From a virus (Duplodnaviria > Caudoviricetes): a stretch of 27,183 nucleotides of DNA. The DNA is taken from positions 1-27,183 of IMG/VR virus record IMGVR_UViG_3300033076_001413; one strand, given 5' to 3'. Both the position numbers and the translations under genes were made by a program. Each line of letters opens with the position of its first letter. Within the stretch, counting starts at the first letter, position 1. This document shows, piece by piece, positions 1 to 27,183 of this stretch. The notes under the pieces were generated by a model, which saw only the letters and a program-made list of their open reading frames with translations, searched no databases and was not told where the DNA came from.

Positions 1-66
1 ACCACCGCATCGCCAACAGCTTTAGAGCCTCGGACACCTGCCGTTGGCTTCGGCGATTTGTTCCAC
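1..66 (-). repeat. attC: attC site (partial, truncated by window start)
   Basis: - strand reads GTGGAAC AAATC GCCGAAGCCAACGGC...; GTTCCACATCA (60-70) is the exact reverse complement of TGATGTGGAAC (441-451). Confidence 0.75.
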
Positions 67-92
67 ATCAACGTCCGAAACTGAAAACAAAT

Positions 93-443
93 ATGAATGA
101 AACAACCGAAAAACTAATCCGTGACCTCGCCGAAAAACTCGGCACAACAGCCGAACACCTGTGGGGTGTCCTCATCCGCCAAGCGCCAATCACTGCTATC
201 ACCGACCTGCTCCAAGTCCTGATACTCGCAGCGGTGTGCGTGTATGGAGGTCGCCGCCTGATGCGATGGCACAAGAAACTGCAAGAATCGGGCGATGCTG
301 ACCATCCAGGATTCGTGCTGACCTACATCGGCTTCGTGGTGCTGCTCTGCATCACAATCATCTGCGCGCTTTGTAGCGTGTCTGGAATAGTGACCGCCTT
401 CAATAACCCGGAATACTGGGCACTCAAGCAAATCGTGAAATGA
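93..443 (+). CDS. Cassette 1 gene: small membrane protein (2 predicted TM helices), phage hypothetical
   Basis: 116 aa ORF with two hydrophobic stretches and C-terminal NPEYWAL; A-rich sequence before the ATG. Confidence 0.8.
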   Translation: MNETTEKLIRDLAEKLGTTAEHLWGVLIRQAPITAITDLLQVLILAAVCVYGGRRLMRWHKKLQESGDADHPGFVLTYIGFVVLLCITIICALCSVSGIVTAFNNPEYWALKQIVK

Positions 444-487
444 TGTGGAACGCCAAGCTCAGCGACGGCGCGAAAACCTATGAGTGA
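443..487 (+). CDS. Putative 14-aa relay mini-ORF (MWNAKLSDGAKTYE) crossing into attC
   Basis: TGATG overlap with the upstream stop at 441-445; its TGA (485-487) lies just past the ATG of the next gene (480). Confidence 0.4.
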   Translation: MWNAKLSDGAKTYE

Positions 488-550
488 CGATTGCAACAAG
501 AGCGCGGAAGTGAACGGCGGCACGCCGTTCGCTGAAGCGCGTGGTTATGC
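445..550 (-). repeat. attC: attC site (106 bp)
   Basis: - strand: R'' GCATAAC, 5-nt spacer, GCTTCAGCGAACGGCG ... CGCCGTCGCTGAGC, spacer TTGGC, R' GTTCCAC; the stem has two extrahelical bases. Confidence 0.9.
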
Positions 551-737
551 CGCACACGTCCGCCGACTCCAAGAGCAGAACCGCCTGCTGGCCGAGTGCC
601 TCGCGGACGAAAGGCGACTCCGCAAGCAAGCCTATGCGTGGTATCAGAAGCGACTCCAAAGCCGCTGGTGGTCACTGATGGATATGGTGCTGCTTTCTGT
701 GCGGCATAACGTCCGAGATGAGCCACGCGGGAAATAA
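480..737 (+). CDS. Cassette 2 gene: hypothetical coiled-coil protein (85 aa)
   Basis: ATG lies in the attC loop (480); TAA lies inside the next attC, 1 nt before the next ATG. Confidence 0.65.
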   Translation: MSDDCNKSAEVNGGTPFAEARGYAAHVRRLQEQNRLLAECLADERRLRKQAYAWYQKRLQSRWWSLMDMVLLSVRHNVRDEPRGK

Positions 738-793
738 TATGAGCACCACCAAAAAAGCAGCGAGCCGCGTTGGCTCTGGGGAGTTGGTTCGGC
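704..793 (-). repeat. attC: attC site (90 bp)
   Basis: - strand: GCCGAAC CAACT CCCCAGAGCCAACGCGG ... CCGCGTGGCTCATCTCGGAC GTTATGC; L boxes somewhat degenerate. Confidence 0.82.
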
Positions 794-972
794 GGCTGTG
801 GCGCGTAGAATTTCAGACGGGGTTTGTGCAATTCGAAAGCGTAATTGCCGACGAAGCATTCGCCCGCCGCTGGGCTTTGAAATCCAAAGGCGCACCGAGC
901 CACGAGCGGATCACAAAAGTCACGAGCGTCGAAGCGCCGCCGAACGACAAGCTGAGAGATGCCGCCACATGA
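739..972 (+). CDS. Cassette 3 gene: hypothetical protein (77 aa)
   Basis: ATG 739 in the attC loop right after TAA 735-737; stop forms an ATGA overlap with the next gene inside the next attC. Confidence 0.65.
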   Translation: MSTTKKAASRVGSGELVRRLWRVEFQTGFVQFESVIADEAFARRWALKSKGAPSHERITKVTSVEAPPNDKLRDAAT

Positions 973-1030
973 ACGCTCCGAATAACGCGCAAGACGCGAT
1001 GGCGGCATTCTCTCCAGCGACTGGTTCGGG
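939..1030 (-). repeat. attC: attC site (92 bp)
   Basis: - strand: R'' CCCGAAC, CAGTC, L'' GCTGGAGA, GAATGCCGCC ... GGCGGCATC, L' TCTCAGC, TTGTC, R' GTTCGGC; extrahelical G and A. Confidence 0.92.
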
Positions 1031-1622
1031 GACGGTCGTAAACAAATTTCGCGTTGATGATGCAAGGGTAGCATGTCCGCTTTTCCAAGCGGAACACGGC
1101 GGTTCGACTCCGACCTCAACGCTCCAATTCCGAATCGTGGAAATCGAGATGCGACGGGCAGCGCAACTGAATCGGCAGTGGCATAGCGTGCTGCCGAAAA
1201 CCTACCTCGCAAACCTCAACGGCAACATCTGCAAGGTCGCGTATGCGGCAGAGTTCGAGGGCGTGGCATACGCGGTGGCAATCTGGACGACTCCAATCGC
1301 GGCAAACCGCATGGCCGATGGGTGGAATGCGCTCGAACTCCGTCGGCTGGCAATCGCTGACGATGCTCCAAAGAACACGGCAAGCCGGATGCTGGCCGTG
1401 ATGACTCGACTGATAAAAGCCAAGTGGCCGCAAATCAATCGGCTTGTCAGCTACCAGGCGGAGAAACACCATGCGGGAACAATCTACAAGGCCGCCGGCT
1501 GGACGAATGCAGCGACTTCGGATGCTAAGACGTGGCATCCTGGCCGGCTGCGTGCGGCACAACAAACCGACTCCGCAAAGGTGCGCTGGGAATACACCCT
1601 GCGCGAGTCCCCGAACAAGTGA
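969..1622 (+). CDS. Cassette 4 gene: Mom-like (XF1762-type, GNAT-fold) DNA adenine hypermodification protein; alternative starts GTG 1137 / ATG 1149
   Basis: Motifs LNRQWH, ELRRLAI.DDAPKN.ASR, LVSY, H.GTIYKAAGW and K.RW are typical of Mom-family proteins. Confidence 0.8.
   Translation: MNAPNNAQDAMAAFSPATGSGTVVNKFRVDDARVACPLFQAEHGGSTPTSTLQFRIVEIEMRRAAQLNRQWHSVLPKTYLANLNGNICKVAYAAEFEGVAYAVAIWTTPIAANRMADGWNALELRRLAIADDAPKNTASRMLAVMTRLIKAKWPQINRLVSYQAEKHHAGTIYKAAGWTNAATSDAKTWHPGRLRAAQQTDSAKVRWEYTLRESPNK
1051..1126 (+). tRNA. Non-canonical tRNA-Gly-like element (8-nt anticodon loop, bulged T-stem, encoded CCA)
   Basis: Acceptor GCGTTGA/TCAACGC, D-stem ATGC/GCAT, anticodon stem TCCGC/GCGGA with loop TTTTCCAA, T-arm GGCGG-TTCGACT-CCG(A)CC, discriminator T + CCA. 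Confidence 0.8.
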
Positions 1623-1628
1623 TTAGGC
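1610..1628 (-). other. attI: attI core site
   Basis: - strand GCCTAAT-CACTT-GTTCGGG = L box, 5-nt spacer, R box. GTCCCCGAAC (1607-1616) is the reverse complement of GTTCGGGGAC (1024-1033), yet no attC hairpin follows. Confidence 0.8.
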
Positions 1629-1644
1629 AACCACTCATTGCTAT

Positions 1645-2595
1645 ATGAAACAAAGCCAAGCGATTGATAAGTTCCGTGATTACATGCGGTTGAAACATTT
1701 GGCGCTGTCCACGGAGCAGAGCTATCTGGCGTGGCTGGCGCGGTATATGCGCTTTCTGGCAGGGGAGGCGGTGGAGGGCATGACGGGAGAGCAGAAGGTG
1801 GAGGCGTTTCTGTCGCACTTGGCGCGGCAGGATGTTTCGGCGTCGACGCAGAATCAGGCGTTTAATGCGCTGGTGATGTTTTATCGGGAGATCGTGGGGC
1901 AACCGTTGGCGCGGATTGATGCGTTGCGGGCCAACAAGCCGGTGACGTTGCGCGAGTCGCCAAGCCGGGAAGAGGTGCGGGCATTGCTGGCCAACGTCAA
2001 GGATGTGCATGGGTATCCGACGCGGTTGATCACTCATCTGATTTACGGGTGCGGGCTGCGGGTCACGGAACCATGCAATTTGCGGGTCAAGGATGTGGAG
2101 TTGCAGAATCAACGGCTCGTCATTCGCGGAGCCAAGGGGGGCAAGGATCGCGTGGTGCCGTTGCCGTGCTCGTTGCACGCCGGTCTGCGGGATGCGTTGG
2201 AGGCGGCAAAGGTGGTGTGGAAACAGGACGTGAAGGACGGTTTGCCGCTGCAATTGCCGGGACTGTTGGCCAAGAAGTATCCGCAAAGCCGGTTCGCGTG
2301 GAAATGGGCGTGGGTGTTCCCTCAAAAGTCGGCGTGTGAACATCCGCGAACGGGTGAGTTGGTGCGGTATCGGCTGCACGAAGCCAACGTGCAATTGGCT
2401 ATTCGGAGGGCGAGCGGCGGGAACATCAAGCCGCACGAGTTGCGACACGCCTACGCGACGCATTGCTTGAATCAGGGCACGAATCCGCGCGCTATCCAGC
2501 AGGCGATGGGGCACAAGTCTTTGGAAACGACGATGGGGTATCTACACGCGGAGGCGATGAGCGTCCGGAGTCCGTTGGAGGTAGTGAACGTATGA
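1645..2595 (+). CDS. intI: Integron integrase (tyrosine recombinase)
   Basis: N-terminal STQNQAFNAL, YGCGLRVTE, KGGKDR, integron-specific insertion LPGLLAKKYP...WAWVFP, HELRH, GHKSLETTMGY. Confidence 0.95.
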   Translation: MKQSQAIDKFRDYMRLKHLALSTEQSYLAWLARYMRFLAGEAVEGMTGEQKVEAFLSHLARQDVSASTQNQAFNALVMFYREIVGQPLARIDALRANKPVTLRESPSREEVRALLANVKDVHGYPTRLITHLIYGCGLRVTEPCNLRVKDVELQNQRLVIRGAKGGKDRVVPLPCSLHAGLRDALEAAKVVWKQDVKDGLPLQLPGLLAKKYPQSRFAWKWAWVFPQKSACEHPRTGELVRYRLHEANVQLAIRRASGGNIKPHELRHAYATHCLNQGTNPRAIQQAMGHKSLETTMGYLHAEAMSVRSPLEVVNV

Positions 2596-3770
2596 GCACG
2601 GCGATGCGCTACAAGGACGCCAATGAATGTTTGCAGGCGGGGGTGCCGGTGGAGGTGATGACGGCGTGTCTGCACAATGCCGAGGTCATCACGCCGGAAC
2701 GGTTGCGCGGCATCTACGATTTCGAGCAGGAGATTTGGGAGAAGTTTCACAGCACGGGCCGGGAGCAATTGGGTTACGTGTTGCCGTGGGGCAATTCCCA
2801 CAACAGCAGTCTGCCGTTCCGGTTTCGCATGGGCGAGGTGACGGTGTGGACGGGGCACAACGGCCACGGCAAGAGCCAGGTGTTGAACCATGTGATCGTG
2901 GATCTGGCGTGGCAAGGGTTGCGCTCGCTCATTTGCAGTTTTGAGATGAGCGCACCGGAGACGTATCGGCGGCTCATCCGCATGGTGCGCGCGGAGGCGA
3001 AGCCGGCGGAATGTTCGCGCGAGGAATTCCGGGCGCGATGCCTCACGCCCCTTTCGGACAAGGTGTGGGTTTACGATCATGTGGGCATGGCGGAACTGGT
3101 GGACGTGCTGGACATCGCCCGCTACGCGCGGCGCCGTTACAACGTGCGGATCGTGGTGATCGATTCCCTGATGTGCCTGAAGGTGCTGAGTGACGAGGAC
3201 AAATACACGGAGCAAAAGAACTTCATGAACGCGCTGACGAGCTTCGCGGCGGAGAACCAGATGCATCTCATCCTCGTGGCGCATTCCAAGAAGCTCGATG
3301 TGAAGGGGAACAAGGAACATCACATCCCGCGCAAGTATGACATCGCGGGCAGTGCGGACATTTCCAACCTCGCGTGGAACGTGTGCATCATCTGGCGCAA
3401 CAAGAAGAAGGAGGAACGCTTGCGCGAGCTGTGGGACGAATGCGCGTTGCGCGCGGGCAAAAGCAGCCACGCCATGACGCCGGAGGATTTCAACAAGAAC
3501 TACACGATGGAGGAGAAGGAGGAGATCGAGCAGTTGTTGGGCGATAAGGATGCGTATTTCCTCGTGGACAAACAGCGCGGCGGCGAGGGCGATGAGCTGG
3601 GGCGCAACCTGTGGTTTCACAAGAACAGTTTGCAATATCTGGAACAGCCGTATCACAAGGGCGGGCGTCCCTCGAAATACTGGCAGATGAAGGTGGCGCT
3701 GAACGAGGGCGAGGAATTGGAACGGGCCGGCGCGGAGCCGGTGTTTGAGACGGGGGAAGGGGCGTTGTAG
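2592..3770 (+). CDS. SF4 replicative helicase (T7 gp4/Twinkle-like) lacking most of the primase domain
   Basis: Walker A TGHNGHGKS, Walker B VVIDSL, LVAH, DIAGSADISN; N-terminal KDANE; ATGA overlap with the intI stop. Confidence 0.88.
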   Translation: MSTAMRYKDANECLQAGVPVEVMTACLHNAEVITPERLRGIYDFEQEIWEKFHSTGREQLGYVLPWGNSHNSSLPFRFRMGEVTVWTGHNGHGKSQVLNHVIVDLAWQGLRSLICSFEMSAPETYRRLIRMVRAEAKPAECSREEFRARCLTPLSDKVWVYDHVGMAELVDVLDIARYARRRYNVRIVVIDSLMCLKVLSDEDKYTEQKNFMNALTSFAAENQMHLILVAHSKKLDVKGNKEHHIPRKYDIAGSADISNLAWNVCIIWRNKKKEERLRELWDECALRAGKSSHAMTPEDFNKNYTMEEKEEIEQLLGDKDAYFLVDKQRGGEGDELGRNLWFHKNSLQYLEQPYHKGGRPSKYWQMKVALNEGEELERAGAEPVFETGEGAL

Positions 3771-3807
3771 GCCACAGGGAACACAGAGAACACGGAGAAC
3801 TGAAACG

Positions 3808-3999
3808 ATGAAGACGATGCGATATACGACGAGGGAGGGGAAGGTTTGGACGGTCACGGAGTGTGCGCCGCTGGCGATGCACCCCGGTTTCTGGCTCGGG
3901 TTCCGTCAGCCGGACGGGCAACAGGTGCTGATTCATGAGCATCGGGCGGTGGAGGTGCGGGGACAGGAACAGAAGGAAACGAAGGAAGCAAAGGTATGA
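3808..3999 (+). CDS. Hypothetical protein (63 aa)
   Basis: Short ORF whose stop overlaps the next ATG (ATGA). Confidence 0.55.
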   Translation: MKTMRYTTREGKVWTVTECAPLAMHPGFWLGFRQPDGQQVLIHEHRAVEVRGQEQKETKEAKV

Positions 4000-4622
4000 A
4001 GGAACGACCGATTTTGTTTAGTGGACCGATGGTGCGGGCGATTCTGGAGGGACGGAAGACGCAGACGCGGCGCATCGTGAAACCGCAGCCGGTGGAAACG
4101 GAGTGGCGCAGAATTGCGTGTCCCTACGGGCAGCCGGGGGATCGGTTGTGGGTGAAGGAGACGTTTGCGACCAAGCAAGTCAAGGGACTGACCATTGCCT
4201 CAACCAAACCCAATGATCCGGAGGCGGAAATGTTAGCCAGGGCAACGCATCGTTTTCGAGCGTATCGAGCTGACCAGTGGGAAAATGACGAGGTGCCAGA
4301 GGGGATGACGTGGCGTCCGTCCATCTACATGCCGCGGTGGGCGTCGCGGTTGACGCTGGCAATTGTGCGGGTGCGCGTGGAGCGGTTGCAGGACATCACG
4401 GAGGAGGATGCCATTGCTGAAGGAAGCCAAGAACCGGCGCTGGTTCCGATTGTCGGAGCGTGCCTTACGGAGCGAGCGGTTTACGCCAAGCTGTGGGAGG
4501 CCATCAACGGCGCGGGCTCGTGGGCGCTGAATCCGTGGGTGTGGGTGGTGGAGTTTAAGAGGGTGGAGCGGGAGGAGACGCGGGGACGCGGGGACGCGGA
4601 GAGGGAGGAGCGGGCGCGATGA
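3996..4622 (+). CDS. ASCH/PUA-like conserved phage protein
   Basis: MKERPILFSGPMVRAILEGRKTQTRR, CPYGQPGDRLWV, WRPSI.MPRWASR, VERLQDI, NPWVWV.EF. Confidence 0.85.
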   Translation: MKERPILFSGPMVRAILEGRKTQTRRIVKPQPVETEWRRIACPYGQPGDRLWVKETFATKQVKGLTIASTKPNDPEAEMLARATHRFRAYRADQWENDEVPEGMTWRPSIYMPRWASRLTLAIVRVRVERLQDITEEDAIAEGSQEPALVPIVGACLTERAVYAKLWEAINGAGSWALNPWVWVVEFKRVEREETRGRGDAEREERAR

Positions 4623-4987
4623 AATCGATTGAACAGTTTCCGGGCGACGAGATGGAGCTGCGGCAGCGGTTGCCGGAGTTCAAGGAGGAAACGCGGGATG
4701 CGCTCATCCGCTGGGGTGAGGTGCAGCCGGGCGCCTTGCCGTGGTTGCTGAAGCGGAGCGCGAAGTATTGGGAGCACTTAAGCATCGCCCAACGGCAACA
4801 CGCCGCGGATGGCTGGAGCTTGGTGTGCGATGCGACGGCGGCGCTGGATTTGTTGCGCTGGCGGATTGAGGCGAAGGATGACCGCGCGGCGGTGCAACAT
4901 CTCACGGCGCCGGAATTCACCTCACCCCGGCCCTCTCCCCATGCTGCGCACGCGGAGAGGGAAAAAAACCTGAAACCTGTCCCCTGA
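4619..4987 (+). CDS. Hypothetical protein
   Basis: 122 aa ORF with ATGA coupling; no recognised motif. Confidence 0.6.
   Translation: MKSIEQFPGDEMELRQRLPEFKEETRDALIRWGEVQPGALPWLLKRSAKYWEHLSIAQRQHAADGWSLVCDATAALDLLRWRIEAKDDRAAVQHLTAPEFTSPRPSPHAAHAEREKNLKPVP
4920..4961. repeat. REP-like hairpin (CCTCACCCCGGCCCTCTCC...GGAGAGGG type)
   Basis: CCCTCTCC / GGAGAGGG inverted repeat with the typical CCTCACCCCGG leader. Confidence 0.6.
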
Positions 4988-5004
4988 CTCCTGCCGCCTG
5001 ACCC

Positions 5005-5940
5005 ATGTTTCGCCCGACACCACATCCCGTTTTGCGAGTGCCGACGCCGGAGGAGATGGCGCGCATGGACGCGGCGGCGTTGCGCCAGGGGCTCATCGAG
5101 CGCGAGCAACGCATCAAGCGCGAACAGGCGGACCCCGGCCGGTTCTGCATCGAGCCGCCGGTGTGGCAGGTGTGCGATGCGATTCTCGGGTTCGACTGGG
5201 TGCCGTTGGAGACGGCGGACCGCATCCGCCATAAGTTCGGGTTCAAGAAGCCGAAGGATGTGTTGCTCATCAACGGCGGGAATCGTGGCGGCAAGACGCA
5301 TTACGCGGCCACACGCGTGATGAAGGTGCTGCGACGCAAGCCCGCGGCGCGCGCGTGGTGCTGCCACAGCACGCAGACGATGAGCATCCAGTATCATCAC
5401 GCCTTGCTCTACCAGATGCTGCCGCCGGAATGGCGCGGGGCGGATGTGCGCTCGAAGACGGCTTACATCGCCTACAAGCAGAAGACGGGCTTCAGTGAAG
5501 GCAAGTTTGTGTTGCCGCCCATGGACGGCGCCGCGCGCGGGAGTGAATGCGAATTCAAGAGTTACGACCAGAACATCGAGACGATCGAGGGCGGTAACTT
5601 GGACATCATTTGGGATGACGAGCTGGTGCCGCCGGACTGGGTGGAGACGCAGGAATTCCGCATCGCCGAGCGCAACGGCAAAATCATCATCACGTTCACG
5701 CCGATCAAGGGTTACAGCGCCACGGTGAAGCTTTTCCAGGACGGTGCGCGGGTGTGCGCGGAAAGCATCGGGTATCTGCTGCCCAAGGATGGCGGGCCGC
5801 CGGATGTGGCGCGGGCCTTAGGGCTCACGGAGGAGCAGTTGGCGGAATTGTATGCGGCCGAGCAGGGCGAGGAACTGGATGGCAAACGCGTGGTGCGCGC
5901 GGCCAGTGCGCCGCAAAGCGTGCCGGAGAGGTTTGTGTGA
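5005..5940 (+). CDS. terL: Terminase large subunit, N-terminal ATPase part
   Basis: Walker A GGNRGGKT, Walker B IIWDDE, coupling motif ITFTP. Confidence 0.88.
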   Translation: MFRPTPHPVLRVPTPEEMARMDAAALRQGLIEREQRIKREQADPGRFCIEPPVWQVCDAILGFDWVPLETADRIRHKFGFKKPKDVLLINGGNRGGKTHYAATRVMKVLRRKPAARAWCCHSTQTMSIQYHHALLYQMLPPEWRGADVRSKTAYIAYKQKTGFSEGKFVLPPMDGAARGSECEFKSYDQNIETIEGGNLDIIWDDELVPPDWVETQEFRIAERNGKIIITFTPIKGYSATVKLFQDGARVCAESIGYLLPKDGGPPDVARALGLTEEQLAELYAAEQGEELDGKRVVRAASAPQSVPERFV

Positions 5941-5980
5941 GGAGGGGAAGTTGAGAGCATTGGAGTTGAAAGTTGAGAGT

Positions 5981-6991
5981 ATGAAACGCGAATTTGAACG
6001 GGTGCCGAGGGTGTTGGAATCGGCGTGCGAGGGGAATAACCGCGCTGTCGTGTTCTTCCACAGCGCGGATAATCCGTATGGGAACCCCAAGGGCGTGGCG
6101 GCGAAGGTGCTGAACCGATCGATTGAAGGACGGCGCGAACGGTTCTACGGCATCGCGCACAAGTTGCAGTCCTCGCGCTTCCCGAAGTTCAACGAGAAGG
6201 TGCATGTCATCCGGCCCGAGCTGATCCCCGGTCCCAAGGACGGCACGGACCGGCTGGTGGTGGACCCGGCGGCGCGCAATTTCTTCATGGCATGGTTCCG
6301 GCACACGGCGGAGGCGATCTACATCTATCGCGAGTGGCCGGGCAGTTACTACATTGATGGCGTGGGCGTGCCCGGACCGTGGGCGTTGCCGGATGGCAAG
6401 AAGCCGGACGGCCGCCCAGGACCTGCGCAAAAATCGTTCGGCTGGGGTTACCTGCGTTACAAGGAGGAGATTGCCAAACTGGAAGGTTGGAACGATGCGA
6501 AGAAGGAAAAGCCGGCGGAAATGAGTCACGCCGACTGGGTGCGCGCGTGGGAGAGCTACAACGGCGCCGATCAACCGGTGTATGAGCGGTTCATTGACTC
6601 GCGTTTCGCCAGTGAGCCGCGCATGGAACAGGACCGGCCCACCACGATGCTGACGGATTTCGAGGACATCGGAGTGATCTTCCATCCCACCGTGGGCGGG
6701 GATTCGCGCGAGAGCATCAATGAAGGGGTGCAGAAGATTAACGACGCGCTGGATTACGACGAGGATCGGCCGGTGGATTATTTCAACCGGCCGAAGCTCT
6801 ACATCTCCAGCGAGTGCCAGAACATCATTTTCGCGATGAGCACCTGGACGGGCACGAGCGAGGAGGGCAAGACGAACATGACGGGGGCGACGAAGGACCC
6901 GATCGACGTGGTGCGGTATTACTTTCTGGCCGGGTGCGATTACGTGGGGCCGGGCGACATGGAGGCGACGGGCGGGGGGCATTACTTGTGA
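5981..6991 (+). CDS. terL: Terminase large subunit, C-terminal part (end of ATPase + RNase H-like nuclease)
   Basis: FFHSADNPY, R.YG, VVDPA.RN, IYREWP, FIDSRF, KDPIDVVRY; different frame from the upstream half. Confidence 0.85.
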   Translation: MKREFERVPRVLESACEGNNRAVVFFHSADNPYGNPKGVAAKVLNRSIEGRRERFYGIAHKLQSSRFPKFNEKVHVIRPELIPGPKDGTDRLVVDPAARNFFMAWFRHTAEAIYIYREWPGSYYIDGVGVPGPWALPDGKKPDGRPGPAQKSFGWGYLRYKEEIAKLEGWNDAKKEKPAEMSHADWVRAWESYNGADQPVYERFIDSRFASEPRMEQDRPTTMLTDFEDIGVIFHPTVGGDSRESINEGVQKINDALDYDEDRPVDYFNRPKLYISSECQNIIFAMSTWTGTSEEGKTNMTGATKDPIDVVRYYFLAGCDYVGPGDMEATGGGHYL

Positions 6992-7033
6992 GGATTTAAC
7001 CGCGAAACACGCTAAACACACGAAAGGACAAGA

Positions 7034-7432
7034 ATGATCAAGACGAAGGCCAAGGGACGGCCGGGGCGGAAGGGGAAACCGCTGGCGCCAGTGGAGCCCG
7101 GAGCGGCGCTGGTGGAACACTTGGAGGCCCGCTGGCCCCAGGCGTTCACGGAGCCCAAGGTGGAGGTGGTGACGGCCGCGGCCATCGCCACGGCGCCCCG
7201 CGAGGTGACGATTGACCGGTTGCTGAGGTCTGGACATGTGATGTCCATGCTGGGTATAAACCGTAAGCAACTGGAAAAGTTCATCGCATGTGGACTGTTG
7301 AAACCAAGGCGGGTGCCGGACCCGCATCGCCTGAGCGGACGCAACCGCGAGAAGCGGCGCGGCCGGCCGGGCGGGCTTATCTTCCTGCTGAGCGAGGTGG
7401 CGGGATTGACGGCGAAACTGCCGGGGGCGTGA
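7034..7432 (+). CDS. Putative excisionase/MerR-like HTH DNA-binding protein
   Basis: LLRSGHVMSMLGINRKQLEKFIACGLL...IFLLSEV resembles the HTH_17 pattern. Confidence 0.55.
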   Translation: MIKTKAKGRPGRKGKPLAPVEPGAALVEHLEARWPQAFTEPKVEVVTAAAIATAPREVTIDRLLRSGHVMSMLGINRKQLEKFIACGLLKPRRVPDPHRLSGRNREKRRGRPGGLIFLLSEVAGLTAKLPGA

Positions 7433-7457
7433 AGAGAAAGAGACACGAATTCCACGA

Positions 7458-7760
7458 ATGAACACGAATATGAAACAGAAGCGGGCGAAGGGAACGAAGA
7501 GGGCCGAGGCGAAGGAGTTGATTGACCAGTGGGGCAGGTTGCGATTTCTGGCGCTCAAGGCCGCGATGGATTGCCAGTTGACCACGCTACGCCTGGGCGT
7601 GTTGAAAATGCGCTTGGCGGAGGCCAGCAAATCCCCGTTGGCAGTGGCACTGCTGGCGGAGCTGGACATCACGCTGAAGGAACAGGAGCCCGTGGCAAAG
7701 GATTTGAACGAACTAGGCGACCGGATACTGGCGTTGCAAGTCAGGGTGAGTAATCCATGA
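7458..7760 (+). CDS. Hypothetical helical protein (start may be 7470)
   Basis: About 100 aa amphipathic-helix ORF flanked by a 19-bp inverted repeat. Confidence 0.6.
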   Translation: MNTNMKQKRAKGTKRAEAKELIDQWGRLRFLALKAAMDCQLTTLRLGVLKMRLAEASKSPLAVALLAELDITLKEQEPVAKDLNELGDRILALQVRVSNP

Positions 7761-7795
7761 AAATTCGTGCAATTCGTGTCTAACAACAAAACTTT

Positions 7796-9997
7796 ATGAC
7801 GAACACTACTTATGCAGCGACGGTCGATGGCGAGACGCCGGAGACGATTCACCAGACGCACGATGACGGCAGCCCGGCGGAGGTGACCACCGATGAACTG
7901 GCCCGGTTCAAGAGCGAGATTCAATATCTCACGGGCGAGAACGCGCGCGAAGTGGCGTGGCGGCGGCAGTGGGCGGATGACATCCGCTTTTGCCGGTGGG
8001 AAGGGCAATCCCCCACGGGCTTGAAGAAGGCCGAGGAATTGAACGGCGAGGAACCGTTTCCCTTCGAGGGCGCGCGGGACAGCCGCGTGCGCAGCGCCGA
8101 TTCACTGGTGAACGAACATGTGCTGGTGCTCACCAGCGCGGCGTTCGGCGCGAGCATCAACGTGAAGCCGATGGAAAGCCAGGACGTGGGATGGAGCGAC
8201 CGCATGAACACGCTTGCGCGTTACATGCTCTACACGCAGCTGGGCGCGGACTGGGTGCGCGAAATCTGGCGCGTGTGCCAATACCAGGAAGGCGATTCTC
8301 CCGCCGCCGCCGTGCTGGGCGTGTGGTGGCGCAAGGAAGAGGCGTTGCGCATGGAAACAGTGAGCATCGATACGATCATCGAGAAAGCGGCGATGGCGAC
8401 AAGGCCGCCGCAGGAGGAACTGCCGAAATTCGTGGCGGCGATGAAGGCGCTGTTTCTGGACCCGGCCCAGGAAGCGATGGCGGCGGAATGGTTGCAGGGA
8501 TTGTATCCGGACTTGAAGATGCCCAAGGCGAAAAGGGCGGCCCGGCAATTGCGAGAGCAAAACGAAGCGTCCTTCCCGGTGCGTTACGTGGCGGTGAACC
8601 GGCCGGAGGTGTGCGCGTATCGATTGTTCCAAGACATCTTCGTGCCGCTGAACACCAGCCAGCCGCGGCGGGCGCGCTGCTATTTCCTGCGCGAATGGTT
8701 GACGGAAGTGGATTTGCACGCGCGGCGGGTGAGCCATGGCTACAGCGAGGAGTTTGTGAAGGAAGTGCTGTTGCACGAGGGCAAGACGGCGTTCCAGATT
8801 TACGAGCGCAACGCGGTGAGCGGCGATGGCGTAAACAATTTGCAGTTTGTGCAACAGAGCGCGGATCTGCACAAGGGCGAATACGAAGTCATCACGGCGG
8901 TTTACAAGGCGGTGAACGAGGATGGTGTGCCGGGCATTTACACGGTGCCGTTCTCGAACTTCGTGGAGTTCGCCGCGAAGGACCGCGAGTTGCAGGATTA
9001 CGCGCACGGGGAATATCCGTTTGTGTGGTTCAGCCGCGAGATTCTGACCAACCGCGTGGTGGACAGCCGCGGTGTGCCGGAACTGGAACAGACCGACCAA
9101 CAGCTGGAGAAGTTTGTGTTCGACAGCTTCAGCGACAACGCCAGCTTGGCCGCCCTGCCGATGATTGAAACGCCGCGTTCCCGCGGGAAGCTGCAACTTG
9201 TCATCGGACCGCTCAAGCAGCAGAAGGTGGATCGGCCGGGGCAGATCCGTTACATCGAAGCGCCGCAGTATCCGGCCGTCGTGGAGAAGCTGTTGCTCAT
9301 GCTGCGCGAACGGCGGAACGATTACTGGGGACGCATCGCCGCGACCACGCCGCCGGCCTTGACGCAGCTGCACCAGCAGGGACGCGTGAATTTGTTCCTC
9401 GCGTCGCTCAAGGATGCGATCAAGCAACTCCTGCAACTGTGCCAGCAATATCTTACGGACGAGGAATTGAAACGCATCACGGGCGCCAACAACATGGCGG
9501 TGGCGCGGAGCCGCGAGGAGATTCAAGGCATGTTCGATGTGGACATGAGTTTCAGCACAATCGGGCTGGACTTCGATCAACTGGTGAAGGTGGCGGAGGT
9601 GATTTCGCGTTACGTGTTGCCGATCGATTCGCTGAACACGGTGCAGCGCGATTTGCTCGTGCAATGGTTGCTCAACGCGTTCAACCCGAACTTGGCGGAC
9701 CGCGTGTGGCGTCCGAGTCAATCGGCCAACGCGGACGAGCAGAAGGACGAGAGCATCAACTTTGCGCGCATCGTGGCCGGGGACGAGCCGCCGATGCAGG
9801 CGGAGGGCCAGAACTTCGGGCTGCGCTTGCAGACGTTGCAGGACATCATCGCCAAGAATCCCGAGGTGGAACGCAAGCTGACGCCGCTGAGCCGGCAGAT
9901 GTTGGAGGCGCGGATGAAACATCTGCAAAACCAGGTGCAACAACAGCAGAACGCGGTGATCGGGGCGCGGGTGGGAGAGAGTGTGTTGGGAGGGTAG
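7796..9997 (+). CDS. Portal protein (P22-like size, Q-rich C-terminal coil)
   Basis: 733 aa, lies between terminase and scaffold/capsid; HGEYPFV.F and SRGVPEL portal-like motifs. Confidence 0.82.
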   Translation: MTNTTYAATVDGETPETIHQTHDDGSPAEVTTDELARFKSEIQYLTGENAREVAWRRQWADDIRFCRWEGQSPTGLKKAEELNGEEPFPFEGARDSRVRSADSLVNEHVLVLTSAAFGASINVKPMESQDVGWSDRMNTLARYMLYTQLGADWVREIWRVCQYQEGDSPAAAVLGVWWRKEEALRMETVSIDTIIEKAAMATRPPQEELPKFVAAMKALFLDPAQEAMAAEWLQGLYPDLKMPKAKRAARQLREQNEASFPVRYVAVNRPEVCAYRLFQDIFVPLNTSQPRRARCYFLREWLTEVDLHARRVSHGYSEEFVKEVLLHEGKTAFQIYERNAVSGDGVNNLQFVQQSADLHKGEYEVITAVYKAVNEDGVPGIYTVPFSNFVEFAAKDRELQDYAHGEYPFVWFSREILTNRVVDSRGVPELEQTDQQLEKFVFDSFSDNASLAALPMIETPRSRGKLQLVIGPLKQQKVDRPGQIRYIEAPQYPAVVEKLLLMLRERRNDYWGRIAATTPPALTQLHQQGRVNLFLASLKDAIKQLLQLCQQYLTDEELKRITGANNMAVARSREEIQGMFDVDMSFSTIGLDFDQLVKVAEVISRYVLPIDSLNTVQRDLLVQWLLNAFNPNLADRVWRPSQSANADEQKDESINFARIVAGDEPPMQAEGQNFGLRLQTLQDIIAKNPEVERKLTPLSRQMLEARMKHLQNQVQQQQNAVIGARVGESVLGG

Positions 9998-10041
9998 GGA
10001 AGAGACGCGGAGACGCGGAGAAACTAAGACACGGAGAAATT

Positions 10042-10455
10042 ATGAACTGGAAATTTTGGACTTGGCCGGGGGAGATACGGGATCTGCGCAATTTGCTGAA
10101 GCACTCGTATGACGCCAACCGGGAGATGGATGACATGCTGGTGGAAGATGGCCGCCGCGCGGCGCAACTGGTGATTGCGCGGCGGGCGCTGGCGCGGACG
10201 AAGGAACGGGGGTTGACGGATGAGGAGATGGCGGAGGCGTTCACGCATTTGCTGGAGAACAAGGGGTTCGAGGCGATTCTGCAATTGCTCACCAGCGAGG
10301 AGCTGGAGGCCGTGGATAACATGGTGGCCAACGGCACGACGTTCGAGCAGATGAAACATCACGCCGGCGCCGTGAGCGCGCTGAGCAACCTGCACGCGCG
10401 GCTGATTGAGCTGGAACAGCAGGCGAAGGAGATGGAGCGGAAGAAGGTGGCGTAG
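10042..10455 (+). CDS. Hypothetical protein following the portal
   Basis: GGAG upstream of ATG 10042; helical 137 aa protein. Confidence 0.65.
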   Translation: MNWKFWTWPGEIRDLRNLLKHSYDANREMDDMLVEDGRRAAQLVIARRALARTKERGLTDEEMAEAFTHLLENKGFEAILQLLTSEELEAVDNMVANGTTFEQMKHHAGAVSALSNLHARLIELEQQAKEMERKKVA

Positions 10456-10553
10456 GACATTTGATGTCCAATAGTGTCGAAATGTGGAAAAGTGTGTCGG
10501 AATGGCGGGGAGGGGATTGAAGGGGTTCACGCGCGGGCGGATAAAGCCTGCGT

Positions 10554-11609
10554 ATGCCAGATGCCACAGCAGCCGTCGCCGCCGAAAAAGAGATTGATGA
10601 TTCATTGCCGAAAGGCGCGGAAGTCGTCAGTGATTCGGATGAGATGATCGGCTCGTTGCTGGCCCGGTTCGGCATCGGACCGGAGCTGGGGGCAGACAAC
10701 ACCAAGGAAACCAAGGAAGCAAAGGAATCCGAGGTTCAAGCCGCCGCCACCGGCGACATCACGGACCCGCCGACGGAAAATCCGGCGGAGACACCGGCCC
10801 CGGCGGCTGATGAAACGCCGGCTGTCGTGACGCCCAAGGGTTTCACGCCGGAACAAGAGGCGGAGATTGCGCAGCGCATCGAAGCCAAGGCCAAGGAATT
10901 TGAACCGCTCGCCCAGGAACGCGATGAACTCGCGTCCACGGTGGAAGAGCTGCAAGCCAAGCTCGCGCAAATGACCGCTCCGGCGGCGATGCCGAAGGAG
11001 ATTGACCCGCTGCTCATTGAGGATGATTTCAACGCGCTGGCCAAGCAGGAAGCCGATGCGGAACGCATTCTGGAATGGTGCGACCAGCATGAGGATACCG
11101 GCTATGAGCCCACGCGCGAAGGCGAACGGGCGTTTACTCCCGCCGAGGTGCGCAAGCTGCGTCGCACGGTGGAGGCCAAGGTGAACAAGCTGTTGCCCCA
11201 GGCCCGCCAGCTGGCACAAGCCCGCGCGGCCAAGCGCGTGGAAGCGCGCAAGGCGTATCCCGAACTGTTCGATGGCAAGAGCGACGCCCACAAGATTCGG
11301 CTGGGCATGAAGGCAAAGGCGCCGTGGCTCTACGCGGTGTTTCCCCAATTTGATTTGTGGCTCGGTCACATGCTGGAAGGCGAAAAGGCGTATGCCGCAC
11401 GCCAGGCCAAAACGGTGCCAGCCCCCAAACTTTCCGTTCCTCCCAAGCCTCCCGCGCCGCCGGTGCTTCCATCGCCCGGCGGCGCTCCTCTGGCCACGGG
11501 AGCAGCCTCGCGCAAGGTCCGGACACCGGGCATTGACGCCAATGAATTTGTCAATCGCGGCGGAAGCCGTGATGCCTTGATCAGCGTGCTCCGGGAGAGC
11601 GGAATCTAA
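10554..11609 (+). CDS. Capsid scaffolding protein
   Basis: Acidic, Pro/Ala-rich N-terminus, coiled coil and Pro-rich C-terminus; directly upstream of the capsid gene. Confidence 0.75.
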   Translation: MPDATAAVAAEKEIDDSLPKGAEVVSDSDEMIGSLLARFGIGPELGADNTKETKEAKESEVQAAATGDITDPPTENPAETPAPAADETPAVVTPKGFTPEQEAEIAQRIEAKAKEFEPLAQERDELASTVEELQAKLAQMTAPAAMPKEIDPLLIEDDFNALAKQEADAERILEWCDQHEDTGYEPTREGERAFTPAEVRKLRRTVEAKVNKLLPQARQLAQARAAKRVEARKAYPELFDGKSDAHKIRLGMKAKAPWLYAVFPQFDLWLGHMLEGEKAYAARQAKTVPAPKLSVPPKPPAPPVLPSPGGAPLATGAASRKVRTPGIDANEFVNRGGSRDALISVLRESGI

Positions 11610-11633
11610 CCTGATTTAACCTCACTCACAATT

Positions 11634-12653
11634 ATGCCAGTCATCCAAGAAATCACGCAAAAGGGCCATCCTCGTTCGTTGGCCAACCTCATCGCCAACA
11701 TCGAGAGCGAAGGTTGCCCGTATCTCTCGATGATTCGCCGCGGCATGAGGCCCAAGCAGGCCAAGCATGAGTGGCAGGTGAAGGTTTACCCGCGCGTGGG
11801 CCACGGCGGCGTGCGCGATGGCGTGGATGCCACCACGTTCCAGAGCAACCCCCGCGAAGAACTCGCGGTGTATGCGCAGAAAAGCTGGTATAACCCCGGC
11901 GTCTCGGACTTCGCCGAGGAAGCGGAAGTGGCCGGACTCGCCAAGGGCGAATTTGCGGAGCAAGTGGCCGATGCCTTCGTGGCGGTGAAACGCATCCAGG
12001 AAATGCGCGCGCTGTCCAACAGCGACACCAAGCTGGAGAACGGCACCACCACGCCGTATGAAACGCGTGGCATCTTCTCGTGGCTGTCCAGCAGCGCACA
12101 AACCGCGTTGCCGGTGCCGGAAGCGTTCCGCGTTCCAACCGGGCAGATTCTTGGTTCCTCCGCCGGTGCCTCGCTGGCGGATTTCTCGGAGCAGAAATTC
12201 ATCGATGCCTGTGCGTCCAGCTACATCACCCGCAAGGGCACGTATGCCATGCACACGTTCCTTGGCGTGAAGCTCAAGGCGAAGTTCACCAACTTTGCCG
12301 GTTACGTGGACAACATTGCGAACACCACGCCGATCCGCCGTTACAACCAGGACGCCGACAGCAAGACGCTGGTGCGCGTGATCGACAAGCTGGTGCTCGA
12401 TTCCGGTGAACATCTCCTGCATCTCACGCCGTTCCTGCTGTGCGACGCCACGACCGGCCTCGACACCGAATACACGCACCGCTCCGGTTTCAGCGTGGAC
12501 CTGAACATGGCGTTCCTCGCCTACACCCGCGAGCCGCGCATTGTGAATTTGCCCTACAAGGGCGGCGGCAAGAAGGCGATCGTGGATACGATTTTCCTCC
12601 ACGGCCTCGAAAACGTGCAGGGCGGTATTGCGATGCAATACAACGCCGACTGA
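11634..12653 (+). CDS. Major capsid protein (SU10/DUF5309-like)
   Basis: 339 aa; HEWQ, GVD, Y.QK, VSD.AE, KR..E, TRGI..W pattern; strongly C/G-ending codon usage. Confidence 0.8.
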   Translation: MPVIQEITQKGHPRSLANLIANIESEGCPYLSMIRRGMRPKQAKHEWQVKVYPRVGHGGVRDGVDATTFQSNPREELAVYAQKSWYNPGVSDFAEEAEVAGLAKGEFAEQVADAFVAVKRIQEMRALSNSDTKLENGTTTPYETRGIFSWLSSSAQTALPVPEAFRVPTGQILGSSAGASLADFSEQKFIDACASSYITRKGTYAMHTFLGVKLKAKFTNFAGYVDNIANTTPIRRYNQDADSKTLVRVIDKLVLDSGEHLLHLTPFLLCDATTGLDTEYTHRSGFSVDLNMAFLAYTREPRIVNLPYKGGGKKAIVDTIFLHGLENVQGGIAMQYNAD

Positions 12654-12689
12654 ACAAAAGACCATCGCAACTCAACTGACGAACTGATT

Positions 12690-13148
12690 ATGGCTGCAAT
12701 TCTCGAACAACTGGGCCTCGAAGAGATGGCCGCGACCGGCGCCACGCACAAGGTGGTGGTGACGCACAGTGACCTGACGGAAACCACCGTTTCCACGGCG
12801 CAGACCCTGACGCCGATTACCGTCGCCAACCTGACAAGCTGGGAAACCAAGTTCGCCCTGTTGCGCGTGCCCTTCGCCAACACGGCCGACACGGGATTCA
12901 ACAGCGTGGCGGTGACCATGGGTGACGGCGGTTCGACCAACCGTTTCCTGACCTCCACTGAGCTGTGCGAAAACGGCACGGAGGTGGCGGTGAAAGTCGG
13001 CACCGGCACCACGCTGCAATACACCACGGATGACACCGTGGATCTCGTGTTCACCCCGGCCACTGGCTACGCGCTGAGCGCGTTGAACAAGGGTGAAGTC
13101 TGGTTCTACGGCGTGTTCCGTGACGGACGCGGCTACCCGACCCTCTAA
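12690..13148 (+). CDS. Putative capsid decoration protein
   Basis: Thr-rich beta protein directly after the major capsid gene. Confidence 0.5.
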   Translation: MAAILEQLGLEEMAATGATHKVVVTHSDLTETTVSTAQTLTPITVANLTSWETKFALLRVPFANTADTGFNSVAVTMGDGGSTNRFLTSTELCENGTEVAVKVGTGTTLQYTTDDTVDLVFTPATGYALSALNKGEVWFYGVFRDGRGYPTL

Positions 13149-13177
13149 GCAACAAACCGGGAACTGACCCCCACTGC

Positions 13178-13594
13178 ATGAGCAACATCTTCATCGGCCG
13201 TGAACCCATACCGGAACGCATCGTCGTTCGGGGACGGGATTTCACGTCCGAGGTGGTGCAAGTGCTGGAGCGGCGCCAGGCGGCGGCCATGAAACGGGCC
13301 GAATCCGAACTGGCGGCGGCACATCGCGCAGGCGGAGAACGCAAAACGTATTACTCCAAGACCTCCGGCAACGGGGGCGAAGTGACGGCGATGATTCATC
13401 CCGTGCACGCCGCGATGATGGTGACGAAGTTTGGCTCGGCCGAATGCCTGTCGGACCCGGAAATCATCCGCGATTACCAGAAACAGTTTCCCGCCAGCAA
13501 AGTGCGGTGCCGCAGCGCGAAAACGCAAGTCGGATGGACCGGCGGCAGCGGGCGCGTGGGCAAGAACTCAACCTTTCGCAAAATCTACAAATAA
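13178..13594 (+). CDS. Hypothetical protein
   Basis: 138 aa ORF in the late operon. Confidence 0.65.
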   Translation: MSNIFIGREPIPERIVVRGRDFTSEVVQVLERRQAAAMKRAESELAAAHRAGGERKTYYSKTSGNGGEVTAMIHPVHAAMMVTKFGSAECLSDPEIIRDYQKQFPASKVRCRSAKTQVGWTGGSGRVGKNSTFRKIYK

Positions 13595-13595
13595 C

Positions 13596-14084
13596 ATGAA
13601 ATCTCTCAAGACTCTCTCCCGTGTTGGTATCGCGTTCGTGGCGTTGATGGCGGCTGCGCCTGCTGTTCAGGCGCAGTCGTCCATCCGTAGCAACACGCTC
13701 GCGCTCATCACCAGCACCGTCACCGCTGGCGCGCAGTCCAACGTGTTCCGGCTGACGGCCGGCGCCCCGTTCACGGCACCGGCAGCCGTGGACCTTAAGA
13801 ACGCTCCGCTGGGCGTGAACATCTCGATTCCCGGCAACTGCCCGACCAATGCCTACGGCCAGATTGGCATCGGGTTCCAAACATCCATCGACGGCGTGAA
13901 CTACGGCAACAACCTGCTGTGGGCCATCCTGCCGGCGGGCTCCAGTGGCACGAACTTTGTCATCACCACGAACTTCAGCCAGGCGGTGCTCGGCAACGCC
14001 ACCCGCCTCAGAATTGGTTCGCAAACCAATGGCTCGGCGGCCACGGCGACGTTTACCAACGGCGTGGTGATTTCGTTCTACTGA
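13596..14084 (+). CDS. Signal-peptide-bearing beta-rich protein
   Basis: MKSLKTLSRVGIAFVALMAAAPAVQA-Q is a Sec-type leader; FQTSIDGVNY motif. Confidence 0.7.
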   Translation: MKSLKTLSRVGIAFVALMAAAPAVQAQSSIRSNTLALITSTVTAGAQSNVFRLTAGAPFTAPAAVDLKNAPLGVNISIPGNCPTNAYGQIGIGFQTSIDGVNYGNNLLWAILPAGSSGTNFVITTNFSQAVLGNATRLRIGSQTNGSAATATFTNGVVISFY

Positions 14085-14123
14085 GCCGCCGCGAGGCTTC
14101 ACCGCCGCAACTGCGAGAAATGA

Positions 14124-15161
14124 ATGCGCACGGTCACGTTCAAAAGTGTCCTGCACGGCACCGCCCGGATGCTGGGGATGAATCCCGACCGGCTCGACGC
14201 CATCAAGGCGGCGCAGCTGACGGAATACATCAACCAGCATGTGCGCTACGGCTGGCAGTGGGACTGGTGGCCCGAGTGGACGCGTGTTGAACAACGATTC
14301 TACCGCGCCGCGTGGGTTTCTGCGACGACTTATGGCGCACCTACCGCGACAACGCCCGTCGAAGTCTATTATCCGCCGGCCAAAAAGTATTACCAAAGCC
14401 TCCGCGCGAGTAATACCGGCAACGCCCCCGCCACCCTCTCCGGAGGTGAATACATTGAATCCTCCGCCTACTGGGCCGAGTGCGCCGCAGAATACGATTC
14501 CACGGCGTGGGCGGCGAACACGGCGTTCGCTGTAGGGGACCAGTGCGTCAACCCGGACGATCAACGGGCCTACCAGTGCCACACCGCGCACACCAGCGGC
14601 GCCACGTTTGACGCCACCAAGTTCGGTCTTCTCACCCCGTTCGACCGTTACATTGCCTACGAGCAGACTGGCCAGACGGTGATTAACCAGGTGAAGGACG
14701 CCTTCAGCCGCGACCCGCGCGTGTGGCCGCGCAACCCCGGCCGCTTGACCCAACCTAGCCGCAGCACCAACGGCATCCAGGCCGCCGAGAGCTGGCCGGA
14801 AAGTGTGTGGCTGCAATTCATCACCACGCCGCCGCAATTCACGTCCACGCCATGGGCCACGGGCACCAGCTATGCGGTGGGCGATTTGGTTTACTCGGCG
14901 CCCAGCACCTACATCTGCACCACGGCGCACACGAGCAGCGGTAGCTTGAACACCAGCAATTTCACGCTGGTGGAATTCCCGTATCTGCTGGGGGACTTCG
15001 TGAAACGCGCGGCGCAGGCGGACCAGCTGGAAGGCGTGAAGCTCACGCAACGCAGCCGCGTAAATGAAGACCGGGCCGGCGCCATGCTGGCCGATTTGTT
15101 CGACCAGGAATTTCCAACCCAAGGGCAGTCCACGACGGCCCGAGTCCAAACTTATGCGTAA
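14124..15161 (+). CDS. Putative head-tail adaptor with inserted CBM5/12-like repeats
   Basis: Helical N-terminus ...EYIN...W.WPEW; repeats of W...T.(Y/F)AVGD.V...Y.C..AHTS. Confidence 0.6.
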   Translation: MRTVTFKSVLHGTARMLGMNPDRLDAIKAAQLTEYINQHVRYGWQWDWWPEWTRVEQRFYRAAWVSATTYGAPTATTPVEVYYPPAKKYYQSLRASNTGNAPATLSGGEYIESSAYWAECAAEYDSTAWAANTAFAVGDQCVNPDDQRAYQCHTAHTSGATFDATKFGLLTPFDRYIAYEQTGQTVINQVKDAFSRDPRVWPRNPGRLTQPSRSTNGIQAAESWPESVWLQFITTPPQFTSTPWATGTSYAVGDLVYSAPSTYICTTAHTSSGSLNTSNFTLVEFPYLLGDFVKRAAQADQLEGVKLTQRSRVNEDRAGAMLADLFDQEFPTQGQSTTARVQTYA

Positions 15162-15558
15162 CGTCATCGTTTCCCTCTTTCTCGCGCTGAGCGCGTTCAC
15201 CATCGCCGCGCAATCCAGCCTCACGCCCGGCGTGGCCAAGACCAGCCCGACGCTGACCAACAGCTACGTGGTGGCCACAGGCAAGGTGGCGTGGCGCACC
15301 GTGCTGGTGAACAACGCCAGCGCGACGGATTACTACGTTCACATCTACGACAGTGCGACCAACCAGCTGGACAACGCCACGCCGGCCATTGCGGCGTTCA
15401 AGGTGACGGCCGGGCTCACCAGCTATTTCGATTCGGCCAACGGGCCGATCCTGTTCAACCGCGGGCTGCTGGTGGTGCAGAGCACCACGCCGACGACGCT
15501 GACCAACGTGAGCGCGGGCACGAGCGCGTTCAAGGTGACGGCCATTCTCAATCCCTGA
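15154..15558 (+). CDS. Signal-peptide-bearing small beta-sandwich protein
   Basis: MRNVIVSLFLALSAFTIAA-Q leader; start overlaps the end of the upstream gene. Confidence 0.7.
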   Translation: MRNVIVSLFLALSAFTIAAQSSLTPGVAKTSPTLTNSYVVATGKVAWRTVLVNNASATDYYVHIYDSATNQLDNATPAIAAFKVTAGLTSYFDSANGPILFNRGLLVVQSTTPTTLTNVSAGTSAFKVTAILNP

Positions 15559-15559
15559 C

Positions 15560-17908
15560 ATGAAGACACGATTTCTATTTCTGACGCTGGTGGTGTGGCT
15601 GGTGGCGACGGTGACCGGCCGTGCCGCCGTGGGCACGCAACCGCCTGGAAGCGGCGGCGGGAGTGGCGGCGGTGTCAGTGTCACCAACGGCTATTCGTTC
15701 AATGGGCCATTCAGCACGGTCAACGGCACAAACGTGTATTTGAACGCAGGCATTTCCAATCTGGTGCTTAACCCGGCGTTCACCAACGCGAATCAGGTCA
15801 AGAGCAACATTATCGTGGTGCAGGCGTCCACGGATGCGCTGGCCAACGGCACGGCTTTGACCAACGCCGTGAAAACGGCAGGCACCTTGGCCAGCGCCTC
15901 CAGGCCGATGCTGGTTTGGGTGACTCCGGGCAAGTATTGGACCCCGACGAACACGCTGCCGAGCGTGATGATGGCGGTCGATAACGTGTCCACCTATTGG
16001 GAGCCGGGAGCAGTGTGGATGAGCGGCAAGAGCGTGAGCGGTTCGGACACGGCGTTTATGTGGGACGATTCCGCAGGCAAGCGCACCAATGTGAACGTCT
16101 ACGGCTACGGCCAGTTTTACCTCACGAACAACAACGCGGCGGTGGTGAGCTTGGAAAACGGTTCGCGCATGAGGTTCTTTGCGCAGGATGTCTATGCGTC
16201 GGACGGCACCAACGGATCGGGCGGCGGGGCCAGCACGTTCAATTTCCTGACGACAGCGGCGGACTTCGAGGCGGAGGTCAATGATACGATTTTCTGCGAT
16301 ACCTACGACGCGTTCTATTTCTCAGCGGCGGAGGGGCACAAGGTTAAAATCAAGGCACGCAAGATCGGATCAAAGTTCGGGGACATCTTGGAAACCACCG
16401 GCAGCGCGGCCAATTGGGGCGATGTGATGATTGAGGCAGAGGTAATGGAGCGGACCGCGACGACCGGAGAGACGTGGCTGGGGAACACTTACATCCCGCA
16501 GCCGTCATTCATGAAGATTGGCGGCAAGGTCAGCGTGAAAGCCAAGGCTATCAATGTCTATTCCACCAACGGCGTGATTTACTCCGGGTCTACGACCAAC
16601 TACGGGCTGCTGAGTGACGCGGTGGTGACGGTGGCAACTAATTCTTGGACGGGCGTGATTGGCGACGGCTCGGGAACCGGATCGGCGCAATCGGGCGTTT
16701 ACCTCAAGAATGTGACCATCAACGGGCCGACCGGGCGCGATGCGCTGTTGCTCACGAACCTTTCGGCGCTGCCGACGATTCTGGAAAATGTCACCATCAA
16801 TTCCGGTCCAGGCGCAACCAATTGGGCGCGGGGCGTGACGCCAAGCAAGGTGCTGATTCTAGGGGGGCTGGCGCTGAATCCGTATCTGCCCTACGCGGCA
16901 AACATTACGGTAGTGGGAACGAACACTTCCGTCGCCACGGACATTCGCGGCACGCTGGCGGCGTCCGGGCTGGCGACGTTCTCAGCGGGCGCATCCATCA
17001 CGGGCGGCAATCTCACCGTGCGTGATAACGACATCGACAACAACCAGTCCATTTACACGGACTCGATGTTTATTACAAACGTGTTGTATCTGCCGTTGAA
17101 GGTGAACGGAACAGCGGCGGATGGGCGCGGAGCCTTGATTCAAGAATCCAATTCATGGGCGACGGCAAGGGACACGCTGAGGTTCAACGACGGCACAGCG
17201 GATGTGAAGGTGGTGGCGGCATTGGCCAGTGACACGCCGAGCAATGGCCAGGTGCCGACATGGAACACGGGCGGAACAATTACATGGGAGACGCCATCCG
17301 GCGGCAGCGGCTCGTCAAACATGGTCACAGCGGAAATCGGTCGGTTGAACATCACCAACGGCATCAGCATGACGGGCGCGGGCTCAGCTTCGCTGCACGC
17401 GCTGATGAGCTATCAAAGCGATGCGTTTGCGCTGACCAGGGCCACGAATTCGCCGGCCACGACAGGCACCACCAACGATTTCCAAATCAGCCAGAGTGCC
17501 AAACCAGCGGACGGACTTCGCCTGTTGAGCACTAGCGCGGGGCAAAACGTGTGGACGAATGGGCCGATCGTGCTGACGGTCACGGACACCAACCAGACCA
17601 GCATCAATGTTGATTGTGCGCTGCCCTATACGCATTACATCGTCACGACCAGCCGGACCAATTTCGACGTGGCTTTCTCCAATACTTACGCCGTGCGCGT
17701 GGGCCGCGAAATCATCGTGGAGTTTCCGACCAACCTCGTGACTACATCCGTGCAGGTGACGAACAAGGACGCGCAGACGGTGCGGTGGAACCGTGGATTT
17801 ACCACCAACGGAGCGCCGAGCGTGGTGAAGACGAACATCAACAACCTGACGTTGCTGTTCAGCTTCCCGACGACGAATCACCCGATTGTGGACGCGGCTA
17901 ATTACTGA
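15560..17908 (+). CDS. Large T/N/G/S-rich beta-helix (tailspike/adhesin-like) protein with signal peptide
   Basis: MKTRFLFLTLVVWLVATVTGRA leader; LVWVTPGKY beta-helix start; LKNVTI and LENVTI coils. Confidence 0.7.
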   Translation: MKTRFLFLTLVVWLVATVTGRAAVGTQPPGSGGGSGGGVSVTNGYSFNGPFSTVNGTNVYLNAGISNLVLNPAFTNANQVKSNIIVVQASTDALANGTALTNAVKTAGTLASASRPMLVWVTPGKYWTPTNTLPSVMMAVDNVSTYWEPGAVWMSGKSVSGSDTAFMWDDSAGKRTNVNVYGYGQFYLTNNNAAVVSLENGSRMRFFAQDVYASDGTNGSGGGASTFNFLTTAADFEAEVNDTIFCDTYDAFYFSAAEGHKVKIKARKIGSKFGDILETTGSAANWGDVMIEAEVMERTATTGETWLGNTYIPQPSFMKIGGKVSVKAKAINVYSTNGVIYSGSTTNYGLLSDAVVTVATNSWTGVIGDGSGTGSAQSGVYLKNVTINGPTGRDALLLTNLSALPTILENVTINSGPGATNWARGVTPSKVLILGGLALNPYLPYAANITVVGTNTSVATDIRGTLAASGLATFSAGASITGGNLTVRDNDIDNNQSIYTDSMFITNVLYLPLKVNGTAADGRGALIQESNSWATARDTLRFNDGTADVKVVAALASDTPSNGQVPTWNTGGTITWETPSGGSGSSNMVTAEIGRLNITNGISMTGAGSASLHALMSYQSDAFALTRATNSPATTGTTNDFQISQSAKPADGLRLLSTSAGQNVWTNGPIVLTVTDTNQTSINVDCALPYTHYIVTTSRTNFDVAFSNTYAVRVGREIIVEFPTNLVTTSVQVTNKDAQTVRWNRGFTTNGAPSVVKTNINNLTLLFSFPTTNHPIVDAANY

Positions 17909-17909
17909 C

Positions 17910-18659
17910 ATGAAGCGCATCCTGATTATCTCGGCTTTGTTGCAGGCGGTGGTATTCAGCGTCACAGCGGACCGTCGCAGGATGTTGCTTAGCCGAAACA
18001 CGGCGGCGGCTTCGTCGCCAACGCCCGAATTGCTGTGGTGGAAATTGAACGAAGGCAGCGGCACCAGCATTGCCGGTGCGGCGTCAGGCGGTGGCGACGG
18101 CGGAACCACAGATGCCGCATGGTTGACCGGCAAGAGCGGCAGCGGCAGCGCGTTGGACTTTAATGGAACATCGCAGGACGCGGCCACCAGTTCATCAATC
18201 ACCTTCGGAGCAAACATCATCACGATCTCGGGATGGTTCTATTTCGACGCGACCAACGCCAATCAAATCCTGGTGGAAAGCAGCTCAAACCTGAACGCAA
18301 ACAACGACTCCTTCAGCCTCTTGATCGATGCGGGGCAATTGTATCTCAACGTCCACAACGCCGGAGCGTACCGGAGCGGAACCTGCGCGGCGGGCGCAAC
18401 GGGCGTTTGGAAACACATTCTAGCCATCGCAGATCGTTCGGCCAATCCAAACGTGATGACGATCTATATCGACGGCGTCGATCAGGCGGCGACGCAGTCG
18501 GGGCTGTTGACGGCGGTGGCGAACCACGCGGCTTACACAGTTTATGTCGGCGCTCGCGGCGGCACGTCCCTTTTCTACAACGGGCGGATCGACGACCTGA
18601 GAATCTATTCAGGAAGCAAGGCCGCGAACGTGACCGCCATCATGAACGACGCGCAATGA
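17910..18659 (+). CDS. LamG/concanavalin A-like domain protein with signal peptide
   Basis: WWKLNEGSG, ALDFNG, TISGWF, WKHI, IYIDG, FYNGRIDDLRIY. Confidence 0.88.
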   Translation: MKRILIISALLQAVVFSVTADRRRMLLSRNTAAASSPTPELLWWKLNEGSGTSIAGAASGGGDGGTTDAAWLTGKSGSGSALDFNGTSQDAATSSSITFGANIITISGWFYFDATNANQILVESSSNLNANNDSFSLLIDAGQLYLNVHNAGAYRSGTCAAGATGVWKHILAIADRSANPNVMTIYIDGVDQAATQSGLLTAVANHAAYTVYVGARGGTSLFYNGRIDDLRIYSGSKAANVTAIMNDAQ

Positions 18660-20314
18660 GACTCGCGCTTTCCATCTTGCTTTGCTGCGCGCTCGGAGCG
18701 AAGGGAGCGACTTACTACATCGACTTTGCCTCGGGAAACAACAGCAACGCCGGCACGTCTACCGGCGCGCCTTGGAAACATTCTCCGGGTGACACCAACG
18801 CGACCAGCACCGCCGCATCGGTAACGCTCGTGGCGGGCGACGTGGTGAAGTTCAAGGGCGGTGTGACTTATCAGGGTTTCGTGGTGCTGACCAACGGAGG
18901 AAGCTCGGCCTCGCCGCTCATCTTTGACGGTAATTTTGCGAACGATTGGGGAACTGGTCGGGCGGTGTGGGACGGCATGTATCACACGAACGGGACGCTC
19001 TTGGGGGCCGTTGTTTCGATTAGCAATCTGGTGGTTCGGGGGTTCACGTTTCAAAACGCAGGCGGATATGATGACACACATCCGTTTGTCGTGACTAATC
19101 AAAGCCCGCAAATTTCAGCTTCCACGGGCGGAGTTGGTGTGATGATGTGGGGCGGCTCCCGTTACGAGAACATTGTCGTTCACGACTGTTTCTTCAACAA
19201 GATCGGCAACTGGCGCAATCACGCGTCGTTTACCTCGGATGCCATCACTGGCTTTGGCGTGGCGTTCCGTTACGTGTTCGGCGGCATGGTGAGCAACTGC
19301 GTCGTGATGCGCACACACACGGGTATCGGCATCTATTCCTGTCGCGACGTGACTGTTCACGGAAATGACATTTCTACCAATATCGTTTGGGGTGTAGACG
19401 TAGCGCCCCAGCAGACGACAGACATCATTTCCAACATCACGGTCAGCGCCAACGCCATCCACGACTACCCGCAGTTTGTGGAAGGGAACTGGCTGGGTGG
19501 CGGCGATCCTCCGCACACGGACGGAATCTTTGTTCGCGATTCGGCTATCACGGCAACGTGGTATCCAGTAAAGGTTCACGGCAATCGGTTTTGGTGCGAC
19601 TATCCCGAAAGCTCGCTTGGCGGAACGGCTTCCATTTTCATCAGCCAAGGCCCATCGGTGTGGATTTACAACAACGTAGTCAATTCTGATTCGCACACGC
19701 GCATGGTCAGCGTGGAGTATCAAGCAACGACAGACAATGATCAGTTTGTGCTGATTGCCAACAACACCATTCTGTCCTCGTCCACCGACCTGCTCTTTGC
19801 AGATGAGACGAACGACGTGCGACGGGTAATGTATGTTTGGAACAATATCTTGCTAAAGACACCGGGTGTTGCGGCCAACAACCCGATGATCACTGCCCTC
19901 AGCGGCGACCTTCCGAATCGACTAGATTACAATCTGTTTTACGACCCCGATACGGTTGCTGCATCGAAGTATACGCACGTCATACCGGCCTACACCCTGT
20001 GGGACAACCGCATGGCTTGGTATCAGGTGGACACAAATTCTGTGTATAGCAATCCGTTGCTGGTGGACAGAACTAACTCAGTTCCTAGCCTTAGAAACTT
20101 CCGTCCTATGGCGGGAAGCCCAGCGTTGAATCTCGGCACGAACCTGACGAGCTATTTCACAACAGATATTCTTGGCGCCTCTCGCCCTTCTTCTGGCGCG
20201 TGGACCGCAGGAGCATATCAGGAAACCAATTCGCCCAGCTCGGGCGGCAGCTCCATCACGAAAGCCGTGATGCAGGGGAAGATGGTGTTTCAGGGAAAGG
20301 TGGTGGTGCAGTGA
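18656..20314 (+). CDS. Right-handed parallel beta-helix (pectin lyase-like) protein with signal peptide
   Basis: MRLALSILLCCALGAKGA-TYYID..GNNSNAGTS..APWK; PbH1-like repeats; C-terminal F.P..GSPA...G...D..G..R......GAY. Confidence 0.85.
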   Translation: MRLALSILLCCALGAKGATYYIDFASGNNSNAGTSTGAPWKHSPGDTNATSTAASVTLVAGDVVKFKGGVTYQGFVVLTNGGSSASPLIFDGNFANDWGTGRAVWDGMYHTNGTLLGAVVSISNLVVRGFTFQNAGGYDDTHPFVVTNQSPQISASTGGVGVMMWGGSRYENIVVHDCFFNKIGNWRNHASFTSDAITGFGVAFRYVFGGMVSNCVVMRTHTGIGIYSCRDVTVHGNDISTNIVWGVDVAPQQTTDIISNITVSANAIHDYPQFVEGNWLGGGDPPHTDGIFVRDSAITATWYPVKVHGNRFWCDYPESSLGGTASIFISQGPSVWIYNNVVNSDSHTRMVSVEYQATTDNDQFVLIANNTILSSSTDLLFADETNDVRRVMYVWNNILLKTPGVAANNPMITALSGDLPNRLDYNLFYDPDTVAASKYTHVIPAYTLWDNRMAWYQVDTNSVYSNPLLVDRTNSVPSLRNFRPMAGSPALNLGTNLTSYFTTDILGASRPSSGAWTAGAYQETNSPSSGGSSITKAVMQGKMVFQGKVVVQ

Positions 20315-20829
20315 GGACACTGGTTTTGAGTTTGGGGTTTTGGGTTTTGAGTTTGGCGACCATGCGAGCGGAGGTGCCGCCGCAGCAGTCGCTGACGTTT
20401 GCGTGGGATGCGCCGACCAATACGCCGGGGCCGTTCACTTACAAGATGTATAAGGTGCAGGACGGCGTGACGAACCTCCTGTGGAGCACGACGAACACGA
20501 CGGGTGTCGTCAGCAACCTGACGCCCACGGCGTTCCGAGTGTTTGTGACAGCGAGCAATGAGCGCGGGGAATCTGACCCGTCCATTCCGGTGGTGCTGCC
20601 GGCGTTCCCGAATCCGCCGACGAAGCTCAAGCCAGTCTCCACCACGTTCCGGGTGGTGCCGCCGGTGTCGTTTGAGAAGACGGAGGATCTGATTTCTTGG
20701 GACGAACGGTTTCGGCTGTTCCGACCGGACAGCAACGGGGTGCAGGTGGTGATGCAGACAATTCATCCAGGAGAGCCGTTTGCGTTTTATCGGGTGAGAC
20801 CGGAGGCGCGGCCGGGGATGCCGAGGTGA
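20311..20829 (+). CDS. Fibronectin type III domain protein with signal peptide
   Basis: GTGA overlap; LTFAWD.P, VSNLTP, VTASN..GES.PS; C-terminal TEDLISW...FYRV. Confidence 0.75.
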   Translation: MRTLVLSLGFWVLSLATMRAEVPPQQSLTFAWDAPTNTPGPFTYKMYKVQDGVTNLLWSTTNTTGVVSNLTPTAFRVFVTASNERGESDPSIPVVLPAFPNPPTKLKPVSTTFRVVPPVSFEKTEDLISWDERFRLFRPDSNGVQVVMQTIHPGEPFAFYRVRPEARPGMPR

Positions 20830-20856
20830 GACACGAATTTCACGAAGTGACACGAA

Positions 20857-21120
20857 ATGCCCAAGCATAATTTCAAGCGGGACCACAGGGCGCACGGCGG
20901 GCCGGTGTTGAGCATGTGCAACACGGCACCATCGTTCTCGGAGTTCATGAAGGATTTTGAGGAACGCTGGAAACAGAAGTGCGAGGCGATGGGGTATGAC
21001 GACGAGGTGACGGCGCAGGAGGAACACCGGTTGCCCGTGCGCAGCACCAAAGAGATTCAGGCGGAGGTAATGACGGAGAACGCTTTGGCGGTGAAACGTA
21101 ACACTAGGGGAATCAGATAA
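20857..21120 (+). CDS. Hypothetical protein
   Basis: 87 aa ORF with TAATG coupling to the next gene. Confidence 0.55.
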   Translation: MPKHNFKRDHRAHGGPVLSMCNTAPSFSEFMKDFEERWKQKCEAMGYDDEVTAQEEHRLPVRSTKEIQAEVMTENALAVKRNTRGIR

Positions 21121-21356
21121 TGACGACACAGGCAAAAGCGCGGATTGAGTTTGTAGGGTTGATTGTGGGGGTGCTTGGCGGCATCGGCGGGATTGCCGGA
21201 ATGATCGGCGCTTTCTACCTGTTGCCCTACCGGGTGGAGGCGGTCGAAAAACGAATTGACAGCATCGCGATTCAGCGCAATGCCGACCATGAATTGCTCA
21301 CGCGCATTGAAGAACGGCTGATTGCCGTGCAGCAGGAACTGAGGAGGAAACAATGA
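21120..21356 (+). CDS. Single-TM + coiled-coil membrane protein (holin/XhlA-like)
   Basis: N-terminal Gly-rich TM helix, then LTRIEERL coil. Confidence 0.6.
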   Translation: MTTQAKARIEFVGLIVGVLGGIGGIAGMIGAFYLLPYRVEAVEKRIDSIAIQRNADHELLTRIEERLIAVQQELRRKQ

Positions 21357-21622
21357 GCGGACTGATTCGCAGCAGCACAACGGGCTGGGGAGGGTTCTTC
21401 CTCACGGCACTGGTTTACATGGTGATTCAGGGGCTGACGGATTTCTCAATCTGGCTGGCGGACGTGGGCAAGGAAGGCTTCGCGGCCGTGAGCTTGTATG
21501 ACTGGCTGGTGTTCGGCGCCAAGGTGGGGGCGAGCATGTTGATCGTGCTCCGGGCGCTGATGAACGGCAGTTATGGTGAAGCGAAACAACAACAACCAAC
21601 AGAAGAAAGCAAAGGTAACTAA
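21353..21622 (+). CDS. Putative holin (2 TM)
   Basis: 89 aa with two hydrophobic segments and a charged tail; ATGA coupling. Confidence 0.55.
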   Translation: MSGLIRSSTTGWGGFFLTALVYMVIQGLTDFSIWLADVGKEGFAAVSLYDWLVFGAKVGASMLIVLRALMNGSYGEAKQQQPTEESKGN

Positions 21623-21623
21623 G

Positions 21624-22118
21624 ATGAAACTGTTCAGAACGATCATGCTGGTAGTGGTGGCGATTGCCATTGTGAAGGTCTACGCGCGTGCGGAAGAACC
21701 GCAGGCGTTCAATGCGAAGGAGTTCAGTCTTTCGCTCTACGGCACGGGGGCGATTGAGACGGATGCGCGGGCAAAGGAAGCGGTATCTGTCGGCACGGGT
21801 ATTGGTGCGGATTACTTCATCACGCGCGGGTTGGGTATTGGGGCGCGGGCGGAGTTGTCCGACTTTTCGCATTCGGTGGTGGACCGCAGCAGCGGACGGC
21901 TGACGGCACGGGCGCCGTTGTGGGATACGGTGGCGCCGTATGGGTATGTAGAAGGCGGCTTTGACTTTGAGCGCGATCGGCTCTTTGCCGGCGCGGGCGG
22001 TGGGGTGGAGGCCAGATTCACCAAACGTGTGGGGGCGTTTGCGGAATTGGGACTGGAGACGACCACGCGAGGCGAGGCGACAGGAAGGGCGGCGGCGGGG
22101 ATTCGGTTGCCGTTTTGA
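21624..22118 (+). CDS. Small outer-membrane beta-barrel protein
   Basis: Signal peptide, alternating amphipathic strands (GIGADYF, APYGYVEGG, GGGVEARF, GAFAE) and terminal Phe. Confidence 0.8.
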   Translation: MKLFRTIMLVVVAIAIVKVYARAEEPQAFNAKEFSLSLYGTGAIETDARAKEAVSVGTGIGADYFITRGLGIGARAELSDFSHSVVDRSSGRLTARAPLWDTVAPYGYVEGGFDFERDRLFAGAGGGVEARFTKRVGAFAELGLETTTRGEATGRAAAGIRLPF

Positions 22119-22125
22119 ACATTTC

Positions 22126-22150
22126 GGACGCGGTGGAACGCGTCCCTACC
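22126..22150. repeat. GTAG-type REP-like hairpin
   Basis: GGACGCG-GTGGAA-CGCGTCC-CTACC (reverse strand begins GGTAG). Confidence 0.6.
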
Positions 22151-22160
22151 GATAACGACA

Positions 22161-24440
22161 ATGGCAAGGCCGCAACAGATTGGGGAAACCGATGAAGCCC
22201 GGAATTACATGGGCGATGTCGGGTGGCGGGGCGTCAATATGCGCCTCGACCCGGACCAGTTGACGGAAGGTTTTGCCAGCAAAGGCGTGAACATCCGTTT
22301 CCGCGATGGCACGCCGGAGACGCGCCGTGGCTCGATGGTGATTCCGTGGCTGAACAAAATCAGCGCGGGCACCATCCAGCCATGGGGCGTCGTCTACGGA
22401 CGCGGCACGTTCCGCGACCCGTCCACGTTCTACGAATACGAACTCATCGCCGCGGACGGAAACATCTACGCGTGCTTGGCCAACAACCAGCCGATTCTGC
22501 TCAACCTGCCGGCGGGCGAAACCGTCACGGATAAATGCACGTTTCTCCAGGCGTTCAACGTGGTGTTGTGCCTGCGCGGGTTCGATGCGGACCCGCTGGT
22601 GATGGACAATGTGACCACGGGCTTCACGGCCATCGAAGCCAGCCCGGAGGGCACGGGGTTGCTGACGATCCCGCGGTGCCGGCGCGGGGTGTTCATGAGC
22701 AACCGCGTGTTCCTGTTGCGCGAGGATGACACGCTGGTGGCCAGTGACGTGCTGGATTACACGCATTACACGGCGCTCAACGACCTGCGCATCAACCAGG
22801 GCGATGCGGACAAGGGCGTGGCACTGGCACCGTTTGGCGCCACCTCGCTGGTGGTGCTGAAGGAACGCAGTGTTTACCTCGTGGACAATGTGACGGGCGA
22901 TCTCGCATCCCTCACGGTATCCCGCGTCACCGGACGTTTCGGCTGCAAGGCAGCGGAAACGGTGGTGGATTGCGGTAGCGACCTCCTGTGGTTGACCAAT
23001 GAACACAAGGTGGCGGCGTTGTTGCTGACCATCCAGAACGAAGTGCAGGCGTCGCAGGGGGCGTTGGCCGGGAAATTCCCGAGCTTGAGCGACCCGATGT
23101 CGCCCTTGTTCGACCGCATGGCCGGGCAGTTCGCCAGCCAGGCCACGGCGTGCCTGTGGAATGACGCGTATTACATCGCCTTCTCGCTCGATACTGGGCG
23201 CATGGTGGGACAGGAATTGATTCAGAGCGGCAGCAAGGTGCAGACAATCACGACGGTGCCGGGGGATCGTTACGTGTTCACGGTGGGCACGGACGGCGAC
23301 CAGATTGTGAACGGCACGGAGACGATTTCGACCACGCGGGAATTCATCGCGCAAGGCACGAGCGTGACGCTGACGGTGACCTACATTTACACAACGAACG
23401 CCATCACCAATTCCAGCCTCAAGCGCGTGATGCTGGGGCAGAACAATGTGCTGGCCCGCTATGATTTCATCAACCAGGCATGGAGCGGCTGGGATGAGGC
23501 GGAGGATATTGCCTTCAAGCAGGTGTTCGCCGCCACGTATGTGAACCGCCAACGGCTTTTTGTGGTGACGCACGACGGTTACATTCGCCTATGGGAAGAA
23601 GGTTACGCGGACCGGCTTTCGCAGCCGTATGTGGATGTGACGGTGGCCACGCTTCCGGCTGCCGGCAATACGCTGCGCGTCAACGGCGGGACGACGGTGA
23701 CGGCGGACGTGGTGAACACGGCCACGCTGTGGGATTGCACGGACTTGGCCACGGCCCGGCGATCGTTGTGGCTGGAATCCGGCGGCGGTTATCGCATCGG
23801 TTCACTGAACCGCTGGACGTGTCCCAACGCGTTGCCCACCCTGTTGCCCATCGGCGCGGCCAGCTACACGCTCGGCACGGGCCTGCGCTTTGTGGCGACC
23901 AACGGCGTGCTGCCGGTGGTGGTAACCACGGGTTCATGGGCCACGCTCGATGAAGTGGTGGAACGGGACATCCAGGCAGAATTCGTGACGCGAGCCTACA
24001 CGCATCCCGAAGCGGAACTTTCCGAGTTTCACGGCTTGATTTTGGACCTTCAGACATGGAATGTCTCATGCAGCGTGAATTTGCTGGCCGATGGCGTGAA
24101 TGAAGATGTGACCGTGGCATCTGCGGTGACGAAGGATCGCACCCGGTATTACTTCCCGTTCGACGCGGCGCCCTACGATGTGACGAACGTGAACGGCGAT
24201 TTCTACACGGCGGGCCGCGAGGATTACAGCATCCAGCCCACGAGCGCGGCGTATGCCTTTACGCCCAGCGCCAACGTGAGCGGCGATTTGATGCAGGAAG
24301 CGCGCGAGCCGTGGGAGGTGACCTTGGCCGGGCGTTCCTGCCGGGTGCAATTGCTGAGCACGCGCGGACGCTGGCGCATGAGCAATTGCCGGCTGACGGA
24401 AACGATCGACGACAACGCGGCGGGACCGATTGCGAGCTGA
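22161..24440 (+). CDS. Putative tail nozzle / tail tubular protein B (P22 gp10/T7 gp12-like)
   Basis: 759 aa beta-rich; N-terminal GVN.R..P..L......VN.RF..G....R.G; FGC.A..TV. Confidence 0.7.
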   Translation: MARPQQIGETDEARNYMGDVGWRGVNMRLDPDQLTEGFASKGVNIRFRDGTPETRRGSMVIPWLNKISAGTIQPWGVVYGRGTFRDPSTFYEYELIAADGNIYACLANNQPILLNLPAGETVTDKCTFLQAFNVVLCLRGFDADPLVMDNVTTGFTAIEASPEGTGLLTIPRCRRGVFMSNRVFLLREDDTLVASDVLDYTHYTALNDLRINQGDADKGVALAPFGATSLVVLKERSVYLVDNVTGDLASLTVSRVTGRFGCKAAETVVDCGSDLLWLTNEHKVAALLLTIQNEVQASQGALAGKFPSLSDPMSPLFDRMAGQFASQATACLWNDAYYIAFSLDTGRMVGQELIQSGSKVQTITTVPGDRYVFTVGTDGDQIVNGTETISTTREFIAQGTSVTLTVTYIYTTNAITNSSLKRVMLGQNNVLARYDFINQAWSGWDEAEDIAFKQVFAATYVNRQRLFVVTHDGYIRLWEEGYADRLSQPYVDVTVATLPAAGNTLRVNGGTTVTADVVNTATLWDCTDLATARRSLWLESGGGYRIGSLNRWTCPNALPTLLPIGAASYTLGTGLRFVATNGVLPVVVTTGSWATLDEVVERDIQAEFVTRAYTHPEAELSEFHGLILDLQTWNVSCSVNLLADGVNEDVTVASAVTKDRTRYYFPFDAAPYDVTNVNGDFYTAGREDYSIQPTSAAYAFTPSANVSGDLMQEAREPWEVTLAGRSCRVQLLSTRGRWRMSNCRLTETIDDNAAGPIAS

Positions 24441-24442
24441 CT

Positions 24443-25108
24443 ATGATTGTCACCCTTGTTCTAACACCGTTCCAGTTGTCCGACACGGAGACGTGGACGG
24501 CGGCCAAGTTCAACCTTGGATTCAACCCGACGTTGAGCGGCACCGTGACCTTTGCCGATGGCAAGGCCGACGCCGTGGTGACGGCGACGACCAAGACCTT
24601 CACGACCTTCGACCTTGCCGGGGACATCCTGCGCGTGGTGGCCGGGCACGGCGCCAGCACGGGCCAGCGCGTGAAGGTGAGCAGCAGCACGACACTGCCA
24701 GGCGGACTTTCGGCGACTTACGAATACTATCTGAGGCCGGATACCACGAACCCGACCACCGACTTCACGCTGCACTACACGCTCTACGGGGCGCAAAACA
24801 ACACCGACCGGGTGGACGTGACGGACGCCGGCACGGGCACGCACACGCTGACGTATTACGTGTATGCGACCGGGGCGCCGCTGATTTACGACACGGGCGG
24901 AACGACGTGGGAGAAGGGCATCGTGAGCCCGGAGAATTTGCCGGAGTATGTCGGGGCGACAGCGAGCACGCCGGGCGTGCGCGGTGCGGTGCCGCCAGCA
25001 TCGCCAAGTGACTACGCCAAATTTCTGCGGGGAGATGGGCGTTACGCAGACCCAACATCCGGACTATCGACGGCGGGAAATCTGTTTTACTATTACGCAA
25101 CAATCTAA
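24443..25108 (+). CDS. Tail fibre/virion structural protein
   Basis: HG.STGQRV......LPGGL....YY domain; GATAST.G..GAVP.......FLRGDG motif. Confidence 0.6.
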   Translation: MIVTLVLTPFQLSDTETWTAAKFNLGFNPTLSGTVTFADGKADAVVTATTKTFTTFDLAGDILRVVAGHGASTGQRVKVSSSTTLPGGLSATYEYYLRPDTTNPTTDFTLHYTLYGAQNNTDRVDVTDAGTGTHTLTYYVYATGAPLIYDTGGTTWEKGIVSPENLPEYVGATASTPGVRGAVPPASPSDYAKFLRGDGRYADPTSGLSTAGNLFYYYATI

Positions 25109-25111
25109 TTT

Positions 25112-25510
25112 ATGGCATCAACACCCTCATTTACCGGCACGCCTCATCTGGAATGCGCACGATTAACATCGGCCAACACTAATTTGACCGCACCAAGCGC
25201 AGCGGTCTTGGTGTTTACGGCGGGTGGTAGTGGATCGCGAATTCAGCGAATTGACATTGTGCAGAGCGACGATCCGGGAGCCAATGACGACAACTGGGTG
25301 ATGTTCTGGTGGTATAACGGAAGCACGTATATTTTGTGGAAAGTGATTGATTTTGATGCGACTAATGTTGCTGATACAACGCAGCCAAACGCGGTCACGT
25401 TGTTATTTCCGGATGGGCTTCCGGTGCCCGGCACTGGCTTTAACAAATTGTATGCGGGAACTTTTGAAGCGCGTTCAGTAGATGTAAGTGTGTCGGGAGG
25501 AGATTTGTAA
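25112..25510 (+). CDS. Hypothetical virion-associated beta protein
   Basis: 132 aa; visibly more AT-rich; TAATG coupling to the next gene. Confidence 0.6.
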   Translation: MASTPSFTGTPHLECARLTSANTNLTAPSAAVLVFTAGGSGSRIQRIDIVQSDDPGANDDNWVMFWWYNGSTYILWKVIDFDATNVADTTQPNAVTLLFPDGLPVPGTGFNKLYAGTFEARSVDVSVSGGDL

Positions 25511-25908
25511 TGAACAGTGGTGTTCTTGGTTTTCCTGCGCAGCGAGCAGATGTTTCAACGCCAAACGTGCGGGCTGTGTTGAAACTCGACGGAACAGGAT
25601 TGACCATTGATGGCGCCGGTCCAACAGCTGGAAAATCCTACGGCGCAGGAGCGATAAAAAGCGCAGTAAATATCGAAAAAGTGGTTTACAATGCAGCCGG
25701 AGATTTCACGGTGCATTTCATCAATCCTCCCGAAAGTCAACATTACGTCATGATGGGCATGGCGCGAAGCCAGGGCGGCACAGATTACTTTGTGCAGATT
25801 AGCGAAAACGATACTGACCTGCGCGATCGCAAGCGCGTAGAAACATTAGCAAGAAGTGCCGGAACGCCGTCCAATATCACCGAGGTGCATCTGGTGTTCT
25901 TTTGGTAA
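25510..25908 (+). CDS. Tail fibre tip-like protein
   Basis: NIEKVVYNAAGDFTVHF...Y pattern resembles fibre C-terminal domains. Confidence 0.5.
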   Translation: MNSGVLGFPAQRADVSTPNVRAVLKLDGTGLTIDGAGPTAGKSYGAGAIKSAVNIEKVVYNAAGDFTVHFINPPESQHYVMMGMARSQGGTDYFVQISENDTDLRDRKRVETLARSAGTPSNITEVHLVFFW

Positions 25909-25939
25909 CTTGAAATAACGTGCGAGAGTGAATTGAATT

Positions 25940-26977
25940 ATGGCAAGCGACAGCATCGGAACGGACATGGCGCTGGCCGGGTTATCCGGCGGCACGTCAT
26001 CCATCATCGACATGTTCAGCGGCAAGATGCCTTTCTCCGGCCTTTTCGGTGGGAAGGAGAAACCCAAGCCGTGGGCCAAGATGCCCGGCGGACGCAATGA
26101 GTATCGCGGCAAGAAACTGCTCAATGCCTACAACGCGCTCCTGCCCGGCACGCTGGACATCACGCGCAAATCGAGCGAAGGCTTTGGCGACATCTACCGG
26201 GCGGAAGCAGAGAAGACGCGCGCGGAGGATCTTTCGAGCTTCCAGAAATACGGACCGGCCTACGCCAAGGCGATTAGCGAAGCGGACCCGTATCAGGCTG
26301 AGTTGCGCAGTCTCATCAACAGCATCGTGATGGATGAACTGAATGCGGGTGGGGACTTGAGCCCGGCGCAATTGCGGCTGACGCAACAGACCACGCGCGG
26401 CGCCCAGGCGGCCCGCGGCATGGGCTTTGGCATGGGCGACAGCTTGCGCGAAGTGCTTGGCACGCTCGATTACAGCCGCGGACTCAAGAACGAACGGCTG
26501 AACAACGCGCTTCAGGTGGGCAACTTCAACCAGCGCGTGGTGGGTGACCCGTTCATGGCGTTCTCCGGACGGCCCTCGCAACCGCAGGGCAGCAACGTGA
26601 TGGCGCCGCAGTATTCGGATTTCAACAATGACTTGTCGTCGTTCATGGCCAACGACGAAATGATGGCGTTCAACGCCGGACAGAACAGCAAGAACCGCAC
26701 AAGCGCCATGGTGGGCGCGGGCATTGGTGCGCTGGGCAGCATTGCCGGCGGTGCCATGCTGTGCTGGGTGGCGCGAGCGGTGTATGGCGAGGAAAACCCG
26801 TTGTGGCAGAAGTTCCGCGACTGGCTCACCACCAAGGCGCCCGAGGACGTGCGCGACCTCTACATCACCATCGGCCCGAAGCTGGCCGAGCGCGTGGCGC
26901 AACGCCCGAAACTCAAGGCCGCGCTGCGGCGGGTGATGGATGAGAAGATTGCGGAAATGGAATTCAACCACGGATGA
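25940..26977 (+). CDS. Putative ejection (DNA transfer) protein with C-terminal CWVAR domain
   Basis: AQAARGMG, Gly/Ala-rich GAGIGALGSIAGG segment, then CWVARAVYG..NP.W..FR.W; located after the tail genes. Confidence 0.65.
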   Translation: MASDSIGTDMALAGLSGGTSSIIDMFSGKMPFSGLFGGKEKPKPWAKMPGGRNEYRGKKLLNAYNALLPGTLDITRKSSEGFGDIYRAEAEKTRAEDLSSFQKYGPAYAKAISEADPYQAELRSLINSIVMDELNAGGDLSPAQLRLTQQTTRGAQAARGMGFGMGDSLREVLGTLDYSRGLKNERLNNALQVGNFNQRVVGDPFMAFSGRPSQPQGSNVMAPQYSDFNNDLSSFMANDEMMAFNAGQNSKNRTSAMVGAGIGALGSIAGGAMLCWVARAVYGEENPLWQKFRDWLTTKAPEDVRDLYITIGPKLAERVAQRPKLKAALRRVMDEKIAEMEFNHG

Positions 26978-27097
26978 ACACGGATAGACACGGATTATCA
27001 AAACGCTTGCAAGCCGGAGGCGGAACCGGATGGTTAAACGCTAACGATGGTAAAGTGTCCATCAGCAATCCGCGTTCATCTGTGTCCATCCGTGGTT
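26966..27097. repeat. 31-bp imperfect inverted repeat built from 10-bp tandem units
   Basis: AACCACGGATGAACACGGATAGACACGGATT (26966-26996) versus AATCCGCGTTCATCTGTGTCCATCCGTGGTT (27067-27097); 26/31 match. Confidence 0.85.
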
Positions 27098-27114
27098 AAA
27101 ACCAACTAGACTTT

Positions 27115-27183
27115 ATGGCGATTCAAATGTGGACCGATTTTCGGGCGGACCAGAACTTGAGGCAGGGGTATGACCGTCTGGGC
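27115..27183 (+). CDS. Start of next gene (truncated), possibly a second ejection protein
   Basis: ATG 27115 is open to the window end (MAIQMWTDFRADQNLRQGYDRLG). Confidence 0.5.
   Translation, partial: MAIQMWTDFRADQNLRQGYDRLG

Follow-up and report, generated by a model that had tools for sequence, protein, structure and literature searches.

Integrons are regarded as bacterial adaptation devices. The locus described here raises the question of whether a phage can carry a complete integron and use it to shuffle its own accessory genes, as a sequence-only reading of this DNA had proposed. The DNA comes from a partial virus record, and the stretch analyzed (27,183 nt, hereafter the window) contains major capsid, terminase-like, and helicase genes based on matches to Pfam and PHROG.

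An integron resident in a phage genome

The integrase gene intI lies on the plus strand at 1645–2595 and encodes an intact integron integrase of 316 aa (TIGR02249, 270.8 bits against a cut-off of 265). Its alignment with VchIntIA (2a3v; E = 4e-44) extends through the integron-specific insertion, bearing out the initial identification, and the catalytic residues R139, K164, H264, R267, H290, and Y299 do not vary in any of the 55 aligned rows, the window included. Residues were mapped by sequence alignment; on this basis the window IntI retains the integrase pocket residues K149, R161, K211, Y212, W221, and P234 named in PMC3053210, and the histidine pair that holds the T base in VchIntIA is replaced by Y/W and R in the phage IntI. 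Sequence comparison demonstrates that purifying selection acts on intI, with dN/dS values of 0.056 and 0.096 relative to two related loci (L001 and L002, respectively).

The intI stop codon overlaps the start of a phage DnaB-like/primase-helicase gene (2592–3770, plus strand; phrog_239, E = 3.4e-60) in an ATGA at positions 2592–2595, as had been noted. A major capsid protein, a phage hallmark, is encoded at 11634–12653 (plus strand; PF17236 SU10_MCP, E = 5.1e-27; phrog_1328). The intI-helicase junction is spanned without differences by a public contig of run X1 (2411–2918), and contigs from the same run cover 969–2439 with 1 difference from the window. The two nearest relatives of the integrase (94% and 89% identity) are found in virus records with direct terminal repeats. 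Such repeats are present in 4 of the 15 virus records checked, which argues against host-chromosome flanks, and PHROG matches flank the integron on both sides at 12 of 20 loci. Phage hallmark genes are linked to the integron in the window itself; phage genes on the left flank are known from relatives only. No phage of the same backbone lacking the integron was found, only distant relatives (helicase 31% identical, 1 locus; capsid 34% identical, 2 loci). Across Mu-like, integrase-bearing, and SU10-capsid phage types, intI adjoins attI and the array in every locus. With an intact intI, an attI site, attC sites, and phage hallmark genes on the same record, these data support the view that the window holds a complete integron resident in a phage genome.

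The attI site and the region upstream of intI

The attI core is located on the minus strand at 1610–1628, with an L box at 1622–1628, a 5-nt spacer, and an R box at 1610–1616; the GCCTAAT-5nt-GTT motif reported for it is indeed present as the minus strand of 1614–1628. The predicted crossover falls between 1615 and 1616. An attI-like motif was found in 34 of 36 viral loci using a pattern that allowed a spacer of 3–4 nt (a 4-nt-only pattern misses most loci), at a median of 34 nt before the intI ATG compared to 28 nt in the window. Variable neighbors stop at the attI R box, both in relatives and in public-run contigs, and other cassettes abut attI at 1611 and 1613 in run X2, in contigs that belong to related lineages. 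Between attI and the intI start we read a second imperfect inverted AAC-N5 element (1627–1641), which is resembled by short palindromes 5' of intI in related loci and represents a possible accessory IntI binding site. A scan of positions 1–2700 revealed no sigma-70-like promoter, although shuffled sequences also yield only 0.9.

Structure of the attC sites

The window was thought to contain four attC sites; three are whole, and the fourth is present as its right arm only (bottom-strand view; 1–66, minus strand), the contig start having cut off the rest such that a grammar scan gives no whole site. A different attC arm precedes position 55 in run X1. The attC of cassette 1 (939–1030, minus strand) matches at 7 of 7 L-box and 7 of 7 stem positions and folds as a canonical hairpin (z = −4.08). 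Its top strand is the minus strand of the window and its bottom strand the plus strand, with C and T as the unpaired bottom-strand bases; across attC sites, the unpaired C is conserved in 37 of 44 and the T in 40 of 44. The attC of cassette 2 (704–793, minus strand) has a degenerate, mismatched L box and a weak fold (z = +1.39), its R-box pairing being 0.04 in the array form and 0.68 in the circle form; this site resembles a chromosomal site in the Verrucomicrobiota locus L060. The attC of cassette 3 (445–550, minus strand) scores 7/7 and 7/7 in the grammar and has a competing inner hairpin (z = −0.53). Possibly two sites have been combined here into a hybrid: in run X1 contigs, 55–546 is attached to a different body, and body 3 to a different loop ahead of position 524. 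Among the three whole sites, the recombinogenic hairpin is the minimum-energy form only for 939–1030.

Sites were detected by a purpose-built R/L-box grammar rather than the IntegronFinder covariance model, and the scan, trained on phage attC sites, misses longer-spacer chromosomal sites as well as the attC of cassette 2. Positions 1–1620 contain two perfect-grammar sites (AAC at 449 and 943) compared to a shuffle mean of 0.01, with 0 of 300 shuffles reaching two, and the remaining 25.5 kb contains none. The attC sites have no Rfam match.

Cassette genes and their orientation

All four cassettes have ends that are exact reverse complements, at 60–70/441–451, 544–556/698–710, 787–796/936–945, and 1024–1033/1607–1616, and the unit lengths of 671, 235, and 259 bp are also as originally given. 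Cassette 1 (945–1615, plus strand; 671 bp, ends complementary over 10 bp) adjoins attI and carries a Mom-like DNA modification gene (969–1622, plus strand; PF25680, E = 1.3e-13; phrog_1384, E = 1e-19) on the attC bottom strand, which starts within the attC of cassette 1 and stops within attI. The 5' part of this ORF includes a tRNA-like stretch (1051–1126, plus strand; Rfam tRNA, 31.2 bits; also ARAGORN, anticodon undefined). Cassette 2 (710–944, plus strand; 235 bp) and cassette 3 (451–709, plus strand; 259 bp) contain ORFs without a family match, at 718–972 (or 739–972) and 480–737, the latter starting in the loop of the attC of cassette 3 and stopping inside that of cassette 2. The body of cassette 4 (60–450, plus strand; ends complementary over 11 bp) contains an ORF (93–443) of a phage membrane protein family (phrog_1486, E = 4.1e-14). 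All four cassette ORFs are on the attC bottom strand and are read toward intI, three of them starting and stopping inside attC or attI sites; the cassette genes are read through the sites and chained to intI and helicase. The canonical layout for expression, with top-strand ORFs read from Pc away from intI, was not found here, and a Pc promoter cannot drive the phage cassette genes because these face intI from the bottom strand.

The cassette genes of related phages are reversed in the same way. Of 111 segments from 36 viral loci, 104 have their longest ORF on the bottom strand, compared to 3 of 26 segments in 68 genome loci of less than 45% identity and 3 of 17 segments in three downstream arrays. 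This longest-ORF test is noisy; in two metagenome loci that have a phage-type attI, 6 of 13 segments favor the top strand. In relation to the sites, 52 ORFs continue beyond R'; AAC is in frame in 50 of these, and a single frame is used at R'' in 35. Complementarity of cassette ends extends to at least 7 bp in 74 of 89 cases and at least 10 bp in 44 of 89; the corresponding numbers are 8 and 0 for same-site controls and 7.0 and 0.7 for shuffled means, indicating that it is a property of the cassette and not of the attC site. PHROG matches were obtained for 31 of 125 bottom-strand ORFs, including 14 DNA methyltransferases, 2 PAPS reductases, and 1 Mom.

Rearrangement of cassettes

Evidence for cassette movement came from assemblies and is accordingly indirect. 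Exact AAC-to-AAC duplicates with unrelated flanks are found in L003 (254 bp), L036 (368 bp), and L062 (375 bp), one copy being at attI in L003 and L036, and one cassette is shared by L015, where it is at attI, and L030, where it is internal. In a run X4 contig that matches 1140–1616 with 0 differences, the Mom cassette of the window gives way at 1616 to the arm of another attC; similarly, a run X2 contig matches 814–946 (cassette 2) and has a different attC arm from 946 onward. The contigs with alternative cassette orders are 166–699 nt in length and carry no linkage to this phage. From these assemblies, cassettes move as units bounded by AA/C, and comparison of the sequences demonstrates rearrangement at the IntI crossover AA/C. 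Several junctions are located at R'', not at R', and plain bottom-strand shuffling does not explain these. Identical attC sequences were also found on different bodies (L011/L018/L021 and L013/L018). No circle joints were seen in contigs of four runs for positions 1–1700 or within the array in 1–5000, a result that is uninformative as contigs drop rare forms. The proposal that the phage shuffles accessory genes with its own integron stands as far as rearrangement at the crossover is concerned, and the role of its own enzyme is inferred.

Relationship to chromosomal integrons

A search for a phage-specific IntI clade had been suggested. In the IntI tree (a quick search with midpoint root, the loci gathered with a clade-derived query), the window falls in a clade of 51 rows with SH-aLRT of 100, of which 40 are viral and 11 are from Verrucomicrobiota genomes. 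Five of 10 Verrucomicrobiota loci examined have the same-clade IntI among cell genes, and the clade, although mostly viral, is thus not confined to phages. An upstream palindromic operator, TGGACA-N5-TGTCCA, is present in 7 of 25 loci from outside the viral collection and in none of the 33 viral loci. Top-strand ORFs characterize 6 of the 7 segments of operator-bearing loci. Host and phage attC sites have L-box sequences in common. The phage integron is likely to have been derived from a Verrucomicrobiota chromosomal integron. The virus Rctr41k has an IntI-like gene (36% identity), but was dropped as the attC scan found no site in it.

A model for the phage-resident integron

We consider it probable that this is a phage-resident integron, likely of Verrucomicrobiota origin, whose own IntI likely moves cassettes at attI and whose reversed genes are predicted to be read by a phage transcript. 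According to this model, IntI would excise accessory cassettes and insert them at attI through the bottom strand, as is usual. An early or replication transcript of the phage is predicted to run through the array into intI and helicase, reading the reversed cassette genes. The intI gene would lack a promoter of its own and be expressed while the phage replicates, a stage at which single-stranded DNA would permit attC hairpins to form. The attC arms could also serve as coding sequence, in fixed frames that would make any cassette order translatable, and the extended complementarity of cassette ends may allow an excised circle to fold better than the integrated site, favoring capture and retention. 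The cargo, rich in DNA-modifying genes, may aid the phage against host restriction. It counts against this explanation that canonical folding in the array was not seen for two of the three whole attC sites of the window, as do the noise of the longest-ORF test, the junctions located at R'', the replacement of the T-pocket histidines, and the shortness of the contigs with alternative orders.

A potential concern with this model is whether the phage enzyme itself does the work. A host chromosomal IntI acting in trans could account for most of the shuffling, with the phage intI being kept for a minor or different job; the Verrucomicrobiota loci (5 of 10) that have a same-clade IntI among cell genes and the L-box sequences shared by host and phage attC sites are consistent with this, as is the recombination of intI-less phage CALINs by IntI1 described in PMC9892861. 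We nevertheless consider it unlikely, given that the phage intI is an intact gene under purifying selection that invariably lies beside attI and the array in very different phages, and that new or duplicated cassettes are located at the phage's own attI. IntI might instead serve mainly in lysogeny, integrating the whole phage via attI into a host attC, attI, or attG, with the array as a by-product. IntI is the sole PF00589 match in three genomes that are 91–100% complete (G003, G004, and G005), and a Vibrio prophage with attC boundaries is known (PMC9892861). However, two loci (L002 and L014) have a separate integrase, four have Mu-like transposition genes, and a non-systematic look revealed a host-phage junction at attI in no locus. 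We regard this role as very improbable.

The array could also be a piece of a host chromosomal integron at a prophage boundary, or an assembly chimera. The contig ends within the fourth attC, with its left side unseen, and run X1 differs at 1–54 and in the attC of cassette 3, such that the left 550 bases may hold a hybrid or misjoin. Against this are the X1 contigs that cover the array-to-helicase region (969–2439 and 2411–2918), the terminal-repeat virus records of the closest relatives with phage genes on both sides, and the top-strand genes carried by chromosomal arrays but not by the window array; we give this explanation very little credence. Still harder to sustain is the possibility that the hairpins are mainly short homologous boundaries or translation-start modules swapped by phage recombinases, with intI a decaying passenger. 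Such modules would fit the identical attC sequences on different bodies and the X1 junctions that fall within shared right-arm sequence. They do not fit duplicates whose limits lie precisely at AAC on both sides amid unrelated flanking sequence, an end complementarity that belongs to the cassette and not the site, the conserved unpaired bases, or the purifying selection on intI.

In extension of the preferred model of a phage-resident integron, phages may have domesticated the integron as a gene-building machine, with the host promoter deleted, attC arms serving as in-frame protein ends and translation couplers, and a second exchange at R'' swapping attC sites onto new bodies. We regard this extension as tentative and rather doubtful. 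If true, each shuffle would rewire an operon and change protein termini, and R''-side exchange, if real, would offer a handle on cassette birth, a long-open question in integron biology.

Comparison with known integron systems

Parts of the recent literature view integrons as anti-phage defense stores. Here it is phages, of many unrelated types, that carry the integron machine, loaded with predicted DNA-modifying genes; the phage likely collects and reorders accessory genes such as these via its own integron. The phage system resembles canonical integrons (IntI1/attI1/attC; VchIntIA, PDB 2A3V) in the IntI insertion and catalytic residues, the position of attI at the 5' end of intI, the attC R and L boxes with 5–6-nt spacers and two unpaired bottom-strand bases, the divergence of intI from the attC top strand, and the AA/C-bounded units. 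It differs in that the cassette genes are on the bottom strand, read toward intI, with ORFs that start and stop inside attC, contrary to the rule that requires cassette genes to point away from the integrase; correct cassette orientation is called essential in PMC5027507. It also differs in having only 28 nt from attI to the intI start in the window, in an unpaired L-box base that is mostly C rather than the usual G, and, relative to VchIntIA, in having Y/W-R in place of the HH pair of the T pocket. The locus provides natural attC sites that also code and an IntI whose base pocket is altered and which is open to direct assay.

The presence of integrons and CALINs in phages has already been published (Qi et al. 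2023, PMC9892861), and the phage genomes described there likewise contain integron parts with methyltransferase cargo. Three complete integrons are described there. One is a fragment captured from a Vibrio chromosomal integron, another is represented by class 1 mosaics in P1, and the third, of Shewanella type, lies in an inactive prophage. The IntIs of these integrons share 31–35% identity with that of the window, and the main text, as far as consulted, has neither a phage-resident lineage nor systematically reversed genes. Our literature searches did not find the reversed, operon-wired form of integron. The same-clade integrons of Verrucomicrobiota (L053, L054, L060, and the metagenome locus L145, which is probably chromosomal) are closer, with IntIs that are 48–59% identical and an attI motif and attC L boxes similar to those of the phages, but differ in having top-strand genes and a longer spacer between attI and ATG (72 nt in L054). 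A further difference is the palindromic operator, which is present in seven loci and lacking from viral ones. The 'inverted integrase' integrons of Treponema and others (Cury et al., 10.1101/030866) share with the phage system an intI that is co-oriented with the cassette genes. They arrive at this by flipping intI relative to attC, whereas the phage integron keeps the regular layout of intI and attC and has its ORFs flipped within the cassettes.

A complete integron resident in a phage

The window spans an entire virus record (27,183 bp). Family searches identified in it genes for a major capsid protein and a helicase, together with a weak match to terminase. The intI gene (1645-2595, plus strand) matched TIGR02249 at 270.8 bits against a cut-off of 265, and its product could be aligned with VchIntIA (2a3v) across the integron-specific insertion that the sequence-only reading had noted. 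The attI core, the four complementary pairs of cassette ends, the ATGA overlap and the cassette unit lengths of 671, 235 and 259 bp were all confirmed by a check of the sequence. The same reading had counted four attC sites, a count that held in part: two sites (445-550 and 939-1030) received a perfect score from a purpose-made attC grammar, compared to 0.01 expected (0 of 300 shuffles), while at 704-793 the L box is mismatched, and the remaining site is incomplete, being cut by the contig start. Only the site at 939-1030 adopts the canonical fold as its minimum-energy form, and the same grammar gave no perfect score in the remaining 25.5 kb of the window. An integron integrase, attI and attC sites are found on a virus record with capsid and helicase genes, and we regard them as a genuine and complete phage-resident integron.

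A chimera at the intI-helicase junction was ruled out because contigs of X1, a public sequencing run, cover positions 969-2439 with 1 difference and 2411-2918 with 0 differences. The window shows the phage flank without the left side of the array, which falls beyond the record start. We scanned the flanks of 20 related loci (at most four large ORFs on either side), and found PHROG matches on both sides of the integron in 12 and on one side in 8. The backbones vary, with Mu-like transposition genes in four loci and a separate integrase in L002 and L014; little beyond attI-intI is common to the window and the related loci L001 and L002. Direct terminal repeats were present in 4 of 15 records checked, including those with 94% and 89% IntI identity.

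Several further features were observed. Short intergenic units in two or three copies lie in the window at 3770-3810, 4570-4610, 7436-7470, 9998-10040, 20826-20860 and 26960-27105, the last forming a 34-bp inverted repeat with a further match in L002. Additional attC sites lie apart from the main array in L010 (about 1.9 kb after intI), L003 (8-9 kb) and L039 (1.6-3.2 kb), one of them in opposite orientation, suggesting second arrays in these phages. At L004:1-865 an attC array runs into an intI fragment from which the first 238 codons are missing; this looks like a phage integron that has decayed.

Cassette genes are reversed

To our knowledge, the cassette genes of described integrons point away from intI. 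This orientation is termed essential for expression from Pc in PMC5027507. Based on the unpaired bases, the attC bottom strand corresponds to the plus strand of the window, so attC and intI are arranged in the regular way. All four cassette ORFs lie on this strand and are directed toward intI. Three of them have their start inside one attC and their stop inside the site that follows; from the first cassette ORF through intI to the helicase, successive genes are separated by 36, -20, -4, 22 and -4 nt. Family matches were obtained for two ORFs: one encodes a phage membrane protein (phrog_1486), the other a protein like the DNA modification enzyme Mom (PF25680). Mom protects phage DNA against restriction. 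Within the 5' part of the Mom-like ORF, positions 1051-1126 form a tRNA-like stretch (Rfam, 31.2 bits; no anticodon by ARAGORN). Of 119 Mom homologs, 63 share the corresponding peptide pattern, which suggests that a 5' segment derived from a tRNA or structured as RNA is a trait of the family.

Gene polarity was examined in relatives found by profile search (50 viral loci and the 80 top-ranked of at least 580 genome loci), leaving out the near-duplicates L005, L016, L028, L033 and L049. Among 111 cassette-like segments from 36 viral loci of at least 46% identity, 104 had their longest ORF on the bottom strand, as did 4 of 5 segments from more distant viral loci. The corresponding counts were 3 of 26 for 68 genome loci below 45% (among those 80) and 3 of 17 for three downstream arrays. 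For genome loci of at least 45% the count was 5 of 6, with L062 supplying all five. The measure is noisy, since only 7 of 13 segments scored in two metagenome loci with a phage-type attI. L062 (a Luteolibacter genome contig) and L055 are genome-binned and have the phage-type layout of short spacer and bottom-strand genes; they are possibly prophages or binned phage contigs.

Annotation independently supports bottom-strand genes: 31 of 125 bottom-strand ORFs scanned (127 minus two duplicates) had PHROG matches, including 14 DNA methyltransferases, 2 PAPS reductases, 1 Mom and 1 HNH. Reading frames through attC are constrained, with AAC in frame in 50 of 52 ORFs reading past R', and a single frame at the opposite (R'') end of the site in 35 of 52.

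Origin of the integrase and the proposed loss of the host promoter region

A quick IQ-TREE search of 128 IntIs, midpoint-rooted, gave a 51-row branch (SH-aLRT 100) of 40 viral and 11 Verrucomicrobiota genome rows, with 10 viral rows outside. Five of the 10 Verrucomicrobiota genome loci examined sit among cell genes. The clade is therefore not confined to phages, and the proposed phage-specific IntI clade was abandoned. The phage host is likely a verrucomicrobium. In one chromosomal array (L054:4460-5860) an IS110-family transposase is inserted within attC.

The palindrome TGGACA-N5-TGTCCA, a putative operator unlike the Verrucomicrobia LexA motif, lies 5' of intI in 7 of 25 loci from genomes or metagenomes (L053, L140, L145, L147, L149, L156 and L164, all non-viral clade members; background 19 of 3460 sequence windows). 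It occurs in 0 of 33 viral loci and is absent from the window. Loci with the palindrome have top-strand ORFs in 6 of 7 segments. In viral loci a median of 34 nt separates attI from the intI start. The phage copies may have lost the host promoter region, which read-through of a phage operon would replace.

Probable activity and cassette movement

The intI gene is under purifying selection (dN/dS 0.056 against L001 and 0.096 against L002), and all 55 of the aligned rows share its six catalytic residues. IntI keeps most of the pocket residues named in PMC3053210, with Y/W and R in place of two histidines. In 44 strict phage attC sites the unpaired bases are C in 37 and T in 40; good excision of T-N6-C sites is reported in PMC3053210. 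Cassette ends are complementary over at least 7 bp in 74 of 89 cases and at least 10 bp in 44, compared to 8 and 0 for ends of the same site and shuffled means of 7.0 and 0.7, demonstrating that complementarity belongs to the cassette, not to the attC site. For 88 of 91 cassettes the R box is predicted to pair more strongly in the circle (medians 0.94 versus 0.25), partly by construction. We consider the phage integron probably active.

Exact AAC-to-AAC duplicates are found in L003, L036 and L062, one copy lying at attI in L003 and L036, and one and the same cassette occupies attI in L015 and an internal position in L030. A contig of run X4 matches the Mom cassette (1140-1616) with 0 differences and then enters the left arm of another attC; in run X2, one contig follows cassette 2 to 946 and then another attC arm, and two contigs from related lineages carry different cassettes ahead of attI. 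The X2 and X4 contigs are short and may stem from phages other than this one. No circle joint was found among the assembled run contigs matched to the window array.

Some junctions in run X1 fall at the R'' end of attC, and these count against a simple shuffling picture: window 55-546 is followed by another body, body 3 (451-709) follows another loop, and body 4 (60-450) follows another attC arm. In addition, different bodies share identical attC in L011/L018/L021 and in L013/L018. These observations could arise from top-strand recombination, from homologous exchange between similar attC arms, or from misjoining at the 23-bp shared arm of attC3 (445-550), which may itself be a hybrid at that arm. 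At 1-66 and 445-556, comparison of the window with runs X1 and X2 shows a given cassette body joined to differing attC arms, with breakpoints at R''. The main rival for cassette movement as a whole, that the host's IntI does the shuffling, we regard as improbable. Self-driven shuffling combined with operon-wired reversed cassettes would best explain the data, and we hold this with good though not full confidence.

Comparison with known integrons

The layouts described in the available text of Cury et al. (10.1101/030866) and of PMC13323075 are all either regular or inverted-integrase. Searches of an open-access library yielded no phage-resident lineage with reversed cassette genes, although subscription papers or supplements could hold one. 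According to Qi et al. 2023 (PMC9892861), 10,705 phage genomes held three complete integrons, one In0 and 17 CALINs, the complete ones being captured Vibrio, class 1 or Shewanella types. The IntI of the window differs from those of GenBank phages (50,697 records), whose best matches to it are 31-36% identical.

Follow-up and report, generated by a model that had tools for sequence, protein, structure and literature searches.

Integrase and Recombination Sites

The window, by which we mean the whole stretch of 27,183 nucleotides analyzed here, is an entire viral contig. It contains a gene for an integron integrase, intI (1645..2595, + strand), whose 316 aa product scores 270.8 bits against the TIGR02249 profile (cut-off 265) and is also matched by PF13495; the integron-specific insertion and the residues that we take to be the catalytic set, R-K-H-R-H-Y, are visible by eye. 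The intI stop overlaps, in an ATGA, the start of a phage helicase of the DnaB/twinkle type (2592..3770, +). The idea that the integron splits a primase-helicase was dropped, for 40 of 43 close homologs of this protein stand alone with 339-429 aa (215-686 aa searched).

By its 5' end intI adjoins attI, the core of which (1610..1628, - strand) comprises an R box, a 6-nt spacer and an L box with the crossover at 1615|1616, as read from the sequence and by comparison of 26 platform spacers, across which similar cores are present; it is also similar to the core of attI1. A second conserved motif probably extends attI to about 1647, up to the start of intI. With the L box ending at 1628 and the ATG of intI at 1645, the 16 bp said to separate the two in the original prediction are correct, as is the placement of the last cassette stop within attI (TGA at 1620-1622). 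The crossover precedes the intI ATG by 29 nt here and by 29-71 nt (median 37.5) across 24 lineages.

Three whole attC sites and one half-site truncated by the contig start are present, all on the - strand. The half-site, attC1 (36..66), retains only its R''/L'' arm, the other arm being beyond the contig start, and its R'' complements the R' at crossover 450|451. The sites attC2 (445..550, 106 bp, crossover 450|451) and attC4 (939..1030, 92 bp, crossover 944|945; fold z -4.9 and -4.5) were found by both detectors and have the R''-L''...L'-R' anatomy with unpaired central spacer and extrahelical bases, whereas attC3 (704..793, 90 bp, crossover 709|710), which both detectors overlooked and which was read from the sequence, has a degenerate L box with 4/7 pairs by eye. 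On the - strand the layout of a whole site is R'' (7 nt), 5-nt spacer, 8-nt L'', then 7-nt L', 5-nt spacer and R', with the extra L'' base on the 5' arm in attC2 and attC4. In all four cassettes of the window R'' and the R' of the following crossover are perfectly complementary, and the attC detectors returned 0 matches in shuffled loci of 77 kb and 162 kb. Because free folding of attC2 and attC3 misses the recombinogenic hairpin (z -0.7 to +0.6), folding energy was set aside as a test. Core complementarity is symmetric, so the strand was taken from the extra L'' base, the attI end and a cassette duplicate in locus L003 (see below); for counting strands we used the structure-only detector, because the profile detector had been trained on - strand sites.

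Cassette Genes and Their Orientation

The four cassette genes are all encoded on the + strand, pointing to intI and opposite to attC and attI, in agreement with the original prediction. They are preceded by an open frame, likely a bridging ORF (1..84, +), that is open at the contig start, traverses the arm of attC1 and stops 8 nt before gene 1 (93..443, +), which encodes a membrane protein of 116 aa (phrog_1486, E 4e-14). A 14-aa bridging ORF (443..487, +) starts on the stop of gene 1 (TGATG), reads AAC as Asn at the crossover and ends over the start of gene 2 (480..737, +; 85 aa, without Pfam or PHROG match), which starts in the attC2 loop and stops in that of attC3. Gene 3 (739..972, +; 77 aa, no assigned function) has its ATG 1 nt past the gene 2 stop and its own stop in the attC4 loop, while gene 4 (969..1622, +) overlaps gene 3 in an ATGA, takes its stop codon from attI and encodes a Mom-like DNA modification protein of 217 aa (PF25680, E 1e-13; phrog_1384, E 1e-19), for which our search found no viral relatives. 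The genes thus form a chain, in which each crossover is crossed with AAC as Asn and each stop lies in the next hairpin, overlapping or nearly touching the next start.

The same orientation was found in the survey of phage homologues that had been proposed as a check. Among 21 viral loci with IntI at least 45% identical, the strand-neutral structure detector placed the longer ATG ORF on the intI strand at 71/76 sites; applied to 23 distant genome loci as a control, it did so at only 6/35, the orientation of these chromosomal integrons being canonical at the other 29/35. Viral loci with IntI below 45% identity are mixed (16 vs 7). Matches to PHROG, which in the window fall on + strand genes 1 and 4 and on none of five competing - strand frames, follow the same pattern across cassettes, with 23/74 for the + strand ORFs vs 1/74 for the best - strand frames. 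GenBank phages gave three IntI-like matches, among which Rctr41k (36%) is without attC by our detector. The IntI tree is a quick version with midpoint rooting, from which no single origin is claimed.

Cassettes as Mobile Units

Read on the + strand, a cassette extends from one AA|C crossover to the next, with its hairpin at the 5' end. Three observations indicate that the mobile units are bounded by these G|TT crossovers. In the relatives, the R'' of a cassette fits the core of the next crossover 4/4 in 88/106 cases and its own core in 9/106. In L003, the cassette adjoining attI is a 99.6% copy of another further up, and the duplicate is bounded by a crossover at both ends, with the hairpin on the left. 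Finally, contigs from other runs depart from the window at 939, 942, 943, 946, 1611 and 1616, namely at crossovers; among the contigs listed for run X1, none joins attC2 with the body of cassette 2. Recent exchange is indicated by the near-identical duplicate and by the differing neighbours found at crossovers.

By the standard IntI mechanism, attI is where cassettes are inserted. It closes the + strand chain on the 3' side, so that the newest cassette should be the last one, gene 4 in the window, as had been proposed, and the near-copy on the attI side of L003 has the expected position. Similar hairpins need not carry similar genes, for 26/28 pairs bear different gene bodies, and one cassette gene family also occurs, in L139, without evident attC. 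Of 23 annotated cassette genes, 12 encode DNA methyltransferases, Mom-like or PAPS-reductase-like proteins, which suggests that the cargo is a shuffled anti-restriction kit.

These data bear on a rival view, in which a CALIN that is passive or in decay sits next to a recombinase that is inactive or unrelated to it, or else the true genes are - strand genes driven by a canonical Pc. The degenerate attC3 and the presence of long - strand frames (e.g. 478-1212) could be taken in its favour, but the IntI score above the TIGR02249 cut-off, its recognizable catalytic residues, the single PHROG match of the - strand frames, the lack of a Pc-like match in a sigma-70 consensus scan of the window and the signs of exchange at crossovers render it very improbable.

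Frame Rule and Stop-Start Coupling

We surveyed the reading frames of 106 cassettes in 34 viral loci; 94 have a dominant + ORF and 12 do not. This ORF passes the crossover with AAC as Asn in 59 cassettes and in the other two frames in 1 and 5, whereas in the remaining 29 it stops earlier; 17 of these early stoppers have a restart ORF that traverses the crossover in the AAC frame, and none has one in either of the other frames (0 and 0). The frame at R'', the other core, is not fixed (17/27/15). For an ATG situated in the hairpin, the distance to the AAC-frame stop is at most 8 nt in 50/59 cassettes, compared with 8 and 11 for the other frames; where the ATG follows the hairpin, only 2/17 have such spacing, and 18/94 cassettes have no ATG within the searched stretch. 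Most cargo genes begin within their own hairpin or shortly behind it and stop in the next hairpin or in attI, as a rule no more than 8 nt from the following start. This frame rule, with hairpins supplying both stops and starts, is the main design feature of the array and goes beyond what had been noted originally.

A simpler reading is that the rule only provides stops for tailless genes that are translated independently, the overlaps reflecting compaction of the phage genome. ATGA overlaps are common in phage operons, and about a third of the callable cassettes (24/76) are without close stop-start spacing, as this reading would allow. Yet the restart ORFs of genes with a stop of their own use the AAC frame as well (17/0/0), which would be needless if only stops were borrowed, and SD-like 4-mers precede only 8/76 cassette starts. 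We consequently regard independent translation as unlikely and favor termination-reinitiation along the chain.

Coupling to intI is weakly supported, being found in 17/24 cases vs 12.1 expected (p 0.01); the test covered loci of at least 45% identity and left out L056, L057, L059, L061, L062, L064 and L065, which have no clear attI or ATG. The 9-aa GTG ORF across attI (1619..1648, +), which overlaps both the stop of gene 4 and the start of intI, was set aside as unproven in the role of a conserved tight coupler: tight overlaps number 6 vs 6.3 expected, and its occurrence here is possibly due to chance (shuffle null 0.81-0.93).

Transcription of the Array and intI

In the relatives, the block formed by array and intI is flanked on either side by + strand phage genes that it overlaps or directly adjoins. 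The stop of intI overlaps the start of the gene behind it in 13/22 loci, and at the leftmost detected site the AAC frame is the longest entering frame in 12/16; in L052, a 518-aa Mu-like transposase terminates within the first attC. The array is thus likely transcribed by read-through from an upstream phage promoter, located beyond the contig start in our case, and the array, with intI likely behind it, is probably part of a phage operon regardless of cassette order. A look-up of RNA runs for positions 1-3200 returned none, a result that carries no weight for or against expression.

In the window, a consensus scan, which cannot show absence, returned no sigma-70 match of the Pc or Pint type. 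The earlier statement that there is no room for an intI promoter holds here, with 29 nt and no sigma-70 match, and in most relatives; it does not extend to the 2/23 lineages with a Pint-like match (1.6 expected). L012 and L060 have sigma-70 matches of 9/12 located 6 nt before the intI ATG. Moreover, a TATAT-like hexamer occurs 25-28 nt past the crossover in 17/23 lineages, 16-17 nt past the TGATT of the attI core. These elements, together with the weak coupling to intI, speak for an inverted, frame-locked array read from upstream in which intI has its own promoter, situated over attI, in the last cassette or of a non-sigma-70 kind. The position of the hexamer, however, is set by the crossover and not by the ATG, which it overlaps or approaches within 3 nt in 9/17 lineages, window included, so that a protein-binding site fits better than a -10 box, while shuffling would remove a promoter situated within a cassette. 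Such a cassette promoter, or one recognized by another sigma factor, may still serve intI; we consider an independent intI promoter a minor possibility, unlikely on balance.

Interpretation and Significance

The reading that we prefer, with a probability of about 0.7, is that of a complete phage-borne integron having normal IntI/attI/attC geometry and bottom-strand cassette genes, with array and intI transcribed in mid-operon from an upstream promoter. Under the frame rule any cassette could follow any other without breaking termination-reinitiation, and the hairpins of the mRNA would remain occupied by ribosomes. With attI as their point of entry, new cassettes would come last in the transcript; without a promoter in the platform, IntI would be produced each time the phage operon is active, which would link shuffling to phage growth and not to the host SOS response.

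Taken together, these elements may depict a phage lineage, probably of Verrucomicrobiota, that possesses its own integron and an assembly standard, in which headless and tailless genes are placed on recycled attC hairpins providing starts, stops and ribosome hand-over. IntI would be made only during phage transcription; the bottom strand, lying on the coding strand, would be exposed by transcription and co-directional replication, so that DNA-modification and counter-defence genes could be reshuffled at high rate in each infection. This broader picture is tentative, and we hold it possible rather than probable.

Integrons are presented as bacterial devices in which the choice of attC strand serves to orient genes under Pc (PMC8946536). 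The phage integrons retain the geometry of recombination and reverse the logic of expression, and their recombination sites serve at the same time as coding sequence that obeys a frame rule. Such integrons offer a natural test of the effects of attC hairpins on translation; the similar hairpins with different bodies and the family without attC provide a handle on the question of how cassettes are made, and the order-independent translation rule is potentially usable for synthetic gene shuffling.

Comparison with Known Integrons

Our literature search, with most subscription papers outside its reach, found no description of an inverted frame-locked layout. With class 1 integrons (intI1/attI1/attC) and the Vibrio cholerae chromosomal integron, the phage integron has in common the IntI family, the attC anatomy and a simple attI core. 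Its intI/attI/attC arrangement is that of the 'regular' type, described as having intI head-to-attI and attC on the opposite strand (PMC13323075). It differs from canonical integrons, whose genes are co-oriented with the attC top strand, in that 4/4 genes are inverted, lying on the bottom strand toward intI with the hairpin at their 5' end, and in that the most recent cassette would come at the end of the transcribed array; a consensus scan gives no Pc or Pint match, and the platform spacer is about 30 nt. It is not a CALIN either, for intI (1645-2595) adjoins the array.

Inverted-integrase integrons of the Spirochaetota type are described with intI and cassette genes co-directional, as in the phage integron (10.1101/2022.02.06.479319, PMC13323075). 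In that type, as presented there, intI is flipped with respect to attC and the genes are co-oriented with attC; the phage integron has intI on the + strand and the attC top strand on the -, namely a regular intI/attC relation with flipped genes.

Integrons and CALINs have been reported in phage genomes by Qi et al. 2023 (PMC9892861), the complete ones being presented as captured bacterial integrons. Integron parts and DNA methyltransferase cargo are common to those phages and the present ones, but the text consulted from that study describes cassettes as typical for bacteria, with divergent attCs in one phage, and contains no description of gene-vs-attC inversion or a frame rule.

A further parallel concerns ORF-11 and ORF-18 of attI1 and short ORFs in attC (Hanau-Bercot 2002; Jacquier 2009; as related in the review PMC8876359). 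There too, an ORF runs over the crossover and takes its stop from the incoming cassette, with termination-reinitiation past the attC hairpin. These cases, as the review relates them, involve a single short leader or else a sporadic top-strand ORF, whereas in the phage array most full-length cargo genes at most junctions are involved, on the bottom strand.

Orientation and Chaining of the Cassette Genes

The original prediction placed attC and attI on the minus strand and the cassette genes on the plus strand, an arrangement borne out by site anatomy and gene matches. Both attC2 (445–550) and attC4 (939–1030) are textbook sites whose top strand is the minus strand and whose 5' arm bears the additional L'' base; attC3 (704–793, minus strand) has the same layout with a degenerate L box, and attC1 (36–66, minus strand) retains only its R''/L'' arm, being cut by the contig start. 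The attI site (1610–1628, minus strand) is a core without hairpin, and the 16 nt predicted between it and the intI ATG are indeed present after the end of its L box. R'' is exactly complementary to the next crossover core in all four window cassettes. The products of the plus-strand genes are a phage membrane protein, two unknown proteins and a Mom-like DNA modification protein, and searches with five long minus-strand frames of the array gave no match.

These genes form a chain. At 443 the stop of gene 1 coincides with the ATG opening a 14-aa ORF, which spans the crossover and ends over the start of gene 2 within the attC2 loop. Gene 2 continues through the following crossover to a stop in the attC3 loop, 1 nt ahead of gene 3; gene 3 in turn ends in the attC4 loop, where its stop overlaps the gene 4 ATG. 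The stop of gene 4 lies within attI, as had been claimed, and at all four crossovers the core AAC is an Asn codon. The array (60–1616) is of foreign composition: its G/C skew is near 0 and its GC content 57%, where intI and the genes behind it have +0.20 and 61%.

Inversion in Related Loci

We assembled 55 viral loci carrying IntI relatives, which after removal of 10 duplicates and one partial locus left 44, plus the window. Sites were sought with a strand-neutral, structure-only attC detector (0 matches in 77 kb of shuffled sequence) and a profile detector trained on its sites (0 matches in 162 kb shuffled), which together identified 142 upstream minus-strand sites in 34 loci, attC3 of the window being added by hand. 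The survey of ORF versus attC orientation that the prediction had proposed for homologous phage loci recovers the inversion: when sites are called by the strand-neutral detector, intI and the longer ATG ORF share a strand at 71 of 76 sites where the viral IntI has at least 45% identity, at 16/24 where it is more distant, and at 6/35 for distant IntI among 80 genome loci, most of which gave no site. Matches of cassette ORFs to PHROG families follow the same strand (23/74 on plus vs 1/74 on minus).

A quick tree built from 67 IntI places that of the window in a group (34 rows, SH-aLRT 99) comprising 20 inverted arrays, 14 rows without orientation call and no canonical array, and two clearly inverted arrays (L043 and L045) lie outside it. 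Isolated attC-like sites also occur downstream of the intI start in L014 (about +2882, on the plus strand), L046 (about +5023) and L027 (about +3941).

Reading Frame across the Crossover

Among 94 cassettes with a dominant plus-strand ORF, 59 cross with AAC read as Asn, 1 and 5 use the two alternative frames, and the remaining 29 end before the crossover is reached. For 17 of these early stoppers a restart ORF spans the crossover, always in the AAC frame; three of the 17 are second genes of 53–63 aa. A TAA in the core often closes one rival frame, and the AAC frame outdoes the unblocked rival at 121/142 sites. The frame at R'', where no crossover occurs, is not fixed (17/27/15). Twelve of 106 cassettes have no dominant plus-strand ORF, which counts against the rule. 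Since few cassettes are common to more than one locus, these counts are largely independent, the phages being nevertheless related.

Stops and starts appear coupled in genes starting in their own hairpin, with an AAC-frame stop at most 8 nt from the ATG in 50/59 cases (other frames, 8 and 11). Counting against coupling, this holds for only 2/17 genes starting beyond the hairpin, and 18 cassettes have no callable ATG; coupling describes most cassettes without being universal.

Cassette Boundaries and Mobility

In 88 of 106 cassettes R'' agrees fully with the core of the following crossover, the corresponding count for the cassette's own core being 9. The viral locus L003 contains a 254-nt duplicate (99.6%) that has its hairpin at the left and both ends at crossovers, an arrangement that settles cassette orientation directly. 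Contigs from four public runs depart from the window at 939, 942, 943, 946, 1611 and 1616, and may represent other phages with common cassettes. By eye, the AAC frame is open throughout three of their upstream alternative neighbours, whereas in a fourth it contains a stop with an ATG immediately behind it; both downstream alternatives resemble, again by eye, other attC arms.

One public run (X1) contains attC2 and the cassette 2 body joined also to other partners (546, 524), so that their junction in the window may reflect either strain variation or the assembly. Similar hairpins carry different gene bodies in 26/28 pairs across loci. These partners and pairs may be read as reuse of hairpins on the R'' side or, for the window, as a join made in assembly. 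Homologs of cassette gene 1 lie between attC-like arms (by eye) in L138 (2400–2950) and without evident attC in L139 (2330–3060), which suggests that cassettes are recruited from the ordinary phage gene pool.

Genomic Context and Expression of intI

The window is a complete 27-kb contig of a tailed phage, whose terminase-like gene, SU10 major capsid gene and helicase gene share the plus strand. Its large terminase subunit (5005–6991) is apparently split into two overlapping ORFs (5005–5940 and 5852–6991), possibly by a frameshift or sequencing error. IntI (1645–2595, plus strand) matches the integron integrase model TIGR02249 with 270.8 bits (cut-off 265), and its nearest genome relatives (53–63%) are mostly in Verrucomicrobiota MAGs, making Verrucomicrobiota the likely host group. 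Near-identical IntI (89–94%) occurs in three different phage gene contexts (window 1645–2595, L001 7047–8948 and L002 7602–8942), the latter two sharing a leader of about 35 nt left of the array; the integron platform itself may move between phages.

The distance from crossover to intI ATG is 29–71 nt (median 37.5) in 24 lineages, compared with mostly about 70–160 nt in canonical controls, a rough range given uncertain site calls. A sigma-70 consensus scan of window positions 1–2700 gave no match, and matches inside the platform occur in 2/23 lineages vs 1.6 expected. In L012 and L060 the spacer before intI contains a 9/12 sigma-70 match that ends 6 nt ahead of the ATG, which makes it a candidate leaderless promoter of intI in this minority of relatives. 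A TATAT-like motif lies at a fixed 25–28 nt from the crossover in 17/23 lineages, abutting or overlapping the intI ATG in 9. This motif, the second conserved one of the platform (window 1629–1647 and 25 platform spacers), often pairs with the flank of the L box as a short inverted repeat; its fixed distance from the crossover and its position at the ATG make it a likely accessory site for IntI, which would cover the start of intI.

A mid-operon position of array and intI is supported by three sequence features: in 13/22 loci the end of intI overlaps with the gene that follows, in the window with the helicase start; the AAC frame is the longest frame into the leftmost detected site in 12/16 loci; and the common leader ORF of L001 and L002 begins on stops of different upstream genes and is in frame at the first crossover. 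ORFs placed so that they could hand over to intI occur in 17/24 cases vs 12.1 expected (p 0.01), with tight overlaps at chance level, weakly suggesting translational hand-over.

Beyond the observed inversion, unit boundaries, frame rule and short platform, a mechanism can be proposed. Recombination of the attC bottom strand and cassette insertion at attI are established integron biology (PMC8946536), and insertion at attI makes the newest cassette last in the chain. An attC hairpin blocks ribosomes unless translation of an ORF runs through it (PMC8876359). Cassettes with poor translation reduce expression further downstream, in a study that found attC effects to be mostly mild (PMC11511950). 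The array would be transcribed by read-through, with termination-reinitiation from one cassette gene to the next, and intI expression would be coupled to the phage programme. An attC bottom strand on the lagging-strand template increases excision (PMC5371416); speculatively, replication co-directional with the operon would place it there and raise excision, an idea that the plus-strand G skew fits, confounded by codon use.

Comparison with Known Integrons

Integrons and CALINs in phages (PMC9892861) and ORF-11-type couplers (PMC8876359) have already been published. Our literature search returned no account of phage cassettes that are systematically inverted and frame-locked, reversed ones being possibly present in the supplements of PMC9892861. 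The window system has every integron feature that could be checked and belongs neither to the inverted-integrase integrons nor to the CALINs. It differs from the canonical integron, in which genes are co-oriented with attC; the inverted, frame-locked phage array is real and constitutes a new form of integron.

Follow-up and report, generated by a model that had tools for sequence, protein, structure and literature searches.

A phage integron in a new layout, with bottom-strand cassette genes that appear to cross the attC crossover triplet in one reading frame

Judged from its sequence, the array described here is a genuine integron with a new layout: it lies in a phage, its cassette genes on the attC bottom strand cross the AAC crossover triplet in a fixed frame, the next site supplies the stop and mostly an adjacent start, and translation probably terminates and re-initiates within the hairpin in any cassette order. 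The stretch analyzed (the window; positions 1–27,183 of IMG/VR record IMGVR_UViG_3300033076_001413, 27,183 nucleotides) is a phage contig on which family searches identified major head protein, terminase large subunit and helicase genes. The integron on it is complete: besides IntI and attI it has three intact attC sites, and the contig start truncates one more. That the contig start falls inside the array is indicated by the 3' arm of this fourth attC site at ∼39–62 and by pairing of its flank with the bases before AAC 449.

Architecture of the integron and its relatives

The integrase gene (1645–2595, + strand) is intact. Its product matches NCBIfam model TIGR02249 over positions 2–313 of 315 with 270.8 bits, above the cut-off of 265, and the catalytic-type residues R139, K164, H264, R267, H290 and Y299 are all present and invariant across 55 aligned rows; residues ∼190–250 are presumably the IntI-specific insertion. 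Relatives of this integrase in species genomes come mostly from Verrucomicrobiota bins, the nearest being 79% identical, and this phylum is therefore the likely host of the phage. The integrases of deposited phages (three records) are just 35–36% identical to it. A quick tree of 62 integrases interleaves canonical and inverted arrays with five changes, and on this tree a single integrase clade for the inverted arrays was set aside.

The attI simple site (1610–1628, − strand) consists of an L box, a 5-base spacer and an R box, with the crossover AAC at 1614–1616 on the + strand. Similar sites also precede intI in relatives, and the neighbours at the attI AAC vary among loci; in contigs of public run X2 other cassettes abut attI at 1611/1613. 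Both the segment 1614–1645 and the attI of relatives look like an abbreviated attC, in which AAC is followed by a spacer, an L-like box, a short loop and a partial partner, and the start of intI stands at the position of the would-be GTT box, as though intI were the last cassette gene. A crude pattern for such an attC remnant matched 17/42 attI sites, a count that has no null for comparison.

On the + strand each attC site reads AAC, arm, loop, an arm bearing two extra bases, and GTT. The extra bases sit on the arm opposite AAC, with a conserved T in 189/198 training sites; the first extrahelical base is C in 153/198 sites, as opposed to G in model attC sites. Extra bases opposite AAC are described as the mark of the bottom, recombining strand of attC (PMC5027507). 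A pairing heuristic run on both strands of the loci placed nearly all sites on the + strand, and an attC profile trained on 198 heuristic sites and applied to 210 sequences, including duplicate contigs, returned 340 sites in bottom form on the strand of intI (+), five on the − strand and none in shuffled sequence. This orientation of the sites toward intI is the canonical relation, and the inversion of intI that defines Treponema-type integrons is not seen. In place of the canonical layout, in which a top-strand ORF stands ahead of its attC, all four genes of the window lie on the bottom strand. By these readings the integron skeleton is canonical and the cassette genes are reversed, being on the attC bottom strand and pointing at intI.

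The cassette genes and attC sites of the array all read on the + strand. The fourth attC is represented by its 3' arm and GTT box (39–62), the 5' arm being lost at the contig start, and the ten bases after GTT 60–62 match the reverse complement of the ten before AAC 449 at 8/10 positions; on these two grounds the gene at 93–443 is a true cassette. This first gene encodes a membrane protein (phrog_1486, E 4e-14) with its own stop at 441–443, and a TGATG overlap (441–445) leads into a 14-codon restart ORF (443–487), in which AAC 449 is the codon for an Asn and which ends within attC site A (449–546, bottom-strand form; detector score 46.0, pairs 14/14). Gene 2 (480–737) starts in the loop of site A and ends in site B (708–789; score 26.0, pairs 11/14), the flank of which pairs at 10/10 positions with the body behind site A. 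Gene 3 (739–972), which has a second in-frame ATG at 718 and no match in protein family searches, starts in site B and ends in site C (943–1026; score 42.6, pairs 14/14), a hairpin predicted both as DNA and as RNA with an ATGA stop/start overlap in its loop. Gene 4 (969–1622) encodes a Mom-family DNA modification protein (PF25680, E 1.3e-13; phrog_1384, E 1e-19) and terminates in attI. Among the cargo products of the window, one is Mom-like, one is a membrane protein and two are without assigned function, and no relatives of genes 3 and 4 were found among the viral contigs searched. At the bounds of the cassette units in the window, 10, 7 and 7 leading flank bases pair. A scan for one promoter type, sigma-70, gave no match on either strand of 1–2700, where the contig begins inside the array.

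Relatives were collected by integrase searches with one integrase family, giving 209 loci with 261 cassette intervals, 208 of them distinct and 174 with paired flanks, and gene strand was assigned by a codon model. Among 89 viral cassettes 77 have their gene on the + strand, which is the attC bottom strand, none on the − strand and 12 are uncallable; the metagenome cassettes divide into 22 +, 4 − and 4 uncallable, and the 55 genome cassettes into 16 +, 23 − and 16 uncallable. The layout of chromosomal relatives is mostly canonical. In a flank survey that covered 50/92 listed ORFs, inverted genome loci were flanked by prophage genes in 3/4 tested cases (Mu Gam, Mu-type AAA and RecT), whereas the flanks of canonical loci held cellular genes, save for one Mu-transposase domain. 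The position of the inverted arrays of L142, L165 and L173 amid prophage genes indicates that Mu-like prophages also carry such integrons. As to cargo, DNA methyltransferases or Mom-like proteins account for 5/14 of the relatives' products that match PHROGs, and HNH families for 2/14. Extra attC clusters occur downstream of intI or apart from it on contigs L048, L127, L163 and L206, and an 18-base pattern search across the loci returned three-mismatch chance matches only.

Two loci carry one cassette twice. In L003 the copies (5566–5819 and 7717–7970) are each bounded by AAC at both ends, which indicates that the hairpin moves with the gene behind it; in L160 the copies, at 2270 and 5179, end at AAC. 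Such a duplication is what excision followed by reinsertion at attI would be expected to produce. Furthermore, contigs from public runs, which represent two studies and may include related phages, part from the window at or beside AAC triplets (453, 942/943, 946 and 1611/1613). No excision joints were found in four contig sets, a kind of data that drops rare forms. One join in the window itself is doubtful. Run X1 holds a fraction of 0.92 of the sampled window words, and an X1 contig identical over 55–546 continues into another body; the 524–757 body carries a different loop in X1 and X2, and no contig in X1 bridges the loop of site A to the 547–707 body. The join at 524–546 lies within a 23-base arm common to both and may have arisen as a chimera of the assembly or by natural exchange; it bears only on the pairing of ATG 480 with the body of gene 2, and the frame rule is untouched.

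Reading frame across the crossover triplet

The original prediction held that AAC is read in frame as Asn at every junction of the window and that each downstream site supplies an in-frame stop near the next start. All of its coordinates were verified in the sequence: TGGAAC at 446–451, CATAAC at 705–710, CCGAAC at 940–945 and 1611–1616, TGA 485–487 with ATG 480, TAA 735–737 with ATG 739, ATGA 969–972 and TGA 1620–1622. The triplets at 449, 708, 943 and 1614 are codon-aligned in the ORF 443–487 and in genes 480–737, 739–972 and 969–1622, respectively; for cassette 1 it is the mini-ORF that carries the frame over the junction, as predicted, and not the gene at 93–443, which is off the AAC frame and ends ahead of the junction. 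Locally, three genes in the AAC frame have a chance probability of 1 in 27.

The comparison of this frame with the random expectation of 1/3 in a larger set used the 155 cassettes with stricter flank pairing, which form 147 clusters, with 107 representatives in inverted loci. Counted independently of any coding model, frames that stay open over 90% of the cassette body and cross the junction number 63 in the AAC frame and four and seven in the others, and 15 further open frames end with a stop that overlaps the junction. With these 15 counted against the rule, 63/89 open frames obey it (p 6e-13 versus 1/3), so the frame is not random. Canonical loci have just two such frames in 37. The codon model classed 44 of the 107 representatives as read-through, 44/44 of these being in the AAC frame, and 37 as ending at a stop of their own, while the other 26 were too weak to call; in 31/31 loci every read-through gene is in this frame. 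In addition, 14/49 frame-0 products match PHROGs, compared with 1/72 stretches in other frames, and 11/47 read-through genes pass a TAAC without use of its TAA. At the distal array ends (n = 42), 12 genes cross in frame 0, two restart, eight do neither and 20 are uncallable.

One cassette gene for a C-5 DNA methylase (L039:5115–6008) is overlapped, in a different frame, by 801 bases of open sequence (L039:5173–5973) that match another methyltransferase PHROG (E 1e-29) and no Pfam family; both frames may be coding, or the family may be built on mis-called frames.

The stop of the AAC frame lies inside the next site in 158/160 distinct sites of inverted loci as opposed to 32/64 in canonical loci, and an ATGA stands at that stop in 63/160 and 1/64, respectively. 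The own gene of the cassette was callable in 93/107 representatives, on which the coupling counts are based; in these the AAC frame stops within the site in 93/93 (shuffled interiors: mean 60, maximum 71) and never fuses into the cassette's own gene (0/93). Frame lock and built-in termination are thus well supported as sequence features of these arrays.

The frame could be inherited from a small number of founder sites or cassettes that were copied often, with translation not under selection at present. All sites do form one sequence family, and the loci were all collected via one integrase family. However, the 155 cassettes fall into 147 unrelated clusters, chromosomal arrays with the same site family carry no frame signal, and the restart ATGs occur at numerous offsets within the variable body of the cassette; such a legacy is very unlikely.

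Restarts, coupling and protein tails

Counted in bases from where the stop codon begins, the next start in the window is at −5, +4 and −1 for the three attC sites and at +25 for attI; stop and start are thus adjacent or overlapping at 3/3 attC junctions and not at attI, where the stop (1620–1622) is 22 bases upstream of the intI start at 1645, with no overlap. Among the callable sites of relatives, an ATG in the frame of the gene lies within 10 bases of the stop in 58/93 (permutation mean 26.9, maximum 41), and the exact four-base stop/start overlap occurs in 36/93 (permutation mean 5.9, maximum 14); in 33/93 no start is reachable from the frame-0 stop, with 25 starting only past the site. The attI stops the AAC frame ahead of intI in 42/42 loci, and its stop falls within −8 to +10 of the intI start in just 8/42, on which count attI–intI coupling as a rule was rejected. 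The predicted stop near each next start is thus supported at most attC sites and unsupported as a general rule.

Where a gene terminates by itself, a nearby ATG reopens the AAC frame in 21/38 cassettes, compared with none in the other free frame taken as a control, and 17/38 have no frame-0 ATG restart. The mini-ORF of the window is therefore one instance of a recurrent device, although part of the 21 restart ORFs are second genes and not mini-ORFs. A relay of mini-ORFs across the hairpin was rejected, with a gain of only two sites in 93. The stop–start offsets of the three whole cassettes of the window are identical in every order, as follows from the frame rule. As far as stop–start placement goes, the claim that any order yields a terminated and coupled operon fits the three whole cassettes of the window, whereas the 33 uncoupled sites limit it among relatives, and translational coupling of the cassettes is probable but partial.

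It had also been proposed that the attC hairpin hides the next start until ribosomes melt it. Opening the start region is predicted to cost 7.1 kcal/mol for coupled starts, against 6.8 kcal/mol for 22 ordinary starts of the window (p 0.26), and occlusion as a general rule is not borne out; relative to uncoupled starts (5.0 kcal/mol) the coupled starts are costlier (p 0.013), and relative to intI starts they are not (p 0.39). The values at sites A, B and C are 7.9, 7.5 and 22.2 kcal/mol, and a hidden start is predicted at site C only.

These figures bear on the main rival, protection from polarity with independent initiation, in which read-through mainly keeps ribosomes on structured attC RNA, avoiding polarity or decay, initiation on the next gene is de novo in an A-rich loop and the overlaps reflect lack of space. 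The stop-in-site rule (158/160) is indeed stricter than coupling (58/93), coupled starts are A-rich with SD-like motifs at only 10/58, their opening cost is ordinary, and untranslated stretches in class 1 integrons are reported to lower downstream mRNA (PMC11511950). The excess of four-base overlaps over the permutations, however, is beyond what crowding in the loop would give, and this rival is considered unlikely, at roughly one chance in five.

Termination and re-initiation in the hairpin remain the preferred and probable reading, which would work as follows. IntI would recombine folded bottom strands, cutting out and inserting cassettes at AAC. The array would be transcribed toward intI from a phage promoter upstream, outside the window, and with this direction of transcription new cassettes would be added to the operon at its far end. 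One frame would be kept by selection because it guides the ribosome along the 5' arm and into the loop, and there translation would stop and, in most cassettes, restart; tails and arm-encoded leaders would be tolerated by-products.

The tails do vary with the neighbour, as had been foreseen: the duplicated L003 cassette has a tail of 21 residues before attC and of three before attI, and site-encoded C-terminal tails have a median of nine residues. In L210, gene 2 has a homolog that lacks an attC (68% identical over 53 amino acids) and has a different N-terminus; its C-terminus is just short of the point where gene 2 enters the site, which suggests that the site-encoded protein ends are add-ons. 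That the frame rule exists to diversify C-termini through tail exchange is most improbable: the two L003 tails and the range from 2 to 28 amino acids would suit it, but the attC-free homolog ends ahead of the tail, and the restart mini-ORFs hold the frame yet have no protein body to diversify.

Relation to known systems and meaning

Integrons are usually presented as host elements, with cassettes read from the Pc promoter in intI or attI in the direction away from the integrase and each gene followed by an attC hairpin. The phage array has in common with canonical integrons, both class 1 mobile and sedentary chromosomal, the IntI family, a simple attI site by the 5' end of intI, and attC hairpins with extra bases opposite AAC in normal orientation to intI. 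It differs from them in that the bottom-strand genes point at intI, the hairpin precedes the gene on the message, and a gene usually starts in its own site and ends in that of its neighbour.

The nearest translational parallels are the ORF-11, ORF-17 and ORF-18 of attI1, in which an ORF runs across the crossover, is terminated by a stop in the inserted cassette and couples translation; a hairpin block is likewise described as being relieved by short ORFs in attC (PMC8876359). As presented there, the ORF-11 type is a top-strand leader peptide that serves some cassettes, whereas here the cargo genes themselves cross, on the other strand and in one frame common to unrelated cassettes. In class 1 integrons, deletion of attC altered downstream expression in only a minority of ten cassettes in the experiments described in PMC11511950. 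Phage genomes have been reported to carry integrons and CALINs with DNA methyltransferase cargo (Qi et al., 2023; PMC9892861); the complete integrons described there are captured host or class 1 fragments, unlike the present one, and the main-text portions covered contain no inversion, start-codon or frame rule, while its supplements may show strands. In the 'reverse' integrons of Treponema, intI is inverted with respect to attC (PMC4889954; 10.1101/2022.02.06.479319). As these are described, intI and the cassette genes are co-directional, as here; unlike them, the phage array keeps the canonical relation of intI to attC and has its genes flipped. No description of bottom-strand, frame-locked cassettes was found in the literature searched, in which subscription journals are thinly covered.

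A wider reading may be offered tentatively, at somewhat less than even chances: phages have turned the integron into a common plug-in standard for translation, in which unrelated genes (DNA methylases, Mom, HNH and others) give up start and stop signals of their own for those of the hairpin, in one frame, and dock in any order, translation needs that of the neighbour and tails are swapped, and the content of the array could set the level of the integrase, since intI is last on the message.

The same recombinase and attC families thus appear to serve phages with reversed logic, and the recombination site would itself bear translation signals. The array indicates a route, driven by an enzyme, to the mosaic that small accessory genes form in phage genomes, and cassettes are unlikely to be expressed once moved between phage and host arrays. 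It offers a direct test of the old question of whether attC controls downstream translation, and it would be a natural design for modular operons that are independent of order.

Follow-up and report, generated by a model that had tools for sequence, protein, structure and literature searches.

Many Phage Mom Genes Carry a Distorted Glycine-tRNA Mimic in or Directly behind Their Reading Frames

Introduction

Can a phage gene for a DNA-modifying enzyme hold, within its own codons, an RNA that would supply that enzyme with glycine? The question is raised by a 27,183-nt stretch of viral DNA (Caudoviricetes; IMG/VR record IMGVR_UViG_3300033076_001413), referred to in what follows as the window, which also encodes a terminase, a capsid protein and a helicase. 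A preliminary description had noticed a tRNA-Gly-like cloverleaf in the 5' end of a Mom-like gene of the window and had proposed that it is either a chargeable glycyl donor that evades EF-Tu and the ribosome or a cis-regulatory tRNA mimic.

According to PMC13219725, Mom of phage Mu takes glycine from Gly-tRNA(Gly), accepting all three isoacceptors and rejecting Gly-tRNA(Ala), and forms N6-carbamoylmethyl-adenine, so that the dependence of Mom on Gly-tRNA is in print for the Mu enzyme. The Discussion of that article states that Mu Mom probably reads the acceptor end; host tRNA-Gly is treated as scavenged, and a possible cost to translation is mentioned.

Results and Discussion

The gene that carries the element lies at positions 969..1622 of the + strand and encodes 217 amino acids from the ATG at 969, which overlaps the stop codon of an ORF at 718-972; a second in-frame ATG is found at 999. 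That the gene is Mom-like, as first proposed, is borne out by a Pfam Mom (PF25680) score of 51.5 bits against a cut-off of 27.1, by a match of the gene product to phrog_1384 (E 1e-19) and by a structure model of the core (pLDDT 93.9) for which Mu Mom, PDB 8BV8, occupies Foldseek ranks 1 and 2 (top match E 6.6e-8, TM 0.76). The GNAT fold is thus common to the two enzymes, as are the equivalents of Mu R111, S124 and Y159, whereas those of D149 and R151 are absent from the window's enzyme (the numbering is offset by 9 residues); D and Y are invariant across the HY-type Mom subfamilies. The window's subfamily has WHS in place of HY and a shorter C-terminal part; Mu uses host tRNAs and has no element near mom. 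Judged from its sequence the enzyme is a Mom family member with a divergent active site, and since the D149 and R151 equivalents are absent its Mom chemistry is putative. The model is of low confidence over the first 20 element-coded residues and ordered from residue 21, with the first predicted strand at 28-32, starting right behind the CCA of the element, so that a start at 1149 would cut the fold. No sigma-70 promoter was detected near the Mom gene of the window.

The element itself comprises 76 nt (1051..1126, + strand) and is also translated in the Mom frame, which had been described as open there, giving the in-frame peptide RVDDARVACPLFQAEHGGSTPTSTLQ. It is recognized by ARAGORN, by Rfam and by comparison with relatives. 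The parts listed in the preliminary description are for the most part in place. The 7-bp acceptor, GCGTTGA/TCAACGC, has its 5' strand at 1051..1057 and its partner at 1116-1122, with G1-C72, C2-G71 and G3-C70 supported by an alignment of 97 elements; the D arm (1060..1074) has a 4-bp stem and a 7-nt loop, 99.6% paired among relatives with 3/4 pairs compensatory; the T arm (1098..1115) has a 5-bp stem, the TTCGACT loop and a bulged A at 1113, A being found there in 97/97 elements; and the U73 discriminator with encoded CCA occupies 1123..1126 (TCCA in 72/97). The bulge falls between pairs 50:64 and 51:63 in standard numbering, a register set by covariation. The anticodon-like arm (1076..1093) had been described as 5 bp with an 8-nt loop, and here the description needs correction: because pair 31:38 covaries (UA 42, CG 8, UG 8, unpaired 1; n=59) the arm is a 6-bp stem with a 6-nt loop, NUUCCA, whose invariant CC lies at 1085-1086. 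The same covariation rules out an 8-nt quadruplet-suppressor loop. A second class of elements has a 6-bp anticodon stem and a 5-nt loop.

ARAGORN, which had been suggested as a check, calls a tRNA of unassigned type, the sole tRNA in the window, and the Rfam tRNA model RF00005 gives 31.2 bits (gathering score 29; E 0.0063). The folding energy is modest, -26.9 kcal/mol (z -2.0), with 9/200 shuffles equally good, and with so weak a folding signal the case against chance rests on relatives.

In order to assemble these relatives independently of the element, 188 DNA loci were fetched by an alignment-based scan with patterns drawn solely from the catalytic core. After removal of weak or edge-cut matches there remained 125 distinct anchored stretches, including the window, and 10 further loci that were unanchored. 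The 76-nt fold was fitted by 101 of the 125 and not by 24; a covariance model then recovered full elements in 9 of those 24 and in 2/9 unanchored loci given to it, so that 112/135 distinct loci have the element and 23/135 are without an intact one. A protein search gives a similar picture: among 119 relatives (the best 120 of 1077 matches, the window's own protein left out) the T-arm peptide is found near the N-terminus in 113, and the residue encoded by nt 3-5 tracks that encoded by nt 69-71, as pair 4:69 demands (A/A 67, G/P 28, V/T 11, E/S 2, other 2).

Covariation of the stems among Mom-like homologues had been named beforehand as a check, and it is found in all four. In the 59 sequences of the window's class 98.8% of cells are paired and 15/22 pairs are compensatory, a figure inflated for the acceptor and T stems since the rows were selected on the pairing of those two helices; the D and anticodon stems, which served only to assign class, are still 99.6% and 96.9% paired. 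The paired fraction was reached by 0/500 shuffles, and registers slid along the sequence attain at most 50.7%. Across the 97-element alignment acceptor pairs 2 and 3 are kept in 97/97 and pair 1 in 96/97, while pairs 4 and 5 covary. Several covarying pairs have both partners at third codon positions (5:68, 95/97; 50:62, 97/97; 11:23, 59/59; 32:38, 36/38), and synonymous sites are fixed well beyond what the codon usage of the same genes predicts: C2 is observed in 97/97 against 47.1 expected, C35 in 97/97 against 33.0, G71 in 97/97 against 24.3 and C74 in 85/97 against 19.6. The bacterial GlyRS identity elements read initially from one sequence are in this way near-invariant in relatives, fixed even at synonymous sites, with both C35 and C36 in 97/97. 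Some tolerance exists elsewhere, A73 being found in 13/97 elements and the encoded CCA missing in 12/97; those with A73 (L002, L014, L020, L026, L041 and others) encode the peptide SAHQ or STHQ, most belong to class R, and they are possibly matched to a different host synthetase. On this comparative evidence we consider that the cloverleaf is under selection as RNA. Direct RNA data amount to one 162-nt contig from one run (depth 2.9; the run held 10% of query words), covering L209:800-953 alone, which cannot show ends or strand and is too weak to count.

The same stretch is read as protein. Among 177 distinct 76-nt elements taken with 60 nt upstream (length variants, six differing by 3 nt and three by 1 nt, were excluded from this count) the Mom frame is interrupted by a stop in none, as against 161 and 156 in the other two frames. 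An in-frame ATG lies at most 8 codons upstream in 129/177 (5 and 32 in the other frames) and any start codon upstream in 159/177; a stop is met first in 9, where an ATG or GTG is found inside the element. Since the Mom frame is stop-free and starts just upstream, the stretch can be read both as RNA and as peptide. In 45/173 sequences there is no start codon between the CCA and the WHS/HY motif. In two of the 1-nt variants (L040, L066) the D arm contains an in-frame stop, downstream of which lies a candidate start codon. The window's nearest ATGs, 999 and 969, are farther off than in most relatives and its leader is common to four of them.

Both of these candidate start codons lie inside a hairpin directly upstream of the element (935..1035; z -4.05, 0/200 shuffles; repeats I2 and I21), which we take to be attC-like. 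A site at the gene end, 1607..1620, is complementary to 1020-1033 (repeat I5, 93% over 14 nt), as the two ends of an integron-type cassette would be, and an integron-type (IntI-type) integrase adjoins at 1645..2595 on the + strand (TIGR02249, 270.8 bits against a cut-off of 265). All three features of an integron cassette, IntI-type integrase, attC-like hairpin and complementary ends, are therefore present in the window, and the Mom gene looks like an integron-type cassette. Further complementary ends are found at 544-556/698-710 and 787-796/936-945, so that the region, with its integrase, its attC-like hairpin and three small genes whose ends are complementary, resembles a phage-borne integron-like array in which the Mom cassette adjoins the integrase. 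The integrase is local context and not part of the conserved element, as a homologue is found near only 1 other locus among 189 sequences.

A DNA pattern for the element was used in order to establish how closely it is tied to Mom, and yielded 119 viral loci, 117 of which were re-read. The element runs in frame into a Mom core (E<1e-5) in 97/117. The remaining 20 comprise 18 truncated at the locus edge, one that Pfam identifies as Mom and one with an early stop. The 145 complete cores form 8 clusters, seven of which are only 21-26% identical to the window's core, while the element is 64-74% identical. In nine pairs of loci 74-76/76 nt of the element are common and the catalytic cores are at most 35% identical, the break coming right after the CCA; L209 869-944 and L241 869-944, L228 and L261, and L214 and L232 thus combine identical or near-identical elements with cores 24-35% identical, and leaders are also common to some of these pairs. 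The evidence is read as domain swapping behind a constant RNA module.

A second scan, using the bulged arm and 3' end alone and excluding the main 5' class, gave 121 loci with 105 distinct elements. The acceptor is 7/7 paired in 99/105, an optimistic number given that the 5' end was chosen as the best-pairing GCG; CC is found in the hairpin loop of 101/105, and 60/105 are no longer than 72 nt, with the D arm reduced or missing. Where at least 650 nt of upstream sequence was available, 58/65 bulged-arm elements have a Mom gene in the locus, and the placement is no longer that of the window: 39 lie inside the 3' end of the ORF, 14 enclose its stop, 3 are behind the ORF and 2 are in the 5' end. 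The Pfam Mom cut-off was passed by 57/57 distinct ORFs. As controls, unbulged tRNA-Gly-type ends are near Mom in 2/68 cases, both of them short forms, and ends with an extra base other than A in 19/59. The two short forms (L469, L513) are unbulged tRNA-Gly-like RNAs of 68-69 nt adjoining Mom, and may represent a second way to distort the RNA.

A cultured phage provides an example of a non-coding form. In Psychrobacter phage Y8A (OQ059336) two non-coding copies, 68 and 69 nt long (L309 2465-2532 and 2537-2605), come after the Mom gene; they are unannotated tandem mimics between Mom and the small terminase, each with the bulge, a TTCCC loop and a TCCA end and with the D arm nearly absent. As these copies are non-coding yet bulged, the T-stem bulge needs no coding excuse. 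A ParB-domain gene precedes Mom in this phage. In blastn searches of the elements against cultured phages the matches were to Y8A and P8625 only, the rest being short T-arm stretches; a match near Mom in Melnitz-2 is an unbulged tRNA without a Gly acceptor and was rejected. There was no match to plasmids by blastn, and the bulged pattern occurs in 1/301 bacterial genomes of one phylum, the one that had supplied a locus. Other arrangements were seen as well. In L321 (record G304) two tandem Mom genes follow a bulged element at a distance of 1.7 kb; elsewhere the gene ahead of a bulged element encodes a C5 methylase (L396), a glycoside-hydrolase-19 protein (L338), NinG (L345) or, with Mom farther upstream, a glycosyltransferase (L328).

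The association is not universal. Twenty element-less rows of the window's subfamily retain the ELRR and HxGxxY motifs, and in a quick tree the fold-less loci are scattered, requiring 11 changes of which only 2 are forced by strong branches; this suggests that the element was lost repeatedly, and in some lineages it is, by the same comparison, dispensable. Neither this nor the varying position nor the D-armless forms had been noticed in the preliminary description. Fold-less loci (L012, L024, L035, L069, L075, L140 and others) retain a PLF...PxSPxQ-like peptide upstream of the core, a hint that in those lineages a peptide derived from the RNA has been fixed at the protein level. No element was found in phage Mu 34485-36717, and there was likewise none in nine other cultured viruses at distances up to 600 nt from Mom. 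Prevalence in the HY-type subfamilies was taken from 13 cultured viruses and from the peptide footprint; it was seen in at least 13 of the 150 best HY-type representatives, and since a non-coding copy would leave none the true number may be higher. Conversely, 7 bulged elements have no Mom nearby: for 2 of them a Mom gene turns up farther along the contig, and the other 5 stand in records, one being 91% complete, that lack a Pfam-detectable Mom. Verrucomicrobia phage P8625 (NC_029047, complete) has the element (L678 1503-1578) in a 64-aa ORF after a ParB-methylase fusion and no Pfam Mom in its complete genome, so that its copy would be a relic or would serve a partner enzyme not yet recognised. 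In Microbacterium phage MenE an unbulged tRNA-Gly(CCC) with a G7-A66 mismatch (L318 1251-1325, minus strand) is convergent with Mom.

The distortions of the RNA can be compared with what is published on its presumed partners. PMC9908026 and PMC7826273 give G1-C72, C2-G71, U73, C35 and C36 as the bases read by GlyRS, and U73 also guards against DTD (PMC6097841). EF-Tu affinity is set by pairs 49:65, 50:64 and 51:63 (PMC3239215), and it is among these three that the bulge falls. The tight pair G51-C63 is found in 3/97 elements vs 61/94 ordinary phage tRNA-Gly, and TG at T-loop positions 54-55 in 33/97 vs 2/94 controls. The EF-Tu pair tables of PMC3239215, which do not cover bulges, predict a shift of +0.16 vs -0.42 kcal/mol, a pair effect of only ∼0.6. 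The anticodon loop is 6 nt in the window's class and 5 nt in class R and most 3' forms, and the base before CC is variable. As stated from these sequences, the GlyRS identity set appears to be kept exactly while the EF-Tu-affinity region is disturbed. Since Mu Mom, as described in PMC13219725, accepts all three isoacceptors, the fixed CC points to the synthetase.

What comparison among relatives establishes, at the level of sequence, is a fold with its T-stem bulge and conserved GlyRS identity set, a frame free of stops, and an association with Mom that holds in three positions. The mechanism that we consider probable, though well short of certain, is that the RNA is excised, charged by host GlyRS, avoids EF-Tu and so provides a private glycyl donor for Mom. 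Charging requires a free 3' end, and excision from the Mom transcript, likely by host tRNA-processing nucleases, is inferred for this reason. Host glycyl-tRNA synthetase is predicted to charge the freed RNA, which would then bind EF-Tu poorly and be passed over by ribosomes, and in that case would act as a dedicated glycyl donor to Mom for adenine modification. Where the element is embedded one transcript could give either RNA or protein, which would favour donor over enzyme.

Between the two branches of the original proposal we prefer the donor to a mimic acting only in cis from the 5' end, since in other loci the RNA follows the Mom gene or occupies its 3' end. For embedded elements the two roles, donor and cis control, are compatible. 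A broader version of cis action, in which tRNA-processing enzymes, GlyRS or Mom bind or cut the cloverleaf to limit Mom expression and the released RNA is a by-product, seems unlikely. It would account for the location of the element inside or touching the Mom ORF at most loci, cleavage would presumably destroy the mRNA of the 5' class and, where the element is embedded at the 3' end, strip the mRNA of its stop codon, and Mu mom, which has no element, has an adjoining dedicated translational regulator, Com; yet the element can lie at either end of the ORF or wholly outside it, as the tandem copies of Y8A do, and a cleavage signal has no need of C35/C36 (97/97; CC in 101/105 loops). It is distinctly unlikely that the released RNA acts uncharged or as a bound partner, whether it scaffolds Mom, inhibits Mom or, as a decoy, diverts host enzymes that attack tRNA-Gly. 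Mu Mom's probable reading of the acceptor end (PMC13219725), the tolerance of A73 and of a missing CCA and the copies that persist in records without detectable Mom are all in keeping with such a role, but the complete synthetase identity set is retained and the Mom adjacency in 58/65 is not expected of a general decoy.

Very unlikely, in our estimate, is an ordinary supplementary or frameshift-suppressor tRNA-Gly that refills a pool drained by Mom: the element does score above the Rfam tRNA threshold, a 7-nt loop can be drawn for class R and MenE has an unbulged tRNA-Gly(CCC) adjoining Mom, but such a tRNA would not be expected to have an invariant bulge, short loops, a base that varies ahead of CC and a D arm that is often lost, and true phage tRNA-Gly is rarely near Mom (2/68). 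The nine pairs with a break right after the CCA and the adjoining integron-type integrase of the window might be taken as signs of a DNA-level attachment or recombination site for swapping Mom domains; this we hold to be highly improbable, as the swapping is explicable by homology alone and the G-U pairs and compensatory changes of the cloverleaf point to selection at the RNA level. A phage attachment site in a tRNA gene was likewise rejected, the whole cloverleaf being present and an integrase homologue near only 2/189 sequences, one of them the window. Finally, there is next to no chance that a conserved peptide produces the fold incidentally or that a tRNA insertion survives here as a fossil. 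Fold-less loci do keep the PLF...PxSPxQ-like peptide and residues 21-30 are predicted by the model to be ordered, but unless the alignments are in error both versions are refuted by covariation and fixation at synonymous sites; moreover, the amino-acid pairs make sense only as base pair 4:69, and non-coding copies exist.

With respect to known RNAs, the element shares with canonical tRNA-Gly (RF00005, including phage copies) the cloverleaf, G1-C72, C2-G71, G3-C70, U73, CC and CCA and differs in the bulged T-stem, the 5-6 nt loop and the weaker 51:63 pair; its Rfam score is 31 bits vs up to 76 for host tRNAs. With neither an uninterrupted 5-bp T-stem nor a 7-nt anticodon loop it is, by these features of its sequence, not a canonical tRNA. 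Regulatory mimics in mRNA leaders, such as the thrS operator, and tmRNA likewise place a tRNA-like fold in an mRNA, but they do so in an untranslated leader or with the tRNA and mRNA parts as distinct domains; here all 76 nt are codons and the element is movable to the 3' end. A closer parallel is the staphylococcal non-proteogenic tRNA-Gly (PMC7826273), which likewise has a 6-bp anticodon stem, a 5-nt loop and a TGC T-loop, keeps identity while translation features are lost and works with a tRNA-dependent GNAT partner (Fem), as would the Mom element with Mom. Those RNAs are free-standing chromosomal tRNA genes that serve Fem transferases in building cell-wall bridges; the Mom element, in contrast, is phage-borne, has the T-stem bulge and often no D arm, lies in or beside the ORF of the enzyme and has a putative DNA target. 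By analogy, the element would work like the staphylococcal type without being a member of it.

No Mom-linked tRNA mimic is described in the literature searched, largely open-access papers and including passages of a 2023 preprint and of PMC7824862, and no such element was found in the available text of PMC13219725. A dedicated non-ribosomal tRNA has a precedent in staphylococci; within that literature and Rfam, the RNA family and its architecture do not. The architecture, as it appears in these sequences, is that of a whole tRNA-like gene under selection inside the ORF of the enzyme it would serve and movable to either end. The chances appear to us even that this is a new class of phage RNA, a ribosome-orthogonal glycine carrier for Mom written in the codons of the enzyme, so that each transcript ends up as donor or as enzyme. 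At ∼69 nt it would be a minimal aminoacyl carrier of natural origin, barred from EF-Tu by a bulge and a stripped D arm, and also a constant module for Mom domain swaps.

Conclusions

Our comparison indicates that many phages encode a distorted glycine-tRNA mimic in or right behind a Mom gene. A conserved N-terminal 'GGSxPTSxLQ' motif of Mom-like proteins is explained as the footprint of this RNA, and gene callers and tRNA scanners each mis-annotate such loci. The question can be put to a direct test, with Y8A as a cultured system and the coupled GlyRS/Mom assay already published. If the donor role is true, the element would be a naturally occurring antideterminant for EF-Tu as well as a minimal substrate of GlyRS, with uses in orthogonal aminoacyl transfer. 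For the phages themselves, the finding suggests that many dodge the translation cost of Mom modification via a glycine carrier of their own.
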